This document shows, piece after piece, positions 1 to 64,000 of a stretch of DNA of 64,000 bases. Each line of letters begins with the position of its first letter. Positions within the stretch are counted from its first letter, which is position 1. Origin of the DNA: Tindallia sp. MSAO_Bac2 (lineage in GTDB: Bacteria > Bacillota > Clostridia > Peptostreptococcales > Tindalliaceae); contig QYZZ01000078.1 in NCBI GenBank assembly GCA_003838145.1, positions 25,587-89,586 of the forward strand, in the 5' to 3' direction. The position numbers and the translations under genes are program-made. The notes under the pieces were generated by a model. It was not told where the DNA came from. It saw only the letters and a list, made by a program, of their open reading frames with translations, and searched no databases.

Positions 1-983
1 AGGGTGATCAGAATCATTGAAATGGTCCACATCATACTCTGTAAACCACCCCTGGAAAGCAGTCCGTCAACGACTTCAACTCCGCTGTCCATAACAAAAC
101 CATTATCCATGGAGTTCATAATAGCGCCCACGTCAGCTCCCTGGAATATAAGCGCCCAGATGCCTCCAATAATGGCCCCGAGAGAAAGTGCAGCAATGGG
201 AGGAACTCGCTTAAGAATCATGGCCAGTACAATGATCAAAGGCAGCAGCATGATTGGATTAACATTAAAATTCGCCGTGATGGCACCACTGATTTCAGCG
301 ATTTGGCCGGTGTCCAGTTCAGAAGCGGCAAACCGGGACCCTAGTATGCCGAAAAGAACAAGGGCAATGATAAACCCCGGGCCGGAAATTTTTAACATAT
401 GCTTAATATGATCGTAAATGTTAACACCACCCGTACCGGATGCAACAACCGTGGTATCGGATAATGGCGATAATTTGTCCCCAAAATAAGCACCGGATAC
501 AATGGCACCTACCGTCATGCCGCTGGGAACGCCCAGACCTTCACCGATAACAAACATGGCAAGGCCAACAGTACCTAAAGAGTTCCAGGAACTTCCGGTA
601 AAAACGGAAACAAGGGCACAAATAATTAACGTAGCTGCCAGGAAGATCTGAGGTGAAATAATCTGCAATCCATAATAGACAATGGACGGCACAATGCCAC
701 CTTCGATCCAGGCACCAATGAGAATACCAACAATGGTCAGGATTAAAACGGCATCCAGGGCAAAATTGATTCCTTTCAGCATGCCCTCCTGCACGACATC
801 CCATTTATGCCCCATCCAAAATACAGCAATGGCAGCAGTGATGGCTACAGCGAAAAACAGTGGAATATGCGGATAAACACCAAAAACAAGATAAGCAAGC
901 ATAACACAAATTACCAGGACAATCAGCGGTGTAAAGGCTTGTGCAGTTGTCGGCTTGGGAAAATGTTTATTACTTTTTTCCAT
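1..983 (-). CDS. nhaC: Na+/H+ antiporter NhaC family (3' end runs off window)
   Basis: Manual translation from ATG 983: MEKSNKHF... hydrophobic, with GSSWNSLGTVG and GAYFGDKLSPLSDTT NhaC motifs; AGGAGG RBS at 991-996; absent from ORF track because no stop in window. Confidence 0.9.
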   Translation of the reverse strand, partial: MEKSNKHFPKPTTAQAFTPLIVLVICVMLAYLVFGVYPHIPLFFAVAITAAIAVFWMGHKWDVVQEGMLKGINFALDAVLILTIVGILIGAWIEGGIVPSIVYYGLQIISPQIFLAATLIICALVSVFTGSSWNSLGTVGLAMFVIGEGLGVPSGMTVGAIVSGAYFGDKLSPLSDTTVVASGTGGVNIYDHIKHMLKISGPGFIIALVLFGILGSRFAASELDTGQIAEISGAITANFNVNPIMLLPLIIVLAMILKRVPPIAALSLGAIIGGIWALIFQGADVGAIMNSMDNGFVMDSGVEVVDGLLSRGGLQSMMWTISMILIT

Positions 984-1169
984 TAATAACCCTCCTAAGA
1001 TAATAGATAAATTCGACTGACTATTGAATATGCATCGATAGTCTTGGGTATTTCAATTAATCCAGTTTTTTAACCACCTCCTAGAAGAATAGTTAAAGCA
1101 GATGACGGATTTTCAGAAAGATAATTGCGAAATTAAATACCCTGTCATGCACGCTTTATTGTAATTTGT

Positions 1170-1185
1170 TGCAATATTCGTGCCA
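1170..1185 (-). promoter_or_regulatory. sigma54 -24/-12 promoter for nhaC
   Basis: Minus strand reads TGGCAC-GAATA-TTGC. Confidence 0.8.
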
Positions 1186-1616
1186 TTCATCATAAAAACA
1201 GAAAATACTTGTTTATACCTCTCCGAAGCCCTGCCTTGCCCATCGGCACTAAAAGGGAGAGGAGCAGCTTGGTTCATAAATAATGAATTTTTGAATCAAC
1301 ACATATTAAAAAATGTTCCCGTTAAAAGCGGAGAGATTAAAACGGCAAAGCTTCACAGAGTGATTCATTAAAAACTCAACCGATTCAATAATGAATCAAA
1401 AAGAAACGGATTTATAATCGATTATATAAGAACTGTTGGGATTGATAAAAATTGTATACTTAACTCAAATAGTGAAACGAAAATGAAGAATGCGCAATTA
1501 AAGACAATTAATGATAAAATAAAGATAGAGAATTCAAATATCGGCATGTCAGTCTGTTTAGTAAACCGACCGGAGATGAAGAGTATTTCATTTAACAAGT
1601 GAAGGGAGAGAAGCGT

Positions 1617-1955
1617 ATGAAGAAAATCATTGCGTACACCAGCAATACGTGACCACACTGCATCAAAGCGAAGGAGTTTCTTTCGAAAAGCGGATACCTG
1701 TACGAAATTCGGGATGTTGATAAAGATCCGGATGCCAGAGCAGCCTTTACAAAACTGGGAGCCAGAGGAGTGCCTGCCTTCGAGATTGGGGGAGAGCTGG
1801 TGGTGGGTCTGGATCCGCAAAAACTGGAAAAACTGCTGGACTACATCATTAATTCATGTCCAAACTGTCATCGCCGGATGAGAGTTCCAAAAGGAAAAGG
1901 CAAAATACGTGTGACCTGCCCGCATTGTCAGCATAAGTACGTCACAGCAACATAA
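1617..1955 (+). CDS. Selenocysteine glutaredoxin-like protein (UPHC) with C-terminal Zn ribbon, 112 aa
   Basis: MKKIIAYTSNT-TGA(1650-1652)-PHCIKAKEFL...RGVPAFEIGG...CPNC...CPHC in one frame; RBS GGGAGAG; track shows only 1770-1955. Confidence 0.85.
1669..1685 (+). promoter_or_regulatory. Putative bacterial SECIS hairpin
   Basis: CGAAGGA-GTT-TCTTTCG stem starting 17 nt after TGA, G in apical loop. Confidence 0.55.
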
Positions 1956-1988
1956 TTCACAATTCATAATTCGTAATTCATAATTCAA
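1954..1988. repeat. Heptamer tandem array (AATTCRN) x5
   Basis: AATTCAC AATTCAT AATTCGT AATTCAT AATTCAA. Confidence 0.85.
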
Positions 1989-2007
1989 TGAAGCAGGGTG
2001 GTAAACA

Positions 2008-3834
2008 ATGGCTCAAATAAAAATATTATTTATTCAATACGACAAAACAATCAGACTTCCGGCTGGAACGCTGCTATCGGAAGCATGCCGGCAGGCAGGG
2101 CTTCCGATGGATCTGCTGTGCGGCGGTGGCGGAATCTGCGGAAAATGCCGGGTGCTGCTTCAGCAACAGGATCGTTTAGAATCTGTTCTGGCTTGTCAGA
2201 CCCGGGTAATGGAAGATCTGACCGTGGTGATGCCGGAAGGAAAACTGGAAAAACCGGAAAATCAATTCCTGACGGAAGGGGATGGAAGCTGGGAAAAAGG
2301 AAGAAGACTTTTTGTGCCGGCTCTTCGGAAAAAATCCGTCCACAAAGCAGACATAAAGAGGAGTTTGGCCAGCAGCACTGTTGAAGCCATTGAACAGATC
2401 ATCACCCAGGACGACGTTCCCGTCAGTCATTTTGAGGTGCCCTGGCGACAAATGAAACAGTTGGATGAAATGATTTCCAACCCGGAAACCGAAAAGTTTA
2501 CACTTATTCTGAATCAGGGTAAAGTAATGGGGATGCAGGAAGGGGATACTACCAGTCGCTTTTATGGAGCGGCTGTTGATATTGGCACCACATCTCTGGT
2601 GATGTATTTATACGATCTTTTCAGAGGTGAACAGGTAGCCGTATACTCCGGGAAAAATCCTCAGTGCGCCTGGGGTGCAGACGTCATCAGCCGGATTTTG
2701 CATGCTGAAGTTGATAAAGAGGGAGCCCGGGAACTTCAGTTAGCTGTCACCCGGGGAATCAACAGTATGATCGAAGAAGCGGCTGAATCATTTCCGGCAA
2801 TCAGAACGGATCTGTGGCAGCTGGTGATGGGTGGCAACAGTGCCATGCATCACCTGTTACTTGGATTCAACCCGAAAGAACTGGGTCAGAAGCCTTTTAG
2901 AACTCTAAGCCGGCATCAGATAGAAACCAGCGGAAAAGAGTTGGGGCTCTGTGCTCCTGAGCAAACCCGTGTTGTATTTTTGCCCTTGCTGGGAGGATTT
3001 GTGGGGGCAGACATTACAGCGGTACTGCTTTCCATAAAAGAAGATTATCGGCAGAGACTGATAATTGATTTGGGAACCAATGGGGAAATTGCTCTTGGCA
3101 GCGGAACAAAGTACCGGGTTGCATCCACTGCCTGCGGACCGGCGCTGGAAGGTGCAGGCCTAGCCTGTGGAATGCGGGCGACGGCCGGCGCCATAGAAAG
3201 CGTGGATATGAAAAAGGGTCAGGTGAAGGTGGGGGTTATTGGTGGTGGGAAAGCTTCAGGGATCTGTGGATCCGGAGTGGTGGACCTGGTAGCAGAGCTT
3301 CTTCGGAAGGGAATACTGGAAGCTTCCGGCCGCATGCTCGACAGAGACACCTTTGTTCATCAGAACCCCTACAGTCCGCTGGCGGAACGGCTGGTGACGA
3401 TTGGGGATGCGAATGCTTTCATGATTGCTTTTCCTGAAGAAAGCCATAGGGAGGAAGGTGTTTATCTGACTCAAAAAGACCTTCGGCAAATTCAGATGGC
3501 AAAATCCGCCATATATACCGGATGCTTCATGTTGATGGAAAAAGCCGGAATAAGTAAAGAGGATTTAGATGAAATACTACTGGCAGGTGCTTTTGGAAAT
3601 TATATTCATATAGGGAATGCTCAGCAAATAGGCATGATACCATGCTTTGAAGGAGTCGCAGCCAGGTCTGTTGGCAATGCTGCCGGAACCGGCCTGCAGC
3701 AGGTGCTTCTGGACTGCAGGGAAGAAAAATGCGGAGAAGAGCTGGCGAAACAGGCGCTTCACATCGAATTGGCGGAAGATCCTTCCTTTCAGGAACAGTT
3801 CATGAAGCATCTCGAATTTGGGATGCGGAAGTAA
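2008..3834 (+). CDS. ASKHA-domain [2Fe-2S] protein, RACo/RamA-type corrinoid reductive activator (DUF4445)
   Basis: N-terminal CGGGGICGKC..LAC ferredoxin; VDIGTT, IDLGTNGEI, CGPALEG, GICGSG, LAGAFG, GNAAG motifs. Confidence 0.88.
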   Translation: MAQIKILFIQYDKTIRLPAGTLLSEACRQAGLPMDLLCGGGGICGKCRVLLQQQDRLESVLACQTRVMEDLTVVMPEGKLEKPENQFLTEGDGSWEKGRRLFVPALRKKSVHKADIKRSLASSTVEAIEQIITQDDVPVSHFEVPWRQMKQLDEMISNPETEKFTLILNQGKVMGMQEGDTTSRFYGAAVDIGTTSLVMYLYDLFRGEQVAVYSGKNPQCAWGADVISRILHAEVDKEGARELQLAVTRGINSMIEEAAESFPAIRTDLWQLVMGGNSAMHHLLLGFNPKELGQKPFRTLSRHQIETSGKELGLCAPEQTRVVFLPLLGGFVGADITAVLLSIKEDYRQRLIIDLGTNGEIALGSGTKYRVASTACGPALEGAGLACGMRATAGAIESVDMKKGQVKVGVIGGGKASGICGSGVVDLVAELLRKGILEASGRMLDRDTFVHQNPYSPLAERLVTIGDANAFMIAFPEESHREEGVYLTQKDLRQIQMAKSAIYTGCFMLMEKAGISKEDLDEILLAGAFGNYIHIGNAQQIGMIPCFEGVAARSVGNAAGTGLQQVLLDCREEKCGEELAKQALHIELAEDPSFQEQFMKHLEFGMRK

Positions 3835-3841
3835 ACAAACC

Positions 3842-4216
3842 TTATCGGTTCAGATACTTCCGCATTCTCTCCTCGTCATCCTTTTCCAGACCCCGCTCTC
3901 CGGCCAGGCTCTCCAAATGATGGGTAAATTCATGAAACAGAACGTCTTTTACTTTCTCGTAGAGTTTTGCTCTGGATAACCCACGATAAACCTGTCGGAA
4001 AGACCCATAGTAAATGAAAATTTGCCGACCCATCTGATCCCTTCTATATTGACCCATTACATATAAAGGCTGGCCTGGTTTGGAATGCGTATGTTTTTTG
4101 GAACGCTCCAGCAAAACAACGCCCCCGTGCAATTCCTTAAAAAAATCCTGAGGGATTTCATCGGAAATATCGTTTAACATTTCATGAAATTCGTCAACTG
4201 AGGGAAACTTTGACAT
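3842..4216 (-). CDS. Minimal zincin-like metallopeptidase family protein
   Basis: HEFTH Zn motif in 124-aa ORF; I.IYYGSF motif. Confidence 0.75.
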   Translation of the reverse strand: MSKFPSVDEFHEMLNDISDEIPQDFFKELHGGVVLLERSKKHTHSKPGQPLYVMGQYRRDQMGRQIFIYYGSFRQVYRGLSRAKLYEKVKDVLFHEFTHHLESLAGERGLEKDDEERMRKYLNR

Positions 4217-4391
4217 AATAACCTTCCTTTAATCTTTTTTTTCATTGTATGCTATAAGGAGCACTTGTTTCAAGTGCATATCTCTTTCCAAGTTTATGGT
4301 TCATAAACGCCATATTTATGATATGATGAAAAATGGCTGATTTAAAGAACGGCTAAAGATTTAAGCTTTGCAAGAAGGAGAATACTATATT

Positions 4392-5186
4392 ATGCGAATG
4401 ATTAAAAAACTTGTAGGGAGGTTGATTTTTGGCTTTGCCAAAGTGCTTTCCCATACCTTGGATGGTTTGGTTTATGCCATTGAAACAGGGGTACTGCTGG
4501 CGAAAAGTTTTCTGAAAGGCTGCGCTGTGCTGATTAGCATGGGTGGATGTCTTTTTATACTCCTGATGATCGGACCGTTGGGAACTTTGTTGCTTCGCAA
4601 TCCTGTTGCTCTGCCATTATTGTTTCTGATAATGATTTTTCCGGTTATTGGAGCCATTTCGATTGTATATCTAAAATATATTAAGTACATTACCACGAAG
4701 TATCTTTTTCATCTGGCTGAACACCTGATGGACAGCGAGAAGGTGCAATATCGTTCTTTTGGCGAATTCAAAGAAGACTTCAGAAGAGCCGAAGAAGAAA
4801 GAATCAGACGCGAGCAGGAACGGCGTCGGCAACAGCAACGACAGTGGGAAGAACGTTTTCGGCAGTGGCATCAGCAAAGTGGCGGATGGCAGGGAACGTA
4901 TCAAAGAGGTTACAGTGGCGGGTATGGAAGCCAGGGAGGCTTTGGACCAACTGGCGGAAACCCATACGAAGAGTTTAAGCAAAAATACAGGGAAAGCTGT
5001 GAAATACTGGGTGTTTCCGAAGAGGCTGATCAGTATCGGATAAAGCTGGCATATCGAAAAAAAGCCAAGGAATTTCACCCGGATGTCAATAAAGACCCGC
5101 AGGCTACACAAAAATTTCAAAAGATCAATGAAGCTTACGAATTTCTTAACGAAGACAATATTCAGAGATATCAACGTATGCAGTGA
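4392..5186 (+). CDS. Membrane protein with C-terminal DnaJ (J) domain
   Basis: N-terminal TM helices, Q/R coiled region, G-rich linker, [16 protein letters not shown]-domain; start after AAGGAG. Confidence 0.88.
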
Positions 5187-5266
5187 TTGTAGGCGTATGA
5201 AGAAAACTATACATTGAAAAGAATTTTTGATCTACTTAAAGATGTGATGACGAAAGGGAGTTGGCG

Positions 5267-6460
5267 ATGAAAAGAAGTGTAGGGACCGTTGCGAGAGGCA
5301 TTAGAACACCCATTGTATCTCAGGGAGACAGTATTGAAAAAATTGTTATTGACAGCATTCAAAAGGCTGCAGAGCAGGAAGGTTTCTCTATAAGGGACCG
5401 GGATATCATTGGCATTACCGAATCGGTAGTGGCCCGTGCTCAGGGAAATTATGCCAGTGCCGATGACATAGCCATAGATGTTAAAAGTAAACTTGGAGGA
5501 CAGAAACTGGGTCTTCTTTATCCTATCCTTAGCCGCAACCGATTTGCCGTACTGTTGCGTGGTATTGCAAGAAGCACCAGTCATATTGTTCTTATGCTCA
5601 ACTATCCTTCCGACGAAGTTGGAAATCCACTGGTCAGTATCGATGAACTGGATGCCAGAGGGATTGATCCCTGGACAGATCATCTGACGGAAGAAGATTT
5701 TCGCAATGCTTTTGGCGTAACCGTGCACCCCTTTACCGGCGTTGACTATGTTGAGTATTATCGTTCCATTATTGAGGAAAGCGGCGCTGAATGTACGATT
5801 CTTTTTTCTAACCGGCCTGAAACCGTGCTGGAGCATACGGACCAGGTACTTACCTGTGATGTTCATACCCGCTCCCGAACGAAACGCCAGCTTTTAAATG
5901 CCGGGGCAAAAAAAGTATACTGTCTGGATGAAATTCTGACAGAACCTGTTAACGGTAGCGGATACAATCCGGAATACGGGCTGTTGGGTTCCAATAAGGC
6001 AACGGAAGAGACCATAAAACTTTTTCCCCGGGATTGCCAGATGCTGGCAGAAAGAATCCGGAATAAGCTGAAAGAACAGACGGGAAAAATCGTGGAAGTA
6101 TTGGTTTATGGTGATGGAGCCTTCAAAGATCCTCAGGGGAAAATATGGGAACTGGCAGATCCGGTGGTATCGCCTGGCTACACGGAAGGTCTGGAAGGAA
6201 CACCCAATGAAGTAAAGATTAAGTATCTGGCAGACAATGACTTTGCAGATCTGGAGGGGGAAGCCCTGCAGGATGCAATTTCGCAACACATCAGCAGTAA
6301 AAAAGAGAATCTGGTGGGGGCAATGGAAGCTCAGGGAACGACCCCCAGAAAACTGACGGATTTAATTGGTTCACTCTGCGATCTGACATCCGGAAGCGGA
6401 GATAAAGGCACACCGGTGGTGTATATCCAGGGATATTTTGACAGTTACATCGAAAGATAA
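5267..6460 (+). CDS. CofE-like (F420-0:gamma-glutamyl ligase family) protein
   Basis: GIRTPIVSQGD, ITESVVARAQGN, DLIGSLCDLTSGSGDKGTPVVYIQGY motifs. Confidence 0.8.
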   Translation: MKRSVGTVARGIRTPIVSQGDSIEKIVIDSIQKAAEQEGFSIRDRDIIGITESVVARAQGNYASADDIAIDVKSKLGGQKLGLLYPILSRNRFAVLLRGIARSTSHIVLMLNYPSDEVGNPLVSIDELDARGIDPWTDHLTEEDFRNAFGVTVHPFTGVDYVEYYRSIIEESGAECTILFSNRPETVLEHTDQVLTCDVHTRSRTKRQLLNAGAKKVYCLDEILTEPVNGSGYNPEYGLLGSNKATEETIKLFPRDCQMLAERIRNKLKEQTGKIVEVLVYGDGAFKDPQGKIWELADPVVSPGYTEGLEGTPNEVKIKYLADNDFADLEGEALQDAISQHISSKKENLVGAMEAQGTTPRKLTDLIGSLCDLTSGSGDKGTPVVYIQGYFDSYIER

Positions 6461-6538
6461 ACATAATTCAAAAATATGAAATAATTTGCGCAATTCATGA
6501 AAAGTTTTGCGTAGTATAGAGAAAAGCTAAATTATAAA

Positions 6539-6582
6539 ATGGCCTGATTGCTGGTGTTCAGCAATCAGGCCATATATTTTTT
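6539..6582 (+). terminator. Intrinsic terminator-like hairpin
   Basis: Perfect 15-bp IR ATGGCCTGATTGCTG/CAGCAATCAGGCCAT followed by T run. Confidence 0.7.
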
Positions 6583-6583
6583 T

Positions 6584-6599
6584 TGGCACGGTAATTGCT
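6584..6599 (+). promoter_or_regulatory. sigma54 -24/-12 promoter for TRAP-KamA-amidase operon
   Basis: TGGCAC-GGTAA-TTGCT. Confidence 0.85.
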
Positions 6600-6705
6600 C
6601 TAATAGATAAGTATGTCAATCAGCCGATTAAGAAGTTCGGCGGCACTTTAGTAAGATTTGCTGATTTTTCATAAACTTGATTACAACTTGAAAGGAGCTG
6701 AAATA

Positions 6706-7236
6706 ATGGAGGATAAAAACATGGAAACATCTGTTGGAAAACTGGAAAAGATGATTGATAAATTGGAAATGTCGGCAGTTTATCTCAGCAGTCTCGGAGT
6801 CATTGTGATGATGTTTCTTGTGACGGCAGATGTATCGCGACGATATTTGTTCAATCGACCTATTAGAGGTGGCATGGAGGTAACAGAAATTATTATGGTG
6901 ATCATTGTTTTCCTGGGTATTTCATACGCTCAAAAACAAAAGGCACATGTAGGATGTGATGTCTTTTACGACCGGATACCAAGCGAAAAGCTCAAAGCCA
7001 TTATTGCGCTGATTCAATACGTTATTTCCATAGTGATTTCTTTTGCTATGAGTTACTACACATTCATGAGAACCATCGTGGCCCACAGAACCGGAGTTAG
7101 CAGCATATACATGTACTGGCCGCTGTGGCCCCTGCCATTAATTGCAGCGATAGGCTTTGCGCTGTTAGGGCTCAGACTGATGCTGGATACACGCGATCAG
7201 TTTCTGAAAGTAAAGCAGATGAAAAATCAACTGTAG
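6706..7236 (+). CDS. dctQ: TRAP transporter small permease
   Basis: 4 TM; ADVSRRYLFNRPI, HVGCDVF DctQ motifs. Confidence 0.9.
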   Translation: MEDKNMETSVGKLEKMIDKLEMSAVYLSSLGVIVMMFLVTADVSRRYLFNRPIRGGMEVTEIIMVIIVFLGISYAQKQKAHVGCDVFYDRIPSEKLKAIIALIQYVISIVISFAMSYYTFMRTIVAHRTGVSSIYMYWPLWPLPLIAAIGFALLGLRLMLDTRDQFLKVKQMKNQL

Positions 7237-7245
7237 GAAGAAAGG

Positions 7246-8556
7246 GTGAAAGTTGTGGAACATATAGGCTTTATAGGAATAGCGGTGTTGTTGTTATTAG
7301 TTTTTTCAGGAATGAGAGTTGCCTATGCTGTGATGCTGGTTGGTGGTCTTGGTCTGTTTCTTGTAAGAGGATTCTCCGGTGGCGGCGTTGGTGAATTTTT
7401 AGGATATATTCCTACTTCGCTGGCAGGCACCTACACATACAGTGTCATTCCACTCTTTATTCTTATGGGCTATTTTGTTTATTATTCGGGATTAACAGAT
7501 GAATTATTCGAGTGTGCCAGTGCTTGGGTTCGCCATATTCCAGGAGGCCTTCCTATTGCAACAGCACTATCCTGTGGCGTGTTTGCAGCAACCTCCGGAG
7601 CAAGTGTTGCATCATCGGCTATTTTTGCGAAAATTGCCATCCCTAAAATGCTTGATGCAAACGTTGATAAACGGCTTGCGGCTGGAATTGTTGCAACAGG
7701 TGGTACCATAGCGGCACTGATTCCCCCCAGTGCCATTATGGTTATCTTTGCCATACTCACAGAGCAATCTGTAGCTTTTATGCTGATGGCAGGTGTGTTG
7801 CCAGGTATTCTGACTATATTATTTTTGGTTCTCATTATTTATATACGAGCCAAGTTAGACCCAGCTTTGGCTCCTACCCTTCCAGCAGCCAGCTGGAAAG
7901 AACGTTTTCAAACAACGAAAAAAATCTTCGCCATTCCAGCGATTATTGTCATTATTATTGGAGGTATTTATACAGGAATGTTTTCACCCACTGAAGCAGG
8001 AGGGATGGGAGCCTTCGTGGCGTTAATAATGGTTATAGCCAAAAGAAAATTAACGATGAAGGTGTTGATGGAATCACTGGTAGAAACAGTTAAAACGACA
8101 AGCTTTGTGTTCTTTCTGATGATTGCGATAACCATATTTCTCAGATTCTTAGTATTAACAGGTACGGTAGGAGCAATTACAGGATTTGCACTTGACCTAC
8201 CTATTTCTCCCATTGCGGTGCTTACAGTTATTTTACTGATTCATGTTTTACTTGGGATGTTTATGGACGCCATAAGCATGATGATGTTGACGGTTCCAAT
8301 TTTTTTTCCGGTAGTAGTTGCGCTGGGATACAATCCTATCTGGTTGGGTATTCTTGTAGTAAAAATGGGTGAGCTTAGCTTGATTACACCACCTATTGGG
8401 CTCAACTGTTATGTGGTTGCCGGTTCGACGGACAGAGTCTCTGTTGATGATGTTTTCAGGGGAATCCTTCCCTTTACGCTTGCAGATGTTGCTGTGGTTA
8501 TACTGGTTATAATATTCCCGGCATTAGCATTATACCTGCCAAGTATGATGGGTTAA
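7246..8556 (+). CDS. dctM: TRAP transporter large permease
   Basis: IPLFILMG, ALIPPSAIMVIF, FSPTEAG, LITPPIGLN motifs. Confidence 0.93.
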   Translation: MKVVEHIGFIGIAVLLLLVFSGMRVAYAVMLVGGLGLFLVRGFSGGGVGEFLGYIPTSLAGTYTYSVIPLFILMGYFVYYSGLTDELFECASAWVRHIPGGLPIATALSCGVFAATSGASVASSAIFAKIAIPKMLDANVDKRLAAGIVATGGTIAALIPPSAIMVIFAILTEQSVAFMLMAGVLPGILTILFLVLIIYIRAKLDPALAPTLPAASWKERFQTTKKIFAIPAIIVIIIGGIYTGMFSPTEAGGMGAFVALIMVIAKRKLTMKVLMESLVETVKTTSFVFFLMIAITIFLRFLVLTGTVGAITGFALDLPISPIAVLTVILLIHVLLGMFMDAISMMMLTVPIFFPVVVALGYNPIWLGILVVKMGELSLITPPIGLNCYVVAGSTDRVSVDDVFRGILPFTLADVAVVILVIIFPALALYLPSMMG

Positions 8557-8659
8557 GCACTTTATTTAAAGAAAGAGGTGATTTGTTACAAAAAAACTTC
8601 GTTGACAGAAAAATGGAAAAAAAGTTTTTAAAAAGAGCAATTAAAAAAGGAGGATTAGC

Positions 8660-9739
8660 ATGTATAAAAATCGATGGCTAACAATTCTATTGGCAATCAT
8701 GATGGTGCTTACACTTGTTGGATGTGGAGGTGGAAATGGAAACGATCAGGTATCGGGTAACGGTGGAGAAGATAATCCTGAACCAGCAGATGAAATTATT
8801 CACTGGGATGTGTCTATCTATGGAGCGAGCAGAGCCTGGACTAAACCTGTTGAGGAGTGGGCTGATACAATGCATGAAAGAACCGATGGACGCTGGGTTA
8901 TCGAGTTGCACTATGGTGAAGTGCTGGCTCCGGCAGCAGAAAACCTGGAAGGTGCATCTTCAAGACTCTTTGAAGTTGGAGCTGTATGTCCGTTCTATTC
9001 GCCAGGAACATTGCCGCTAAATCAGGTAATGGATTTGCCTTTTCTACCACCTATGAGCAATGAAGATATTGTCACATTCCAAAAGGCAATCTGGGATCAC
9101 CCGGACGTAATTGCAGAATTTGAAAATCATAATGTAGTGCCACTTATACCAACGGGTTTGCCTCAATTGGAAGCCATGTCAAAATCTCCTATCAGAACGG
9201 CAGAAGACTGGGATGGCATTCGAATGGCTGGTATGAGTGCGGAATTAGGTTATGTATTAGAAGAATTTGGCGGAGTGCCGAATCCGATGCCAGCACCAGA
9301 CGTTTATATGTCGCTGGACAGAGGAGTTTTGGATACTGTTATTATGCATAACACGTATGCCTTTGGCTCCTATTCTTTTCATGAAGTTACAGACTACTAC
9401 GTAACGGATCTCGCTCTGGGAACAGTTGCTGCCTTTTATGTAGCGAATAAAGACGCTTGGGAAGAGCTGCCACAAGAATTCCGGGATATTCATATGGAAT
9501 TCTACGACGATATGGAAGCTATCGGAGCGAAGTATTATGCAGAAGCAGATGAAGAGTTCGAACCATTATTTAAGGAAAACATGGAACACATTGCTTTTCC
9601 TGCAGAAGAGAGAGAAAAACTGGAAGCAGAAGCGGAAAAAATATGGCAGGAATGGGCGGAAAGATGGGAAGACAGAGGCGATAGTCATGGCTTACTTGAG
9701 CAAATGATTGAATTAAGCGATCAGTTGGATTCTCAATAA
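8660..9739 (+). CDS. dctP: TRAP substrate-binding lipoprotein
   Basis: Lipobox LVGC; VYMSLDRGVLD DctP motif; follows dctQM. Confidence 0.9.
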   Translation: MYKNRWLTILLAIMMVLTLVGCGGGNGNDQVSGNGGEDNPEPADEIIHWDVSIYGASRAWTKPVEEWADTMHERTDGRWVIELHYGEVLAPAAENLEGASSRLFEVGAVCPFYSPGTLPLNQVMDLPFLPPMSNEDIVTFQKAIWDHPDVIAEFENHNVVPLIPTGLPQLEAMSKSPIRTAEDWDGIRMAGMSAELGYVLEEFGGVPNPMPAPDVYMSLDRGVLDTVIMHNTYAFGSYSFHEVTDYYVTDLALGTVAAFYVANKDAWEELPQEFRDIHMEFYDDMEAIGAKYYAEADEEFEPLFKENMEHIAFPAEEREKLEAEAEKIWQEWAERWEDRGDSHGLLEQMIELSDQLDSQ

Positions 9740-9760
9740 ATAAAATGAGGAGGGCTGTAG

Positions 9761-10906
9761 ATGCCGGACTTTGAATCATTAAACTGGAAGGAAGAGCTTA
9801 AAAACAACATTAAAACCATAGATGAGCTTAAAAATTTCATAGACTTGACGGAAACAGAAGAATCTGATCTCCGCAAAGTAGTGAAGCAGCACCCGATGAA
9901 TATTCCTCGTTACTACATGAATCTGGCTGATCCGGCTGATCCTGAAGATCCAATCAGAAAGCTTTCTGTACCAAGCATTGATGAGTTGTTTGAAAAAAGT
10001 CTGACGGGAAACACAACAGATGATCCATACGGTGATGATAAACACGACAAAGGAAATGGAGTTCTCCATAAATATCCGTACACAGCATTGGTAGTAGCAA
10101 CAGAGTATTGTTCCATGTATTGCAGGCATTGTTTTAGAAAACGCATGGTAGGATTGAGTACCAATCAGACGGTCAAAAATTTTAAAAATGCTGCAGAATA
10201 CATTGCTGATCATTCAGAAATTAAAAACGTTGTGATTTCAGGTGGAGATCCATTTCTACTTGGGACAGAAGCTCTGAGAGAAATGCTGAATGCTTTAAAA
10301 AATATTGATCATCTAAATTATGTGCGAATTGGTTCCAGAGCACCAGTTGTATACCCTCTCCGCTTTATGGATGATGAATTAATGGAAGTGCTGAAGGAAT
10401 TCAATGAATATAAAGCTTTATACGTTCCGACACACTTTAATACCGCTAAAGAAATAACCCCATTGGCGACGAAGGCTGTTGGACGACTTCGGAAAGCAGG
10501 CTTAACAGTCAATAATCAGGCAGTGTTTTTGAAAGGTGTAAATGACTCTGTTGAAAAATTGGTGGAGTTGATGGATGGATTGGTTAGAATAGGAGTGAAC
10601 CCATATTATTTATACCAATGCATGCCGGTATCAAAAGTAAGAAGACAGTTTCAGGTTCCTCTAAAAGAAGGAACAGAGATTGTCAGCGAAGCTAAAAGAA
10701 GATTAGATGGGTATGCGAAACGCTTTAAGTTTATTATGGGAGATGATAGTGGAAAAATCGAAATATGTGGTAGTTCAGGAAATTATTTAGTTATGAGTCA
10801 AATACACTCCAGACCAGAAGAACCGGAACAGGCATCAAAGATTATGATCAAAGAACTGACAGATGATGCCGGCTGGCTGGACGACCTGGGGCAGGATCTG
10901 CTGTAG
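9761..10906 (+). CDS. KamA-family radical SAM aminomutase-like enzyme (substrate unknown)
   Basis: HKYP, CSMYCRHCFRKR, SGGDP, RIGSRAPVVYP, THFN, NQAVFLKGVND, PYYLYQC. Confidence 0.9.
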   Translation: MPDFESLNWKEELKNNIKTIDELKNFIDLTETEESDLRKVVKQHPMNIPRYYMNLADPADPEDPIRKLSVPSIDELFEKSLTGNTTDDPYGDDKHDKGNGVLHKYPYTALVVATEYCSMYCRHCFRKRMVGLSTNQTVKNFKNAAEYIADHSEIKNVVISGGDPFLLGTEALREMLNALKNIDHLNYVRIGSRAPVVYPLRFMDDELMEVLKEFNEYKALYVPTHFNTAKEITPLATKAVGRLRKAGLTVNNQAVFLKGVNDSVEKLVELMDGLVRIGVNPYYLYQCMPVSKVRRQFQVPLKEGTEIVSEAKRRLDGYAKRFKFIMGDDSGKIEICGSSGNYLVMSQIHSRPEEPEQASKIMIKELTDDAGWLDDLGQDLL

Positions 10907-10989
10907 TATAATTGAATGACAAAATATGAGAAGCGGTGGACTACTAAAGTCTGCCGTTTCCCTGCTATTAGAAAACGAGGTGACATGAT

Positions 10990-11820
10990 ATGAGGCTTGC
11001 TCTTGGACAGACAAATCCTATTATTGGTGAGGTGAAAAGCAATTTAAACAAAATAAAAAACGTAGTTAAGGAATCGTCAGAAAAAGGTGCTAATCTAATT
11101 CAGTTTACAGAGTGTGCAGTAACCGGATACTGCTATGAATCAAGAAAGGAAGTCCTCCATTATGTTAAAGAAGGGTTGTCAGAGAAAATCATAAGTGAAA
11201 TCAGCGGTATTTGCGGTTCATCGATGGTGATGCTTGGAACTTTAGAAGTGATTAATGGCACCATCAGGAATTCAATTTTGCTGATTTCTTCGAATGGACT
11301 TATTGCAAAATACTATAAGTGCCACTTGCCCGTTCTGGGTGCTGATCGTTTTGTTACACCCGGTGAAGGACTATGTGAAATAATCGAAACTCCCTTTGGT
11401 AAGATAGGGATTCTGGTGTGCTTTGAGCTTCGATTCCCTGAGGTGGCAAGAATTTTGGCTCTGAAAGGAGCAGACATTATTTGCAACCCGACAAATGTTC
11501 CTGTGGGAGGCGAGGCGGCAGTCGACTATCTTGGTCGTGCCAGGGCACTGGAAAACAGAGTATATGTGTCGTCCTGTAATAGAACAGGAATTGAAAGAAA
11601 TACTCAGTTTATTGGAAAGAGCCAGGTAGTGGATCCTTCCGGTAATTTTATTACAGCAACTGACGACAGGGAAGTAATACTGTATGCAGACATAAACCTT
11701 CAACTGGCACAAAATAAAACGATAGTCATTAAAGCTGGAGAATATGAACTTCCACTTTTTAAGCAAAGAAAAACCCGTATGTACTCGGCGATAACAGAAG
11801 CACAGTATAATGGCAGATAA
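10990..11820 (+). CDS. Carbon-nitrogen hydrolase (nitrilase/amidase family)
   Basis: E-K-C triad: FTECAVTGY, YYKCHL, VCFELRFPE; ARALEN, NRTG. Confidence 0.9.
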   Translation: MRLALGQTNPIIGEVKSNLNKIKNVVKESSEKGANLIQFTECAVTGYCYESRKEVLHYVKEGLSEKIISEISGICGSSMVMLGTLEVINGTIRNSILLISSNGLIAKYYKCHLPVLGADRFVTPGEGLCEIIETPFGKIGILVCFELRFPEVARILALKGADIICNPTNVPVGGEAAVDYLGRARALENRVYVSSCNRTGIERNTQFIGKSQVVDPSGNFITATDDREVILYADINLQLAQNKTIVIKAGEYELPLFKQRKTRMYSAITEAQYNGR

Positions 11821-11925
11821 ATGGTTGAATGTTTCTGGAAATTCTGATAAAAAGAATATATTACAATTAAAACATTTGATTTTTATGAATAAGCAACTTC
11901 TAAGTTGTGATTTGGAGGCAAAAGT

Positions 11926-13278
11926 ATGGCGGAGAAGAAAAAACTGCCCCAAAAAAGCGAGATAAACAAATCTTACAGATTATTAATGGCTGGCACAATA
12001 ACAATTATTGCAGTTCCGGTCATTGTGATTATCTTTTTATTGTTCGAAGTGTTTAATGCCCAACAGGACCTTTCAAAACAGAAAAAACAGCAAATGGAAA
12101 GCATAAGTAACCATGTAATCATGCAGGTTTCACAAAATCATCAAACCGGCACTGTTTATATAGACTGGGAAGAACTCATACAGAATTTGCCTGTTGCCAA
12201 CAACGAAGCTGGCTACCATTGGCTTGTTTTTGATGAAAGAAACGTTAATATATTCAGATCGTCCTGTCTTCCGCAAGAATTGCTAAATGCTGCTGAATTA
12301 ATTAATTTGGAAGGACCTGAAGGGCTTCGGGAGTGGAAACCGGCGGGAGAATGGATTGTTGTTGAAGAACAGGTCGATAGGAATGGTGGCCCCGCTTATT
12401 ATTTGATCTTAGCATCGCAGGAAAGTCTATTCAGTCAATATGTAACAAGAATACAGGTAGTTTCGGTTGTTGGGTTGATTCTGATTGGAATTATTGCTTC
12501 GAAGATCGTATTTAAACTGGCAGATGAAATGATATCGAAATATGCAGACATATCAGAGCGTTACAAAAAAGTTGACTATGAAGATCGATTCAAAGAACAC
12601 CTGATTTCGCAGAAGATGGTTACGATGGAAAATTTTGCGGCTGGAATTGCTCACGAGATTGGTAATCCTTTATCTTCCATTTTAAGTACGATACAAATTC
12701 TTACTGGTTATGAGTTGGATGAAGATGAGACCCGCAATCAATATAATCAGTTAATGAAGGACTCCAGAAAAATTGACAGGATATTGCATGAAATACTGGA
12801 TTATCGAAGGTATAATAATGAAGCAAATATTAAAGTGAACCTTAATGACATTATTAGTGACTCTGTTGGAAGCATAGAAGCTGAATGTGCAACAAAAAAC
12901 ATTGAGTTTGCATTAGAATTATCACCTAATATTCCTGAATTGATTCTAAATGAACCTCAGCTTAGAATTGTATTTTTAAATATTATCCGAAATGCCTGTC
13001 AGGCTATAAATGAACAGGGCTACGTTTATATCAGAACAATAGTTTACGATAATGTGGTGAGGGTTCGAATAGCAGATTCTGGATCGGGAATAAAACCAGA
13101 ACATATGGATAACATATTTGACCCTTTTTTCACAACCAAAGATGTTGGGAAAGGCATGGGAATGGGTTTATATGCTTCGTTTCAAATAATTCATGCTCAT
13201 AAAGGATCCATTTCTGCTGAAAGTAATTACGGAGAAGGTACAATCTTTACTGTCGACTTTCCGTTTGTAGAGGAGTGA
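11926..13278 (+). CDS. Membrane sensor histidine kinase (NtrB/AtoS-like)
   Basis: Two TM; AHEIGNPL H-box; N, G1, FDPFFTTK, GMGMGL boxes. Confidence 0.92.
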   Translation: MAEKKKLPQKSEINKSYRLLMAGTITIIAVPVIVIIFLLFEVFNAQQDLSKQKKQQMESISNHVIMQVSQNHQTGTVYIDWEELIQNLPVANNEAGYHWLVFDERNVNIFRSSCLPQELLNAAELINLEGPEGLREWKPAGEWIVVEEQVDRNGGPAYYLILASQESLFSQYVTRIQVVSVVGLILIGIIASKIVFKLADEMISKYADISERYKKVDYEDRFKEHLISQKMVTMENFAAGIAHEIGNPLSSILSTIQILTGYELDEDETRNQYNQLMKDSRKIDRILHEILDYRRYNNEANIKVNLNDIISDSVGSIEAECATKNIEFALELSPNIPELILNEPQLRIVFLNIIRNACQAINEQGYVYIRTIVYDNVVRVRIADSGSGIKPEHMDNIFDPFFTTKDVGKGMGMGLYASFQIIHAHKGSISAESNYGEGTIFTVDFPFVEE

Positions 13279-14678
13279 TATCGGTGCTTAACAGGATATT
13301 GGTTGTGGAAGATGAAACAAACTTACGCAATAACCTTGTATTCATATTCCAAAAAGAAGGTCTTCAGGTAAGTGCAGCAGAAGATGGCTACACTGCAAAA
13401 GAGATGATTTTATCGAATGAATATGAAATAATACTTCTGGATATAAAACTGCCCGGGTTAAGTGGTTTGGAATTGCTTGAACTTAAGTCCCGGATAAAGT
13501 ATGAATGCAAATTTGTTGTCATGACGGCATATGGCAGCATAGAGTCAGCTGTAGAAGCTATCAAACTGGGAGCGGAAGAGTACATCACCAAACCATTTCG
13601 CAATGACTATATGATCAGGGCTATAAAACGTCTTCTTCACATTCGGAAGCTGGAAAGTGAGAACATTAATTTCAAGACTGAAATAAAAAAACAATATGAA
13701 TTAGAAAAAAGCATTATTGGCTCCAGTGCTGCAATGCAAAAGGTATTTGATCAGGTGAGGATGATTACTGAACTGGATACAAATGTAATGGTTTCAGGCG
13801 AAAGTGGAACGGGAAAAGAATTAATTGCAAAAGCAATTCACTCTTACAGCAATCGTTTTTCGAAACCATTTATTCCGGTAAATTGCGCAGCTATCCCTAA
13901 AGATCTTTTTGAGTCTGAATTTTTTGGTCACGTAAAAGGTTCTTTTACGGGTGCAGATATTGATAAAAACGGTTATTTCTTGGATGCAAATGGAGGAACC
14001 CTTTTTCTCGACGAAATAAGCGAAATGCCGATGCAAATGCAGGCAAAACTCCTTCGAGTCCTGCAGGAAAATAAAGTTAGACGAGTTGGTGACTCAAAAC
14101 AACATTCTTTTGACACCAGAATTTTATCCTCATCGAATAAAGATTTAAAAGTGATGATTGGAGAGGGGACTTTTCGTGAAGACTTATACTACAGGATTAA
14201 AGTAGTAGAAATTAAGCTTCCTCCACTACGGGAACGTGAAGGCGACTTGACGCTGCTTATTGACTTTTTTGTGAATAAATATAACCGCCTGTTTAATCGA
14301 AACATAAAAAAAGTGAGCGAGGAAGCAATGATTTTGTTAAGGAGCCACAGCTGGCCCGGCAATATAAGGGAATTGGAGCATACGATACAATCAGCCATTG
14401 CTTTATGCAGATCAGATGAACTGAGGAAAGAGGACTTTATCGGTCTGGACCAACAGGACGATGGTGTGAAGGTAATAATACCATCGCATCGTACAAATTT
14501 AAAAGAATTACTACAACAAACCAAAGCAACTGTTGAGAAAGAAATGATCAGAAGAGCTTTGGGAAATAGTCGGGGTAATCAGGTTCAGGCTGCAAAAGAG
14601 CTGGGTATGAGCCATCGCAACTTATTATACAAACTGAAAGATTATGGTATTAAAAGTAAGGACGATAAGTATGATTAA
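13275..14678 (+). CDS. sigma54-dependent response regulator (NtrC/AtoC-like)
   Basis: Receiver, GESGTGKE, GSFTGA, LFLDEI, WPGNIRELE, Fis-type HTH. Confidence 0.95.
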   Translation: MISVLNRILVVEDETNLRNNLVFIFQKEGLQVSAAEDGYTAKEMILSNEYEIILLDIKLPGLSGLELLELKSRIKYECKFVVMTAYGSIESAVEAIKLGAEEYITKPFRNDYMIRAIKRLLHIRKLESENINFKTEIKKQYELEKSIIGSSAAMQKVFDQVRMITELDTNVMVSGESGTGKELIAKAIHSYSNRFSKPFIPVNCAAIPKDLFESEFFGHVKGSFTGADIDKNGYFLDANGGTLFLDEISEMPMQMQAKLLRVLQENKVRRVGDSKQHSFDTRILSSSNKDLKVMIGEGTFREDLYYRIKVVEIKLPPLREREGDLTLLIDFFVNKYNRLFNRNIKKVSEEAMILLRSHSWPGNIRELEHTIQSAIALCRSDELRKEDFIGLDQQDDGVKVIIPSHRTNLKELLQQTKATVEKEMIRRALGNSRGNQVQAAKELGMSHRNLLYKLKDYGIKSKDDKYD

Positions 14679-16185
14679 TAAGTATATTGTTATTGGTTTT
14701 ATATCGTTTTATATTGCTATAACGCTTCTGGTGGGAATGATGGCTTCGGTTAAGCGACAAAACATAGAAATGTATTTTCTGGCCGGAAGACGTTTGGGTC
14801 CAGTGATGCTGGCATTCTCTTTTTCGGCTACTGCAATGAGCGGGCTGCTTTTTTTCGGTTTTTCCGGTATGTTCTTTGAAAGTGGACTACAGAATCTGTG
14901 GTTACTAATTTCCAGTGGTATTGTTGGGATTCTACTTTGTTATTATTTGGTCAGCAAAAAGATTCGTCTTTACTCGGAGCGTACTGGAGCATTAACGGTT
15001 ATAGAATTGCTGAAAAATCGGTATGGGGATAGTGAGCGATACCTGGCTAGAATAACAGCCATGATTATTATTGTTTCGACTGTGTTATATGTGAGTGGAC
15101 AATTGATTGCGATGGCAAAATTAATGGATATTTTTATTGGTTTGCCTTATGAGACGTCCATTATCATTTTTGCATCAGTTATTGTAACCTATACGGTAAT
15201 GGGGGGATTTAAAGCGGTATGCTGGACAGATGTGTTTCAGGGAATATCTATGGTGCTGGCCTGTTTGCTGGTGGGTAGCGTTGTGTGGCGCATTAATTCC
15301 GGATTTTCTCAGCTTTGGTTGAACATGACGATTATTAATCAGTCTGACTCGCAGTTTTATATTTCTCCGTTTGCGACCCCTTCGAACATTTTACTGGGAG
15401 TCACGCTATTCCTGGGTGATGGAATTATGAGCTGGATCGGACAGCCTACCTTAATGACCCGATATATGTCTTTAAGAAAAATAGGTGACTTTGGTCAGGC
15501 GAAAAAACTGAGCGTTTTATTCCAAATGATCCTGTTTGCCGGGGTGGTTTTAGCTTCTTTTCACATGAGGACACAATACTTTGAAGCGAGTATGCTGCCG
15601 ATGGGAGAAGATATGGAAACGGTGTTCATACAGTTTTTTCTGACCTATATGAATCCACTTTTGGGAGGGGTTGTACTGGGTGGCATTATAGCGGCTATTA
15701 TATCAACAGCAGACTCGCTGATTATCTTAGCCAGCTCAATATGGGCGAATGATATCTATGGCAGCAAAAATCAACATGCTACACCAGAAAAACTAATATG
15801 GGTCAGCAAGATAACAACATTACTAATTGGACTAATTGTTGTTTTGATATCCTTCAACATTCACACAGTATTGCTTGTGGCCTGGACGGGTTGGACGATG
15901 CTGGGGATTGTTGGTGTTCCTTTAATTGTTGGGATGTACTGGAAAAGGGCAACGCTTCGAGGTGCGATTTGTGCGGAAATTGCCGGGGTTGCTACACTTA
16001 TTCTTTGGGTAGCTTTTGATCTGACAGGTAAGCTAAGTATTTTTTATGCTTTTCCGGCAGGGGTTGTTTCTTACTTGAGCATCTTCCTTGTAAGCTGGTT
16101 CGATAAAAGTCCCCCGGATTATATCCAACAGGAAATAGCTGACTTAAACCGGAATTATGAATATGAAAGCAAAGCGCGGATTTAA
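14671..16185 (+). CDS. Sodium:solute symporter (PutP-like)
   Basis: YFLAGRRLG, SATAMSG, GGFKAVCWTDVFQG, AAIISTADS motifs. Confidence 0.9.
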   Translation: MINKYIVIGFISFYIAITLLVGMMASVKRQNIEMYFLAGRRLGPVMLAFSFSATAMSGLLFFGFSGMFFESGLQNLWLLISSGIVGILLCYYLVSKKIRLYSERTGALTVIELLKNRYGDSERYLARITAMIIIVSTVLYVSGQLIAMAKLMDIFIGLPYETSIIIFASVIVTYTVMGGFKAVCWTDVFQGISMVLACLLVGSVVWRINSGFSQLWLNMTIINQSDSQFYISPFATPSNILLGVTLFLGDGIMSWIGQPTLMTRYMSLRKIGDFGQAKKLSVLFQMILFAGVVLASFHMRTQYFEASMLPMGEDMETVFIQFFLTYMNPLLGGVVLGGIIAAIISTADSLIILASSIWANDIYGSKNQHATPEKLIWVSKITTLLIGLIVVLISFNIHTVLLVAWTGWTMLGIVGVPLIVGMYWKRATLRGAICAEIAGVATLILWVAFDLTGKLSIFYAFPAGVVSYLSIFLVSWFDKSPPDYIQQEIADLNRNYEYESKARI

Positions 16186-16195
16186 AAGCTGTCCT

Positions 16196-17359
16196 CTACT
16201 TTTCGAGGACAGCTTTCCTGATTTCATGCCCTTCATCAAGACTTGTAGTGCGAACAATAATTGCATGATCCCCCATGGCAGCTGCAAAGGCTTGTGGTAT
16301 GAGCCCGCTGAAGACCACGGCCTCCGGGTATAAAGCAGCGATTTCTTCTGCTGATAACGCATAGTGATAATGATTTTTCCGACCGATATAAAAACAGTTG
16401 TATTTGCGGTCTGCTTCCGGGGAAAACGTCCCCCTGACCATCAGTTGAGCATAAAGATCGTAAACATTTATATCGTTGGCATAATTGATCATGTCCACAA
16501 TCATCCCGCCTGGGGGCCGGGCATTGACTTCCAAAGCGATAATACGGTTATCGGAAGTTACGAAGAATTCGATGTGGAAAAACCGCTGATTCAATCTGAA
16601 AGCTTCCACTGCTTTTCTGCCTGCCTCCACAATTCCGGGAGAAAGTTCTTTTGGAATATAGATGAACATATCCAAATTTTCATTGACGGATTCCATGACA
16701 TCGGTGCCGTACACCAGTCCTGATTCCAGCAAAATATTTCCTTGCTGGTCCACCATTCCGTCGTAGGAGTGAATGGTTCCGGTGACGTATTTTTCAAGAA
16801 AATAATCCACTGGAAGTTTGTGCGATAAAAAATTCTCCAGGTCCTGCTGATTATTCAGCTTATATGTGGCGTATGCGCCGACTCCATTATCCGGTTTCGC
16901 AATAACCGGATAATCATGTTTTTTGATAAATTCATACGCCTTTGCCTGGTCCCCGTCCTTCAAGACGGTGCCTGGAACTGTTTCGATACCGGCTTGCTGA
17001 AACACAGGCTTCATGCCGGATTTATACTTTAAGGGGTACATTTCTTCTGTCTTTAAGCCAGGCACATTAAAATCCGTTCTCAGTTTTGCATCTGTTTCCA
17101 ACCAGAATTCATTGTTCGATTCAATGCCATGGATTTTACCGTACCGATGGGTGAAGTACCCGCATGCCCGGAGCAATTGCTGATAATCTGTCATATCGCC
17201 CACCTGATAATATTCTGTCAGGGAAGCTTTAACGTCAGCCGCCAAACTGTCGTAAGCATCTTCGCCAATGCCCAGGGTATTGACGCCCAGGTCTTTGATA
17301 GCGGACCAGAAACGGTGGTAATGTGGTGGAAAATGAGGCGACAGGATAACGAAATTCAT
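16196..17359 (-). CDS. ATP-grasp domain protein
   Basis: IESNNEFWL, PVIAKPDNGVGA, FFHIEFF, EVNARPPGG. Confidence 0.85.
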   Translation of the reverse strand: MNFVILSPHFPPHYHRFWSAIKDLGVNTLGIGEDAYDSLAADVKASLTEYYQVGDMTDYQQLLRACGYFTHRYGKIHGIESNNEFWLETDAKLRTDFNVPGLKTEEMYPLKYKSGMKPVFQQAGIETVPGTVLKDGDQAKAYEFIKKHDYPVIAKPDNGVGAYATYKLNNQQDLENFLSHKLPVDYFLEKYVTGTIHSYDGMVDQQGNILLESGLVYGTDVMESVNENLDMFIYIPKELSPGIVEAGRKAVEAFRLNQRFFHIEFFVTSDNRIIALEVNARPPGGMIVDMINYANDINVYDLYAQLMVRGTFSPEADRKYNCFYIGRKNHYHYALSAEEIAALYPEAVVFSGLIPQAFAAAMGDHAIIVRTTSLDEGHEIRKAVLEK

Positions 17360-17487
17360 GGATTCACCAACTTTCCTTTAAACTAGGGAGAGGCTGTGGA
17401 GCCTCTTGCCGTTAACTCCATCAATACCCAATAAGTATCAGAATAATCAGAAAACCCATGCGGTTCATTCAGGAGGAAGGAACAAAA

Positions 17488-18876
17488 TTATTTTTCCTGG
17501 ATCATCCTGGAAAGCAGTTCTCTTTTTTGCTTAACGCCATACTTTCTATAAATATTTTTCAAGTGAGTTTTCAGCGTATTTTCACTGATGTACAATTTTT
17601 CCGCGATCACCTTGTTAGTGAAACCTTCCAGTAGCAGGGAAATAATTTCTTTTTCCCTGGTTGTCAGGTCCTGTCCCGGAAGCAGAAGGGATTCAGTTAA
17701 GACACTGGGATCATTGTCTAATGCTTTTTCTGTGTTTAAACGACTCTTGATGCGTGGAATCAAAGGGAGTAGCAAAAAAAGTATAGATGCTGAAAGAAAT
17801 GCAGCCATTACCCGGTACATTTCGCTGGAAAGCAAAAGTTGATGCCCAAACCATTCGCCGGCAATAATGCTAAAAAGTTTTCCTCCTAAGGCAATTCCGA
17901 AAAAAAGGTAAGGAGAACCATAAACAGAGGCGAGGGAGCCGATGAGCGTCCAGCTGAAAAGGTCCAGCAAAGCGTAGGAAGATTCCAGTAAAAAGGCTGT
18001 AATCAGCAAAGAGATAATGTTCTTTCCGGCAATGGAAAAAAGAATAAAGGAAAGCCCCAACAGTGATATTCCAAGATAAACAGGTAACTCCCACCGCAGT
18101 TTATATCCCCACAAACCAAGGAAAACTAACACGAGAATATACGGAATATAAGTATAGTCAAAGTAAAGGAAAAGCCTTCCGGACTCAGCCAATGATGGTC
18201 GGATAATTGTGTAGACAAGCCCGGCGCTGAAATAAAGGCCTGCCAAAAGGAAAGTCAGATAGGACAAAACAGGCACCGGCGCACCACTCTCAGTCAAATC
18301 TTCCGGAGACACAGTTTCCTCCGGAGCAGATTCCTTTATGGAACGCAGCAAAATCAGCAGCACAAGGAATAAAGGCAGTATTGAAACAGGCAGCACTGCA
18401 GCATCCTTTAACACTGCTGTTGCGTTTTTGGTCAAAACATATACCAGGTTGGCCAGAATAATGACAGAGGCCATAATCTTCAGCCGCTCCCGGGTTTGAA
18501 TCTTAAAGGAGAAAGGCACAGACCATCCCAGGATGAACAGGGCGGAACAGACGCCCAACGCAGCAAAAACAGGAGGCCATAATGTCGCTGGTGAAAACAG
18601 GATAAAAAGATGCAATATGATAGTCGTTATAAGGGAAGATATCATGAGCTTTTGCCAGGACACAGCTTTAGGCAAAACAAAAGCAGCTACAAAAAAAGCG
18701 AGAGCATGAAAAAAACCGAAAATTAACGGCAGAGAAAAGCCATAAAACTCATCTAGGGGAGCTGTGCTTCTTAACACAGGACCATGAAAAGGAAAAGAGA
18801 GCATCCAGCCAAAGTAAACCCCTTTGATCAGAATAATCCTTAGATGCTGGATGGGACTATGAAATAGTTTGAACAT
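17488..18876 (-). CDS. Multi-TM membrane protein with C-terminal LuxR HTH
   Basis: About 12 hydrophobic segments then LTTREKEIISLLLEGFTNKVIAEKLYISENTLKTHLKNIYRK. Confidence 0.88.
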   Translation of the reverse strand: MFKLFHSPIQHLRIILIKGVYFGWMLSFPFHGPVLRSTAPLDEFYGFSLPLIFGFFHALAFFVAAFVLPKAVSWQKLMISSLITTIILHLFILFSPATLWPPVFAALGVCSALFILGWSVPFSFKIQTRERLKIMASVIILANLVYVLTKNATAVLKDAAVLPVSILPLFLVLLILLRSIKESAPEETVSPEDLTESGAPVPVLSYLTFLLAGLYFSAGLVYTIIRPSLAESGRLFLYFDYTYIPYILVLVFLGLWGYKLRWELPVYLGISLLGLSFILFSIAGKNIISLLITAFLLESSYALLDLFSWTLIGSLASVYGSPYLFFGIALGGKLFSIIAGEWFGHQLLLSSEMYRVMAAFLSASILFLLLPLIPRIKSRLNTEKALDNDPSVLTESLLLPGQDLTTREKEIISLLLEGFTNKVIAEKLYISENTLKTHLKNIYRKYGVKQKRELLSRMIQEK

Positions 18877-19012
18877 AAAAACACTTCCTATAAGACGTGA
18901 CTTAAGACCTATTGATTTCATTATAGCATAGACAAAGCGATTTTGAAAATTCAGAAGGTAAAAACATGAAAGAAACTGACGGATGAGTATAGAATACTTG
19001 AAAAAACCATCC

Positions 19013-19032
19013 CCTCACCTTTTAGGGTGAGG
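19013..19032. promoter_or_regulatory. Palindrome, candidate LuxR-type operator
   Basis: CCTCACC-TTTTAG-GGTGAGG between divergent genes. Confidence 0.35.
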
Positions 19033-19200
19033 AGAAAGGTAAGGTGCTTTTGTAATAAAGTATTATTCAGCGACGTTTTGTCCAAAAGGGTGATAACAAT
19101 AATGGTTTGAGCGTGATAAGTTGGGTCTAGGATATAACAAAAAGCAACAAGGAGAATTGGTTTATCAGAAACTATTTGAACCCGGAAAGGATGATGTGGA

Positions 19201-20748
19201 ATGAAAAAGCAGCGATGGATAGTGATGATTCTGGTAATAATGATGAGTATGACTCTTTTAGGCCCGGGCATGATGACCACCTATGCCAGTGATTTAGCAT
19301 GGGTACACGTGGATACGGTTTACAAGTTCTATCCGGATCGTGAGGATTATAACCATCCCGGCCACTATGCAGAGTTTGACTGGGCAAGAGGTGCTTTTAT
19401 CCGGCTGGAACAAAATGAAATCGAAGCGAATTTTGCCGTCGACGTCTATGAAGAGGCGCTTTATGGTCGTGGACCCTACTCTCATACAGAAGACAGGCAC
19501 GCCAGGTTTACATGGCAGGATCCACCTTCTGTGGTTTCAGGAGATAGTTTTCAGCTACAGGTGGATGTGGATGTTTTGTCCGGCAGACACAGCGAGGCAC
19601 ATCCGGCATCCCGATACCCCTACTTTGAAGTCCATACAGCCAGCACCGGCTGGGTGACAACCTCAAGACGAATCACCATGATTGATCCGGTCAGAATGGA
19701 GCGGGAAAGTGACAATGTAGGTGGAAAATCAGCACCAAGGGTGTCTATCAATCCTTATGGAGAAGCAATGGAAGACAGTTATACAGAAGGACGCTACGCC
19801 TACCTGGATACTGGTGGTTCGGCTACTTTTGGCGTTGGTCTGCCGGAATTAAGGAGCAACCGGGAAGGTGACCAGATTTACGTCGTCCTTCAGGTGAGCG
19901 GTGTTGGCAGAGGTACTGATCGGGCTGCTGTAGCCTATTTATATGAAATGCAGTCTGTGAGTCCGGGAGATGTACCTGGGGTATCAGACGATGACCTACT
20001 GATTACCATGCCGCCGGAGCATTATGAGGATGAGGAAGTAAGGCCTCCGGCGAGTGAAAGCAGGGAAACGGAAGCCACTGCTGCCGGAAACCGGATGGAA
20101 TGGCCCACCGTTAGTGGGGTATTGGGTTACCGGATTTTTCGATCCACAAATCAACGGGAGCTGGGCATTTCAGTCACCGATTTTTACATTACCGCCATGC
20201 CCTTTGTTGACGTCAACATAGAACCGGATACCGACTATTACTATACGGTAAAACCGGTACTGCGGGAGGCAGACCCCTTACGGGGAGTTGACGAAGAACT
20301 GGGTGAGGCTATTACCACCTATACCGTTAGAAGCAGCTCCAGCGTTATTGCCTCCGGTGAGCAGAAAAGTTTTATTGTATTGCAGATTGACAAACCGAAC
20401 ATGGTAGTAAATGGTGTTTCAGAAGAAATAGACCCGGGTCGTGGAACCACTCCACAGATTATCTCCAACCGGACCATAGTACCTATCCGGGCCATTGTGG
20501 AAGCCATGGGCGGCACCGTAGGCTGGGATGGCAGTGAAAGCAAAATCACCCTGAATGCCAAAGGTAACAATGTGGAGATGTGGTTAAACAGTACCAACCT
20601 GCGCGCCAATGGTGCCCCCTCCTCCATGGACGTTGCTCCTGTAGCTATTGGAGGAAGAACCTTTGTGCCGGTCCGGTTCTCTGCAGATAATCTGGATGCA
20701 GAAGCCCACTGGCTGAATTCAACCCGGGAAGTTGTCATTACTTTTTAA
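19201..20748 (+). CDS. Secreted protein with C-terminal copper amine oxidase N-terminal (stalk) domain
   Basis: Signal peptide; Fn3-like segment; RTIVPIRAIVEAMGGTVGWD and RTFVPVRF motifs. Confidence 0.8.
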   Translation: MKKQRWIVMILVIMMSMTLLGPGMMTTYASDLAWVHVDTVYKFYPDREDYNHPGHYAEFDWARGAFIRLEQNEIEANFAVDVYEEALYGRGPYSHTEDRHARFTWQDPPSVVSGDSFQLQVDVDVLSGRHSEAHPASRYPYFEVHTASTGWVTTSRRITMIDPVRMERESDNVGGKSAPRVSINPYGEAMEDSYTEGRYAYLDTGGSATFGVGLPELRSNREGDQIYVVLQVSGVGRGTDRAAVAYLYEMQSVSPGDVPGVSDDDLLITMPPEHYEDEEVRPPASESRETEATAAGNRMEWPTVSGVLGYRIFRSTNQRELGISVTDFYITAMPFVDVNIEPDTDYYYTVKPVLREADPLRGVDEELGEAITTYTVRSSSSVIASGEQKSFIVLQIDKPNMVVNGVSEEIDPGRGTTPQIISNRTIVPIRAIVEAMGGTVGWDGSESKITLNAKGNNVEMWLNSTNLRANGAPSSMDVAPVAIGGRTFVPVRFSADNLDAEAHWLNSTREVVITF

Positions 20749-20783
20749 CATACAAACAATAAACCGAAAAGAAATAAAACTCT

Positions 20784-20820
20784 CAAAAGGGCAGGAAGTT
20801 GTTTTTCCTGCCCTTTTGTT
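20784..20820 (+). terminator. Intrinsic terminator
   Basis: CAAAAGGGCAGGAA/TTCCTGCCCTTTTG. Confidence 0.8.
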
Positions 20821-20887
20821 GTGTTGATAACAGCTTTGCCTTTTCCTGGGTCTGGAGCAATGATATAATCAAAAGGCACTCAATAAA

Positions 20888-21697
20888 ATGAACAGAACGA
20901 AGGTGAAGGGATTGTTACATGCTTTTTCCAGAAGTGAAATGTTGCTGGGCAAACAGGGAATCAAAAAATTATCGGAAAGCCGGGTGGCTGTTTTTGGTAT
21001 TGGAGGAGTGGGCACCTTTGCTGTCGAGGGACTGGCACGATCAGGAGTCGGAAAATTCTTGCTGGTGGATAATGACGATATTTGTTTAACTAACCTGAAC
21101 CGGCAAATTCATGCTACCTGTAAAACCATTGGGAAATCAAAAGTAGAAGTAATGAAAGAAAGAATAATGGATATCAATCCGAAGGTGGAAGTTACTGTGT
21201 GGAAGCGTTTCTACATGGCGGGAAACCGAAATTCCAAATCTGCCTTAGGGCCAGTGGAAAATGCTTTGGCCTGGGATGAAGTTTTGACGTACCATCTAAC
21301 GCCGGGCAATCAGATTGATTATATAATTGATGCCATTGATACAGTGTCAGCTAAAATGGATCTGGTTACAAAGGCGCAGGAAGCGGAGATTAATGTTATC
21401 AGCAGTATGGGAGCCGGAAATAAACTGGACCCTACCCGTTTCGAAGTGGCAGATCTGTTTAAAACCCAAAACTGTCCTCTGGCAAAAGTGATGCGGAAAG
21501 AACTGCGGAAAAGAGGAGTTGAACGCCTGAAAGTTGTTTATTCCCAGGAAGAGCCGATGAAACCCCTGGAAGAAGAGGATTATAGCTGCAACAGTTCATC
21601 ACGAAGGTCTGTTCCGGGAAGTGTTTCCTTTGTGCCTTCCGTTGCCGGTCTTATTCTGGCGAGTGAAGTGGTGAAAGATCTGACTAAAGAACCTTAA
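20888..21697 (+). CDS. tcdA: tRNA threonylcarbamoyladenosine dehydratase (ThiF family)
   Basis: GIGGVG, TNLNRQIHA, DAID, SMGAGNKLDP, CPLAKVMRKELRK, SFVPSVAG. Confidence 0.9.
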   Translation: MNRTKVKGLLHAFSRSEMLLGKQGIKKLSESRVAVFGIGGVGTFAVEGLARSGVGKFLLVDNDDICLTNLNRQIHATCKTIGKSKVEVMKERIMDINPKVEVTVWKRFYMAGNRNSKSALGPVENALAWDEVLTYHLTPGNQIDYIIDAIDTVSAKMDLVTKAQEAEINVISSMGAGNKLDPTRFEVADLFKTQNCPLAKVMRKELRKRGVERLKVVYSQEEPMKPLEEEDYSCNSSSRRSVPGSVSFVPSVAGLILASEVVKDLTKEP

Positions 21698-21731
21698 AAA
21701 AAAACATTCTGCTAAGGAAAGGAAATATGAT

Positions 21732-22061
21732 ATGGCGACTTTTGAAGATTTTATGAAACTGGATATTCGTGTAGGCGAGATTGTCAATGCTCAACATTTT
21801 GAGAAAGCTAAAAAAACATCCTATAAATTGTGGGTGGATTTTGGTGAGGAAATCGGAATAAAAAAATCCAGTGCCCAAATTACAGAGTGCTACCAGCTGG
21901 AAGATCTGGTGGGAAGGCAGGTAATGGGCGTTGTTAATTTTCCTCCCAGACAGATTGCGGATTTTCTGTCGGAGGTTTTGGTGCTGGGGGTATACTCGGA
22001 TCAGGGAGTCGTTCTCATCCAACCGGAAAGAAAAATAAAGAACGGAGATAAGTTAGGCTGA
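21732..22061 (+). CDS. csaA: tRNA-binding/export chaperone CsaA
   Basis: FEDFMKLDIRVG, KKSSAQIT, VVNFPPRQIA, SEVLVLG. Confidence 0.9.
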   Translation: MATFEDFMKLDIRVGEIVNAQHFEKAKKTSYKLWVDFGEEIGIKKSSAQITECYQLEDLVGRQVMGVVNFPPRQIADFLSEVLVLGVYSDQGVVLIQPERKIKNGDKLG

Positions 22062-22121
22062 GAGAATTCTGCTAAGAAGCTTCATTATGGTCTGCTGAAA
22101 AAACGGTTGACAATTATTTAG

Positions 22122-22134
22122 TTGCATGATACAA
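22122..22134. promoter_or_regulatory. Putative MarR operator 1
   Basis: TTGCA-TGA-TACAA just downstream of TTGACA (22107-22112); near-identical site at 22672. Confidence 0.55.
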
Positions 22135-22155
22135 ACAAATAAAGAGGTGATATGT

Positions 22156-22647
22156 ATGTCTAAAACATGTGGCGACTGCTCTGTGGTTTCCGACCCGGCC
22201 AAATATGACTGTTGTGTTGAGGAAGTAGGAAATACGATTCAGCATCTGGTTCGTATCATGCAGTTGTTTGAGAGGGATCAGATTAAGCCGCAGGGATTTA
22301 CAACTTCACAGGCTTATGTACTGACACAGCTATACAAAACACCTGGCATAACGATGAATGAGCTTAGTGAAAAGCTGAATGCGAAAACCAGTACCATGAC
22401 ACGAATTGTTAATACACTGGTCCGTGATGGCTTGATTCAAAGAAAACGGGATGATGCTGACCGACGGGTGGTAGTGGTTGAATTGACGGAAATTGGGAAA
22501 GAAGCCGCCGGTTTGCTGGAGAAAGCCATCAAAGCATATTACCGGAAGATAGTCGACCATTTGCCGGAGGGACAGGTTCAGGAAGTGCTGAAAGCGGTTA
22601 ACCTATTAGTGGAAGCATTTGATGAAGTAAACCCTAACTGCTGCTAA
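22156..22647 (+). CDS. Cys-rich MarR family regulator
   Basis: MarR wHTH (TMTRIVNTLVRDGLIQR..D..DRR); CGDC, CC near N-terminus and terminal CC. Confidence 0.9.
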   Translation: MSKTCGDCSVVSDPAKYDCCVEEVGNTIQHLVRIMQLFERDQIKPQGFTTSQAYVLTQLYKTPGITMNELSEKLNAKTSTMTRIVNTLVRDGLIQRKRDDADRRVVVVELTEIGKEAAGLLEKAIKAYYRKIVDHLPEGQVQEVLKAVNLLVEAFDEVNPNCC

Positions 22648-22671
22648 AGAGAAAAAAATCTTACCTAATAA

Positions 22672-22684
22672 TTGTAATATACAA
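22672..22684. promoter_or_regulatory. Putative MarR operator 2
   Basis: TTGTA-ATA-TACAA upstream of permease. Confidence 0.55.
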
Positions 22685-22747
22685 ATAATGCATATTACAA
22701 TTAAAAAAGTTTTCAGAAGCAGTTGGATAAGACTGGAGGAAAAAAAT

Positions 22748-23677
22748 ATGACAGAGACAGTCAGATATGTGATGCAGTTTGTTTATCGTGCTTCATTCAG
22801 CCTGGCACCATTTTTTTTTATGAGTGTGGCAGTTGCTTCGATTATCAAAACTTTCGAGCTGGAAAAAAACCTTAAAAAAGCATTTGACGGGAAACAGAAA
22901 ATTTCCGTGACATTAGCGGCTGGAACCGGTGCACTAAGTCCGTTGTGCTCCTGTGGAGTTATACCAGCCGTCGCAGCTATGCTGGCAGCCGGAATCCCGC
23001 TGGCACCCATTATGGCCTTTTGGATTACTTCGCCGTTGATGAGTCCGGAATCTTTCGTTCTGACATATAGCTTGCTGGGCCGAGACCTGGCAGTGGCAAG
23101 GTTGATTGCCACGCTGATGATTGGGTTGGCGGCAGGGTATGGAACCATGTATTTGGTACGGAACGGATTTCTTAACAGCGGTGTTTTGAGAAATAATGCG
23201 GGATTAAAGAAATCTGATCCCTGCTGTAAAAGGGCAGAAGCGGAGATGAGTCGTAAAGAAAAATGGATCGCCAAAAGCATTCAACTTGCAAGAAATATGA
23301 AGGATATGGGAATATTTATCGGAAAATATATTTTGTTGGCATTTGTTCTTGAAGCAATGATAGTTCGTTATGTGCCTGTGGAATGGGTTGGAAAGATATT
23401 GGGAAGTGGAAATAATGCAGGACCTATCCTTGCTGCCATGCTTGGAGTTCCTGCCTATTCCAGCAGTATATCAGCAATTCCTGTAGTACGGGGATTGATG
23501 GACTTGGGTATGGATAAAGGGACGGCTCTTGCGTTTTTGATTGGAGGAGCAGCCACTTCCATTCCGGCTATGGCAGCCGTGTTTTCGATCGTAAAGGGAA
23601 AAGTATTTATTCTCTATTTAGTTTATAGTATGTTAGGAGCTGTAACTGCAGGTTATTTGTTTCGATTAATCCGATGA
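22748..23677 (+). CDS. DUF318/ArsP-like permease
   Basis: SPLCSCGVIP, FWITSPLMSP, GAATSIP motifs; central DPCCK. Confidence 0.85.
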   Translation: MTETVRYVMQFVYRASFSLAPFFFMSVAVASIIKTFELEKNLKKAFDGKQKISVTLAAGTGALSPLCSCGVIPAVAAMLAAGIPLAPIMAFWITSPLMSPESFVLTYSLLGRDLAVARLIATLMIGLAAGYGTMYLVRNGFLNSGVLRNNAGLKKSDPCCKRAEAEMSRKEKWIAKSIQLARNMKDMGIFIGKYILLAFVLEAMIVRYVPVEWVGKILGSGNNAGPILAAMLGVPAYSSSISAIPVVRGLMDLGMDKGTALAFLIGGAATSIPAMAAVFSIVKGKVFILYLVYSMLGAVTAGYLFRLIR

Positions 23678-23820
23678 CTACCACCGCTAAGACTCCCTCT
23701 TCTTTAAGAGGGAGATAAGCGGTGCTACGTCCCTGGATAACGCATTCTAACCTTCTGATGGAGTTAAAACTCCACCAGAAGCTAAGAATCCTGTTTATGT
23801 AAACAGTGAAAGTATGGAGA
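23678..23820 (+). mobile_element. Possible non-coding IS200/IS605-superfamily remnant (end hairpin/OMEGA-RNA-like)
   Basis: Nested hairpin CACCGCT..CTCCCTCTT-CTTT-AAGAGGGAG..AGCGGTG, then CTACGT, a second hairpin and TAAACAGT; no ORF. Confidence 0.35.
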
Positions 23821-23826
23821 TGCAAA

Positions 23827-23862
23827 AAATAAACCGCGGGGACTGTCCCCGCGGTTTATTTT
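23827..23862. terminator. Bidirectional intrinsic terminator
   Basis: AAAATAAACCGCGGGGA/TCCCCGCGGTTTATTTT. Confidence 0.8.
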
Positions 23863-23874
23863 CAACTGTTTTTT

Positions 23875-23988
23875 TTACTGCGGTTTTTCATACGCATTCA
23901 TTAATACGTAACCCATTCCATAAAATAGTAGTGGTATTAATGAAGTAATTCCTATTGTTAATATAATGCTAAACAGCATTTCTCTCAC
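23875..23988 (-). CDS. Small single-TM membrane protein, 37 aa
   Basis: GTG start after GGGAGAGTG RBS; MREMLFSIILTIGITSLIPLLFYGMGYVLMNAYEKPQ; terminator follows. Confidence 0.6.
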   Translation of the reverse strand: MREMLFSIILTIGITSLIPLLFYGMGYVLMNAYEKPQ

Positions 23989-24121
23989 GATTATCACTCT
24001 CCCTTGTTGTCATAGTTGAAAAGGGGGGGCGCGGCTCTTTCGAAATCAAGGCTTGGAAAGAGCCGGCAATTTAAGGAGGTTTTGCGAACAAACAACTTGC
24101 TTAAAACAAATCTATCAAAAC

Positions 24122-24141
24122 AGAATGAACTGAATGTGAAC
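24122..24141 (-). promoter_or_regulatory. HssR-type direct repeat
   Basis: Minus strand GTTCACATT-CA-GTTCATTCT. Confidence 0.55.
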
Positions 24142-24229
24142 AAAACAAATAAAACAAAAAAAGATTTTACCCTTGTCGAAAAAACATGTAAAACGTACAA
24201 TAGTCATGCAGAAGGCTGTGTTGATGCCA

Positions 24230-24249
24230 GTTCATAGTCAGTTCATTTT
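24230..24249 (+). promoter_or_regulatory. HssR-type direct repeat upstream of RND operon
   Basis: GTTCATAGT-CA-GTTCATTTT. Confidence 0.6.
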
Positions 24250-24412
24250 AATAGCTTACAATAAGTTTCGTTTACCTGAAAAGGGAAAGCGTCGGGAAAC
24301 GGTTATTTCTCTAATCAATGATGAGTAGTTAGTGAAACAAAATAAAGTCAATAACGTAGGCTTTAGGAGATGAAGGAAGAATACATAGTGAAGGTAAAAT
24401 GGAGGGAAAAGA

Positions 24413-25621
24413 ATGAAGAAGAAAGCAGTAATAGCCGTATTGCTTGGAGTCGTAGCAGTTGCAGGGTTGATTGCTCTGCGGCTTAGCGATAGAGGAGCGG
24501 AAGAAGTGGCAGAGGAACAGTATGTACCCGTAGAGGTTGAGGCCTCTGCCCTGGAAACAATCAGTGACCGTATCCTTCTCAATGGAACGATTCGGGCTAA
24601 CGATGAGGCAATGGTAATGCCAATGGCTCAGGGACGGGTGGATACCCTTAATGTTCGGCTGGGAGATTATGTGCAAAAAGATGAAGCTTTAATGGTTATT
24701 GACCAGGCTAACAGCCGTCGAAATCTGGAACAGGCGGAAAAATCCCTGGAAATGGCGCGGCAGGATGCGGAAAGAGCAGAAGCCGGAGTGGATCAGGCAC
24801 TTATAGGCGTTGAGAATGCCAGAGATCAGTATGAAGATGCTCAGGCAACGCTGTCTCGGGTGCGGGCTTTATACGAAGCTGGTGCTGCCAGTCAGACAGA
24901 GCTGGAGCAGGCAGAACTGGCGGCCACCAGCCGTCAGGTTGAAAACGCAGAAAGCCAACTGAGGCAGGCGGAAATTGGGTATCAACAGGCATTGAATCAG
25001 GTATCCCAGGCAGAAATAGGATATCGCCAGGCCTCTGAGGCTTTGGATGATACCATTGTCCGCGCACCCATGAGCGGCATTGTGTCCACGCTTAACGTTG
25101 TTGCCGGTGAAATGGCCGGTGGGTCTCAGCCAGCAGCTATTATCTCGGATATTGATACCATTTTTTTTCAGGCAAATGTAGCTGAAAATACCATCAACAG
25201 CCTGGAAACAGGCCAGGAAGTTTCCATTAATATTCCTGCAGCCGGCCGGGAATTAAACGGAACCATTGACTTTATAAGCTCTACACTGAATCCGGAAACA
25301 CAACTTTATATGGTCAGGGCCTACCTGAATAATGAGGATCGACAGATTCGGGCCGGCATGAGCGCAACAATAGAGACAGCTCTCAACCTTCGGGAAAATG
25401 TTCTTGCCATTAACCGTCGAGCCGTAATGGAAAGAGATGGAGAAGTTTATGTTTTTGTGGCTGAAGATGATAAAGCTGTACGGAAAAACCTTACCCTGGG
25501 GATGGAAAGCGACAGGACGGTTGAGGTGATCGATGGATTGGATGTGGGAGAATCCGTAATCGTTAAAGGTCAGCATTATCTTTCTGATGGTGATGAGATT
25601 CGAATTGTGGGAGGGGAGTAG
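24413..25621 (+). CDS. RND efflux membrane fusion (adaptor) subunit
   Basis: N-terminal TM, lipoyl halves (GRVDTLNVRLGDYV; VRAPMSGIV), long coiled hairpin, RAGMS. Confidence 0.92.
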   Translation: MKKKAVIAVLLGVVAVAGLIALRLSDRGAEEVAEEQYVPVEVEASALETISDRILLNGTIRANDEAMVMPMAQGRVDTLNVRLGDYVQKDEALMVIDQANSRRNLEQAEKSLEMARQDAERAEAGVDQALIGVENARDQYEDAQATLSRVRALYEAGAASQTELEQAELAATSRQVENAESQLRQAEIGYQQALNQVSQAEIGYRQASEALDDTIVRAPMSGIVSTLNVVAGEMAGGSQPAAIISDIDTIFFQANVAENTINSLETGQEVSINIPAAGRELNGTIDFISSTLNPETQLYMVRAYLNNEDRQIRAGMSATIETALNLRENVLAINRRAVMERDGEVYVFVAEDDKAVRKNLTLGMESDRTVEVIDGLDVGESVIVKGQHYLSDGDEIRIVGGE

Positions 25622-25624
25622 TAC

Positions 25625-28600
25625 ATGAATTTATCTAAACTTGCTGTTAAACGCCCCGTTACCACTGTAATGGTAATGCTTGTCATCATTTTGCTGGGAG
25701 CTGTTTCTCTTACCCAGCTGCCTCTGGATTTAATGCCGGACATTGAAATCCCGGTTGCTCTGGTGAGCACTTCTTACTCCGGTGTTGGACCGCAGGAAAT
25801 GGAAAATCTGGTTTCCAGACCCCTGGAAGATGCGGTGGCTACTGTGTCGGACTTGGATGGGATGATGTCGGTCTCCTCCCAGGGAAGCTCTATGGTGGTG
25901 GCTCAGTTTGACTTTGGCACAGATATGAACTTTGCCACCCTGAAAATGAGAGAAAACATCGATATGGTCAGCGGTATGCTTCCGGATGGAGCTTCGCAGC
26001 CTATGGTATTTCAGCTGGATCTGGATGCTATGCCTATTGTCATGCTTTCCCTGTCCGGTGAGGAAGACCTGTTTCAGCTACAGGAAATGGCTGAGGACGT
26101 GGTTAAACCAAGGCTGGAGCGTATCGCAGGAGTTGCCTCGGTAGATATTGTCGGAGATTATGTTCATGAAATAGAGGTGAAGGTTAATGAACAAAGATTA
26201 AATGCTTATGGTATTGGGACGGATCGGGTTGCCCAGGTGATTCAGGCATCAAATGTCAACATGCCGGGTGGTACCGTGGAAAGAGGATTCGACAAACTGA
26301 CGGTCCGCACCATTGGCGAATTTAATACAGTGGAAGAAATCGGACAACTTCCTGTAACGCTGCCCAATGGTTCTCTTATCCAGGTGAATGATGTGGCAGA
26401 GGTTCAGCGGATTCCCAGGGAAGTAACATCCATATCCCGAACCAATGGACAAAACGGTATCGGGATCCTGGTGCAAAAACAGTCCGGAACCAACACGGTA
26501 CAGGTGGCAAATGCAGTGGAGAGCGAAGTTCAAAAGCTTCGGGCAGAATATGAACAGACAAACATAACCACTATTTTCGACCAGTCGGAATTTATCCGGG
26601 AAGCCATTTATAATGTAGGAAGAAATGCCATTTTCGGAGGACTGCTGGCGGTTCTGGTTCTTTATCTGTTCCTGCGGAATATCCGCTCCGTATTTATTAT
26701 TGCAACGGCGCTTCCTATTTCGGTTATTGCAGCTTTCGTCCTTCTATATTTAAATGATTTAACGCTTAACTTGATGAGCCTTGGTGGACTGGCCCTGGGG
26801 ATAGGAATGCTGGTGGACAACTCCATCGTTGTACTGGAGAATATTTATCGTTTCCGGAGTGAAGGGCGGTCACGGATTGATGCAGCTGTTGATGGCGCCA
26901 GTGAAGTTTCCATGGCGGTAACCTCCTCCACCTTAACAACTATTGCTGTATTCATACCGGTTGTTTTTGTGGGCGGGCTGACGTCTATACTCTTTGGTGA
27001 GTTTGCATTGACCGTTACCCTGTCTCTGATCGGCTCTTTGGTAGTGGCGCTGACTCTGATTCCCATGCTCAGCTCAAAAATACTGAAGGTGGAAAAAGCC
27101 AGGCTTTCCCAGAGAACAGGAAAGGCAAAGCTGACTACGAGAGCTCACGATGCATTTGACAGAGCATTTCATAATATTGAAACCAATTATCGGTCGATTC
27201 TCAGCTGGGGACTGGTTCATCGTAAAACAATGATCATTGGAGCCGTGCTGGTGTTTTTAGGAAGTGTCAGCTCTGTTTTTCTGGTGGGTGCTGAGTTTTT
27301 TCCTTCGGCAGATCAGGGGCAGATTGAAGTTAATGTTTCCCTGCCGAGAGGTTCTCAGATTCATGAAACGGATGAAGTGTTTCAAAGAATTGAAGCTAAG
27401 CTGATGGAGATCGAAGAACTGGAGGTTATTTCTTCCACTATCGGAGCGAGTATGGGTTTTGGCATGGGTGGCACAGGCGAGCATGAAGGAAATCTGACTC
27501 TGGCTCTGGTGGATTTGAATCAGAGGGATCGAAGCTCGGCAGAAGTAGCAGCGGATATCAGGCACCGGGTTCGTGATATTGCCGGTGCAGAAATAACCGT
27601 TTCCTTAATGGACGATATGGCTATGGGAGGTACTGGCGGAGCACCGGTGGAAGTGAAAATAAAAGGTGATGACCTGGATATGCTGGAGGAGATTACGGAT
27701 GATCTGCGACGAATCATCGCAGGCGTAGAAGGCACCCAGGATGTGGAAACCAGCTTTACGGAGGGCGCGCCGGAGCTTCAGGTTCACATAGACAAATATA
27801 TGGCTTCCACTTACGGGTTGACAACGGCTCAGGTGGCTGAAACCATCCGCAGTTATGCACAAGGCACTACGGTATCTTATTTCCGGGAGGGAGACGGAAA
27901 TGAATTGGATATTGTCCTGCGTGGTGAGGAAAGAATCCGGGAAGACCTGGCAAACCTGCAGCAAATTAGTATACAGACACCAATGGGTAGTTCGGTGCCC
28001 TTGTCCCAGGTAGCTTCTATTCAAATCGCTGAAGGGCCTATCTCCATACAAAGGGAAGATCAGCAGCGAACAGCAACGGTTACAAGCGAGCTGAGCGGCC
28101 GCGATCTGGGAAGCGTTATGGGGGATATTCAGGAAAAACTGGAAGACTATATTCTGCCGGAAGGTTACTTTATCGAACTTGGCGGGGAATTTGAACAAAT
28201 TGAAGAGGTTTTTGCTGATATGGCACTGGCCATCACCATGGCAATTATCCTGGTCTACATGATCATGGCCTCTCTGTTTGAATCACTGATGCATCCCTTT
28301 ACCATCATTACTTCATTGCCGCTGGCTTTTTCAGGTGGATTCCTGGCACTCTTTGTGACAGGAAGAACCCTTAATGTCCCTGCGCTGATAGGATTTCTGA
28401 TGCTGTCGGGGATTATCATTAATAACGGGATTGTACTGGTGGATTACATTAACACCCTGCGCTCCCATGGAAAAGAGCGGAGGGAAGCCATTGAAACAGC
28501 AGGCCCTATAAGATTAAGGCCTATTCTGATGACCACTCTCACCACGGTTCTTGCCATGTTGCCCATGGCCCTGGGAATTGGTGAAGGCGCAGAGGTGCAG

Positions 28601-28738
28601 GCTCCCATGGCCACTACGGTTATCGGAGGATTGCTGCTCTCTACAGTCCTGACTTTGCTGGTGACGCCGGTAATCTATACCATCACAGATGACATCTCAG
28701 CAGCTGTTAAGGATAAGTTTCGAAAAATTAGAGAATAA
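25625..28738 (+). CDS. RND efflux permease (AcrB/SwrC family)
   Basis: AVKRPVTT, GMLVDNSIVVLENI, GIIINNGIVLVD, RLRPILMTTLTT; 1037 aa. Confidence 0.95.
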   Translation: MNLSKLAVKRPVTTVMVMLVIILLGAVSLTQLPLDLMPDIEIPVALVSTSYSGVGPQEMENLVSRPLEDAVATVSDLDGMMSVSSQGSSMVVAQFDFGTDMNFATLKMRENIDMVSGMLPDGASQPMVFQLDLDAMPIVMLSLSGEEDLFQLQEMAEDVVKPRLERIAGVASVDIVGDYVHEIEVKVNEQRLNAYGIGTDRVAQVIQASNVNMPGGTVERGFDKLTVRTIGEFNTVEEIGQLPVTLPNGSLIQVNDVAEVQRIPREVTSISRTNGQNGIGILVQKQSGTNTVQVANAVESEVQKLRAEYEQTNITTIFDQSEFIREAIYNVGRNAIFGGLLAVLVLYLFLRNIRSVFIIATALPISVIAAFVLLYLNDLTLNLMSLGGLALGIGMLVDNSIVVLENIYRFRSEGRSRIDAAVDGASEVSMAVTSSTLTTIAVFIPVVFVGGLTSILFGEFALTVTLSLIGSLVVALTLIPMLSSKILKVEKARLSQRTGKAKLTTRAHDAFDRAFHNIETNYRSILSWGLVHRKTMIIGAVLVFLGSVSSVFLVGAEFFPSADQGQIEVNVSLPRGSQIHETDEVFQRIEAKLMEIEELEVISSTIGASMGFGMGGTGEHEGNLTLALVDLNQRDRSSAEVAADIRHRVRDIAGAEITVSLMDDMAMGGTGGAPVEVKIKGDDLDMLEEITDDLRRIIAGVEGTQDVETSFTEGAPELQVHIDKYMASTYGLTTAQVAETIRSYAQGTTVSYFREGDGNELDIVLRGEERIREDLANLQQISIQTPMGSSVPLSQVASIQIAEGPISIQREDQQRTATVTSELSGRDLGSVMGDIQEKLEDYILPEGYFIELGGEFEQIEEVFADMALAITMAIILVYMIMASLFESLMHPFTIITSLPLAFSGGFLALFVTGRTLNVPALIGFLMLSGIIINNGIVLVDYINTLRSHGKERREAIETAGPIRLRPILMTTLTTVLAMLPMALGIGEGAEVQAPMATTVIGGLLLSTVLTLLVTPVIYTITDDISAAVKDKFRKIRE

Positions 28739-28744
28739 TATAAA

Positions 28745-28776
28745 GAAATCCCCTCTCGGTTAAGAGAGGGGATTTC
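28745..28776. terminator. Terminator between convergent genes
   Basis: GAAATCCCCTCTC/GAGAGGGGATTTC. Confidence 0.75.
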
Positions 28777-28793
28777 AGATTGAAGATAAAAAT

Positions 28794-29543
28794 CTACAAA
28801 TTATCTCCGAATAACATGGACAGGTAATTAATGGAGAGGTGCTGCATATGTTTTTCGGGAGACCCATTGGATTGCATGGATTCCCGATCATTTGTCATTC
28901 TCAGTTCCTGCATTTCTTTATGAATTTTCTCCATTTTTTTATCCAGAGCTGAGATGGTGTCGGCAGCTTCTTTTAAGTCGTCACGAAGTTTCTGAGGGAC
29001 AGCCTTATCATATTTATAATATATTTTATGCTCCAGGCTTGCCCAAAAATCCATGGCGATGGTTCTGATCTGCAGTTCCACAAAAACCTTTTCCATTCGG
29101 TCCGACATAAATACCGGCACCTGAATAATCAGGTGGAGGCTTTGATAGCCGTTGGGCTTTGGTTTTTCAATGTAATCCTCATAATCTACAACCGTAATAT
29201 CCTTTTGCTGCATTAGCATGCCGGCTACCCGATAAATATCTGAAGTAAAGGAACAGACAATTCGAATTCCGGCAATGTCCCGGATGTTTTCCCGAATAGA
29301 ATCAATGGTCAGATCGTAATCCTTTCGCTGTGCTTTTTCCAGTATGCTTTGCGGACTTTTAAGCCGGGACTTGACGTGCTCAATGGGGTTATAGGAATGG
29401 ACGTACTGGAACTCCTGCTTCAATATATCGATTTTTGTACTGACCTCCTGCATCCCAAATTTATAGTACATCATGAACCGCGCTAAAGAATCACGAAAAG
29501 CTTTGAGTTGTTCTAAGTCTGGAGTTCTTGGATTATTTTCCAT
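28794..29543 (-). CDS. Small alarmone synthetase (RelP/YwaC-like GTP pyrophosphokinase)
   Basis: RLKSPQSI, DIAGIRIVC, GYQSLHLI, ELQIRTIAMDFWASLEH. Confidence 0.92.
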   Translation of the reverse strand: MENNPRTPDLEQLKAFRDSLARFMMYYKFGMQEVSTKIDILKQEFQYVHSYNPIEHVKSRLKSPQSILEKAQRKDYDLTIDSIRENIRDIAGIRIVCSFTSDIYRVAGMLMQQKDITVVDYEDYIEKPKPNGYQSLHLIIQVPVFMSDRMEKVFVELQIRTIAMDFWASLEHKIYYKYDKAVPQKLRDDLKEAADTISALDKKMEKIHKEMQELRMTNDRESMQSNGSPEKHMQHLSINYLSMLFGDNL

Positions 29544-29585
29544 ATCCTGGCTTTCTCCTCCCTGTTGATGTATAGATAAGGAAAT

Positions 29586-30284
29586 TTACCTTCTTCCCCG
29601 AATAATCAGCAACCGCAGAAGTTGAGCCATACCTGCGGCCATGGCGGCAACGTAGGTAAGAGCCGCCGCATTCAGCACTTTTTTGGCTCCTCCAGCCTCG
29701 CTGGCAGTAATAAAACCGTGAGTGTCCAGCAGCTGCATGGCCCGGTTACTGGCGTTAAACTCAACGGGAAGGGTAACTACCTGGAAGAGGACAGCAGTTG
29801 CAAAGAGTAGGATGCCTACGTCCAACAGGCTGGTAAATGCCGGCAACAGCAAACCGATTATGATAAAGAACCAGGCGGCAGAAGACCCGAATCGGGCAAC
29901 GGGAAATATTTTATTTCTCAAGGTAAGGGGTATATAACCCATGTCATGCTGAATTGCATGACCCACCTCGTGGGCGGCAACGCTGACAGCGGCGACGGAG
30001 CTTCCCCGGTATACATCCGGTGACAGCCGGAGTACCTGCTTGACCGGATCGTAATGGTCGCTCATCTGACCTGGAGTCACTTCAATAGGAATGTCATTGA
30101 GGCCATGTTCGTTCAACAGCATTCGTGCCACCTGGGCGCCGGTATAATTTTTTCTTGTCTGAACCCGCAAATATTTTGCAAAACTGGTTTTTACCTTTCC
30201 CTGTGCATAGAGGGTCAGTAATATGGCGGGGATCAGAATTAGCATGGTAGGGTCGAAAAAACCAAATCCATAGGGATACATCAT
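29586..30284 (-). CDS. YugP-like membrane zinc metallopeptidase
   Basis: SDHYDP, VAAHEVGHAIQH, TLPVEFNASNRA, AAALTYVAA. Confidence 0.92.
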   Translation of the reverse strand: MMYPYGFGFFDPTMLILIPAILLTLYAQGKVKTSFAKYLRVQTRKNYTGAQVARMLLNEHGLNDIPIEVTPGQMSDHYDPVKQVLRLSPDVYRGSSVAAVSVAAHEVGHAIQHDMGYIPLTLRNKIFPVARFGSSAAWFFIIIGLLLPAFTSLLDVGILLFATAVLFQVVTLPVEFNASNRAMQLLDTHGFITASEAGGAKKVLNAAALTYVAAMAAGMAQLLRLLIIRGRR

Positions 30285-30350
30285 AGTGATTCCTCCTCGT
30301 CTCAAAATAATATATGATCAATAGATACTTTTAATCCAGTGTAAGCCTTT

Positions 30351-30370
30351 AATATGAACTTATCATGAAC
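30351..30370 (-). promoter_or_regulatory. HssR-type direct repeat facing yugP-like gene
   Basis: Minus strand GTTCATGAT-AA-GTTCATATT. Confidence 0.65.
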
Positions 30371-30410
30371 TTCCCGTTATTTTGAAAATGATAGAGATTT
30401 CCAGCCGATA

Positions 30411-30430
30411 ATTCATATTTAGTTCACAGT
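30411..30430 (+). promoter_or_regulatory. HssR-type direct repeat facing the two-component operon
   Basis: ATTCATATT-TA-GTTCACAGT. Confidence 0.5.
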
Positions 30431-30526
30431 TGAAAGATATCTTATCATCTGAGATATTAACCTGAAGTAATAGATTAACCTTTTTCCCGAAAGATTTATG
30501 ATCTTTGCCTGACTTCCTTTGAACTT

Positions 30527-30561
30527 AATTCATAATCCATAATTCATCATTCATAATTCAA
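30527..30561. repeat. Heptamer tandem array (AATTCAT-like) x5
   Basis: AATTCAT AATCCAT AATTCAT CATTCAT AATTCAA. Confidence 0.8.
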
Positions 30562-30581
30562 TAATAGTTGGAGGGATAGAC

Positions 30582-31262
30582 ATGTTTCGTATTCTTGTGG
30601 TGGAAGACGATAAAAATCTGCAAAAACTGATGGAGGCGGTGCTGAAGCAAAATGGATATCAGGTACTGAGTGCTGCCAATGGAGAAGAAGCGCTGGGAAT
30701 GCTGGACCAACATCATGTTGATCTTATGATCAGTGATATAATGATGCCGGAAATGGATGGCTACGAGTTGACAGATTCCCTGCGCAAGGCAGATTACCAG
30801 CTTCCCATACTAATGGTGACGGCAAAAGAAAGTATGGAAGATAAAAAGAAAGGTTTTATGTCCGGAACGGACGATTATATGGTGAAGCCTATCGATATGG
30901 ATGAAATGCTCCTCAGGGTAGCGGCCTTATTACGACGGGCAAGAATTATGAATGAACATCGAATTACTGTGGGAAAAACGGTACTGGATTATGACACTTT
31001 AACCGTTACCCGAAACGGTCAGCAGGTAACGCTGCCCAACAAAGAATTCTCCTTGCTGTTTAAATTGCTGAGCTACCCACGCCAGATATTTACCAGGCAG
31101 CAGCTGATGGACGAAATCTGGGGGCTGGAAGCAGAAAGTGATGAACGAACGGTAGACGTACATATAAAGCGGTTACGGGAAAGATTTTCCGAGTGGCCGG
31201 ACTTTGAGATTGTTACCGTTCGGGGGTTAGGATATAAGGCGGAAAAACAGGAGACTATATAA
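30582..31262 (+). CDS. OmpR-family response regulator, HssR-like
   Basis: ISDIMMP, GTDDYMVKP, LPNKEFSLLFKLLSYPRQIFTR, DERTVDVHIKRLR, VRGLGY. Confidence 0.92.
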   Translation: MFRILVVEDDKNLQKLMEAVLKQNGYQVLSAANGEEALGMLDQHHVDLMISDIMMPEMDGYELTDSLRKADYQLPILMVTAKESMEDKKKGFMSGTDDYMVKPIDMDEMLLRVAALLRRARIMNEHRITVGKTVLDYDTLTVTRNGQQVTLPNKEFSLLFKLLSYPRQIFTRQQLMDEIWGLEAESDERTVDVHIKRLRERFSEWPDFEIVTVRGLGYKAEKQETI

Positions 31263-32575
31263 TGAAACGAATTTCGGTAAAACTGGCGATTGCCTTTATT
31301 TTTTTAATACTGATATCTTCACTGCTGTCTTTTATCACCTCTGCCGTTTTTATGCCCAGCCTGCACCATGAAATCAGGCAGAATCAGGAAGCCATTGGCA
31401 TTTTGATCCGGGATCTTTCTGAAAGAACGGATCTGTCGAATGAAGAAATTGCAGAGATTACCTCCTGGTTTACTTATGAAACCAGGATATTTGAACCGGA
31501 CGAAGTGTTAGAACTGGATGAGGAAGAACTGCAAAGAGTTCGGGACGGAGGTGTCGTGGAAAAGCCTGCAAGAAGGTTTAGGGGTATCAGCACTTATTTT
31601 CTTCTTGGCAATGACCTAATGAGAATTCAGCTGCAACCGGATCATACAGTCTGGAAAATGGCCGCATCCCGTATCTGGTTTTCTGGCATTTCTTTTGTCA
31701 TGATAGGTTCTATTTTAATCATTTTTGTTGTACGCCATGCAGTGAAGCCTATCATAAAACTGACGAATGCTACGCGGGAGATAGCTAACGGAAATTTTGA
31801 CGTGTCCATCGATCATCATAGCAAAGATGAAATCGGTCAGCTTACCAATCATTTCAACCAGATGGCTAATGAGTTGAAGCAAATGGAAACACTTAGAAAA
31901 GACTTTGTCAGCAATGTTTCCCATGAATTCAAGACGCCTATAGCGTCTATCCAGGGCTTTGCCCGTCTGTTGCAAAAAGATGATTTGCCGGAGGAAGACC
32001 GGAAGGAATATGCTCGCATTATTGTTGAAGAGTCAGGACGCCTTTCTCACCTGACCAGTAACATGCTAAAACTGTCAAAACTGGAAAACCAGGAAATTAT
32101 TCAAAAATATGAGCGTTTTTATCTGGATGAACAAATCCGAAAATCCATTTTATTGTTGGAACCGGAATGGGAAAAAAAAGAAATTAAATGGGATATTGAG
32201 CTGGACAGGGCCATGATCTGTGGTGATGAAGAGTTACTGCAGCAGGTCTGGATTAATTTGATCGGTAACGCCATTAAGTTCTCCGAAGATGGAGGAAGGA
32301 TACTTGTTGAACTCCAGCATCCGCTGGATGGTGTGCAAATAAAAGTTAGGGACAGTGGAAAAGGAATGTCCCGGGAAACCAAAGAACGGGTTTTTGAAAA
32401 GTTTTACCAGGGTGAAGAAGCCCACGGCATTGAAGGCAGTGGGCTTGGGCTTTCATTGGTTAAAAGGATTGTGGAACTCCACGGAGGGGAAGTGGAAGTG
32501 GATAGTGAGCCGGAAAAAGGCTCCGAATTCACGGTGTTGCTGCCGGTGAATGAATCCATTACGGACCAAAAATAA
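31262..32575 (+). CDS. HAMP sensor histidine kinase, HssS-like
   Basis: Two TM, HAMP, SNVSHEFKTPIASI, NAIKF, EKFYQ, GSGLGL. Confidence 0.93.
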   Translation: MKRISVKLAIAFIFLILISSLLSFITSAVFMPSLHHEIRQNQEAIGILIRDLSERTDLSNEEIAEITSWFTYETRIFEPDEVLELDEEELQRVRDGGVVEKPARRFRGISTYFLLGNDLMRIQLQPDHTVWKMAASRIWFSGISFVMIGSILIIFVVRHAVKPIIKLTNATREIANGNFDVSIDHHSKDEIGQLTNHFNQMANELKQMETLRKDFVSNVSHEFKTPIASIQGFARLLQKDDLPEEDRKEYARIIVEESGRLSHLTSNMLKLSKLENQEIIQKYERFYLDEQIRKSILLLEPEWEKKEIKWDIELDRAMICGDEELLQQVWINLIGNAIKFSEDGGRILVELQHPLDGVQIKVRDSGKGMSRETKERVFEKFYQGEEAHGIEGSGLGLSLVKRIVELHGGEVEVDSEPEKGSEFTVLLPVNESITDQK

Positions 32576-33050
32576 GGTTGGCCAGGAATCCGGCTACCGT
32601 TGGAAACAGAATGTAGATACTGTATTTCAGCATGATGAAGCGGGGACCTAAAAAAGCGGCCTCATAGGGCAGGTGGCCAACGTTAATCATTCCCCAGGCG
32701 GTAATCATGGCGACGGCAGTTCCGGTGGTTACAGAGTCCCGGAACACAGAGTCGAAAAGAGGGAAAAAAGCAAAGGGGCCGCCCTGAACCAAAGCTCCGA
32801 TGGCCGGGCCGATAAACAGACCTTTCCAGCCGGCTTCTTCTCCCAACCAGCTTTGCAGCACTTCTTTGGGCAGCAGCAGATTTAAATAGCCTACCAGAAT
32901 AAAGGCAAGAAGCAGCAGGGGGAGGATATTTAAAAACATGCGAAAACCACCCCGCAGTCCTTCAACATGCAAACCCTTACGAAAGGCCAGGATTAAAAGC
33001 AGCGCTGCCATACCGGATAAAACCACTAAAGTATCAGTCAATGGAATCAC
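32559..33050 (-). CDS. Permease half (DUF318-related)
   Basis: Hydrophobic; QSWLGEEAGWKG..GGPFAFFP. Confidence 0.7.
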   Translation of the reverse strand: MIPLTDTLVVLSGMAALLLILAFRKGLHVEGLRGGFRMFLNILPLLLLAFILVGYLNLLLPKEVLQSWLGEEAGWKGLFIGPAIGALVQGGPFAFFPLFDSVFRDSVTTGTAVAMITAWGMINVGHLPYEAAFLGPRFIMLKYSIYILFPTVAGFLANLIFGP

Positions 33051-33603
33051 CCCGATTCCTTGACTGTTTTTTTTGTTGAAGAAGTTGAATGTCCTGCTTT
33101 ATTTTTTCCGCCAGATTCGGAAAAAAAACATTGACAAAGGTTCCTGCCAGCACAGGGAAAGGCACGGTGACAAGAAAACGGATAACTGTAAGCTCCACTC
33201 CAACAAAGGCAATTTCAATGGGGAGTCTTGCTACGTTCCATAAAGTTTTGGCAGCAACAAAGCTGATCATGGTGCCAACACTGGCGCCGGACATAATGAG
33301 CGTAGCCATGAGAGGATAAAAAAAGAAAGGCCCGCCTGGAACCATGGCACCAATGACGGTTCCGTAAAAAGGTCCTTTCCAGCCGGCTTCTGATCCCAGC
33401 CATTTAGAGACGGAATCTTTGTTGATGAGAACAGATACCAGACCGGCCACGGCAAAAGCTGCAATGAGAATGGGAAAAATACCAACCAGGGTTTTCATTC
33501 CAAGGAATATTCCTTCAGCCACCATGGATAATCCGCCCTGGATATAAGCGATGACGGCCATGGTGAATGCAACTGAAGCCATCCCGATAACGGTTTTATT
33601 CAC
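33034..33603 (-). CDS. Permease half (DUF318-related)
   Basis: SKWLGSEAGWKG..PGGPFFFYP, paralogous to neighbour; GTG start after AGGAGG. Confidence 0.7.
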   Translation of the reverse strand: MNKTVIGMASVAFTMAVIAYIQGGLSMVAEGIFLGMKTLVGIFPILIAAFAVAGLVSVLINKDSVSKWLGSEAGWKGPFYGTVIGAMVPGGPFFFYPLMATLIMSGASVGTMISFVAAKTLWNVARLPIEIAFVGVELTVIRFLVTVPFPVLAGTFVNVFFPNLAEKIKQDIQLLQQKKQSRNRGDSID

Positions 33604-33784
33604 TTTAAGCGCCTCCTGAACTGTCAGATACATGACCCACCCATTTTGTGTGGGTCATATCCAAGATTCCAGTATAATCCTACCCATTTTGTGTGTGTTT
33701 AAATATGATTGATTGTGCTATGTTTATGATTAAACGGAATAGAAAACTTATATCTCGTTGTGTAAAGTGAATAGGAGGGGAACT

Positions 33785-34531
33785 ATGAGTGCAGAATGGT
33801 ACCTGGCAAAAAATGGACAGTCTTATGGTCCTTATACATGGGAGCAAATGCTTCAGTACGTGGCAGAAAAAAGAATTACTTCTCAGGACTATGTGCGAAG
33901 TCAACAAATGAATGAATGGAAAATAGCCTCTGAAATACCAGGTTTGATAAGAGGCACTGCAGGTTTTGGTGGAAAAGCAACACCGGGGGCTGCCTCCCTT
34001 GGCGTTCGGCAGTCCGCAGACGGACTTGGAGCAAGCCCGACTGGCTGGGATGCAGCCCGGGGAGATGGAGGAAATCGGGAAATACGAATCTCGGGAGGGT
34101 TGGAATATGTCGGACTGGGGCCGAGAATAATAGCACAGCTAATAGATTCGGTCATTTTCCTGGTTTTAGGAGGGATTGTTATGTACATCTCTTTTCAGCG
34201 AATGATCGCCAGCTATCAATATGGAATGCAGCCCAGCTTTCCCTTTATGACTTACTTTCTATTGATGGTGGCTGGCGTTTTGTATTATGTGCTGATGGAA
34301 GGACTTGTGGGAGCGACGCTGGGAAAAATGGCCATGGGTATTCAGGTCAGAAAACTAGATGGAAGTCTTTGTGGAATAGGCCCTGCTGCGGTCAGAAATG
34401 TGCTGCGTATTGTGGATGCATTACCAACCCTTTACATTGTAGGGATTATTTTGATCTCTAACTCTCCCATGAATCAAAGGCTGGGAGACAGAGTAGCGAA
34501 TACGGTGGTAGTGAAAAAAGACAGTATTTAG
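33785..34531 (+). CDS. RDD family protein with N-terminal GYF_2-like domain
   Basis: WYLAKNGQSYGPY..WKIA; RIIAQLID, TLGKMAMGIQV, QRLGDRVANTVVV. Confidence 0.85.
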   Translation: MSAEWYLAKNGQSYGPYTWEQMLQYVAEKRITSQDYVRSQQMNEWKIASEIPGLIRGTAGFGGKATPGAASLGVRQSADGLGASPTGWDAARGDGGNREIRISGGLEYVGLGPRIIAQLIDSVIFLVLGGIVMYISFQRMIASYQYGMQPSFPFMTYFLLMVAGVLYYVLMEGLVGATLGKMAMGIQVRKLDGSLCGIGPAAVRNVLRIVDALPTLYIVGIILISNSPMNQRLGDRVANTVVVKKDSI

Positions 34532-34607
34532 CAATTAATGAAAAAACGATGTAATTTGTTGATTGAAAACGTAAAAGGGTAATTAGTCTGTGAGGAGGGA
34601 ATATCTC

Positions 34608-36437
34608 ATGGACAAAAGAAATCAACAGATTATGACAGGTAATCAGGCAGTAGCCCGGGGGTTTTATGAAGCCGGAGGTCTGGTGGCGGCCAGCTATCCC
34701 GGATCCCCGACGGTGGAAATACTGGAATCCGCCCAACAGTACCCGGAAGTGGATGCTCAGTTTTCCACAAATGAAAAAGTGGCTCTGGAAACAGCAATTG
34801 GTGCTTCTTTTGCCGGAGTCAGAGCTCTTGCCAGTATGAAACATGTAGGGGTGAACATTGCGGCAGACCCGCTGATGACCTTTACACAAACACCGGTTAG
34901 GGGTGGTTTTGTGCTGGTTTCCGGAGATGATCCGGGTATGCACAGTTCGCAGAATGAGCAGGACAACCGAAATTTGGCAAAATTCGCCAATATGGCTGTG
35001 TTGGTACCGGGGGACAGCCAGGAGGCAAAGGACTACACGAAAACGGCGCTTGAAATAAGTGAAAAATATGCTATGCCGGTGATGCTTCAAATCACCAGTC
35101 GAATCTGCCATAGTCGATGCCTGGTGGAAACCAGCGAAAGAGAGGAAGCTATCCAGGATGAATTTCCGCGGAATGTGCCATCTTATGCCATGATTCCGCC
35201 CAATACCTTTGACAAACAATATGCCATGAAAGAACGACTGGAAAAACTGTCTTCCCACAATGATGCTATCCGGATGAACGCTCTGAAAGAGGAGGATGGA
35301 GCCGATACGCTTATTGTTACAACGGGCTTAACTTACTACAATTTTAAAGAGGTGGAAGAAAAGATAAAGCCAGTCAGCATACTGAAGCTTGGTATGGTAT
35401 ATCCATTGCCGGAACAATGGCTTAAGGGTCTGGCGGATAAATACAAAAATGTGCTGGTTATTGAGGAAATGACTCCTTTTATTGAAAACGAACTGAAACT
35501 GATGGGCATCACCTGCAAAGGGAAAGAGTATTTTTCCTTCACCGGTGAACTTCAAAGCGAAGATATTTTAGAAGGTCTTCGCGAGGCAGGGCTGACAAAG
35601 GAAGAATTCGCTGTACGCAGCTCAGATGATAAAACGGAAAAACATGTGACACCAAGACCCCCTTTGTTTTGTCCCGGGTGTCCGCATCGGCCGGTATTTG
35701 ATATACTGAAAAAAAGCAAGGTGATGGTTAATAACGATATCGGCTGTTATTCCATGGGACTGTTTCCGCCTTTTGAAGCTGCTCATTCCCTGATCAGCAT
35801 GGGAGCCACCCTTGGCATTTCCACCGGTATGCTAAAAGCTAACCGAAAGGCAGGAAGGAACACACCATTGGTGTCGGTCATTGGAGACGGAACATTCTTT
35901 CACTCAGGAATGCCGGGAATGGTGAATCTAATCAATACCCTGCATCCGGAAGATAATTTGACGATCCTGTTACTGGATAACGGAACCACTGCCATGACAG
36001 GAGGGCAAAAAAATGCCTCCACCGGAAAAAGGCTTTCGGAAGAGGAAAAGCATGTGGATATACCCCAATTGGTAAAGGCTATGGGAATTGAAGATGTGCA
36101 GGTGCTGGATCAGTTCCGGTATAAGGAAACCAGTGAAGTCGTTAAAAAAGCCATCAAGACACCTGGCCTTTCAGTACTGGTGATGAGTCGACCATGTGCC
36201 CTGCACTTTAAAATTAAGGAACCGGTATTTCAGGTAGATCCGGATGTGTGCATCGCCTGCCGGACGTGTATCAGAACCAACTGCCCGCCCCTTAGAATGA
36301 AAGAATACGAAGGTCAGGAGAAGTTAAAATCTTCTATTGATCCTTCCATGTGTGTGGGATGCTCCATTTGTGCTCAAGTATGCCCGGTGGATGCCATCAA
36401 GCGACCTGAAGGAGGTAAGCGGAATGAAAACGATTAA
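34608..36437 (+). CDS. iorA: Indolepyruvate:ferredoxin oxidoreductase alpha
   Basis: GNQAVARG, YPGSPT, NEKVALE, MKHVGVN, CPGCPH, GDGTFFHSG TPP motif, two C-terminal 4Fe-4S motifs. Confidence 0.95.
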   Translation: MDKRNQQIMTGNQAVARGFYEAGGLVAASYPGSPTVEILESAQQYPEVDAQFSTNEKVALETAIGASFAGVRALASMKHVGVNIAADPLMTFTQTPVRGGFVLVSGDDPGMHSSQNEQDNRNLAKFANMAVLVPGDSQEAKDYTKTALEISEKYAMPVMLQITSRICHSRCLVETSEREEAIQDEFPRNVPSYAMIPPNTFDKQYAMKERLEKLSSHNDAIRMNALKEEDGADTLIVTTGLTYYNFKEVEEKIKPVSILKLGMVYPLPEQWLKGLADKYKNVLVIEEMTPFIENELKLMGITCKGKEYFSFTGELQSEDILEGLREAGLTKEEFAVRSSDDKTEKHVTPRPPLFCPGCPHRPVFDILKKSKVMVNNDIGCYSMGLFPPFEAAHSLISMGATLGISTGMLKANRKAGRNTPLVSVIGDGTFFHSGMPGMVNLINTLHPEDNLTILLLDNGTTAMTGGQKNASTGKRLSEEEKHVDIPQLVKAMGIEDVQVLDQFRYKETSEVVKKAIKTPGLSVLVMSRPCALHFKIKEPVFQVDPDVCIACRTCIRTNCPPLRMKEYEGQEKLKSSIDPSMCVGCSICAQVCPVDAIKRPEGGKRNEND

Positions 36438-37014
36438 TGTAATGATTGCCGGCATTGGCGGCCAGGGGCTGGTAATGACGACGGAATTCATCTGTCAGGC
36501 TGCTTTTCTGGAAGGTTATGATATAAAAAGCAATGATGTTATTGGTTTGGCTCAACGAGGTGGTCGGGTGTGGGGATCTGTCAGGATTGGAGAAAAGATC
36601 CAATCACCTAACATTCCGGAAGGCGAGGGAGACCTGCTATTGGGCATTGAACCCATGGAAGCCCTCCGATGGCAGGAAAGTATGAAATCGGAGGCGAAAA
36701 TGGTACTGAACCGACATTTGGTGTACCCTACTAATGTTCAGCAGGAACAGGAAGCCTATCCTCAGGATGAAATTCAGCACATGCTGGAAAGCTTTGACAG
36801 CCTGGAACTGGATGCACTGATGGAAGCCAGGAAATGCGGCAACGAAAAAGCTGCTAATACGCTGATGGTGGGATGCGTGTCTCATTTTCTTCCTATAAGT
36901 GAAGAAAGCTGGATGGAAGCCATCAGACGCACTTACCCGGAAAAAGTACGGGAGGTTAATGAGAAAGCCTGGAAAAAAGGACGTGATCTGGCGAAAGAAG
37001 CAGAATTTATTTAA
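36424..37014 (+). CDS. iorB: Indolepyruvate:ferredoxin oxidoreductase beta
   Basis: GIGGQG, GLAQRGGRVWGSVRIG, EPMEALR. Confidence 0.93.
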   Translation: MKTINVMIAGIGGQGLVMTTEFICQAAFLEGYDIKSNDVIGLAQRGGRVWGSVRIGEKIQSPNIPEGEGDLLLGIEPMEALRWQESMKSEAKMVLNRHLVYPTNVQQEQEAYPQDEIQHMLESFDSLELDALMEARKCGNEKAANTLMVGCVSHFLPISEESWMEAIRRTYPEKVREVNEKAWKKGRDLAKEAEFI

Positions 37015-37073
37015 ATCAAAAAGTTGTTTTTTTCGCATTGGTGTGTTATAATGCCTTGATGTGAGAAAATCAT

Positions 37074-37120
37074 TTCTCTGCCCTGTTAAAACAGGGCCGT
37101 TTTTAGTCCAGAGGGAGGTG
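37074..37120 (+). ncRNA. Ribosomal S6:S18 leader RNA
   Basis: CTCTGCCCTG-TTAAAA-CAGGG-CCG..CAGAGGGAG structure sequestering RBS directly upstream of rpsF; TATAAT at 37047. Confidence 0.7.
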
Positions 37121-37126
37121 AAAAAA

Positions 37127-37414
37127 ATGAATAAGTACGAATTAATGTACGTGCTGAAACCCGCTACGGAAGAGGCGGAAAGAGAAACGTTGCTGGAAAA
37201 ATACAAGGGCATTATTGAAGGAGAAGGCGGTCAGGTGGACAACATTGAAGAATGGGGTCTGCGTAAACTTGCTTACGAAATTCAGAAAGAAACAGAAGGT
37301 TTCTATATGCTCATGCAATTTCAGTCTGACGTTGACGTTCCGACAGAGCTGGATCGAAACATGAAGATCGCAGATGCTGTTATCCGCCACATGATCACCA
37401 GAATCGAAGAGTAG
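37127..37414 (+). CDS. rpsF: 30S ribosomal protein S6
   Basis: MNKYELMYVLKP, WGLRKLAYEI, VIRHMI. Confidence 0.97.
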   Translation: MNKYELMYVLKPATEEAERETLLEKYKGIIEGEGGQVDNIEEWGLRKLAYEIQKETEGFYMLMQFQSDVDVPTELDRNMKIADAVIRHMITRIEE

Positions 37415-37426
37415 GGGGTTTTTTGC

Positions 37427-37867
37427 ATGAATTCAGTAATACTAATCGGAAGACTAACCAAAGATCCTGAACTGAGATACACCAACACAGGGAAGGCAGT
37501 AGCCAACTTTACCGTAGCCATCAACCGTAGCTTTGGAAAAGACAGCGAAGCTGACTTTATTCCTGTGGTGGTATGGGAAAAACAGGCGGAAAACTGTGCC
37601 AACTACCTGAGTAAAGGAAGCCAGGTTGGGGTGCAGGGGCGTATTCAGGTCAGAACCTATGAAGCGAAAGACGGTGGAACCCGTTATGTGACAGAAGTGG
37701 TGGGCAATAATGTTGAATTTCTTAGTGGAGGAAGCTCCTCTGGAAGTTCTGCGCAAACACCTCAACGTTCCGGTAGTTCCTCAGCTCCTGCGGATTTCAA
37801 TCCGGAGGAAGAGATTAATGTGGATGATTTTAAAGCAATGGATGATGACGAAGACTTACCGTTTTAA
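37427..37867 (+). CDS. ssb: Single-stranded DNA-binding protein
   Basis: [22 protein letters not shown], acidic tail DDEDLPF. Confidence 0.97.
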
Positions 37868-37933
37868 TAGCTTAACAAGTTTAACAGTTTAATGGAAAAA
37901 AGGAATATTTTGTATAAAGGAGGGATTACCCTT

Positions 37934-38164
37934 ATGATGAACCGTAAAAAAAGAAGAGGCAAAAAGAAAATTTGTACTTTTTGCGCCGATAAAAAAGCGA
38001 CGATCAACTACAAGGATATTGGACGACTTAAAAAATATCTTACTGAAAGAGGTAAAATTTTACCTCGCAGAATCAGTGGAAACTGCGCTATTCACCAGCG
38101 AGATGTTACTCAGGCCATCAAACGTTCCCGATTCATGGCGTTGCTGCCATACATCGTGGACTAA
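37934..38164 (+). CDS. rpsR: 30S ribosomal protein S18 (Zn-binding form)
   Basis: [23 protein letters not shown]. Confidence 0.97.
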
Positions 38165-38239
38165 TTAGTGAATATAACGTATATAGCAACATGATAATTT
38201 CATAAAGCGAAAATCAAGTTTGAAAGGAGTGAGAACACT

Positions 38240-38884
38240 ATGGCAGTCCCACAACTGACATTGGTTCCCCGAGAAACCATACAGGATAAAAATGTAAAAG
38301 CCGCTCGTAAGGAAGGGAATATTCCGGCGGTTGTTTACTCCAAAGGCAAACCAACCAAAGAGGTGTTTGCTGACGAGAAAGAAATAATGCGACTCTTGAA
38401 TGAGTTCGGAAGCAATCGAAAAATTACACTTAATTTAGGTGGCGAAAAAACCTTCGCTATCATCAAAGAGATCCAGAAGGACTATATGAAGAACCAGCTC
38501 ATTCATTTGGATCTGCAGTCTCTTGATGAGAATGTTAAACTGACTATGACAATGAACATTCATATTCTTAACCGGGACTCAGTGGAGCAGGGTGACTATG
38601 TGCTTCAGGTACAGGCAAATGAAGTAGAGCTTGAGATGTTCCCGCGGCATATGCCGGAAAGTGTTGAGGTTGACGCAGCTCTGCTGAAAGATCAGGACAA
38701 CCTGACTATGGCAGATCTGAACATTGCCAGCGATGAAAACATCGAAATACTGGATGATATGGAAACAGTTATTGCAACCCTGTCCTACATTCAGGAAATC
38801 TCAGAAGAAGAAGAAACAGATGAAGAAGTGGATGCAGCAGATGTTCCGACGGTTGATGAAACCGAAGAGGACGAAGAAGAATAA
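38240..38884 (+). CDS. rplY: 50S ribosomal protein L25/CTC
   Basis: ARKEGNIPAVVYSKG, IHLDLQ, acidic C-tail. Confidence 0.9.
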   Translation: MAVPQLTLVPRETIQDKNVKAARKEGNIPAVVYSKGKPTKEVFADEKEIMRLLNEFGSNRKITLNLGGEKTFAIIKEIQKDYMKNQLIHLDLQSLDENVKLTMTMNIHILNRDSVEQGDYVLQVQANEVELEMFPRHMPESVEVDAALLKDQDNLTMADLNIASDENIEILDDMETVIATLSYIQEISEEEETDEEVDAADVPTVDETEEDEEE

Positions 38885-38897
38885 TTTTCTGTTTAAA

Positions 38898-38930
38898 GGA
38901 TCTGAAATTGATAACAACAATTTCAGATCC
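38898..38930 (+). terminator. Intrinsic terminator
   Basis: GGATCTGAAATTG/CAATTTCAGATCC. Confidence 0.75.
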
Positions 38931-39048
38931 TCTTCATTTTTTGACTGAAAAAAAGGAATTCATCCATGGCTGTCGAATACTAAAAATAAGTATGAAGGAA
39001 AGCTGACTTTTGTTAACGGGACTGGGAGACAAAAAGGAAGTGAAATGA

Positions 39049-39219
39049 GTGGACGGCAAAGTAATTCCTCTGCGTAGCTTTAAAAACCGGGAAAGCAGCA
39101 ATAAAAAAAATAATGCCAATGATGTGATGGCTGAGAATTATGAGAGAGAGAAGACGCTGGCCTTGGTTTTGCAGGTAGCCAAAAGCATAAAGCGGGAAAA
39201 AATGGATGGAAAACGCTGA
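39049..39219 (+). CDS. Small hypothetical protein, 56 aa
   Basis: GTG start after AAGGAAGTG; MDGKVIPLRSFKNRESS...LALVLQVAKSIKREKMDGKR. Confidence 0.45.
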   Translation: MDGKVIPLRSFKNRESSNKKNNANDVMAENYEREKTLALVLQVAKSIKREKMDGKR

Positions 39220-39271
39220 AAAAAGTCTGGAAGGTGCCTAATCAAAGAAGAGGCCTTTCCAGACTTTTGTA

Positions 39272-39910
39272 TTAAAACTGCGAAATGTCCTTATAATAAA
39301 TCAGATCCGTAAAGGTTTCGCCAATATAATCCTCGTATCGGACCCCTGCCAGCAGATAATGCTGCTTTTTGCGGAAAGCCAGTGAAGCAAAATTAGGCGT
39401 TGGGCTGATGATTGTCTCTGCTAAAATGGTTTCGATATCCTTGGCCCGGATATCGGCAATCAGCCGCTTGTACAACTCGCTTCCAATACCGTGTCCGGTA
39501 AGGTAAGACTGAATGGCTGTTTTGTCGACAACAACAAAATCATTGAGCCGGTCCTGGTCAAAGGAGGGGTGCCAGTGCACATCTTCCAGCCAGGTTGGAT
39601 TATCCTCCAGCCATTGTTGTTTTGTATAAGCGATCAGAAAACCTACAATTTGTTTTCGGGATTTTCCGGTAACATTTTCCGCCACATAAAAGTGTTCCAA
39701 CCGCTGAGATAGCTGTAGAAACTTTTCTTTATAGTATGCTGGATCTGAAGCATAATTATCAACGAGGAAACCCTGAGAAGAGTCTTTTTCGCCTGTTCCT
39801 ACTGAAGCTGCTATCTGAAAAACAGAGTCAATATCCTCCGCCTTAACACGACGGACTTTTATATAACTCCGAAATATGATTTTTTCTTTGCCAGCAGAAC
39901 CTGGAATCAT
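39272..39910 (-). CDS. GNAT family acetyltransferase
   Basis: VDKTAIQSYLTGHGIGSELY acetyl-CoA motif; TPNFASLAF. Confidence 0.75.
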   Translation of the reverse strand: MIPGSAGKEKIIFRSYIKVRRVKAEDIDSVFQIAASVGTGEKDSSQGFLVDNYASDPAYYKEKFLQLSQRLEHFYVAENVTGKSRKQIVGFLIAYTKQQWLEDNPTWLEDVHWHPSFDQDRLNDFVVVDKTAIQSYLTGHGIGSELYKRLIADIRAKDIETILAETIISPTPNFASLAFRKKQHYLLAGVRYEDYIGETFTDLIYYKDISQF

Positions 39911-40032
39911 TGGAGCCCCTCCTTTATCGAATTAATTAATGCATCAGGGACCTCGGGCGGCTCCCTTTAGAGCATAACAGTACAATAATTATAGTATATG
40001 AAGGAAAATCTGTCAATCTGCCAATTCTTTAC

Positions 40033-40054
40033 ATACCATAGGGGGGTATGGTAT
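40033..40054. promoter_or_regulatory. CsoR operator overlapping sigmaA promoter
   Basis: ATACCATA-GGGGGG-TATGGTAT between TTTACA and TATAAT. Confidence 0.8.
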
Positions 40055-40078
40055 AATAATTCTGAAGGAGGCGAGGGA

Positions 40079-40369
40079 ATGGATTCATCTAAGAAGCCGT
40101 CAATGCACTCGGCTGAAGTTCAAAAAAGTCTGTTGCACCGACTTAACCGGGTAGAAGGCCAGGTGAGGGGCATAAAAAAACTCATTGAAAGCGAAGCCTA
40201 TTGTGATGATATTCTGCATCAGCTGGAAGCATCAAGATCAGCGCTGAAAGCAATAGAAATGGTATTGTTGGAGAGTCATATGAAACATTGTGTGATGCAC
40301 CAGCTTCAGGAGGGCGACATGTCTGTTGTGGATGAAATCCTCACAACACTGAAGAAAATCGCCAAATAA
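40079..40369 (+). CDS. csoR: Copper-sensing repressor CsoR
   Basis: RLNRVEGQVRGI, YCDDILHQL, HMKHCV. Confidence 0.92.
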   Translation: MDSSKKPSMHSAEVQKSLLHRLNRVEGQVRGIKKLIESEAYCDDILHQLEASRSALKAIEMVLLESHMKHCVMHQLQEGDMSVVDEILTTLKKIAK

Positions 40370-40423
40370 TGAAGAGGTAAAAATGAAAGACAATAACAAG
40401 AACTTGCAAAAGGAAGGGTTCTC

Positions 40424-42904
40424 ATGGAAAAAACAGAAATAAAAATAAACGGAATGAGTTGCACCAGTTGTTCAGCAGCCATCGAAAAAAAACTTTCAAA
40501 ATGGGACAGTGTTGAAACTGCCAATATTAATTTTGCGACAGAAAAGCTGCATATTTCCTATGACGAAACCAGGGTTTCTCTGGAGGAAATTGCAGAAGCC
40601 ATTGAAGACTTGGGTTATCAGCCAATGGAAACGGAAAAAGAAACAGATGACAATGAAAAGCCGGTACGAAAAACCGTAAAGGTTTCCGGCATGACTTGTA
40701 CTGCCTGCTCGGCGGCCATCGAAAAAGGGCTTAATAAAATGAAGGGCATCGAAGAAGCTACCATTAATTTTGCTGCAGAAAAGCTGACGGTTACTTTTTG
40801 GCCCGGGGAAGTCCGTATGGCTGAAATCAGCCGGAAAGTATCGGACCTGGGATATGAATTGCAGATGGATGAAAGTCCGGATGAAAAGGTGGATGAAGAT
40901 GAAGCGATGATGCACCGATCGTGGAAACGAATGATTCAGTCAGCCGTGCTATCAGGAACCATAATGCTTTTGATGATTTTCCACATGGTCCTTGGCGTTG
41001 ACATACCTTATTACCTCGTTATCGTTAATCTGCTGGCGCTGCCAAACATATTCTGGCTGGGCCGGTCCGTTCATAAAGCAAGTTTTAATGCGCTGAAAAA
41101 CGGAAGCCCCAATATGGATGTTCTGGTATCGCTGGGATCTCTTCCGCCCTATCTGATAGGGCTGAGTGCTTTCTTCTTCCCTCTGCAGGCATTCACGGAA
41201 ATGGCCAGTAGTATTATGACCTTTCACCTGATTGGTAAATACCTGGAAAGCAGGGCGAAAGGACGTGCCTCTCAGGCAATAAGAAAACTGGTTCAGATGG
41301 GGGCGAAAACAGCAAAGATTATTCTAAAGGGTGAAGAAGTGGAAGTTTCCGTTGATGAATTGCAGCCAGGAGATGTGATGGTAGTAAGGCCTGGCGAAAA
41401 AGTCCCGACGGATGGAGAAATAATAGAAGGTTCCAGCACTTTGGATGAATCTATGGCAACAGGTGAATCCATGCCGGTAAAACGGGAAAAGGGGGATCCG
41501 GTAATCGGTGCAACTATTAACAAACAAGGCCTCCTGAAGGTGAAAGTCACTAAAGTTGGAGATGAGACATTCCTGTCGCAGGTTATTCAGCTGGTAGAGG
41601 CTTGCCAGGGTTCAAAGGTTCCCATTCAGGAATTTGCCGACCGCATTACCGGATACTTTGTTCCGGCTATACTGGTGATTACGGCTCTGGTCTTTACATC
41701 AAATATACTGTTTCCTGACTTTCATCAGGGAATTCTTAAGTGGGGAGCTGAATTTCTTCCCTGGGTGAATCCGGACGCTGGGACCCTATCCATTGCCTTT
41801 GTGACAGCAACCGCCGTATTGGTTATTGCCTGCCCCTGTGCACTGGGTCTGGGAACGCCTACAGCATTAATGGTGGGAAGCGGAATGGGAGCAGAGAACG
41901 GAATACTGATCCGAAATGGAGAAGCTGTTCAGACTTTTAAAGATCTGAAAATGATTATCTTCGATAAAACCGGAACCTTAACCCATGGTAAGCCGGCAGT
42001 AACCGACACTATTGCCGAAGCCGGAGTTGATGAGCATACGTTAATGAATGTTGCCGGATCTCTTGAAAAAGGATCGGAGCATCCGCTGGCTCATGCAATA
42101 ATGGAAGAAGTCCAAAAAAAGAATATCAAGCCGGATGAGATTCAGGGATTTAATGCGGTCACAGGCTTTGGGATTGAAGGAATATTGGATGGGCGCCAGG
42201 TTTTTATGGGAAATCGAAAACTGATGGAAAAATATGGAGTGAAATATCAGCACCTGGATGAAGAAATCCGCAAATTAGAGGAAGAAGCTAAAACCGTTAT
42301 GATGGTGGCACGTGAAGATCAGCTATTAGGACTGATTGCTGTTGCGGATCCGGTGAAGGAAGATTCCTCGAGAGCTGTTAAAGAATTGCAGGAAATGGGT
42401 ATTCAGACAGCGATGGTAACAGGGGACAACCAGCGGACGGCCAATGCCATTGCGGAAAAAATCGGCATTGATTATGTGATAGCTGAAGTACTGCCTGAGG
42501 GCAAAGTGGACGAGGTGAAAAAGCTTCAAAAAGAATTTGAAACCGTAGCCATGGTTGGTGATGGGATTAATGACGCTCCGGCGCTGAAACAGGCAAATAT
42601 CGGCATAGCTATCGGAACCGGAACAGATGTTGCCATTGAAGCTGCGGATGTGACGCTGGTAAAAGGAGATCTGGGTGGTATTATTTCATCAATTCTTCTG
42701 TCGAGAGGCACATTCCGGAAGATTAAGGAAAATTATTTCTGGGCCTGGTTTTATAATGCCATTGCAATACCGGTAGCGATGATGGGTCTGCTTCATCCAA
42801 TGATTGGAGCTGCTGCCATGTCAGTCAGTTCCCTCAACGTAGTTTATAATTCGCTGCGACTTAAGAAAACAGATATTAAGCCGTCCTTTAAACAAGCGCA
42901 ATAA
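40424..42904 (+). CDS. copA: Cu(I)-translocating P1B-1 ATPase
   Basis: Two CxxC HMA domains, TGES, CPC, DKTGT, SEHPL, GDGINDAP, YN..AIP. Confidence 0.95.
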   Translation: MEKTEIKINGMSCTSCSAAIEKKLSKWDSVETANINFATEKLHISYDETRVSLEEIAEAIEDLGYQPMETEKETDDNEKPVRKTVKVSGMTCTACSAAIEKGLNKMKGIEEATINFAAEKLTVTFWPGEVRMAEISRKVSDLGYELQMDESPDEKVDEDEAMMHRSWKRMIQSAVLSGTIMLLMIFHMVLGVDIPYYLVIVNLLALPNIFWLGRSVHKASFNALKNGSPNMDVLVSLGSLPPYLIGLSAFFFPLQAFTEMASSIMTFHLIGKYLESRAKGRASQAIRKLVQMGAKTAKIILKGEEVEVSVDELQPGDVMVVRPGEKVPTDGEIIEGSSTLDESMATGESMPVKREKGDPVIGATINKQGLLKVKVTKVGDETFLSQVIQLVEACQGSKVPIQEFADRITGYFVPAILVITALVFTSNILFPDFHQGILKWGAEFLPWVNPDAGTLSIAFVTATAVLVIACPCALGLGTPTALMVGSGMGAENGILIRNGEAVQTFKDLKMIIFDKTGTLTHGKPAVTDTIAEAGVDEHTLMNVAGSLEKGSEHPLAHAIMEEVQKKNIKPDEIQGFNAVTGFGIEGILDGRQVFMGNRKLMEKYGVKYQHLDEEIRKLEEEAKTVMMVAREDQLLGLIAVADPVKEDSSRAVKELQEMGIQTAMVTGDNQRTANAIAEKIGIDYVIAEVLPEGKVDEVKKLQKEFETVAMVGDGINDAPALKQANIGIAIGTGTDVAIEAADVTLVKGDLGGIISSILLSRGTFRKIKENYFWAWFYNAIAIPVAMMGLLHPMIGAAAMSVSSLNVVYNSLRLKKTDIKPSFKQAQ

Positions 42905-42926
42905 AATCACCTGAAGGAGGATGAAA

Positions 42927-43142
42927 ATGAAAAAACGTATTAAAATTGAAGGAATGACCTGCGGACACTGCTCAGCCCGTGTGGAGAAGCAGCTTAAAAA
43001 ACTGGAAGGGGTAGAGGAAGTGGTGGTGGACCTGGAAGCTAAGAACGCAATGATTACCCTTTCGGCAGCAGTTGACAACGAAACAATAGCAGAGGCGGTT
43101 GATGATGCCGGCTATGATGTAACAGACATATCAGATGTATAG
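42927..43142 (+). CDS. copZ: Copper chaperone
   Basis: IEGMTCGHC. Confidence 0.93.
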   Translation: MKKRIKIEGMTCGHCSARVEKQLKKLEGVEEVVVDLEAKNAMITLSAAVDNETIAEAVDDAGYDVTDISDV

Positions 43143-43171
43143 AAAAAGCGGATCCGAGGATCCGCTTTTTT
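43143..43171 (+). terminator. Intrinsic terminator
   Basis: AAAAAGCGGATC/GATCCGCTTTTTT. Confidence 0.85.
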
Positions 43172-43186
43172 GATAGTGAGGTTCTT

Positions 43187-43234
43187 GTGCCCTGCGGGTA
43201 CGAGTGCCCCGTGGGTACGAGTGCCCCTTGGGTA
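43187..43234. repeat. 17-bp tandem repeat, about 2.8 copies
   Basis: GTGCCC-NNN-GGGTACGA units. Confidence 0.85.
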
Positions 43235-43243
43235 TTTGAACTG

Positions 43244-43278
43244 AATTATCCATTATCAATCATCAATTCTCAATTACA
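43244..43278. repeat. Heptamer tandem array (AATTATC-like) x5
   Basis: AATTATC CATTATC AATCATC AATTCTC AATTACA. Confidence 0.7.
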
Positions 43279-43549
43279 ACTGACGCGAAGTGTCTTTGTT
43301 CATGCTTTAAAATGATGATGCAATTATTTTGAATAGATTCAAAAATTTTGATTGATTTCTACGTGGAAATAATGTATGATGAGTTAAGGAAAAGGTTATC
43401 CTAAGCGTACATATATATCAAAACCCCTGTTTATGCGAATGCTGACTGATTTGTTTAAGGGTATATTCGATATTCTAAGCGAAATATCAGAAATTGCTAA
43501 GGTAAATCATTAAGTGTCAGTACCGCATCACGAATTTTTTTGATCAAGT

Positions 43550-43567
43550 TTGTCTTATATTTCACAA
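43550..43567. promoter_or_regulatory. Possible Rex box
   Basis: TTGTCTT-ATAT-TTCACAA vs TTGTGAA-N4-TTCACAA; right half perfect. Confidence 0.35.
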
Positions 43568-43666
43568 GCGCTGATTTGGATTAAAGATATTTAAAATCAT
43601 TAGCTAACTTGTGACTTAATAAAGAAAATAAAAAAACATTTAAAAAGGAGAAGGAGGAGTTTTTTA

Positions 43667-44635
43667 ATGAAACAACATAAGTTATTAAGTTTATTACTTG
43701 CATTACTACTTGCTCTGTCATTACTTGCTGGGTGTGGATCACCGGCAGACGAGCCAGCAGAAACAGAAGAACCAGCTGTAGAGGAAACTGTGGAAGAGCC
43801 GGCTGAAGAGCCTGAAGAAGAAGAAACGGAAGAACTGGATGAAGCGGCTGTTATATGGGATGCGACAACAGCGTATTTCGATTCCATTACCGAAGAAAAC
43901 AGTACTTGGAACATGGTGCCTTTTGCAGATGCACTGCCTATGATCGAAGACAATCCGGATGCAGTATTTATCGTTGATATGCGTGGCGCAGATGATTACG
44001 CAGAGGGTCATATCCCTGGAGCCGTTCACATCCCCTACGCAGAAATTGGAGAAAAGATGGACGTACTTCCTGCCAATCGTCAAATTATGGTTTATTGCTT
44101 TACCGGTCAAACCTCTGGCCAGGCCGTTGCAGCTATGCAGTTGATGGGCTTTAACGCAGTATCCCTGCAAGGTGGAATGAACTTTGGCTGGGCACCACTG
44201 GAGTTAGACGAAGACACCCTGGAAACAGAAGCAAATGAACTGCCTGAAGCAAACGCAGACTGGACTCCCGAACAGGAAATCCTGCTAGCTGCCATTAACG
44301 ATCATTTCACCCAGGGAACCAACCATATCGTTCGGCCGCCAGAAGTACATGACTTAATTGAAGGTAGTCCTGAAGCTATCCAAATTGTAGATATTCGTAA
44401 CCAGGAAGCTTATGATGAGGGTCATATAGAAGGTGCTGTATTGATTCCTTTCCCGGAAGTTGGAGAGCGTATGGATGAGTTTTCAACAACCAAGCCGGTT
44501 TATGTTACCTGCTTCTCAGGACAAACTGCCGGTCAAACCATCTTGAATCTTCGTCTCAACGGTATTAATGCAATGCCGATTTACCGAGGTATGAGAGGCT
44601 GGACTGGTGATGAAATGCCAGTAGTAACTGAATAA
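43667..44635 (+). CDS. Lipoprotein with two rhodanese domains
   Basis: Lipobox LLAGC, acidic linker, GHIPGA/GHIEGA, active-site loops CFTGQTS and CFSGQTA. Confidence 0.9.
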   Translation: MKQHKLLSLLLALLLALSLLAGCGSPADEPAETEEPAVEETVEEPAEEPEEEETEELDEAAVIWDATTAYFDSITEENSTWNMVPFADALPMIEDNPDAVFIVDMRGADDYAEGHIPGAVHIPYAEIGEKMDVLPANRQIMVYCFTGQTSGQAVAAMQLMGFNAVSLQGGMNFGWAPLELDEDTLETEANELPEANADWTPEQEILLAAINDHFTQGTNHIVRPPEVHDLIEGSPEAIQIVDIRNQEAYDEGHIEGAVLIPFPEVGERMDEFSTTKPVYVTCFSGQTAGQTILNLRLNGINAMPIYRGMRGWTGDEMPVVTE

Positions 44636-44678
44636 AGTAAGTATTCATTTTGTATATCCCCCTAAATTGCTTCGTTTC

Positions 44679-44705
44679 CCATCCGGTCTTATTAACCGGA
44701 TGGGA
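44679..44705. other. Intercistronic stem-loop
   Basis: CCCATCCGGT/ACCGGATGGG. Confidence 0.6.
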
Positions 44706-44750
44706 CGGAGTATTTTTACACTTAAATCAGCGGAGAAAGGAATGGAATAA

Positions 44751-45821
44751 ATGGACAAAGAGCAGATTGTAGCAATCCTGGTCCTGGTAGTTTTGAGCGT
44801 AGGCATACTCTTTGGATGTAACGCCATTGGCGAGACTGATATGGCTGACGTGACCAGCTATGAAGTAACAGCGGAAGGCTACGGAGGACCTGTTCGTCTA
44901 CTGGTGCATGTAGATGGAGAAGAAATAGCAGATATTGAAGTACTGGAACAAAATGAAACCGAAGGACTGGGAGACACGGCAATCGAAGCTATGATCGCAA
45001 AAATTATTGAAAACCAGTCTGTGGATGTGGATGTGCACTCCGGTGCTACCGTTTCTTCCAAGGCAGTAATTGAAGCAGTAAAGAGTGCGCTGGAGGAAGC
45101 CGGTATATCTCTTGGAGATGCTGTAGCAGGAACGGATGAAGCCGATGAAGAATCAGCCCCGGTTGAATATGAAGCAGAAGGTACTTTGGCTATTGCATCC
45201 GGTTATGGTGGAGACGTTGTACTGGACGTCATCATGGACGGTGATGAAATAGTTGATATTAAGGTGCTGGATCAAAGCGAGACTCCAAATCTTGGAGATG
45301 TAGCCATTGATGCTATGATCGCAAAAATACTTAGTGCCCAGAGTCCGGATGTAGACGTGGAATCCGGAGCCACAGCTTCTTCAGAGGCTGTTATGAAAGC
45401 AGTAGCAGAAGCTACCGGACAAAACGTAGCAGAAAGGGAAGCGCCTGAAGATCCTGCGGCACAATATGACCTGGAAACTTATGAACCGGAAGGCATTATG
45501 GTATCGGGAAAAGGATTCCAGGATCGTTACGACATTTATTTGGATGTCATATTTGATGGAAATGAAATTACAGAAATTCGTGTCATCGAACATGGAGAAA
45601 CCAAAGGCTTTGGTGATGGTGCGCTTAGGGCTGTCCCTGAGAGAATTATTAACCAGCAAAGTGCTGAGGTAGATGTACAAACCGGTGCTACCTGGACATC
45701 AAATTCTACCATGGAACTGGTCCGACAGGCCGTTGAAGAAGCAGGAATTGAACTGACAGAACGTGAAGCTGCAGAAGCGGATGAGCCAGCTCCTGCTGCG
45801 GCACCCAGCGCTGGCGGCTGA
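44751..45821 (+). CDS. Membrane-anchored protein with three FMN-binding (flavinylation) domains
   Basis: Three repeats ending VHSGATVSS, VESGATASS, VQTGATWTS; GYGG and ET.GLG motifs. Confidence 0.9.
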   Translation: MDKEQIVAILVLVVLSVGILFGCNAIGETDMADVTSYEVTAEGYGGPVRLLVHVDGEEIADIEVLEQNETEGLGDTAIEAMIAKIIENQSVDVDVHSGATVSSKAVIEAVKSALEEAGISLGDAVAGTDEADEESAPVEYEAEGTLAIASGYGGDVVLDVIMDGDEIVDIKVLDQSETPNLGDVAIDAMIAKILSAQSPDVDVESGATASSEAVMKAVAEATGQNVAEREAPEDPAAQYDLETYEPEGIMVSGKGFQDRYDIYLDVIFDGNEITEIRVIEHGETKGFGDGALRAVPERIINQQSAEVDVQTGATWTSNSTMELVRQAVEEAGIELTEREAAEADEPAPAAAPSAGG

Positions 45822-45947
45822 GGTTAGTAAATTGATATCTGCGGGACGCAGATAAATTAAGTTGATTTATTTAGATATAAGATTTGACTCAGGATGTAAT
45901 ATATCCTTTAAGGAATCGAATATATTCTTGGAAAAAGGAGGACTATC

Positions 45948-46616
45948 ATGAACAAGGAAGCAAAAAACAACAGTGAAAACAAAAGCCTGAGCCGTAAAGA
46001 TTTTTTAAAGGGAATGGGAACCACTTTGGCAGGTGTTACGCTGTTTGGAGGAATGGGAACAGTCCTGGCCTCATTCAACGAAGCAGAAGCTGCGGAAAAG
46101 TCTGGCATGGAGCATCCGCTTCCCTATAAAAGAATCGATCCTGACAAAGCTGCCGAGAGAGCTTACAAATACTACAAAGAAAAAGGTGGCTGAGGCGTCG
46201 GTACAGCCGAAGGTCTTTTCGGCTACTTAGCAGCAGAAGCAGGATACCCCTACAACCAAATTCCAACGACCATGTACCGTTCCTTTGCAGGAGGCTTTGC
46301 GCTTGAAGCTTCTTTGTGTGGAACTCTGGCCGTTGCATCCGGTTTTATCGGATTATTTACAGTAGACAAGCAAAACCAACTTGTAAAAGAACTGTTTGAC
46401 TGGTACAAACAAGCAGAACTGCCTATATACAACCCGGACTTTCCTGACCATGCAGTAACGGTTGCAGAATCAACTATGTGCTATGACTCAGTTTCTAAGT
46501 TTATTCGGAAAGAAGACGTAGCGTTTCAGTCTCCTGAACGATCCAGTCGTTGCGCCGGGGTTGCCGCTGAAGTTGTGAGGACTACTGCAAAAATCCTTAA
46601 CCGTGAGTTTGCTTAA
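45948..46616 (+). CDS. Tat-signal C-GCAxxG-C-C family selenoprotein (split-Soret cytochrome-like), Sec82, 222 aa
   Basis: Track ORFs 45948-46193 and 46272-46616 share a frame; TGA 46191-46193 in KGG-U-GVGTAEG; open frame after; SLCG, TMCY, SRCAG; SRKDFLK signal. Confidence 0.85.
46205..46224 (+). promoter_or_regulatory. Putative bacterial SECIS hairpin
   Basis: AGCCGAAG-GTCT-TTTCGGCT starting 12 nt after TGA; G first in loop. Confidence 0.7.
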
Positions 46617-46649
46617 ATAATAATCGTTTTTAAAAATGAAGGTTAATAG

Positions 46650-46700
46650 AGAACCGCCCAAAACTATCGTTGAATTATAGAAGCTTTGGGCGGTTTTCTT
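46650..46700 (+). terminator. Intrinsic terminator
   Basis: AACCGCCCAAA/TTTGGGCGGTT followed by TTCTTT. Confidence 0.65.
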
Positions 46701-46774
46701 TGAAATACATAGTATGCGGAAAGAGAGTATTATATTCTAATGTTTGTTAATGATCAAAATGAGGGGATGAGTGG

Positions 46775-48352
46775 ATGGATAGCCGCATCCGTTTTCGGAA
46801 TTCGCTTCGGTTTAAAATAAGTTTAGTGTCCTTTGCGGTGGTGATCCTCATCATGGCTGTAATGTTATTCCGGTCCCACCGTGAAAGACTGGAACTGATT
46901 CGTATGCAGGAAGAGGTACTGAATGAACTTGCTGTATCCACCATAGATCGCCGGTTTAAAGTAAGCTATGAAATTCTGGAGACAGGACTGACTCAGGTGC
47001 TTGCAAATCCAGCCATCGCAGAAGCTTTTTACCAGAGAGACAGAGAAAGTCTTGAAAAACTTGTAATGCCATCCTTCGAAAGGCTTGAAGCAGTAGGCGT
47101 GTGTCGATTTCATTTTCATCTGCCTGATCAGACAACTTTTCTCAGGGTACATGACCCGGAAGATTACGGAGATGACCTTAGTACTTTCAGGGAAATAGTT
47201 GTCAGTATTAATGAAGATCCTCAGCGGAAGCCCATCAAAGGCATTGAAAAAGGAGAGGGAGGCACCTCTCTTCGTTATATATCGGCTGTGTATCACGGTG
47301 GGGAATACGCGGGGACGGTGGAACTGGGAATGTGCCTTGGGCCAAGAATCTTAGGCATTTTTCAAAATGTAAGTGGTGGGGACTGGTTTTTAATGCAGTT
47401 CAATGAATGGGGAGCCCGGAGAATTCATGGTACGGATTCATCCCCCTTTCCCATTAGCCTTAACGAAGAGCAACTTCTATATTTAGGCAATGGGCGGGTG
47501 TTGACAGAAACAGATCCGCCTTATGTTATTCAGCGGGTTCCTATAGCTGACTTTAAGGGTGATTATAATTACTACCTGAAAAGAATCTTCGACAACAGTG
47601 AACTGATTGGCCTGCAGCAACAGTACACAAGAGACAGTTTGATGTTTGGATTTTCCATGGCAATTGCCGGATCCATAGCTTTGTGGGCTCTTTTGCGCAG
47701 GCTATTGCAGCCGCTCCTATATCTGGAACAAAAAGTTAGACGCTTCGAGGCGGGAACCCTGGATGAAAGCATAGAAGTTACCTCAAAGGATGAAATAGCA
47801 TACCTGGCACGCGCTATGGAAAAAATGAGACAGTCAATTCATCGACGGGAAGAAAGGCTAAAGCGCATGAGCTTTCAGGATCAGTTAACGGGCATTCACA
47901 ATCGGCATTATTTTGATCAGATGATTAACGAAATGGAAGAAAAAAAGGTTTATCCTATTTCCATCATTATCGCGGATGTGGATAATCTGAAGTTTATTAA
48001 CGATAGGATTGGCCATGCGGAAGGCGACCGTCATATTGCTGACAGTGCAAAAGTACTGAAACGGGCAATGCGGCAGTCGGATTTGGTCTGCCGCATTGGT
48101 GGAGATGAATTTGCGGTTTTGCTTCCGGGCACCTGTGAAGAGGCTGTGATAAGGATCATAGAACGTATTCAGCAAGAGATTGACCTATATAATGAAGCAA
48201 TAGAAAATAATCACAGGAAAATGGAAATATCCCTGGGATTTGCAACCTGCTATGATGATAATGAATCTTTGGAAACCATGATGCAAACTGCAGATAAGAA
48301 CATGTACCGCAACAAAATGAAACGAAAAAAGGAAAAAGCGAGCAGTTTTTAA
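46775..48352 (+). CDS. Diguanylate cyclase (Cache-like sensor, HAMP, GGDEF)
   Basis: Two TM, HAMP, DQLTG, RQSD I-site, RIGGDEF. Confidence 0.92.
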   Translation: MDSRIRFRNSLRFKISLVSFAVVILIMAVMLFRSHRERLELIRMQEEVLNELAVSTIDRRFKVSYEILETGLTQVLANPAIAEAFYQRDRESLEKLVMPSFERLEAVGVCRFHFHLPDQTTFLRVHDPEDYGDDLSTFREIVVSINEDPQRKPIKGIEKGEGGTSLRYISAVYHGGEYAGTVELGMCLGPRILGIFQNVSGGDWFLMQFNEWGARRIHGTDSSPFPISLNEEQLLYLGNGRVLTETDPPYVIQRVPIADFKGDYNYYLKRIFDNSELIGLQQQYTRDSLMFGFSMAIAGSIALWALLRRLLQPLLYLEQKVRRFEAGTLDESIEVTSKDEIAYLARAMEKMRQSIHRREERLKRMSFQDQLTGIHNRHYFDQMINEMEEKKVYPISIIIADVDNLKFINDRIGHAEGDRHIADSAKVLKRAMRQSDLVCRIGGDEFAVLLPGTCEEAVIRIIERIQQEIDLYNEAIENNHRKMEISLGFATCYDDNESLETMMQTADKNMYRNKMKRKKEKASSF

Positions 48353-49224
48353 ATTTTCTGACGCAGTTTATCTTTGTAGGCACACCCGGTGGGAGTTGCA
48401 GCAACGCCGCCCAGAGCGGTTTCCCGGAGAGACTCCGGCAGGCTTCGGCCAACATGACCCATGGCTTCTACAACTTCATCAAAGGGTATAAGACTGGGTA
48501 TACCGGCCAGAGCCATTTCGGCACTGATAAGTGCATTGGCAGCCCCTATCCCATTCCGTTTCTGGCAGGGTGCTTCCACAAGACCTGCAATGGGGTCGCA
48601 TACCTGACCCATGACGTTCTTTAAGCAAATGGCGGCAGCATGAAGGCTGATCTCCGGTGTTGCCCCCATCAGTTCGCAGATGGCGGCTGCCGTCATGGCG
48701 GCGGCAGAGCCGGTCTCTGCCTGACACCCGCCTTCAGCTCCGGCTACAGTTGCTTTTTCTGAAATGATAAGACCGATGGCAGAGGCACAAAAGAGGGCAT
48801 CTGTCATTTGTGAATCATTCCAATGGTACTTTTCCTGCAAGGCTTTTAATGTACCCGGCAGGATGCCGGAAGAACCGGCGGTGGGGGCGGCAACGATGAC
48901 ACCCATGGAAGCATTGACTTCCAGCACACCCATGGAATACGCTACTGCCTTTGCAGTGATATCCCCGCAAACGGAAGTTCCTTCTTTTTGTCGCTTCATC
49001 AGTTTTTTTGCCTCACCTCCAATGAGTCCTCCCATTGAAGTCAGGTTCTTACTAAGTGCATCCTCCACAGATGACTCCATCACTTGCCATTGCCGGAGCA
49101 TACACTGCTGAACCTCATCAGCGGTGGTTTCGAAAAGATCACATTCGCGACGAATCATAGCATCGGAAATGCTTATATTCTCTTTCTGGCAGAATGCCAG
49201 CAATTCCTGTCCGTTTCCAAACAT
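48349..49224 (-). CDS. sdaAA: L-serine dehydratase alpha subunit
   Basis: APTAGSSGILPG, GAEGGCQAE, CDPIAGLVEAPC, RETALGG. Confidence 0.95.
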   Translation of the reverse strand: MFGNGQELLAFCQKENISISDAMIRRECDLFETTADEVQQCMLRQWQVMESSVEDALSKNLTSMGGLIGGEAKKLMKRQKEGTSVCGDITAKAVAYSMGVLEVNASMGVIVAAPTAGSSGILPGTLKALQEKYHWNDSQMTDALFCASAIGLIISEKATVAGAEGGCQAETGSAAAMTAAAICELMGATPEISLHAAAICLKNVMGQVCDPIAGLVEAPCQKRNGIGAANALISAEMALAGIPSLIPFDEVVEAMGHVGRSLPESLRETALGGVAATPTGCAYKDKLRQKI

Positions 49225-49300
49225 AGTCTCATTCCTTTCTTAGTATTATTACCAATCATTTTTTGTTCAGATATTAAGCTAAAATGCAACTTATGATATA

Positions 49301-49383
49301 AACCACGAAGGACACGAAGGACGCAAAGGGAAAGGCCCAGACCCTGATTGGTTTTCTTAGTGCCCTTTGTGTCCTTTGTGGTT
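49301..49383. repeat. Imperfect long hairpin built of 9-mer repeats
   Basis: AAC-CACGAAGGA-CACGAAGGA-CGCAAAG ... CCCTTTGTG-TCCTTTGTG-GTT. Confidence 0.75.
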
Positions 49384-49453
49384 ATCCACTGTTTAAAGTT
49401 TTAAGTTCAAAAGCTACCTGTACTCTTTAGGGTATTAAAAGGATAAGAGCAGT

Positions 49454-50119
49454 CTAATTAATCATGAAAACATCATAAATATTTTTGTTTTCCAGTATTC
49501 TGTCCACCAGATCGGAGCTCAGTTTTTCATCGGTTTCCAGAATGGTAAAGGCTCGGTTGCTCCGACTTTCCCGATACATCCGAATGGTGCCGATATTCAC
49601 ACCTGCGCTGGCTAAAATGCTGGTGATGTGAGCAGCAACTCCGGGACGGTCCTGCTGTTGCACAATGAGAGTTGGATACTCGCCTGTAAAAGCCACATCA
49701 ATGCCATTGATTACATTAACAATAACCTCGCCGCCGCCAATGGAGGCTCCTGTTAAGGAAAGCTTTTTACCTGAAGACCCAACCACTTCAATGGACACTG
49801 TGTTTGGGTGCATCCCTTCTTTAAGGGTTGCGGGGATAAACTGGTATTTAAGTTGTTGTTCCCGGGCAATATCATAAGCGTTTCGTATATCCGGATGGTC
49901 TGTGGGATAACCCATCATACCTGCCAACAGAGCTCGGTCTGTCCCATGTCCCTGGTAGGTTTCGGCAAATGAGCCATAAAGATAAAAAATAACTTCATCG
50001 GCAGGTTCTTTTAAAATATGTGCAGCTATCTGTGCTATTCGTAAAGCTCCGGCTGTGTGCGAACTTGATGGACCAATCATCACCGGTCCCATCACCTGAA
50101 AAGCGCTTATACGTTTCAT
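49454..50119 (-). CDS. sdaAB: L-serine dehydratase beta subunit
   Basis: GPVMIGPSSSHTAGA, YGSFAETYQGHGTD, HPNTV, SIGGG, ACT domain. Confidence 0.95.
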   Translation of the reverse strand: MKRISAFQVMGPVMIGPSSSHTAGALRIAQIAAHILKEPADEVIFYLYGSFAETYQGHGTDRALLAGMMGYPTDHPDIRNAYDIAREQQLKYQFIPATLKEGMHPNTVSIEVVGSSGKKLSLTGASIGGGEVIVNVINGIDVAFTGEYPTLIVQQQDRPGVAAHITSILASAGVNIGTIRMYRESRSNRAFTILETDEKLSSDLVDRILENKNIYDVFMIN

Positions 50120-50297
50120 AAATATCCCTCCATTGGGTAATAGATTAATTCCATTATAACTCAAATCACAGGTTGAATACGATCATTAATTGTAAGCCTT
50201 ATGGAGCTGGCTAATGATCAATCACCTGTGAACCTGTCATATTTGTGGGTATTATTGATATAGATGTTCAGACAAAAATCGGGAAAGGTGGAGTAGA

Positions 50298-51365
50298 ATG
50301 GACTGTAAACGCTGTACCGTTATTCCGGAAAAAGATATACAAGCCTCCTTTGCGTATTTGATTTTACCGACTCACCATCACATTGAACCCCTGAAGGAAG
50401 CAGTAAATAGACTTGGCCTTACATACAGCCGGAAGGCTGAAGGGTACCTGATTGAAACTTCCGACTTTGAGGAACTGGCTTTAACCCTCTGCAAGGACTA
50501 CTTCAATTCAATGGAACAACAGGATATCTATATGATGCCAATGAAGGATCAATGCCTTTCCTTTGGTTCCCTGAATCAGTTTAAACCCTTAAAGTACTGG
50601 AAGGATCTCTACCTTGGTGGTGAGTTGCTGCATATATTATCAAAAAAAAGCATAAAAACCTTGTTCCAACCGATAATGGATGTAAAAAAACGCAAGGTAT
50701 ATGGTTATGAGGCGCTTAGTCGCGGAATTAAAAAGGATGGAAGCATAATGGCACCCTTCGAGATGTTTCAGCGTGCCCGGGATATGGATCTGCTTTTTCA
50801 CCTGGACCGGCTGTGCCGCGAAAAGGTAATTAAAAATGCGGCTTTGAAGGGCATTAAAGAAAAGTTGTTTATCAATTTTATTCCGACGGCGATCTATGAC
50901 CCGGATAAATGCTTGCAGACGACGGATGCTGCTATTCGAAAATATGATCTTAACTCCAGTCAGGTGGTTTTTGAAGTGGTAGAGACGGAAAGAGTCGATG
51001 ATTATGATCACCTGAACTATATTCTTAATTACTATAAAGAAAAAGGATACGCAACGGCTCTGGATGATGTAGGAAGTGGTTTTGCATCCCTGGGATCCCT
51101 GCTTCAGCTAAAGCCTGAGTATATGAAAATTGATATGAAGATTATTCGCGGAATACATGAAAATAACGATCAGCAACGAGTTTTAAAGAATTACATAGAA
51201 GTTGCCCGGGAAAACAGTATTGCTGTATTGGCAGAAGGTGTGGAATCGGAAGAGGAGGTTCTATATTTAAGAGAAGCCGGCGTTGATTTACTTCAGGGAT
51301 ACTATTTTGGAAAGCCTGCAGACGAACCTGCGACAAATGCTGAAATAAACTGTCCGATGTTATAG
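50298..51365 (+). CDS. EAL-domain c-di-GMP phosphodiesterase
   Basis: FQPI, YEALSR, FINF, DDVGSG, KID, AEGVE, QGYY. Confidence 0.92.
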   Translation: MDCKRCTVIPEKDIQASFAYLILPTHHHIEPLKEAVNRLGLTYSRKAEGYLIETSDFEELALTLCKDYFNSMEQQDIYMMPMKDQCLSFGSLNQFKPLKYWKDLYLGGELLHILSKKSIKTLFQPIMDVKKRKVYGYEALSRGIKKDGSIMAPFEMFQRARDMDLLFHLDRLCREKVIKNAALKGIKEKLFINFIPTAIYDPDKCLQTTDAAIRKYDLNSSQVVFEVVETERVDDYDHLNYILNYYKEKGYATALDDVGSGFASLGSLLQLKPEYMKIDMKIIRGIHENNDQQRVLKNYIEVARENSIAVLAEGVESEEEVLYLREAGVDLLQGYYFGKPADEPATNAEINCPML

Positions 51366-51484
51366 CGTTTATGCCGCTCCGGTCATATAGCCTAATTGAG
51401 TATTTGTGATTGACTGGAGAAAGCGAGTATGGGATAATGAGCGCTATAATTAATTTGCATCTTGATTATTGGAGGGAACTATTC

Positions 51485-53404
51485 ATGGACTGGGGCAAGA
51501 GACTGGAAAAACCAGATTCACAAATCATAAGCATCATTTCCATTTTTGTGATCACATTATTGGCTAAAATAATGATTCTGCATTGGATAATGGGAGTGCG
51601 GCAATATTTTATTCACGCTGCTTTAATGAACTTTGTCACCTTAACCGCATTATATCTTCTTTTTTTGTTTCTGTTTCCCGGAAGATATCTGAAAGCCTTC
51701 TGGTGGGTGCACTTGGTAGTCACCGGGCTGATTTTTGTCAATACGGTGTACTTCAGTCATTTTTTTACTTTGGTACCAGTCGGCAGTGTTTTTCAGGTTG
51801 GACAGCTGGGAGGAGTTTCCGAGAGCATTTTTGCGTTAATGAGGCCTCTCTATTTTCTGTACTTTGCTGATACCATCTGTCTTAGAATTTGGGTCAATAA
51901 AAAGAAAAGAAAAGAGAATTCGCTATCATTGTATGAAGAAAAACCCCGAAGAAATGGAATATATGCCCTCGCTTTTATTAGTTTGTCTGTTGCATTGGTA
52001 GGAGCAACGCAACTGATTGCCTTCAGTACAGAAGGTAACTTGAGACCGGCAAATCTTGGAATGATCAATTATCACATTTATGATGCCTTCCGTATAACCA
52101 GACCGGCACCCATTGTAGATCCGGATCAGGCGGAAGAGGCAGTGCAGGCCATAGAAACGGAAGAGGCAGACAGAAGATATGAAGGACTGCTGGAAGGCAG
52201 AAATATTATCGTCATTCTGGCGGAATCGTTGCAGACTTTTCCGATGGAACACCAGCTGGGCGGCCAGGACATAACACCGGTGCTGAACGACCTGACCAAT
52301 CAGGAAACCCTTTATTTTTCCAACTTTTATGAACAGGTTGGATGGGGGAATACATCTGACTCGGAGTTTGTGATACACAACGGTTTTTACCCGTCAACCA
52401 CCACTTTCAGTTACCAGGCCTATGAAGGAAATGACTTTTATACACTGCCTATGCATCTAAAAAAGCATGGCTATAGCACGATGGCTTTTCATGGCAATGA
52501 TCCTGACTTTTGGAGCCGGAAATCCGCTTATCCGGGTCAGGGGATCGACCAGTTTTATAGCAGTGATGAATTTGACATGAATGAAGTCATTGGCCTTGGA
52601 CTAAGTGATTATGAGTTGTACAAGCAGTCCATCCCATGGTTAAAAGAGACACCGGAGCCATTTTATGCTTTTTATATAACCCTGACCTGCCACCATCCGT
52701 TTATTTTACCGGAACAGTACCAATGGCTTGACCTGCCGGCAGAGTATGATGATACGTATTTAGGGCACTATCTGCAATCAGTTCATTATATGGACCAGCA
52801 AATCGGCTACTTTCTTAACCTGTTGAAAGAAGAAGGATTATATGATGATTCGGCCATTATCATTTATGGAGATCATCAGGGAGTTGATATGCGGAATGTA
52901 GAGATTGAAGAACAGGTCAGCCGCTTTATTGGAAAACCCTACGAAGAGGACGAAATGTTCAGGGTTCCTCTGATGATTCACGTTCCAGGCAGTGATATAG
53001 GTGAAGAAATAACCCTGGCTGGAGGACAGATTGACTTCTTTCCCACCATAGCAAATCTGATAGGCGATCCTCTGGATCCTGGTGCAGTTTTGGGGCAGGA
53101 CTTGTTAAACATTAAGGAAGGATTTGTGGCAAAGCAGGTTCATGTTTCTGCAGGATCTTTCATTGATAACGAGAATATATTTATAATGTCGCCGGAAGGT
53201 CTTTATGATAACAGCCGTGCCTGGAATTATAAAACCGGAGAGCCTGTTTCATTGGAAGAAACGAGAAAAGGATATGAGCGGGCCCTGGCAGAAATAACCC
53301 TTTCTGAATACGTAATGGAAAACAACCTGATCGGAAGGGTTCAGGAACATGGGCTGGGAGGAATACTGGACAATATTCGTTTCTTGCTGGAATTAGGAAA
53401 ATAA
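51485..53404 (+). CDS. LTA synthase family (sulfatase-like)
   Basis: N-terminal TMs; ILAESLQ, GNTSDSEF, TLTCHHP, YGDH. Confidence 0.92.
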   Translation: MDWGKRLEKPDSQIISIISIFVITLLAKIMILHWIMGVRQYFIHAALMNFVTLTALYLLFLFLFPGRYLKAFWWVHLVVTGLIFVNTVYFSHFFTLVPVGSVFQVGQLGGVSESIFALMRPLYFLYFADTICLRIWVNKKKRKENSLSLYEEKPRRNGIYALAFISLSVALVGATQLIAFSTEGNLRPANLGMINYHIYDAFRITRPAPIVDPDQAEEAVQAIETEEADRRYEGLLEGRNIIVILAESLQTFPMEHQLGGQDITPVLNDLTNQETLYFSNFYEQVGWGNTSDSEFVIHNGFYPSTTTFSYQAYEGNDFYTLPMHLKKHGYSTMAFHGNDPDFWSRKSAYPGQGIDQFYSSDEFDMNEVIGLGLSDYELYKQSIPWLKETPEPFYAFYITLTCHHPFILPEQYQWLDLPAEYDDTYLGHYLQSVHYMDQQIGYFLNLLKEEGLYDDSAIIIYGDHQGVDMRNVEIEEQVSRFIGKPYEEDEMFRVPLMIHVPGSDIGEEITLAGGQIDFFPTIANLIGDPLDPGAVLGQDLLNIKEGFVAKQVHVSAGSFIDNENIFIMSPEGLYDNSRAWNYKTGEPVSLEETRKGYERALAEITLSEYVMENNLIGRVQEHGLGGILDNIRFLLELGK

Positions 53405-53427
53405 GATCACAATATAATATTTTGAAG

Positions 53428-53458
53428 AAAAGCGGCGATTTTACCATCGTCGCTTTTG
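53428..53458 (+). terminator. Intrinsic terminator
   Basis: AAAAGCGGCGAT/ATCGTCGCTTTT. Confidence 0.65.
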
Positions 53459-53484
53459 ACTTTTTTGAGGTAACGTGGTATTAT

Positions 53485-53503
53485 TAATGATAATCAATAT
53501 CAA
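53485..53503. promoter_or_regulatory. Fur box
   Basis: TAATGATAATCAATATCAA. Confidence 0.7.
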
Positions 53504-53530
53504 TAAAACGCCGACAGGAGGCGATTCCAC

Positions 53531-54121
53531 ATGAAACAATGTTATTACCACGATCTAAGCGATCCGAAAGGATTTCAGTACTGGCTGACAGAGAAGCTGG
53601 CTCCTGTGCTTTTAGCTGCTAAGCCGGCTGAACTCCTTTGCTTTTCCGGTGACGATGAGGAGGGTGCCAGACGGGTTCTTATGATCCAGCAGTATGTCAG
53701 TAAAATTTCCTGTGTTGATTTTAAGAAATTTTCCCTGAAAAATGGAAGGCAAAAGATACTGTTTTTTCATCGTGGTGCCCTGGAAAAAACGCTCAGGGAC
53801 TCCCGGAACCATCGTTTTCTTCTGAAACAAGGATACCCGGAGACAGTAAACATGGAAGCATATCTGGATTTACTGGTTCTGAAGATTTCTACCGGTAAGA
53901 TACCTCACGAAATAGGCGTTTTTCTGGGATATCCATTGAAAGACGTGCTGGGTTACATTGGTCACCCTTCACTGAAGCTTACTAAAGTAAATGGCTGGAA
54001 AATTTATGGCAACCCAATGGTTTCTGACCGAACTTACGAAGCCATAGTAAAAGCGAAAGAAACCATTAGGCAGCAATTGGCGAAACTGGATCCGGATCAG
54101 GTGATCAGTCAGTTTTGCTGA
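53531..54121 (+). CDS. DUF3793 family protein
   Basis: LAPVLLAAKPAELL, IPHEIGVFLGYPLKDV, GWKIY. Confidence 0.88.
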   Translation: MKQCYYHDLSDPKGFQYWLTEKLAPVLLAAKPAELLCFSGDDEEGARRVLMIQQYVSKISCVDFKKFSLKNGRQKILFFHRGALEKTLRDSRNHRFLLKQGYPETVNMEAYLDLLVLKISTGKIPHEIGVFLGYPLKDVLGYIGHPSLKLTKVNGWKIYGNPMVSDRTYEAIVKAKETIRQQLAKLDPDQVISQFC

Positions 54122-54142
54122 CGGACAGCGTAGATAGAGTAT

Positions 54143-54177
54143 AATCAATCCCGCGGCTTTTAGCTGTGGGATTGATT
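54143..54177. terminator. Hairpin after DUF3793 (terminator or IS605-like end)
   Basis: AATCAATCCCGCGGCT-TTT-AGCTGTGGGATTGATT. Confidence 0.5.
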
Positions 54178-54258
54178 GTGTATATCCTGCGAGGCACCCG
54201 CTTTATTCCCTGTTAAATAAAGAGAAAACTAAATAAAGAGAAAATGGGACAACCCACA

Positions 54259-54320
54259 TTGACATTCAATTAATAAAATGCTATTATAATTAAGAAGATG
54301 CTTAAATAGAATAGCATTTT
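54259..54320 (+). promoter_or_regulatory. sigmaA promoter with nested palindromic operator (ArsR-type candidate)
   Basis: TTGACA-N17-TATTAT; TTAAG-N6-CTTAA inside AAAATGCTATT/AATAGCATTTT. Confidence 0.6.
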
Positions 54321-54407
54321 CTATTGGAAAAAAACAGATATGTGGCTTTCGGCTGCCATTGTTTCATTACTAAGACGCTTTGCGTCTTTGACCGGGAGGG
54401 AATATGA

Positions 54408-54548
54408 ATGAGTGAAGCAAAATGCGAGCACCCGGAAAGACTAAAAGGAAAAAAACCAGGTGAGTGCAGTGAAAAGCAGAAAGAAGTTTGTCACGGCCAT
54501 GAATCCAAGCAAGATCAACACAGCTGCGAAGGAGAACAGACAAAATAA
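54408..54548 (+). CDS. Small Cys/His-rich peptide, 46 aa
   Basis: GGGAGGG RBS; MSEAKCEHPERLKGKKPGECSEKQKEVCHGHESKQDQHSCEGEQTK. Confidence 0.7.
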   Translation: MSEAKCEHPERLKGKKPGECSEKQKEVCHGHESKQDQHSCEGEQTK

Positions 54549-54606
54549 AAATCAGCCAAAACCGTCTGGTCTCGGATCAGACGGTTTTGGTATGGGAGGT
54601 GAGCCG

Positions 54607-54975
54607 GTGGAAAAGCTGGTAAATCGTCTGCGAGCTCTGGCGGATGAAAATCGACTAAAAATCATTGTATTATTGCTGGAAAAAGATTATTGTGTAGGGG
54701 CTCTTTCGAAAAATCTGGGTATATCCAAAGCTGCTGTTTCTCAGCACATGAAAATCTTACGGGAAAATGGGATTGTAAAAGGAGAAAAGAGAGGATATTT
54801 TACCCACTATGAAGTTCAAAAACATCAGATAAAGGGAATCTCTGAGGAGCTGGAGGAAATATCCCGGCGTGAGTTTAAGAAGGACAGGCTGGTTCATTCC
54901 TGCCAGAAAAATGGAGACTGTCATGAAGCAAAATCTGGGGAAGATGGAAAAGAAAATAAGGGTGAAAGCATATGA
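54607..54975 (+). CDS. ArsR/SmtB family regulator
   Basis: ALADENRLKII, CVGALS, SKAAVSQHMKILRENG; GTG after GGGAGG; C-terminal HSC..CH. Confidence 0.9.
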   Translation: MEKLVNRLRALADENRLKIIVLLLEKDYCVGALSKNLGISKAAVSQHMKILRENGIVKGEKRGYFTHYEVQKHQIKGISEELEEISRREFKKDRLVHSCQKNGDCHEAKSGEDGKENKGESI

Positions 54976-55925
54976 AGGCTATAAAGGTACAGGCATTATC
55001 TAAAAAATATGGCGAAAAAGAAGCGATAAAAGGCATTGACTTCATGGTGGAAGATGGAGAAATCTTTGGATTTCTGGGTCCTAATGGAGCCGGAAAAACC
55101 AGTACCATCAATATGCTCATTGGTTTATTGAAATCAACAAGTGGGACTATAGAGATACTTGGCAGGAATCTGGAAACACAAAAAGAAGCGATTCAGGCAG
55201 AAATCGGTGTAGTTCCGGATGAAAGCAATTTATACCCGGAAATGAGCGGAATTGACAACCTAACCTTTTGTGGCAGTCTTTACGGAATGAGAAAGCATGA
55301 CCGGGAAAAGAGAGCCCTGGAACTGCTGAAGATATTTCAATTAGAAGATGTGAAACATAAAGCCTTTAAGGCTTACTCCAGAGGAATGAAACGAAAGCTG
55401 ACCATCGCAGCAGCCATGATGCACCAGCCTAAAATATTATTTCTCGATGAGCCAACTTCAGGAATTGATGTGGCCAGTGCCCGGCAAATCCGAAAAATGA
55501 TAGAAGATTTGCATCAAAAGGGAACCACTATTTTTTTGACAACTCATTATCTTGAAGAGGCGGAAAGGCTTTGTCAACGCATTGCTTTTATTGTCGATGG
55601 AAAAATTGTGAAAACCGGCAGCGTAGAAACCCTGAAAGCTTCTTTGCATGATCAGTCAGGACTCCTGTTAAAGCTGGATCAGAATATGGCAAATCTTAAA
55701 CAATCACTGCAGGAAGAGCTAAAACTGACGAAAGTAGAAGAAATAAACGAAAGATCACTGAAGATCGTCTGGCCGCCGGATCAGGAGCTTACGCCTCTGT
55801 TTACTTTTTTTCGGCAAAAAGAGGTTCACATCCTCGAAGCTAAAAGAATGGAACCAACCATGGAAGAAGTGTTTGTTGCCATCACCGGGATTGAGCATTC
55901 GGAAGAAAAAGGAGGGGAATCATGA
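54972..55925 (+). CDS. ABC-2 type exporter ATP-binding subunit
   Basis: GPNGAGKT, YSRGM, LDEPT, TTHY. Confidence 0.95.
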   Translation: MKAIKVQALSKKYGEKEAIKGIDFMVEDGEIFGFLGPNGAGKTSTINMLIGLLKSTSGTIEILGRNLETQKEAIQAEIGVVPDESNLYPEMSGIDNLTFCGSLYGMRKHDREKRALELLKIFQLEDVKHKAFKAYSRGMKRKLTIAAAMMHQPKILFLDEPTSGIDVASARQIRKMIEDLHQKGTTIFLTTHYLEEAERLCQRIAFIVDGKIVKTGSVETLKASLHDQSGLLLKLDQNMANLKQSLQEELKLTKVEEINERSLKIVWPPDQELTPLFTFFRQKEVHILEAKRMEPTMEEVFVAITGIEHSEEKGGES

Positions 55926-56656
55926 ACAAAGGTATTGCGCTGCTAAGCATTTTGAATAAAGACATCAGAAATTACTACTTAAAACCGCCCAATATCAGTT
56001 GGGGTATGATTTTTCCTCTGGCCTGGACGCTAATGTTTGTATTGCGAAGCGAAACAGAAGTGGATCTTATCGAGATACTGCCTGGTGTCATGGCGCTGTC
56101 CATTCTTTTTGGCACCACATCCATGCTGGCGGTAACCATTACCTTCGAGAAAAAGCAAAAATCCTTTGAACGATTGATGTTAGCTCCTGTCAGTCTCTAT
56201 TCGCTGATGCTGGCTAAAACCGGAGGAGCCATTATTTTTGGGATACTGAATGCCATGGTACCCTTGCTTCTGGGAATTGCATTAACGGGTTTAAGGGCCA
56301 TAAACTGGCCGGTTTTAATGGGGGCAATTATACTGATTGCAGTAACCAGTACTTTTTTGGGGCTCATGATTGCAGTGGCAGCAAAAGAAGTGTTTGAAGC
56401 CCAAACCTTTTCCAATTTTTTTCGGTTTCCCATGATTTTTTTATGTGGCCTGTTTATACCCATTCAGGAATTGCCGGCATTGATTCAGCCTATATCCTAT
56501 GTGCTGCCGTTAACCTATGGAGTGGATCTGCTGAAAGTGGCCGTCGGGGCTGAAGGTATCCTGTCTGTATTTTTGAATTTTACTTTACTGCTGGTATTTT
56601 CTTTTGGTCTCTTTCGATATAGTATCCATAGAATGGAACGTAACTGGATGAACTGA
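55922..56656 (+). CDS. ABC-2 type exporter permease
   Basis: Six TM; FERLMLAP, LPLTYGVD. Confidence 0.9.
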   Translation: MNKGIALLSILNKDIRNYYLKPPNISWGMIFPLAWTLMFVLRSETEVDLIEILPGVMALSILFGTTSMLAVTITFEKKQKSFERLMLAPVSLYSLMLAKTGGAIIFGILNAMVPLLLGIALTGLRAINWPVLMGAIILIAVTSTFLGLMIAVAAKEVFEAQTFSNFFRFPMIFLCGLFIPIQELPALIQPISYVLPLTYGVDLLKVAVGAEGILSVFLNFTLLLVFSFGLFRYSIHRMERNWMN

Positions 56657-56665
56657 TGAAAAAAA

Positions 56666-56685
56666 AGAGGCAGCTTTCGCTGCCT
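56666..56685. terminator. Terminator between convergent operons
   Basis: GAGGCAGC-TTTC-GCTGCCTC. Confidence 0.7.
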
Positions 56686-56708
56686 CGAAGTTAAGAGAAA
56701 AACAGACC

Positions 56709-56987
56709 CTATTCGGCGCTGGAGTCAGCTAATGGCTGAGAATCTTCCAGGGCCATTTCTTTTTCAGCAATTAAATCTTCGATGGTTTCTTTTTTTAGCA
56801 TCAGTTCCTCCAGGGTCAGCTTGCTCAAATCTCCCTGTTCTGGCTGTGGGACGCGTATTCCATAATTGGCCAGCATCTCATCAACCTGCTCCTTGTTTTT
56901 CAGATATACATAGTATCCGGCGGCAGCGACACCCACCCCTACAACAAATCCTGTTACATGGTCTCTTGTGATTCCGAATTGATTCAT
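56709..56987 (-). CDS. Small GxxxG membrane protein (Fez accessory-like)
   Basis: GFVVGVGVAAAGYY helix plus acidic coiled tail. Confidence 0.7.
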   Translation of the reverse strand: MNQFGITRDHVTGFVVGVGVAAAGYYVYLKNKEQVDEMLANYGIRVPQPEQGDLSKLTLEELMLKKETIEDLIAEKEMALEDSQPLADSSAE

Positions 56988-57010
56988 TTACATTCACTCC
57001 TTTGTTTGTT

Positions 57011-57841
57011 CTAATGGTCAAGCCGCAGATAAATGCGACCTGAATGAGATTCCAGACTTTCCAGCAAATGGTGATGACGGGAAGCCATTTGAGATATGCT
57101 CTCCAGCAAGTCATTTTGCTGTGAGCGTGACTGCATTCCAATACTGGCTGATAATGCAGAAATCAATACGTTAAGGGGATTAGCGGGCTTGGACGGATCT
57201 CTTCGAATCACCACATCCAGATAATGATTGTCTGTTCCCTGGGAGCCAGGGTCAGCTCTTAGCAGGCATGCATTCCCGGAGTGCTCCACCAGGTGCCTGC
57301 CAAAGGTCACCAGCCAGGTAATGGCCGAAGCTCTGAGAGGATGCCCGGACATAAGAGATCCCAACAGGTAAATAAGTGAGAAAACTTCCGGGTGATACTC
57401 TTGGTTTTCCTGCCATTCCTGCCAGGCGTGATCCACAACAGCTAAGGCTGTCAGCCCGCCGGCGCCGTTGACCAAAGCTTTGTGGAAAGGGCTGGTTTTC
57501 ACTGCGTTGGTTAGAGCCGCCATCACAATGGATCCGGCAGCACTGTAAGCCATTAATCCGGGAGGATGGGTGGAATCGGGTCTTGATATTCGTACAAAGG
57601 ATTGCTGATAATCCAGAGAAAGCCGCACGCCTACCCGAACCACAATTTCCACATCGCTTACCTCTGTTGGCTGATAATGAATCAGCAAGGAACGGGTTCG
57701 GGGCTGGAAAACAACAGACTCAATGCCATCGTGCTGTCGTACTGCTTCGGTAAAGGCCGGGGCGTCCGTTGGTGGTCGGAACAATCGCAGGCGCAGCCTT
57801 CCTGGCAGTTCATGCACAATGGAAATATCTACCGGTATCAT
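57011..57841 (-). CDS. HMA2-domain membrane protein (FezC-like)
   Basis: VHELPGRLRLR, RTRSLLIHY, central TMs. Confidence 0.75.
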   Translation of the reverse strand: MIPVDISIVHELPGRLRLRLFRPPTDAPAFTEAVRQHDGIESVVFQPRTRSLLIHYQPTEVSDVEIVVRVGVRLSLDYQQSFVRISRPDSTHPPGLMAYSAAGSIVMAALTNAVKTSPFHKALVNGAGGLTALAVVDHAWQEWQENQEYHPEVFSLIYLLGSLMSGHPLRASAITWLVTFGRHLVEHSGNACLLRADPGSQGTDNHYLDVVIRRDPSKPANPLNVLISALSASIGMQSRSQQNDLLESISQMASRHHHLLESLESHSGRIYLRLDH

Positions 57842-60063
57842 TCGAAAGTCCTCCTTTCAAAGTCGTGGATGAGCAATCGGCCGGAGTTCATAACCACTAA
57901 AATAGTGGAAGAGTTGTGCAGCACAGATCCCCATACCACCGGAAGCCATCCCATTGCTGAAAGAACGATTCCCAGGGCATTGAGACCAACAGCCATCCGG
58001 AAGTTATTGCGGACGGTTTCCATGGTTCTTCGGGACAGCTGAATTGCTGAGGGAATCAGCAACGGGTCATCATTGGTGATGGTTACATTGGAAGACTCAA
58101 TGGCTACATCTGTCCGGGTATTTCCAATGGCGATGCCTACATCGGCGTAAGCCAGCGCCGGAGCATCATTAATCCCGTCGCCAATCATGATAACTCTGGA
58201 ACCACTGCCTTGCATGGAAAGAAGCGTACGAACCTTATCTTCCGGCATGAGTTCTGCGCTGAAGTCATCCATATGCATGCGGCTGGCTACTTTTTCCGCC
58301 TGGAAAGCTATATCACCGGTTAACAGGCGAATATCATCGATGCCGAGATGTCTCAACCGGTTAAGGGATTTTTTCATATTTTCCTTCAGTGCATCATGAA
58401 CCCCGATAACACCTGCCAGTACCCCGTTTTGGGCGACATAAATAATCATTTCCCCTTTTTGCTCCAGGGAATGGATGACATTTTGCAGTTCGCTGACGTC
58501 AACTCCGTTTTCTTTCAGATATTTTCGGTTACCAACCAGTATTTCATATTCCTGGATGGTAGTACGTACTCCCCGACCTGTCACAACCTCTGTCATGCCG
58601 TGAGCCGGAATGGCAATCCCGTTTAAACGGGCATAATCCAGAATGGCGTGAGCCAGCGGGTGGGAAGAGTCTTCCTCGGCAGCGGAAGCCATCTGGATAA
58701 TATCCTTTTGGGCAAAGCCGGTGGTGGGATGAAGACTGATGACCCGTGGACGTCCTTCCGTAACGGTGCCGGTTTTATCTAAAATGAGGGAATCTGCTTC
58801 AGCCAGGGCTTCAACGTAATTTCCGCCTTTAATCAGTACGCCATTCCGGGCTGCGTTGTGTATGCAGGCGGAAAGTGCTGTAGCAGTAGACAGGCGAACA
58901 CCGCAGGAAAAGTCGATAATCATCATGCTGAGGGCGCGGTTGATGTTTCGGGTCAGGCCATAAATCAGAATAGCCAGGGCAAAATTCATGGGAATCAGAT
59001 GTGCGGAAAAACGGTCAGCGAAGGTCTGAATGGCTGCCTTGCGTCCGGCAGCGCTCTCAACCATATGGACGATCCGGGCTACGGTGGTGTCGTCTCCCAC
59101 CTGCTCAGCACGGATTCTCAGATTGCCTGATTTAATAAGGGTGCCGGCAAAAACCCGGTGGCCGGGCCGTTTCTCAGCCGGAAAAAATTCGCCGGTGATG
59201 GGCGATTCGTCCACAAATCCTTCTCCTTCCGCTATTTCTCCATCTGCCGCAATTTTATCTCCGGACTGGACACTGATGATATCCCCCGGCTGCAGCTCAC
59301 TACTTTTTTTCTTAACCAGAGTATTTTCAGCGGTTACAACAAACACCATTTCATCTCCGGCCTGCAGCATATCACCGATGGCTTTTCTGGTTTTTTCCAT
59401 GGTGTAGGCCGTCATAAATTCAGCGATGTCTGCCAGCAGAATGGTGACCAAAGCGGAAAGGGATCTTCCGCTTAATAAAGCAGTTAGGATGGCACTGGCG
59501 GTTAAGGTGTCTGCGTTGGGCCTCCTGGTAGTAGCCAAAGAGTGCCACCCACTTTTAAAGATGGGAACAGAAAGTCCCGCACTAATCAGTGCCGGTGGTG
59601 TGAAAAGGCGTCGGTGCCAATAGCGATGTCCCAGGGAAGCGGCTCCCATTCCCGGCAGACTTTTAAACATGCCAAAAGCTATCAGGGATATACCGGAAAC
59701 CAAAACACGCTTCAAAAGATGCTCCGCCGGCTCTTCCTGAAGACGCCGCTCATTAACCGTCAGCGTGTTGCTGGCTTCTCTCTCAGCCTGATAGGCCAGC
59801 AGGGAAAAGGCAGCCATCTGATCCTCCACATAAGTATAAAGATCCTGGCTGTCTAAAACCGTGTGGTCATAGATGATCAGCATACTACCGGTAATGGGCT
59901 GATAATCAACCTGATGAATGGCCTTATGAAGTTGCAGCGCTTCAATCATTTCATTTTCTACTGTTTTTAAAAACGTAAAGGATCGGGAACGAAGACGTAT
60001 GCGGCCAGGCAGCTGGTGAGCAATTTCCAGCCGCATCAGTTTCCTGTTTTTTCGTTTTATCAC
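57838..60063 (-). CDS. P1B-6-type heavy-metal ATPase (FezB-like)
   Basis: N-terminal HQLPGRIRLR; DFSCG instead of CPC; DKTGT; GDGINDAP; HNSST. Confidence 0.85.
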   Translation of the reverse strand: MIKRKNRKLMRLEIAHQLPGRIRLRSRSFTFLKTVENEMIEALQLHKAIHQVDYQPITGSMLIIYDHTVLDSQDLYTYVEDQMAAFSLLAYQAEREASNTLTVNERRLQEEPAEHLLKRVLVSGISLIAFGMFKSLPGMGAASLGHRYWHRRLFTPPALISAGLSVPIFKSGWHSLATTRRPNADTLTASAILTALLSGRSLSALVTILLADIAEFMTAYTMEKTRKAIGDMLQAGDEMVFVVTAENTLVKKKSSELQPGDIISVQSGDKIAADGEIAEGEGFVDESPITGEFFPAEKRPGHRVFAGTLIKSGNLRIRAEQVGDDTTVARIVHMVESAAGRKAAIQTFADRFSAHLIPMNFALAILIYGLTRNINRALSMMIIDFSCGVRLSTATALSACIHNAARNGVLIKGGNYVEALAEADSLILDKTGTVTEGRPRVISLHPTTGFAQKDIIQMASAAEEDSSHPLAHAILDYARLNGIAIPAHGMTEVVTGRGVRTTIQEYEILVGNRKYLKENGVDVSELQNVIHSLEQKGEMIIYVAQNGVLAGVIGVHDALKENMKKSLNRLRHLGIDDIRLLTGDIAFQAEKVASRMHMDDFSAELMPEDKVRTLLSMQGSGSRVIMIGDGINDAPALAYADVGIAIGNTRTDVAIESSNVTITNDDPLLIPSAIQLSRRTMETVRNNFRMAVGLNALGIVLSAMGWLPVVWGSVLHNSSTILVVMNSGRLLIHDFERRTFE

Positions 60064-60461
60064 CTGCGGTCATCCTTTCTGGATGGTGGTTCCGGGCACA
60101 GATGCTGCCGAACCAGCTGAATAAGATAAAGCCTTGCGGCGGCCGGCTCTTGTTGCCGGGAAATCTGCTTTATTTCCTGCCGGTGCTGTGTCAGGACTTT
60201 ACCGATATGTCTGAAAGTGGCAATGATTTCTTCTTCGCTGATGACAGAAGGATTATAATGGATCAGGGCATTGCCTGTTATATAAGAAAAAGAAAAATCA
60301 CGAATGCCATCAATCTGCCTTAGAAAATCCAGCTCACTGTCATCCGGCTTCCATTCCGCCGGGATTTTGGAGGCATGGGGAATATTGATCCGAAGTCTTC
60401 CCGGTATGGAATGAACCACCCGAAAACGCAACAGAATATTAAACAGTATTTCTTCAATCAA
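60060..60461 (-). CDS. HMA2-domain protein
   Basis: VVHSIPGRLRI, TGNALIHY; TTG start after AAGGAG (track start 60575 overlaps upstream gene). Confidence 0.75.
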   Translation of the reverse strand: MIEEILFNILLRFRVVHSIPGRLRINIPHASKIPAEWKPDDSELDFLRQIDGIRDFSFSYITGNALIHYNPSVISEEEIIATFRHIGKVLTQHRQEIKQISRQQEPAAARLYLIQLVRQHLCPEPPSRKDDRR

Positions 60462-60493
60462 GTGTGAGACAACTCCTTTCAGCAGGGGAGGAT

Positions 60494-61057
60494 CTAACGA
60501 TGAAGACCCATCATGCGGTAAGCCCAGTAAAGTAATGTTATGGGGGCTGGTGTTCCAAGAGTACCCTTTTTCCAATACTCTTTTATAGCTACGGCTGTAA
60601 ATCCTCCGGCCAGCAAGGTGGGAACATCAACAGCTCCGTTGGTTTTCTGCATCAAGGCATGATTGGCGGCTCTGTGCATTAACCGGACTTCCTGGGAGAT
60701 TTTAGCAGAATCCTGAGCGGCTGAAAGATCACCATATCCCAGCAGTTGATAAATTGCTGCTGTCAGGATTTCTTCTTTCATTACCCGGTTATCGTAGGCA
60801 ATAAGCAGAGAACCGGTAGTCTGGTTAACAGAAACGTGGCGGATACCCTGCACCTGCTGTAAGCGCTCTGTCAGCACTTTACCTGACTGAGGATGGGCAA
60901 ACTTGCTGTGGTAAAGACGGATGCGGCCTGGAATGGCGTGAGAAATCTGCAGCTGCTTTTCAGCGATCCCAAGGGTATAGGAACGACTTTTCTGTTTTTT
61001 GCTTTTTGTAAATAAGGAACTTAATAAAATGCCTGCTATAATATGCACGGCATACAA
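60494..61057 (-). CDS. HMA2-domain protein with C-terminal TM
   Basis: SHAIPGRIRL, TTGSLLIAY, TLLYWAY; true start may be GTG 61048. Confidence 0.78.
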   Translation of the reverse strand: MYAVHIIAGILLSSLFTKSKKQKSRSYTLGIAEKQLQISHAIPGRIRLYHSKFAHPQSGKVLTERLQQVQGIRHVSVNQTTGSLLIAYDNRVMKEEILTAAIYQLLGYGDLSAAQDSAKISQEVRLMHRAANHALMQKTNGAVDVPTLLAGGFTAVAIKEYWKKGTLGTPAPITLLYWAYRMMGLHR

Positions 61058-61117
61058 CTCCTTTCCGGATTTCCATCCATCGTCATCTTTCTCCTAAGTA
61101 TAGCATAAGGCAGAATG

Positions 61118-61135
61118 AATGAGAAGCATTATCAT
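61118..61135. promoter_or_regulatory. Fur box upstream of fez-like operon
   Basis: AATGAGAAGCATTATCAT. Confidence 0.65.
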
Positions 61136-61187
61136 ATATAGATACCTTTATACCGGTGCATTTTTGTGAATTAACAACAAAAAAAGA

Positions 61188-61216
61188 TTGACAACAATAC
61201 AATTTGAATATAAAAT
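61188..61216 (+). promoter_or_regulatory. sigmaA promoter for marR-MATE
   Basis: TTGACA-N17-TAAAAT. Confidence 0.7.
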
Positions 61217-61252
61217 AATTTTAGAATAAAACAATTTGAAAGGGGAAATAAA

Positions 61253-61744
61253 ATGCCTATAAAAGAAAATAGTCAGGATCATTTGAGATCTGAAGCGGAA
61301 AAAATGATGGAATTGTTAAACCTGTTAACCTTATTTACCAGAAAAACCTTATTGGAATGGCTGCCAGCGGTGACGGAAGCTTTTGGCATTAGTGAAGAAC
61401 GGTTCATGGTGTTATATGAACTGGAGCTGCAACCCAATATCAGTTTGAAAGACCTGGCGAGAAACTTGATGGTATCCTCCTCCAGCTTATCCATTATGAT
61501 CAACTCGCTGGTGGAGCAGGAGATGGTGGAGCGTGTTACAGACCCGAAAGACAGACGAAGGGTACTGCTAAAACTGAGTCGGCAAGGCGAAGAGATCCTT
61601 AGCAAGGCCAATGAACATTTAATTCGGTCTTTTCAGGATTACCTGTGCCGGCTGTCGGAAGAAAGCCGAAGAGATCTGGAAAAAACCGGTGATGCCATGA
61701 CGGCTGTTATAAAACAGGTTATGAAAGAATCCATGAAAGGGTAA
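61253..61744 (+). CDS. MarR family regulator
   Basis: SSLSIMINSLVEQEMVER..DPKDRR. Confidence 0.9.
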   Translation: MPIKENSQDHLRSEAEKMMELLNLLTLFTRKTLLEWLPAVTEAFGISEERFMVLYELELQPNISLKDLARNLMVSSSSLSIMINSLVEQEMVERVTDPKDRRRVLLKLSRQGEEILSKANEHLIRSFQDYLCRLSEESRRDLEKTGDAMTAVIKQVMKESMKG

Positions 61745-61756
61745 GGTGTAAAAGGT

Positions 61757-63130
61757 ATGAACAGGGAATCATTTTTAACAGAGCCACTGGGAAAGCTGAT
61801 TGGAAAAAATGCAGCACCGGCAGTGGCATCCATGCTGTTTATGGCATTGTATCAAATCATTGATGGAATTATGGTGGGTAGACGGTTGGGGCCGGAAGCA
61901 CTGGCATCGGTAAACTTGCTGTATCCGGTTATAGCGCTGCTGGTGGGTCTGGCAGTGATGCTGGGTGTCGGAGGAAATGCCCGTATTGCAATACTACTGG
62001 GTGAGGGGAATTCTCATCGGGCATCCCGGGTATTGGGGTTAATATTGATTCTGGGCTTTGGGCTGGGAATAGTGGGCAGCCTTTTATCAGTTCTTTTAAT
62101 GCCCAACATCCTCAGTTTTCTTGGTGCCTCAGGAGAGCTGGGCGCACAGGCAGGCCAATACCTGAGGGGAATGTCACCCTACTTTGCTTTCATGATTGCC
62201 ATTTTCATTCTTGAGCAATCCCTTCGAAATGATGGACAGCCAAATCTGGCCAGTGGTGTTATGGCTGCAGCTGCAGTGCTGAATATTGCCTTGGACTATC
62301 TTTTTTTATATGTACTGGATTTTGGGATCAGAGGAGCAGGAATGGCCACCGGGATTTCCCAAAGTCTTGGAGCCCTGGTTTTCATCCTGTACTTTATCGG
62401 GAAAACCAGTCGGAAGGAAGAAGGTCTGTGTTTTGCAAAACCGGATGGGAGTCTTCGAACCGGAAAAACCATTGTCATCAACGGGGCTTCGGAATTTTTT
62501 AACAGTCTGGCCATGGGCGTGGTGACCTTTCTCATTAACAGAAGTATTTTGATGTATATTGGTGGACTGGGTGTAGCCGCGTTTACTTTGGTGCAGTATG
62601 TAATGGTAATGGGTGTAATGATAATAACCGGCATTGGAAACGGGACTCAGCCGGTTTTCAGCTACAACCACGGTGCCGGATTTTCAGATCGTGTCCAGGG
62701 GACTCTGTGGCGAACAATCATGATTGGAACAGCAATCGGAGGAATCTTCTTTGTTCTGATGTCCTGGCAAATGAAGCCCATTGCAGAACTATTTCTGCCG
62801 GGGCAGCCCGAGGCTGTAGCCCTGACTCTGGAAGCAGCCAGCTTCCTGCGATGGACTATGTGGTTTATGCCAACGGCCATTCTGGGGTCCATTTACTTTA
62901 CGGCACTGGAACAGGCCTCCAAGTCTCTGGCAATAGCTATTTCCAAAGGATTGTTGCTGCCAGTCATGGGATTGTTGCTTTTTCCTTTATGGCTGGGAGC
63001 AGACGGTATTTGGGTGGCACTGGTGGCAACGGATATTTTGGCGGTCATTGTAGTGGCCATCTGTTACGGTTTTCAGATGGCAGATAACAAGGAAAAAACA
63101 AACCTGAACTTATCCAAAACCATACTTTAG
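61757..63130 (+). CDS. MATE family efflux transporter
   Basis: YQIIDGIMVG, LNIALDYLF, GAGMAT, SYNHGA. Confidence 0.92.
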   Translation: MNRESFLTEPLGKLIGKNAAPAVASMLFMALYQIIDGIMVGRRLGPEALASVNLLYPVIALLVGLAVMLGVGGNARIAILLGEGNSHRASRVLGLILILGFGLGIVGSLLSVLLMPNILSFLGASGELGAQAGQYLRGMSPYFAFMIAIFILEQSLRNDGQPNLASGVMAAAAVLNIALDYLFLYVLDFGIRGAGMATGISQSLGALVFILYFIGKTSRKEEGLCFAKPDGSLRTGKTIVINGASEFFNSLAMGVVTFLINRSILMYIGGLGVAAFTLVQYVMVMGVMIITGIGNGTQPVFSYNHGAGFSDRVQGTLWRTIMIGTAIGGIFFVLMSWQMKPIAELFLPGQPEAVALTLEAASFLRWTMWFMPTAILGSIYFTALEQASKSLAIAISKGLLLPVMGLLLFPLWLGADGIWVALVATDILAVIVVAICYGFQMADNKEKTNLNLSKTIL

Positions 63131-63167
63131 TCAGGCTGTTTTTCGGGGAATCCAGTTTATTATAAAA

Positions 63168-63197
63168 AAGAGAGTCTCAGTTTTCACTGAGACTCTC
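63168..63197. terminator. Bidirectional terminator
   Basis: GAGAGTCTCAG/CTGAGACTCTC. Confidence 0.75.
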
Positions 63198-63215
63198 CGG
63201 GTAAAACTTATTTTG

Positions 63216-63416
<201 letters not shown>

Positions 63417-63517
63417 TTATACTTCATTAATTTCTCTAATGATAAATTCAGTATACCAAGATTCTTTGGGGCAAGACAAGAAAAGCAATACAGATATTCA
63501 AAAAAAAGAGCATAATG

Positions 63518-63535
63518 TAATGAGAATCATTCTAT
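63518..63535. promoter_or_regulatory. Fur box between fdx and ABC permease
   Basis: TAATGAGAATCATTCTAT. Confidence 0.6.
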
Positions 63536-63687
63536 TTGCACTGATGGAATCCCTGAATCTGATATGAAAGCCCTTAAGGGTGGTTCGAAAGAAAATATGA
63601 TAAAATGTGAAACAAATATCAAAATGCCACGTAAATGATAATGATAAAGGAAAAAGTTAGTCAAAAACGTAAAAAAAGGCGATGACG

Positions 63688-64000
63688 ATGGGCATTATTA
63701 TTAAGTATATCCTGAAAAATATATGGGAGAAGAAATTCCGAACCTTTCTGATTGTGATTTCCGTTACCTGCTCAGCAGCACTGTTTTTTGCGTCCAGCGG
63801 AATATCCGGTACGCTGACAGCCATGTATGAAGATCAGCTGAGAATGGCCTCCGGGAATGCGGACCTGATCATCCGTGCCAATGAGCGCTCTCCGTCTTCA
63901 ACCTTCCGCCTGGATCCCGGTGAAGTGTCAGGCGCAGCCTTAGTTGCCGGCGAGATTTCCATGGGGGCGTCCTATCGGCTTCCTGACGCCAATGGCAGAG
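63688..64000 (+). CDS. FtsX/MacB-type ABC permease (5' part only)
   Basis: MGIIIKYILKNIWEKKFRTFLIVISVTCSAALFF...GNADLII; open to window end. Confidence 0.75.
   Translation, partial: MGIIIKYILKNIWEKKFRTFLIVISVTCSAALFFASSGISGTLTAMYEDQLRMASGNADLIIRANERSPSSTFRLDPGEVSGAALVAGEISMGASYRLPDANGR

Follow-up and report, generated by a model that had tools for sequence, protein, structure and literature searches.

A gene with an in-frame UGA codon in Tindallia sp. MSAO_Bac2 likely encodes an exported selenoprotein homologous to the iron-centre domain of split-Soret cytochrome c

The window analyzed here is a 64,000-nucleotide stretch of contig QYZZ01000078.1 of Tindallia sp. MSAO_Bac2, and its positions 45948-46616 on the forward strand raise the question of whether two short open reading frames (ORFs) are in fact a single gene interrupted by an in-frame UGA codon and, if so, what kind of protein is made from it. 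Standard ORF calling breaks the region into an 81-aa ORF and a 114-aa ORF. The ATG at 45948, the TGA at 46191-46193 (codon 82), and the TAA at 46614-46616 share one frame in which other stops are absent, and the translation shows the TGA as the sole interruption, in agreement with the first-pass annotation, which had described the frame as open up to 46616. The 222 codons, counting codon 82 as a selenocysteine (Sec) codon and excluding the TAA, are preceded by a ribosome-binding site read directly from the sequence (AGGAGG at 45936-45941 on the + strand, 6 nt 5' of the ATG) and followed by an intrinsic terminator at 46650-46702 on the same strand, in which a GC-rich stem (AACCGCCCAAA/TTTGGGCGGTT) leads into a T-run (RNAfold, -25.8 kcal/mol). 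Altogether, we regard positions 45948-46616 as a single genuine gene, of which the product is a small secreted redox protein bearing Sec in place of the first conserved Cys. The explanation that joins a 222-residue pre-protein, decoding of Sec82, the fold of an iron-centre domain, Tat-type export, and an extracytoplasmic redox role is, in our judgment, probable as a whole.

The UGA read as Sec (U82; 46191-46193, + strand) is placed where the four-Cys motif of the family has its first conserved Cys, and the remaining three are encoded further downstream on the same strand, namely Cys124 (46317-46319; the LCG motif in LCGTLA), Cys178 (46479-46481), and Cys202 (46551-46553; the RCAG motif). C124, C178, and C202 were invariant in an alignment of 70 sequences, and conserved columns, both invariant and near-invariant, occurred on the two sides of the UGA. 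Among 89 distinct homologues, the column of U82 was occupied by TGA in 83 and by Cys in six, with no sequence bearing anything else. The TGA-bearing homologues were found in Anoxynatronum, Alkaliphilus, Tissierella, Sedimentibacter, Gudongella, and other genera, and exactly one in-frame TGA was present in each of 10 orthologues from related genomes (75-82% identity). Alignment of the read-through product showed Cys at the U82 column of the Cys-form homologues, as had been anticipated, and in the sequence match to split-Soret cytochrome c (PDB 1H21) U82 was opposite the Cys of 'KGfGCGFG'. The earlier proposal, which put the TGA at the position of the first conserved Cys, thus agrees with the Cys in 1H21 and in the Cys-form homologues. 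On these comparisons, the decoding of the UGA at 46191-46193 as Sec is well supported, and the predicted selenoprotein is conserved in about 80 related anaerobes.

A SECIS-type hairpin with a G-led loop had been noticed 12 nt past the TGA, and it was confirmed at 46206-46223 (+ strand), where a 7-bp stem (GCCGAAG/UUUCGGC; arms at 46206-46212 and 46217-46223) closes an apical loop of GUCU (46213-46216); the RNAfold prediction extends the hairpin to 46200-46227. Models of the bSECISearch type expect a hairpin just past the UGA, with G as the first nucleotide of the apical loop and about 16-37 nt between the UGA and the loop, and the present hairpin, of which the G-led loop begins 19 nt past the UGA, fits this geometry. 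The stem shares sequence with the codons of a conserved peptide, A-E-G-L/F-F-G, and this peptide by itself favors palindromic sequence. The fold of 46185-46260 (76 nt) as a single sequence was no better than those of shuffled sequences (z = -0.88), so the hairpin taken alone could be a chance structure, and a permissive Rfam scan of 45000-47500 (E up to 10) gave no SECIS or other relevant family but only chance matches to miRNA and snoRNA families. We thus used comparative pair counts in place of uninformative single-sequence folding. Across 63 sequences, the stem positions were paired in 96.4% of cells, while slid controls gave 30-63%, and compensatory changes were detected at three of the seven stem pairs (18 cells), a level reached by none of 500 shuffles. 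All of the 77 distinct Sec forms kept six to seven of the seven stem pairs, and the Cys forms kept three to six (note that six pairs are retained in one pair of Cys forms, L106/L107). The synonymous site of an Ala/Ser codon in the stem was C in 63 sequences and T in 14, with neither A nor G, while that of an unpaired Ala codon nearby was A in 54, G in 9, T in 12, and C in 2. Judged from this comparison, the hairpin across the homologues is not due to chance.

The first-pass annotation had made its proposal depend on selA, selB, and selC. In the genome, selA, selB, and tRNA-Sec (anticodon TCA) were all found, as well as selD, clustered on contig C34 (60107-64685) with scores above the family cut-offs. 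The selD gene itself contains a TGA, and FdhA, encoded on contig C105, possesses U198 along with a signal reading SRRQFLK; these two classic selenoprotein genes, FdhA (U198) and SelD, display the same Sec pattern as the window gene.

The protein matched Pfam PF09719 with 36.3 bits (cut-off, 27) and scored below the cut-off of TIGR01909 (20.2 bits; cut-off, 47.4), and the four-Cys order of the family, C...(G)C(A/G)xxG...C...C, is represented by U82, C124, C178, and C202. The sequence match to 1H21 had an E value of 2.7e-23 with 34% identity. In an AlphaFold model the pLDDT of the core was above 90, and the sole significant PDB match returned by Foldseek was 1h21_A (E = 1.4e-11; rmsd of 1.8 A over 170 columns). 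Both sequence and fold thus show that the mature part (about residues 49-222) adopts the fold that 1H21 has in its non-heme N-terminal domain, that of the 'novel iron centre'. The kinship with split-Soret cytochromes suggested in the first pass holds in this domain but does not extend to heme: the di-heme tail is absent, no CxxCH motif occurs in the whole 222-residue protein, and the score against NF047622 (split-Soret cytochrome c) was 123.7 bits, far below the equivalog cut-off of 400 bits. The reading as a heme protein was rejected on these grounds. A paralogue on contig C24 carries both CxxCH motifs. Therefore, the window protein is homologous to split-Soret cytochrome c in its iron-centre domain and is itself heme-less; heme staining, which had been suggested as a check, is expected to be negative as CxxCH is absent, and the relevant cofactor would be the non-heme iron centre.

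The four Cys in 1H21 reportedly ligate a [2Fe-2S] centre, as Abreu and colleagues are said to have described in 2003. Ligand details for this iron centre were absent from the other papers mentioning split-Soret cytochromes, and the title of PDB entry 1H21 describes the domain as carrying a novel iron centre. A fifth Cys, which is not conserved, also occurs nearby in 1H21. We infer that the selenium of the window protein acts as either an iron-centre ligand or a catalytic selenol, and prefer the former, in which Sec82 would be a ligand of a [2Fe-2S]-type centre rather than a reactive atom. The latter assumes a metal-free selenoprotein, in which Sec82 forms a selenenylsulfide with a conserved Cys, working as an extracytoplasmic thiol/selenol oxidoreductase on polysulfide, thiosulfate, selenite, or protein disulfides. 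The Sec/Cys pairs of bacteria are mostly found at redox-active Cys (PMC9312934; PMC13188914), Pfam names PF09719 a 'putative redox-active protein', and a rhodanese gene upstream and YeeE/YedE sulfur transporter genes at 16 homologous loci are consistent with such an activity. Nevertheless, the only solved relative, 1H21, is described with an iron centre of a novel type in the homologous domain, the four Cys positions are conserved together, a Tat-type signal and linkage to tatC are what is expected for export with the cofactor already inserted, and simple thiol oxidoreductases normally use the general Sec pathway. We therefore consider the catalytic selenol a possible but rather unlikely explanation.

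The preferred reading as a cofactor-bearing protein is tied to the route of export. Residues 1-48 (45948-46091, + strand) are a predicted signal peptide composed of a polar n-region, the motif S-R-K-D-F-L-K, a Gly/Thr-rich h-region, and a signal peptidase I site, A-E-A followed by A (residues 46-49). The motif, S15-R-K-D-F-L-K21 (45990-46010, + strand), reads as had been reported, with Lys replacing the second Arg. It departs from the twin-arginine consensus S/T-R-R-x-F-L-K at that pair, for which standard Tat predictors would reject the signal, and fits it at the remaining positions. The RK pair was found in 70 of 80 homologue signals and is thus the norm of the clade, in which the variants RS, RT, RQ, and RK occur, while the other consensus positions (S/T, F, L, and K) were kept in about 70 sequences. 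A lipobox, absent in the window protein, was present in 74 of the 80 homologues. The maximum Kyte-Doolittle value of the h-region was 1.66, compared with 1.06-1.47 for the RR substrates of the same genome and 3.08-3.53 for the neighboring lipoproteins of the Sec type. TatC and three TatA genes were found on contig C121. In 18 homologous loci with differing gene orders, tatC adjoins the gene, and in four of five relatives checked the tatC of the locus is the only one in the genome. Split-Soret cytochromes elsewhere are predicted Tat substrates (PMC4429474; PMC3623810).

These data can be set against export by the general Sec pathway, in which R-K-D-F-L-K would be a relic of a Tat-exported ancestor and any cofactor would either be lacking or be taken up outside the cell. 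The lack of the twin-arginine pair, the spread of RS, RT, RQ, and RK in the clade, and the prevalence among the homologues of lipoproteins, which usually go by the Sec pathway, are in its favor. On the other hand, the retention of the other consensus positions, an h-region as weakly hydrophobic as those of RR substrates and far below those of the neighboring Sec-type lipoproteins, and the adjacent tatC argue against this route, to which we assign a probability of about one in four. We infer instead a Tat-type signal peptide at the N-terminus, in which the Arg-Lys pair is typical of the clade, and use of the Tat route, consistent with the exported Sec protein proposed in the first pass. Folding and cofactor uptake in the cytoplasm would probably precede export by TatAC and cleavage past A-E-A; in most of the homologues, lipid anchoring at the lipobox Cys would take place instead. 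A strict functional coupling between Sec and RK was rejected, as the combinations RK/Cys (L041) and RR/Sec (L108 and L125) both exist, so that the Sec-RK correlation follows clades. RK as a genome-wide habit was also rejected, as FdhA and a molybdoenzyme of this genome use RR.

The gene directly upstream (44751-45821, + strand) encodes a lipoprotein with an LFGC lipobox and three FMN_bind domains, each bearing an S/T-G-A-T flavinylation motif (SGAT, SGAT, and TGAT), and is the probable partner. An FMN_bind gene in this position is conserved in the closest orthologues, and FMN_bind ORFs were found near 16 further loci. A possible second partner is the rhodanese lipoprotein at 43667-44635 (+ strand; LAGC lipobox; two rhodanese domains with the active-site loops CFTGQTS and CFSGQTA), of which the linkage is weak because its conservation upstream is limited to three close orthologue loci. 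The genome encodes ApbE, and the recurrent neighbors at homologous loci include ApbE itself (at some of them) as well as genes of the FMN_bind, YeeE/YedE, and LysR types. None of these neighbors was present at about half of the loci, and the functional context is thus suggestive only. The literature searched contained no published link of flavinylated lipoproteins to C-GCAxxG-C-C or split-Soret-type proteins.

Taken together, the UGA is likely decoded by SelB with Sec-tRNA(Sec) bound at the hairpin (46206-46223), and translation would then run on to the TAA ending at 46616. The family's four conserved Cys positions are taken up by Sec82, Cys124, Cys178, and Cys202. Outside the membrane, the protein may function as a small module for redox reactions or electron transfer, and its putative working partner is the covalently flavinylated lipoprotein with three FMN_bind domains, the product of the gene directly upstream. 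Sulfur or selenium compounds are possible substrates, as suggested by the nearby rhodanese gene and, at homologous loci, by transporters of the YeeE/YedE type. The most specific form of this proposal is tentative, and we hold it less likely to be right than wrong: Sec may directly ligate a [2Fe-2S]-type centre in a small Tat-exported protein (lipid-anchored in most species), which would be the last redox module of an extracytoplasmic, flavin-based chain passing electrons from an ApbE-flavinylated FMN_bind lipoprotein to this Sec/Fe-S protein and acting on sulfur or selenium compounds, while S/T-R-K-D-F-L-K would represent a natural single-arginine class of Tat signals, for which many genomes use the tatC next door.

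Two explanations dispense with Sec altogether. That the TGA is a genuine stop, due to a pseudogene, two small genes, or a sequencing error, with the full-length protein absent, could account for the 81-aa and 114-aa ORFs and for the public annotation of the relatives, which is mostly a C-terminal fragment of 128-139 aa. However, 83 distinct homologues of many genera have a TGA in this very column, the hairpin covaries, the Sec machinery is complete, and the protein is strongly conserved before as well as after the TGA; residues 83-108, from the TGA to the first downstream ATG and hence ahead of any downstream start codon, rank with its best conserved stretches. The first-pass annotation had considered that the 81-aa product might be the only one, for which this comparison gave no indication, and we regard a genuine stop as very improbable. 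Reading of the UGA as Trp, Cys, or Gly by an alternative code or near-cognate suppression has in its favor that the gene callers of public collections put W at the Sec column of the homologues, of which the codon there is TGA. It is more improbable still, as the Cys forms align Cys and never a TGG-encoded Trp, TGA is an ordinary stop elsewhere in the genome (e.g., at the end of the upstream gene, 45819-45821), the covarying hairpin is position-specific with SECIS geometry, and selD, selA, selB, and tRNA-Sec are present, with FdhA U198 and SelD alike. A pseudogene, a sequencing error, and an alternative code were all rejected on the comparative data.

C-GCAxxG-C-C has been listed as a selenoprotein family with 'form 1' and 'form 2' (PMC9312934; PMC13188914), and the NCBI product name is 'C-GCAxxG-C-C family (seleno)protein'. 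The two reviews (PMC9312934; PMC13188914) give no function, Sec motif, signal peptide, lipobox, Tat signal, or gene context for the family. The selenoprotein status of the family is thus already known, the window gene is a member of a known family, and its novelty was overrated in the earlier annotation. The RefSeq accession representing 'form 2' is presumably from Alkaliphilus, a genus with members of the clade of the window protein. This representative was not traced in Zhang & Gladyshev 2008. In contrast to the selenoprotein status, no description seems to exist of the export signal, of its RK variant, or of the neighborhood of the gene. At NCBI, the clade is represented mostly by C-terminal fragments that miss both the signal and Sec, and other public records translate the TGA as Trp. 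As standard gene calling breaks the gene, a putatively extracytoplasmic selenoprotein that is widespread among anaerobes of the Peptostreptococcales/Tissierellales type is largely invisible in the databases. The recurring neighbors (flavinylated lipoproteins, ApbE, tatC, and YeeE/YedE) may point to a so far undescribed branch of either extracellular electron transfer by flavins or sulfur/selenium handling. A small, likely tractable protein of this kind may be a testbed for whether selenium can take the place of sulfur as a ligand of a [2Fe-2S]-type centre and how this would affect its potential or reactivity, and the use of an Arg-Lys Tat signal by a whole protein clade is a second testable question.

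The known systems resemble the window protein in separate respects. The C-GCAxxG-C-C selenoproteins share the Pfam family, the four-Cys pattern, and Sec for a conserved Cys. Split-Soret cytochrome c of Desulfovibrio desulfuricans ATCC 27774 (1H21; NF047622) has a homologous N-terminal domain with the four Cys positions aligned, and both proteins bear a Tat-type signal and are located outside the cytoplasm (as predicted for the window protein); the window protein differs in lacking the di-heme (2 x CxxCH) tail, in Sec for the first Cys, and in RK for RR. FdnG/FdhA and [NiFeSe] hydrogenase are Tat-exported selenoenzymes that fold in the cytoplasm with metal cofactors and employ Sec as a metal ligand, FdhA of this genome (SRRQFLK, U198) being an example, but they are molybdo/tungsto-pterin or Ni-Fe enzymes of large size whose signals have the canonical RR, whereas the mature window protein is about 174 residues long, with an unrelated fold and an RK signal. 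Lipoproteins of the Listeria PplA type, which are flavinylated by ApbE/FmnB, function in flavin-based extracellular electron transfer. The upstream gene is similar to this type in encoding a lipoprotein with several FMN_bind domains and S/T-G-A-T motifs in a genome with ApbE, but the partnership in the window is deduced from the neighborhood alone and the arrangement is absent at about half of the loci. Salmonella TtrB has a natural Tat signal with K-R, in which one arginine is missing. As in TtrB, one 'invariant' Arg is replaced by Lys in the window protein and the rest of the motif is kept, whereas here Lys stands in place of the second Arg (R-K), and the replacement is not a single case but the norm of a clade, shared by 70 of 80 signals.

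The selenoprotein gene (45948-46616, forward strand) forms a single frame from an ATG, with an AGGAGG site 6 nt upstream, to a TAA at 46614-46616, and is interrupted solely by an in-frame TGA at 46191-46193 (codon 82; henceforth U82). Ordinary ORF calling splits it into an 81-aa ORF (45948-46193) and a 114-aa ORF (46272-46616), the latter beginning with an internal ATG. A spacer of 12 nt separates the TGA from a hairpin on the same strand with the stem 46206-46212/46217-46223 (GCCGAAG/UUUCGGC) and the loop GUCU. The first-pass annotation had claimed this TGA, a frame open to 46616 and the hairpin 12 nt on, all of which were found in place, and its interpretation, a putative exported selenocysteine (Sec) protein, is supported by both the Sec-decoding and the signal-peptide evidence.

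Among 60 related genomes, exactly one in-frame TGA was found in all 10 orthologues of 75-82% identity, and one also in most of the paralogues at about 50% identity. By script, we found 89 distinct proteins in 80 loci of named genomes and the loci of the 60-genome sample, covering soda-lake MAGs, Anoxynatronum, Alkaliphilus, Anaerovirgula, Tissierella, Sedimentibacter, Gudongella, Soehngenia and others; the U82 column was TGA in 83 and Cys in six. The 'GGWG' at this site in full-length database homologues is the TGA codon rendered as Trp by gene callers, and many public-collection entries (e.g. locus L129) are full-length only through this reading. Conservation is among the highest of the protein in GVGTAEGLFGYLA..GYPYNQIP, the peptide between the TGA and the next ATG. 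A separate downstream gene cannot account for this. The selA, selB and tRNA-Sec (anticodon TCA) genes that the first-pass reading called for are grouped with selD on contig C34, all exceeding the family cut-offs, and selD carries a TGA itself. TGA is otherwise an ordinary stop in this genome, e.g. at the end of the upstream gene (45819-45821).

In 63 distinct sequences, the 7-bp stem was paired in 96.4% of the cells, with two-sided changes at three stem pairs in 18 cells (e.g. GCC..GGC to UCC..GGA, GAA..UUC to GAG..CUC, and GCU..AGA accompanied by Gly to Arg). None of 500 shuffles matched the observed pairing or covariation, and with the 3' arm displaced by 1-3 columns the pairing fell to 30-63%. 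All 77 distinct Sec forms retained 6-7 of the seven pairs, while the six Cys forms retained 3-6. All 77 Sec forms have C or U at the third position of the Ala/Ser codon in the stem, whereas an Ala codon that lies unpaired eight codons further on mostly has A or G there. The loop is led by G and starts 19 nt past the UGA, both of which the usual bacterial SECIS description accommodates. Comparable G-led hairpins follow the UGA in the formate dehydrogenase gene (fdhA) and the paralogous split-Soret gene of the same genome; no such hairpin was seen in the minimum-energy fold of the sequence following the UGA of selD. No Rfam model matches the hairpin region, of which the single-sequence fold is unremarkable. 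As caveats, the stem coincides with a conserved peptide favouring a palindrome, and 6 of 7 pairs are still present in one Cys lineage. The Cys forms L106/L107 (SRRDFLK) keep these six at the SECIS position (GCCGAUG..GAUUGGC), which may reflect a recent Sec-to-Cys conversion or be forced by the peptide sequence. Comparison across the homologues indicates that UGA is recoded to Sec, presumably via the conserved downstream hairpin. On three independent lines of evidence, namely homologues, hairpin and machinery, we regard this as almost certainly a genuine selenoprotein gene.

The split-Soret paralogue (L043; contig C24:338-1006, reverse strand) is a genuine split-Soret cytochrome c that carries two CxxCH motifs (CMACH and CTECH) and Sec (TGA) at the column equivalent to U82. 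It bears the signal T-R-Q-Q-F-L-K (RQ instead of RR) and the lipobox LGGC, its SECIS stem shows a further compensatory change (GAU..AUC), and it may warrant separate attention. The alpha subunit of periplasmic formate dehydrogenase, FdhA (contig C105, reverse strand; ORF start by script), is a classic Tat-exported selenoenzyme with the signal SRRQFLK; its in-frame TGA is codon 198 (HCARLUHS), at which ORF calling ends the protein at 197 aa.

The read-through product scored 36.3 bits against Pfam PF09719 (C_GCAxxG_C_C; cut-off 27) and 123.7 bits against NCBIfam NF047622 (split-Soret cytochrome c; equivalog cut-off 400 bits), and fell below the cut-off of TIGR01909, named 'C-GCAxxG-C-C family (seleno)protein'. 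Its only real match among PDB sequences was 1H21, the split-Soret cytochrome c of Desulfovibrio desulfuricans ATCC 27774 (E = 2.7e-23). U82 aligned with the Cys of 'KGfGCGFG', so that the Cys anticipated at this column by the first-pass annotation occurs in 1H21 as well as in the six Cys forms, and C124, C178 and C202 aligned with three more Cys. An AlphaFold model built from an alignment of 70 sequences had pLDDT >90 over residues about 55-222, and in a structural comparison with the PDB it matched only 1h21_A significantly (E = 1.4e-11), with an rmsd of 1.8 A over 170 columns and 34% identity. The protein contains no CxxCH motif and, unlike 1H21, ends where the di-heme tail starts. Thus, it is not a cytochrome but a heme-less homologue of the 1H21 iron-centre domain.

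The signal peptide (residues 1-48) comprises a polar n-region, S-R-K-D-F-L-K (read at residues 15-21, in agreement with the first-pass annotation), a Gly/Thr-rich h-region and A-E-A|A. All Tat consensus positions are kept except for Lys replacing the second Arg. The signals of 80 homologues combined RK with Sec (70), RR with Cys (5), RR with Sec (2), RS with Sec (2) and RK with Cys (1); RK is thus a trait of the clade, without a strict tie to Sec. A lipobox (L-T/S-G/A-C) is present in 74 of the 80 and absent from the protein studied here and one close relative. The h-region hydrophobicity (1.66) is far below that of the adjoining Sec-type lipoproteins (3.08 and 3.53) and resembles that of the genome's canonical RR substrates, FdhA (1.06) and a molybdoenzyme (NRRNFLK; 1.47). 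The genome carries one tatC and three tatA; tatC adjoins the gene in 18 homologous loci of several distinct gene orders and is single-copy in four of five relatives examined. Split-Soret cytochromes of other organisms are predicted Tat substrates (PMC4429474; PMC3623810). Altogether, the protein is very probably exported, and the Tat route is likely rather than established, as the RR pair that defines Tat signals is absent.

Directly upstream lies a gene whose lipoprotein product contains three FMN_bind domains. Each of them has an S/T-G-A-T motif, the type that ApbE flavinylates; ApbE itself is encoded on contig C58. Upstream of this gene, a second one encodes another lipoprotein, in which the active-site Cys loops of both rhodanese domains are intact. 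Both proteins have a lipobox. The triple-FMN gene keeps its place directly upstream in the closest orthologues, the rhodanese gene in only three, which makes the rhodanese link weak. A strong terminator lies 3' of the selenoprotein gene, and a membrane dCache_3-HAMP-GGDEF diguanylate cyclase gene (46775-48352, forward strand) follows it; GGDEF matches also lie nearby in a few of the orthologue loci. Across the wider clade, 35 of 66 distinct loci carry one or more of the following within 4.5 kb: FMN_bind lipoprotein genes (16 loci), tatC (18), split pairs of YeeE/YedE sulfur transporters (16) and ApbE (6). A divergent LysR regulator occurs at 19; the remaining loci, mostly of Sedimentibacter and Gudongella, have different neighbours. 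This neighbourhood suggests that the gene may belong to a flavin-linked redox module acting outside the cytoplasm, with ties to sulfur/selenium. The order tatC, yeeE/yedE N-half, yeeE/yedE C-half, divergent lysR, Sec gene and small FMN_bind lipoprotein recurs at loci such as L061, L066 and L093 (Alkaliphilus and Anaerovirgula) and may be a unit for the regulated uptake or reduction of sulfur/selenium. Adjacent tandem copies of the Sec gene, each with its own TGA and hairpin, occur at L037/L042, L068, L121, L124, L126 and L127 (Gudongella and several MAGs), and L068 repeats a tatC-gene-gene arrangement.

Comparison establishes that the protein is homologous to the iron-centre domain and shares its fold, that it lacks heme motifs and that its signal is of Tat type with RK. 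We propose that the protein would fold in the cytoplasm around a [2Fe-2S]-type centre with Sec82, Cys124, Cys178 and Cys202 as its ligands, be exported by Tat, have its signal peptide cleaved and exchange electrons with the flavinylated lipoprotein. The ligands are assigned because exactly these four positions are conserved, together with the title of the 1H21 entry and the work of Abreu and colleagues (2003), who reportedly placed a [2Fe-2S] cluster at the four Cys of split-Soret cytochrome c that do not bind heme; 1H21 has one additional, non-conserved Cys close by. The main alternative, in which Sec would act as a catalytic selenol in a metal-free protein, seems to us the less probable, at roughly one chance in three.

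Two reviews already include the 'C-GCAxxG-C-C family protein' among predicted selenoprotein families; one of them distinguishes two forms and takes a RefSeq protein as the representative of form 2, and motif, function and export are absent from both (PMC9312934; PMC13188914). The NCBI HMM name likewise contains '(seleno)protein'. The form 2 representative is presumably from Alkaliphilus. Named NCBI records of the clade are mostly C-terminal fragments of 128-139 aa ('C-GCAxxG-C-C family (seleno)protein', 'putative redox-active protein' or 'split-Soret cytochrome c precursor'). Both these fragments and the entries reading TGA as Trp conceal Sec, and the fragments conceal the signal peptide as well. 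No paper in the literature searched ties the family to Tat, lipoproteins or flavinylation. As the reviews and the NCBI name already list the family, the selenoprotein is a further case of a known one and its novelty is modest; what appears to be undescribed is the export signal with its RK variant, the gene neighbourhood and how the protein relates to the iron centre of 1H21. The main interest lies in the possibility, open to test, that selenium ligates an iron centre in a small exported protein, and in a Tat-type signal with Arg-Lys throughout the clade.

Follow-up and report, generated by a model that had tools for sequence, protein, structure and literature searches.

Organization of the operon

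Five co-directional genes, g1 to g5, lie on the minus strand at 56709-61048 of the window, the 64,000-nucleotide stretch of Tindallia sp. MSAO_Bac2 DNA analyzed here. They span from a promoter with a Fur-like box to a strong intrinsic terminator (56667-56686, minus strand; an 8-bp stem, 6 of its pairs G-C, and then T8). The g2 and g3 genes overlap by 4 nt, as do g3 and g4, and the spacing is 32 nt between g1 and g2 and 23 nt between g4 and g5. The five genes form a single operon encoding a P1B ATPase and four small partner proteins. The starts assigned to g1 and g2 are shorter than their longest open reading frames. The first-pass annotation had reported five overlapping or close minus-strand genes, an ATPase with DFSC and HNxxT and without CPC, HxxPGRxR in four of the proteins, a GxxxG peptide as the last gene, and a Fur-like box upstream. 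All of these observations were verified.

The P1B-type ATPase g3

The g3 gene (57838-60063, minus strand; 741 aa) encodes a P1B-type ATPase of the D[YF]SCG / HNxxT clade, as assigned by family matches, motifs, tree and AU test. It matches TIGR01525 at 537 bits, and its N-terminal HMA_2 domain (PF19991; E 1.8e-12, 47.9 bits) carries the motif HQLPGRIR and the string HQLPGRIRLRSR. TM4 reads IIDFSCGVR, with CPC absent, and TM6 reads HNSST (residues 716-720), whose H716, N717 and T720 do not vary among 20 homologs. DKTGT, TGE, HP and GDGINDAP are all intact, which indicates, at the sequence level, a catalytically intact ATPase. The earlier remark that the enzyme has TGEF rather than TGES is true and uninformative, since T-G-E is invariant and F is the next residue of the consensus in 20 aligned SCG-clade sequences. 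The ferrosome papers define FezB (P1B-6) by D[Y/F]SCA on TM4, HNxxT on TM6 and clade membership (Grant et al.). FezB is also needed for iron-phosphate ferrosomes to form. The TM4 and TM6 residues of g3 are those of FezB, save for Ala to Gly. D[YF]SCG was found in 120/120 closest g3 homologs, and the FezB signature D[YF]SCA in none.

Phylogenetic position of g3

Phylogenetic analysis was performed on 126 proteins, with the FezB-type rows picked out by motif rather than by name. The g3 protein falls in a clade sister to the FezB-type clade (SH-aLRT 100), and the two are joined in a D[YF]xC/HNxxT superclade (SH-aLRT 98-100). In this tree, the check that the first-pass annotation had proposed, g3 does not cluster with Zn/Cd exporters and stands well apart from the clades holding the tree's CPC- and SPC-type pumps. 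The nearest other clades include that of the CtpC-type pumps (CPCA / HNxS[ST], R-rich N-terminus); the nearest characterised relative of g3 by tree is FezB, not CtpC. Constraining g3 together with 13 SCA-type proteins made the tree 320.9 log-likelihood units worse (AU p 1e-4). The claim that the ATPase is a P1B-6 FezB was not borne out, given DFSCG instead of SCA, the sister clade and the AU test. A true fez operon with a divergent FezB was likewise rejected as family membership.

Supplementary Table 1 of Grant et al. 2020 colours a 'related P1B-ATPase' group (colour FCE7F1) apart from FezB. This group has D[YF]SCG / HNxxT and holds Clostridium, Fusobacterium, Desulfosporosinus, Tindallia magadiensis and others, for which the listing is confined to ATPases and motifs. 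The Tindallia magadiensis orthologue thus stands outside the FezB group and within FCE7F1. Its entry (DFSCGVR/HNSST/HQLPGRMRLRSR) is identical to g3 (DFSCGVR/HNSST/HQLPGRIRLRSR) in TM4 and TM6, and the R-rich string is near-identical. In our tree g3 groups with C. fallax, C. acetireducens and D. hippei, each listed in the related group of Grant et al. The g3 protein is a member of this group. Our literature search found no described function or gene context for the FCE7F1 group, and no test of ferrosome formation or iron specificity for any SCG-clade member.

The HMA_2 partners g1, g2 and g4

The g1 gene (60494-61048, minus strand; GTG start) encodes a Cys-less HMA_2 protein of 184 aa that matches PF19991 over its full length (positions 5-154 of 154; E 1.5e-43, 148.8 bits) and carries the motif HAIPGRIRL. 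Its longest open reading frame extends to 61057, and the start was set after the corresponding gene call in L115, a relative whose ATPase is 93% identical to g3. In the AlphaFold model (pLDDT 82.8), a short hydrophobic helix at the N-terminus precedes an HMA fold and three long helices, and the top Foldseek matches are the HMA domains of ATP7B, MerP and CsoZ. The g2 gene (60060-60461, minus strand; TTG start after AAAGGAG) encodes an HMA_2 protein of 133 aa with the motif HSIPGRLRI (PF19991; E 2e-7, 31.5 bits) and no predicted membrane helix. Its longest open reading frame extends to 60575, and the L115 orthologue was called at 133 aa.

The gathering cut-off of PF19991 (HMA_2) is 30 bits, which g1, g3 and g2 pass. 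The g4 protein (57011-57841, minus strand; 276 aa; motif HELPGRLRL) scores below it, at 20.4 bits (E 5e-4). Its N-terminus is predicted to adopt an HMA fold (AlphaFold pLDDT 85.6) with Foldseek matches to HMA domains. Beyond it the model shows four long helices, spanning residues 96-185, and then an alpha/beta domain at the C-terminus. H138, P151-E152, T175-W176 and F180-x-R182-H183 are invariant, and g4 homologs were found in 78/80 related loci. With HxxPGRxR and HMA folds, g1, g2 and g4 correspond to the R-rich HMA-like partners of a fez-type architecture.

The GxxxG protein g5

The g5 gene (56709-56987, minus strand) encodes a protein of 92 aa with one N-terminal hydrophobic helix (GFVVGVGVAAAG). 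In its GxxxGxG, G13, G17 and G19 are invariant in 17 homologs, and a conserved acidic helix (KExIEDLIAE) follows the hydrophobic one. Homologs were found in 73/80 related loci. The g5 protein thus supplies the hydrophobic protein with a conserved GxxxG, at least one of which belongs to a fez-type architecture. No Pfam family was matched by g5, and the 17 homologs had zero matches to PF07371 (DUF1490) and PF19605 (DUF6110), even at E up to 10. A comparison of the g5 family with a FezA-like/DUF6110 profile was weak (probability 16%, E 1.6e-3). Among small proteins beside FezB in gut Firmicutes, 14/16 matched DUF6110. The FezA-like proteins of gut Firmicutes are therefore DUF6110, a 'PacL-like' family.

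Promoter, Fur-like box and neighbouring regulators

A sigma-70 promoter was predicted by consensus scan at 61097-61125 (minus strand), with -35 TTCTCA, a 17-nt spacer and a TG-extended -10 TATACT. This -35 is enclosed by the Fur-like box TGATAATGCTTCTCA (61120-61134, minus strand), which matches TGATAATNATTATCA at 13/15 positions and has a perfect left half-site TGATAAT. The 2.48-Mb genome holds 2 perfect, 1 one-mismatch and 49 two-mismatch boxes, 52 in total or about 1 per 48 kb, so that a chance match this good in a 200-bp promoter is expected at about 0.5-2%. The orthologous box in L115 (TGAAAATCCTTCTCA) has three mismatches and the -10 element is conserved. The stretch of box and -10 aligns gapless between the window and L115; further upstream, large indels break the alignment. 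Perfect 15/15 Fur boxes lie upstream of the cassette in two Firmicutes, Desulfosporosinus hippei and Clostridium acetireducens, and near-perfect ones at three more cassette loci, where 0-3/200 shuffles equalled the observed match. In the majority of the related loci searched, a Fur box was not found. Two Fur-family proteins are encoded in the window's genome. Iron control of the cassette is plausible from these sequence data.

Other regulators also neighbour the cassette. A divergent MarR gene lies at 61253-61744, and a MarR-MatE pair adjoins the cassette in L115 as well. MntR/DtxR-type regulators adjoin it in other lineages. The Planctomycete loci have, as divergent neighbour, a DtxR-family regulator (best solved match 5zr4). 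At its ligand positions stand Asn/Glu, the pattern of MntR-type Mn sensors; the Fe sensors DtxR/IdeR have Met/Cys there. Nramp and ZnuA/ABC-3 genes lie next to some cassette loci.

Conservation of the five-gene cassette

The order g1-g2-ATPase-g4-g5 was found in 49/80 related loci, and g2 alone is absent in 22 more; the Planctomycete variant has four genes, without g2. The cassette loci cover at least 10 phyla, and the cassette behaves as a co-inherited unit. The conserved five-gene context of the SCG-type pumps was worked out in this analysis. The earlier suggestion of an expanded HMA2 set peculiar to this organism gives way to a fixed five-gene architecture. In three loci of Syntrophobacteraceae type (L068, L074 and L076), a FezH-like second ATPase (ASPCAT/HIFHT) adjoins the cassette. 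In the window's genome and five named cassette genomes, no other HMA_2-bearing ATPase was found; FezB is therefore absent from these six genomes, with no competing system. The cassette is present in cultured, non-pathogenic anaerobes, namely Tindallia, Desulfosporosinus, Acetoanaerobium and Clostridium acetireducens.

Proposed function and alternative explanations

The best explanation, to which we assign a probability of roughly 45%, is that the cassette sequesters Fe(II)/Mn(II) in a ferrosome-like manner, by analogy with the sister group FezB. The pump g3, at the core of a membrane assembly, would move a divalent metal, with Fe(II) the likeliest and Mn(II) a possible cargo, out of the cytosol through a transmembrane site of Asp-Ser-Cys (TM4) and His-Asn-Thr (TM6), the same ligand set as in FezB. 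The metal would go into small membrane-bounded, ferrosome-like storage compartments. The g5 protein may cluster or shape the membrane, analogous to FezA/PacL-type partners. The g1, g2 and g4 proteins, all Cys-less, probably dock onto or regulate the pump via the HMA_2 fold that they have in common with its N-terminus and via the HxxPGRxR strand; thiol-based metal carriage is not the role proposed for them. Fe-Fur probably represses the operon at the box over the -35, which would turn it on in iron starvation, like the C. difficile fez genes.

As the chief alternative, the same parts could form a PacL-CtpC-like 'effluxosome' in the cytoplasmic membrane, with no organelle, that rids the cell of excess Mn(II), Zn(II) or Fe(II) or provides secreted proteins with metal. 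Here g5 would be a single-helix scaffold of the PacL kind that keeps the pump stable and clustered, with the HMA_2 proteins as regulators. The layout of g5 is that of PacL, CtpC-type pumps are among the nearest other clades, and in several lineages the cassette lies beside genes for MntR-like regulators, Nramp and MntABC-like proteins. DUF6110 'PacL-like' proteins also stand beside true FezB in gut Firmicutes, which means that storage and efflux systems share parts. However, a Fur box over the -35 predicts induction by iron starvation, the opposite of what an iron-detoxifying exporter needs. TM4 is DFSCG rather than CPC, g5 matches neither DUF1490 nor DUF6110, FezB rather than CtpC is the nearest characterised relative, and the PacL systems known so far pair two genes, where the cassette has five. 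We regard the effluxosome as possible, if on balance somewhat improbable.

That the ATPase is a divergent FezB and ordinary ferrosomes are made is very improbable. HNxxT, the R-rich N-terminus, the D-F-S-C core, the GxxxG partner and the Fur-like box fit the published fez description, but D[Y/F]SCA is replaced by SCG in every one of the nearest homologs, the clade is separate, the joint tree was rejected, and the Tindallia magadiensis orthologue lies outside the FezB group of Grant et al. Nor were members of the g4 and g5 families found in 44 FezB loci. The first-pass reading of a ferrosome (fez)-like operon thus holds for the classes of parts and the Fur-type box and fails for the identity of the ATPase and for an HMA2 set peculiar to this organism; its functional part survives as the best explanation. 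A further doubt concerns the regulation. The match may be fortuitous, or the site may serve as operator for a different regulator, for example the divergent MarR, with the cassette not iron-regulated in this organism. This is a real possibility, and we lean against it. The 52 equal or better genomic matches, the third mismatch in L115 (two in the window), the MarR-MatE pair kept there and the many relatives without a box all speak for it. Against it stand the position exactly over the predicted -35, the perfect half-site, the similarly positioned 15/15 boxes of two further Firmicute cassettes, and the gapless box/-10 stretch beside broken upstream flanks.

Ferrosomes, which store iron, are a recently discovered bacterial organelle. 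A bolder reading, which we hold to be less likely than not, is that the SCG cassette builds a second, genetically distinct lipid-bounded organelle for storage of Fe(II), and perhaps Mn(II), with its own g4/g5 scaffolds and laterally spread across at least 10 phyla. If so, the ferrosomes of the current definition would form just one branch of a broader family of organelles, which also touches the mycobacterial effluxosomes. A 2026 review asks whether ferrosome-like structures exist for other metals. The SCG cassette is a sharply defined candidate, with five genes in fixed order, and is small enough for transfer to E. coli, as done with the Shewanella fez operon. If this sister clade of FezB makes compartments, the organelle family and its phyletic range widen; if it forms an efflux platform, it marks the point of divergence between storage and efflux within one pump superclade. 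The DUF6110 identity of the gut Firmicute FezA-like proteins joins the ferrosome and PacL literatures.

Comparison with fez clusters and PacL-Ctp effluxosomes

The fez clusters include fezABC of Desulfovibrio magneticus, six-gene operons in Shewanella putrefaciens and Rhodopseudomonas palustris, and fez of Clostridioides difficile, where a fur mutant makes ferrosomes constitutively. The cassette shares with them a P1B ATPase that combines D[YF]SC (TM4) and HNxxT (TM6) with an R-rich HMA_2 domain (HxxPGRxR) at the N-terminus, at least one stand-alone R-rich HMA-like protein, some with membrane helices, and a small hydrophobic GxxxG protein. The promoter Fur-type box parallels the Fur repression in C. 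difficile. A FezH-like second pump occasionally adjoins, as in large fez clusters, and the host names suggest anaerobic lineages from sediment or gut sources. However, TM4 has SCG instead of the SCA of FezB, and the pump sits in a separate, well-supported sister clade whose inclusion in FezB is rejected by the AU test. The cassette has five (or four) genes in one order, whereas the gene number of fez clusters ranges from two to ten, and g5 is not DUF6110, unlike the FezA-like proteins adjoining FezB in gut Firmicutes. Profile HMMs of the g4 and g5 families had 0 matches in 44 true FezB loci, and those of g1/g2 matched HMA_2 proteins in a few. These partners are therefore analogous to FezA/FezC-type proteins and not demonstrably orthologous.

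PacL proteins have one TM helix with GxxG and then a Glu/Ala-rich cytosolic region, and they bind the pump's N-terminal domain. The system of CtpC and PacL1 in Mycobacterium tuberculosis resembles the cassette in having a P1B-6-like pump that carries HNx[ST] and whose N-terminal domain is R-rich and Cys-less. CtpC similarly relies on a small single-helix GxxG partner with an acidic cytosolic helix, the same layout as g5. The two differ in TM4 (CPC in CtpC, DFSCG in g3) and in the partner, a DUF1490/DUF6110 protein to which g5 has no match. The PacL-Ctp systems are two-gene units without stand-alone HMA_2 proteins, in contrast to the five-gene cassette, and they function in zinc or manganese efflux at the cell membrane.

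Phylogenetic placement of the pump

Grant et al. (2020 preprint) defined FezB by a D[Y/F]SCA motif, an HNxxT motif and membership of its clade, and a D[YF]SCG group was coloured apart from FezB in their Supplementary Table 1. Tindallia magadiensis Z-7934 is entered in this D[YF]SCG group as DFSCGVR / HNSST / HQLPGRMRLRSR (Grant et al., Supplementary Table 1). The pump of the window, which is g3 of the five-gene minus-strand cassette g1 to g5, reads DFSCGVR / HNSST / HQLPGRIRLRSR. The organism is a Tindallia relative, as its RecA shares 95% identity with the RecA of T. californiensis. D[YF]SCG was found in all of the 120 nearest pump homologs within a 5.8-billion-protein collection.

A maximum-likelihood tree was computed for 126 rows, comprising the protein of the window, loci from named genomes and representatives at 50% identity. 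A superclade of D[YF]xC/HNxxT pumps (SH-aLRT 98) splits into two branches. The first (support 100) holds five degenerate relatives and 13 SCA-type proteins (support 98), the FezB-type rows, which are motif-defined representatives recognised by motif and not by name. The second (support 100) holds 33 rows, including the pump of the window and those of C. fallax, C. acetireducens and D. hippei. The CtpC-like (CPCA) and FezH-like (CPCAT) pumps are farther off in the tree, as are the other CPC/SPC-type pumps. When the pump was constrained to the SCA rows, the tree became 320.9 log-likelihood units worse (AU p 1e-4). Judged by motif and phylogeny, the pump is not FezB and belongs to a sister clade. 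A Zn/Cd exporter identity, one of the outcomes which the first-pass annotation had named as telling against its reading, was ruled out, since neither motif nor tree groups the pump with such exporters. In Supplementary Table 1 of the preprint, this clade is catalogued by the discoverers of ferrosomes and is not characterised there. Literature searches by locus tag, or by ferrosome together with Fusobacterium or Clostridium species, found no paper on members of the SCG clade.

Organization of the cassette

The cassette is a single compact minus-strand transcription unit at 56667-61134, with its promoter and terminator predicted. The g1 gene (60494-61048) encodes a full-length HMA_2 protein (PF19991, E 1.5e-43) and g2 (60060-60461) a short one (E 2e-7). 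The g3 gene (57838-60063) encodes a P1B ATPase of 741 aa (TIGR01525, 537 bits), which has an HMA_2 domain of its own at the N-terminus (E 1.8e-12). The g4 product (57011-57841) has a weak HMA_2 match (E 5e-4), and g5 (56709-56987) encodes a 92-aa protein without a Pfam family, whose N-terminus is GFVVGVGVAAAG. All five are on the minus strand, as is the strong intrinsic terminator predicted at 56686-56667, and g3 overlaps both g2 and g4 by 4 nt. The starts of g1 and g2 were set shorter than the longest ORFs on the basis of ribosome-binding sites and the gene calls in L115, a related locus with a 93%-identical ATPase.

The motifs read in the first-pass annotation were recovered. HxxPGRxR is present in all four larger proteins (g1 to g4), and the DFSC and HNxxT of the ATPase were confirmed as IIDFSCGVR on TM4 and HNSST on TM6. 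The last gene had been called a GxxxG peptide, and G13, G17 and G19 of the g5 family, together with the helix KExIEDLIAE, are indeed invariant or nearly so. The ATPase retains DKTGT, TGE, HP and GDGINDAP. It does carry TGEF in place of TGES as annotated; this is no meaningful deviation, because F after T-G-E is the consensus of 20 aligned clade members.

Divergent from the cassette are a MarR-family regulator and a MatE efflux gene (61253-63130, plus strand), and a 56-aa 2x[4Fe-4S] ferredoxin is encoded at 63216-63386 (minus strand). All three likewise flank the cassette in L115, so this arrangement is stable within the genus. A second metal-related unit near the cassette, an ArsR-family regulator with an ABC-2 exporter (ATPase and permease), occupies 54259-56656 of the plus strand, directly past the terminator.

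Partner proteins and comparison with FezB loci

Confident AlphaFold models were obtained from the family alignments of g4 (pLDDT 85.6) and g1 (pLDDT 82.8). Both contain a predicted beta-alpha-beta-beta-alpha-beta HMA fold, followed by four long helices in g4 and three in g1, and their best solved structural matches are domains of ATP7B, CopZ, MerP and CsoZ. Invariant residues of the g4 family are H10, R15, R17, H138, P151-E152, T175-W176 and F180-x-R182-H183. The CxxC metal site is absent from both proteins; g4 contains a single cysteine and g1 none. From the lack of CxxC, a docking or regulatory role seems likelier for the modelled g1 and g4 than one as thiol metallochaperones.

The partners were compared with 44 genomic and metagenomic loci that carry true FezB (SCA). 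The g1 and g2 profile HMMs match HMA_2 proteins in a few of these, and the g4 and g5 family HMMs match in none (0/44). Of 16 small GxxxG proteins directly upstream of FezB in gut Firmicutes (e.g. 94 aa in L133), 14 belong to DUF6110, and one FezB-adjacent small protein also matches DUF1490 (PacL). These matches suggest that PacL, the scaffold of mycobacterial effluxosomes, shares a superfamily with the FezA-type ferrosome protein; DUF6110 was named 'PacL-like' in a 2026 review. An assignment of g5 to PacL, DUF6110, DUF1490 or any other Pfam family was ruled out, as no match was found. Profile-profile comparison of g5 with DUF6110/FezA-like proteins gave a co-linear but weak alignment (probability 16%, E 1.6e-3). 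This weak match and the 0/44 result indicate, at the level of profile comparison, that the cassette partners are of the kinds found in fez clusters and not demonstrably of identical families.

Promoter, Fur-like box and iron regulon

The predicted promoter consists of a -35 TTCTCA (61125-61120) and a TG-extended -10 TATACT (61102-61097), both on the minus strand. The Fur-like box reported upstream of the operon is present as TGATAATGCTTCTCA at 61134-61120 (minus strand); it agrees with the Firmicute Fur consensus at 13 of 15 positions, and the predicted -35 overlaps it. The 2.48-Mb genome contains 2 perfect sites, 1 with a single mismatch and 49 with two mismatches, and a match as good as that of the window is uncommon, yet not rare. 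Two Fur-family proteins are encoded in the genome (contig C34, 12781-13149 and 59633-59992). In L115, the orthologous site is TGAAAATCCTTCTCA with an identical -10; the stretch from box to -10 aligns without gaps, and the alignment is interrupted by large indels farther upstream.

The two perfect boxes of the genome lie before a DUF2325 gene (contig C85, 6288-6620) and a 90-aa ORF (contig C116, 68391-68663). Within the window, a one-mismatch box, TGATAATCAATATCA, at 53488-53502 precedes a DUF3793 gene (53531-54121) by 29 nt. A Pfam-confirmed DUF3793 gene adjoins the SCG cassette of one other locus (L048), and DUF3793- or DUF2325-like ORFs, judged by eye only, flank FezB in three more (L129, L131 and L153). 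The location of the best Fur sites and of such genes beside SCG cassettes and FezB fits an iron regulon, and in Clostridia the DUF3793 and DUF2325 genes may belong to the core of the Fur regulon or be associated with ferrosomes.

No convincing FeoB match was found in the 97.5%-complete genome, the best FeoB_N matches being generic GTPases (E 1e-13 or weaker), so there was no feo promoter to calibrate the Fur motif. A search for a metal riboswitch or other RNA leader ahead of the cassette found no Rfam family at threshold within the window. In 11 Firmicute loci, four Rfam matches were obtained (SAM, T-box, c-di-GMP riboswitch and group II intron), none of them metal-sensing.

Distribution and genomic context of related cassettes

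One genome per species was scanned, which gave 449 related loci, and the best 80 of these were used for cassette analysis. They are distributed over Planctomycetota (20 loci), Bacillota (18), Thermodesulfobacteriota (15), Bacteroidota (14), Pseudomonadota (2) and six further phyla (Calditrichota, Armatimonadota, Myxococcota, Ignavibacteriota, Chloroflexota and others), with one each or unassigned. With g1 to g5 as phmmer queries, the order g1-g2-g3-g4-g5 on one strand was found in 49 of these best 80 loci; g2 is missing from an otherwise identical order in 22 more, mostly Planctomycetes, and the other 9 are interrupted by contig ends. The first-pass suggestion of an expanded HMA2 set particular to this organism was rejected by the recurrence of the five-gene order. 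No second HMA_2-bearing ATPase was found in the genome of the window or in five named cassette-bearing genomes.

Within the genus, two of three other species carry the cassette (92-93% identity); it is present in 0 of 5 genomes of the sister genus and in 2 of 22 genomes from the rest of the order. The best other match in a 400-genome sample of the phylum is 45% identical. The G+C fraction of the cassette is 0.48-0.51, compared with 0.41-0.42 in the flanks and 0.423 in the genome. The patchy distribution, the distant best match and the raised G+C point to lateral spread.

Perfect Fur boxes precede the cassettes of D. hippei and C. acetireducens, and boxes with one or two mismatches precede three more; most loci have no box. 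A DtxR-family regulator is the most frequent neighbour, encoded by 14 of 100 upstream ORFs. In Planctomycetes, this regulator (222-230 aa, with a C-terminal FeoA/SH3 domain) is divergent, lying upstream on the opposite strand of cassettes without g2 (L051, L053-L056, L060 and L065). Its best solved match is 5zr4, presumably M. tuberculosis MntR, and it has Asn and Glu at the DtxR/IdeR ligand positions, which we take to be Met10 and Cys102 in those Fe sensors. At these positions, it resembles Mn-sensing MntR rather than Fe-sensing DtxR/IdeR. The Desulfobulbales-type regulator of the same family has Asn and His there. The regulatory context of the cassette is mixed.

No conserved genes were found downstream of the cassette among the loci compared, and the flanks vary. 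FeoA/B, Nramp, ZnuA/ABC-3 and TonB-receptor genes are sporadic neighbours. In three Syntrophobacteraceae-type loci (L068:13161-15395, L074:11960-14191 and L076:6109-8409), the SCG cassette is closely followed by a FezH-like R-rich ATPase (LASPCAT / HIFHT), and a CtpC-like pump (ACPCAA / HNLST) is upstream of the cassette in one Bacillota MAG (L046:4210-6477).

Metal storage or efflux

Our leading reading, held tentatively at a probability of about 0.45, is that the cassette serves ferrosome-like storage of Fe(II) or Mn(II), both of which are possible metals of the pump; here we infer the promoter, the Fur control, the metal and the compartment. Control by Fur through the box over the -35 would mean that the cassette is expressed in iron starvation. 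The alternative that the cassette is an efflux platform is rather doubtful, although a real contender: an iron-detoxifying exporter needs the opposite of the expression which the box predicts. It is mainly for this reason that storage is ranked above efflux.

The link to the published Tindallia entry, the formal AU rejection and the context of Fur box and DtxR/MntR are new here, as are the distribution among relatives, the g1 and g4 folds and the DUF6110 identity of FezA-like proteins.

The cassette is related to fez clusters and may be likened to them in function. In its pump, TM4 (Asp, Ser, Cys) and TM6 (His, Asn, Thr) provide the same predicted ligands as in FezB; of the features that define FezB, the pump has SCG in place of SCA and lies outside the clade. 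In C. difficile, a fur mutant makes ferrosomes constitutively, and the iron-starvation expression pattern of the C. difficile fez cluster is the pattern predicted from the box in the window.
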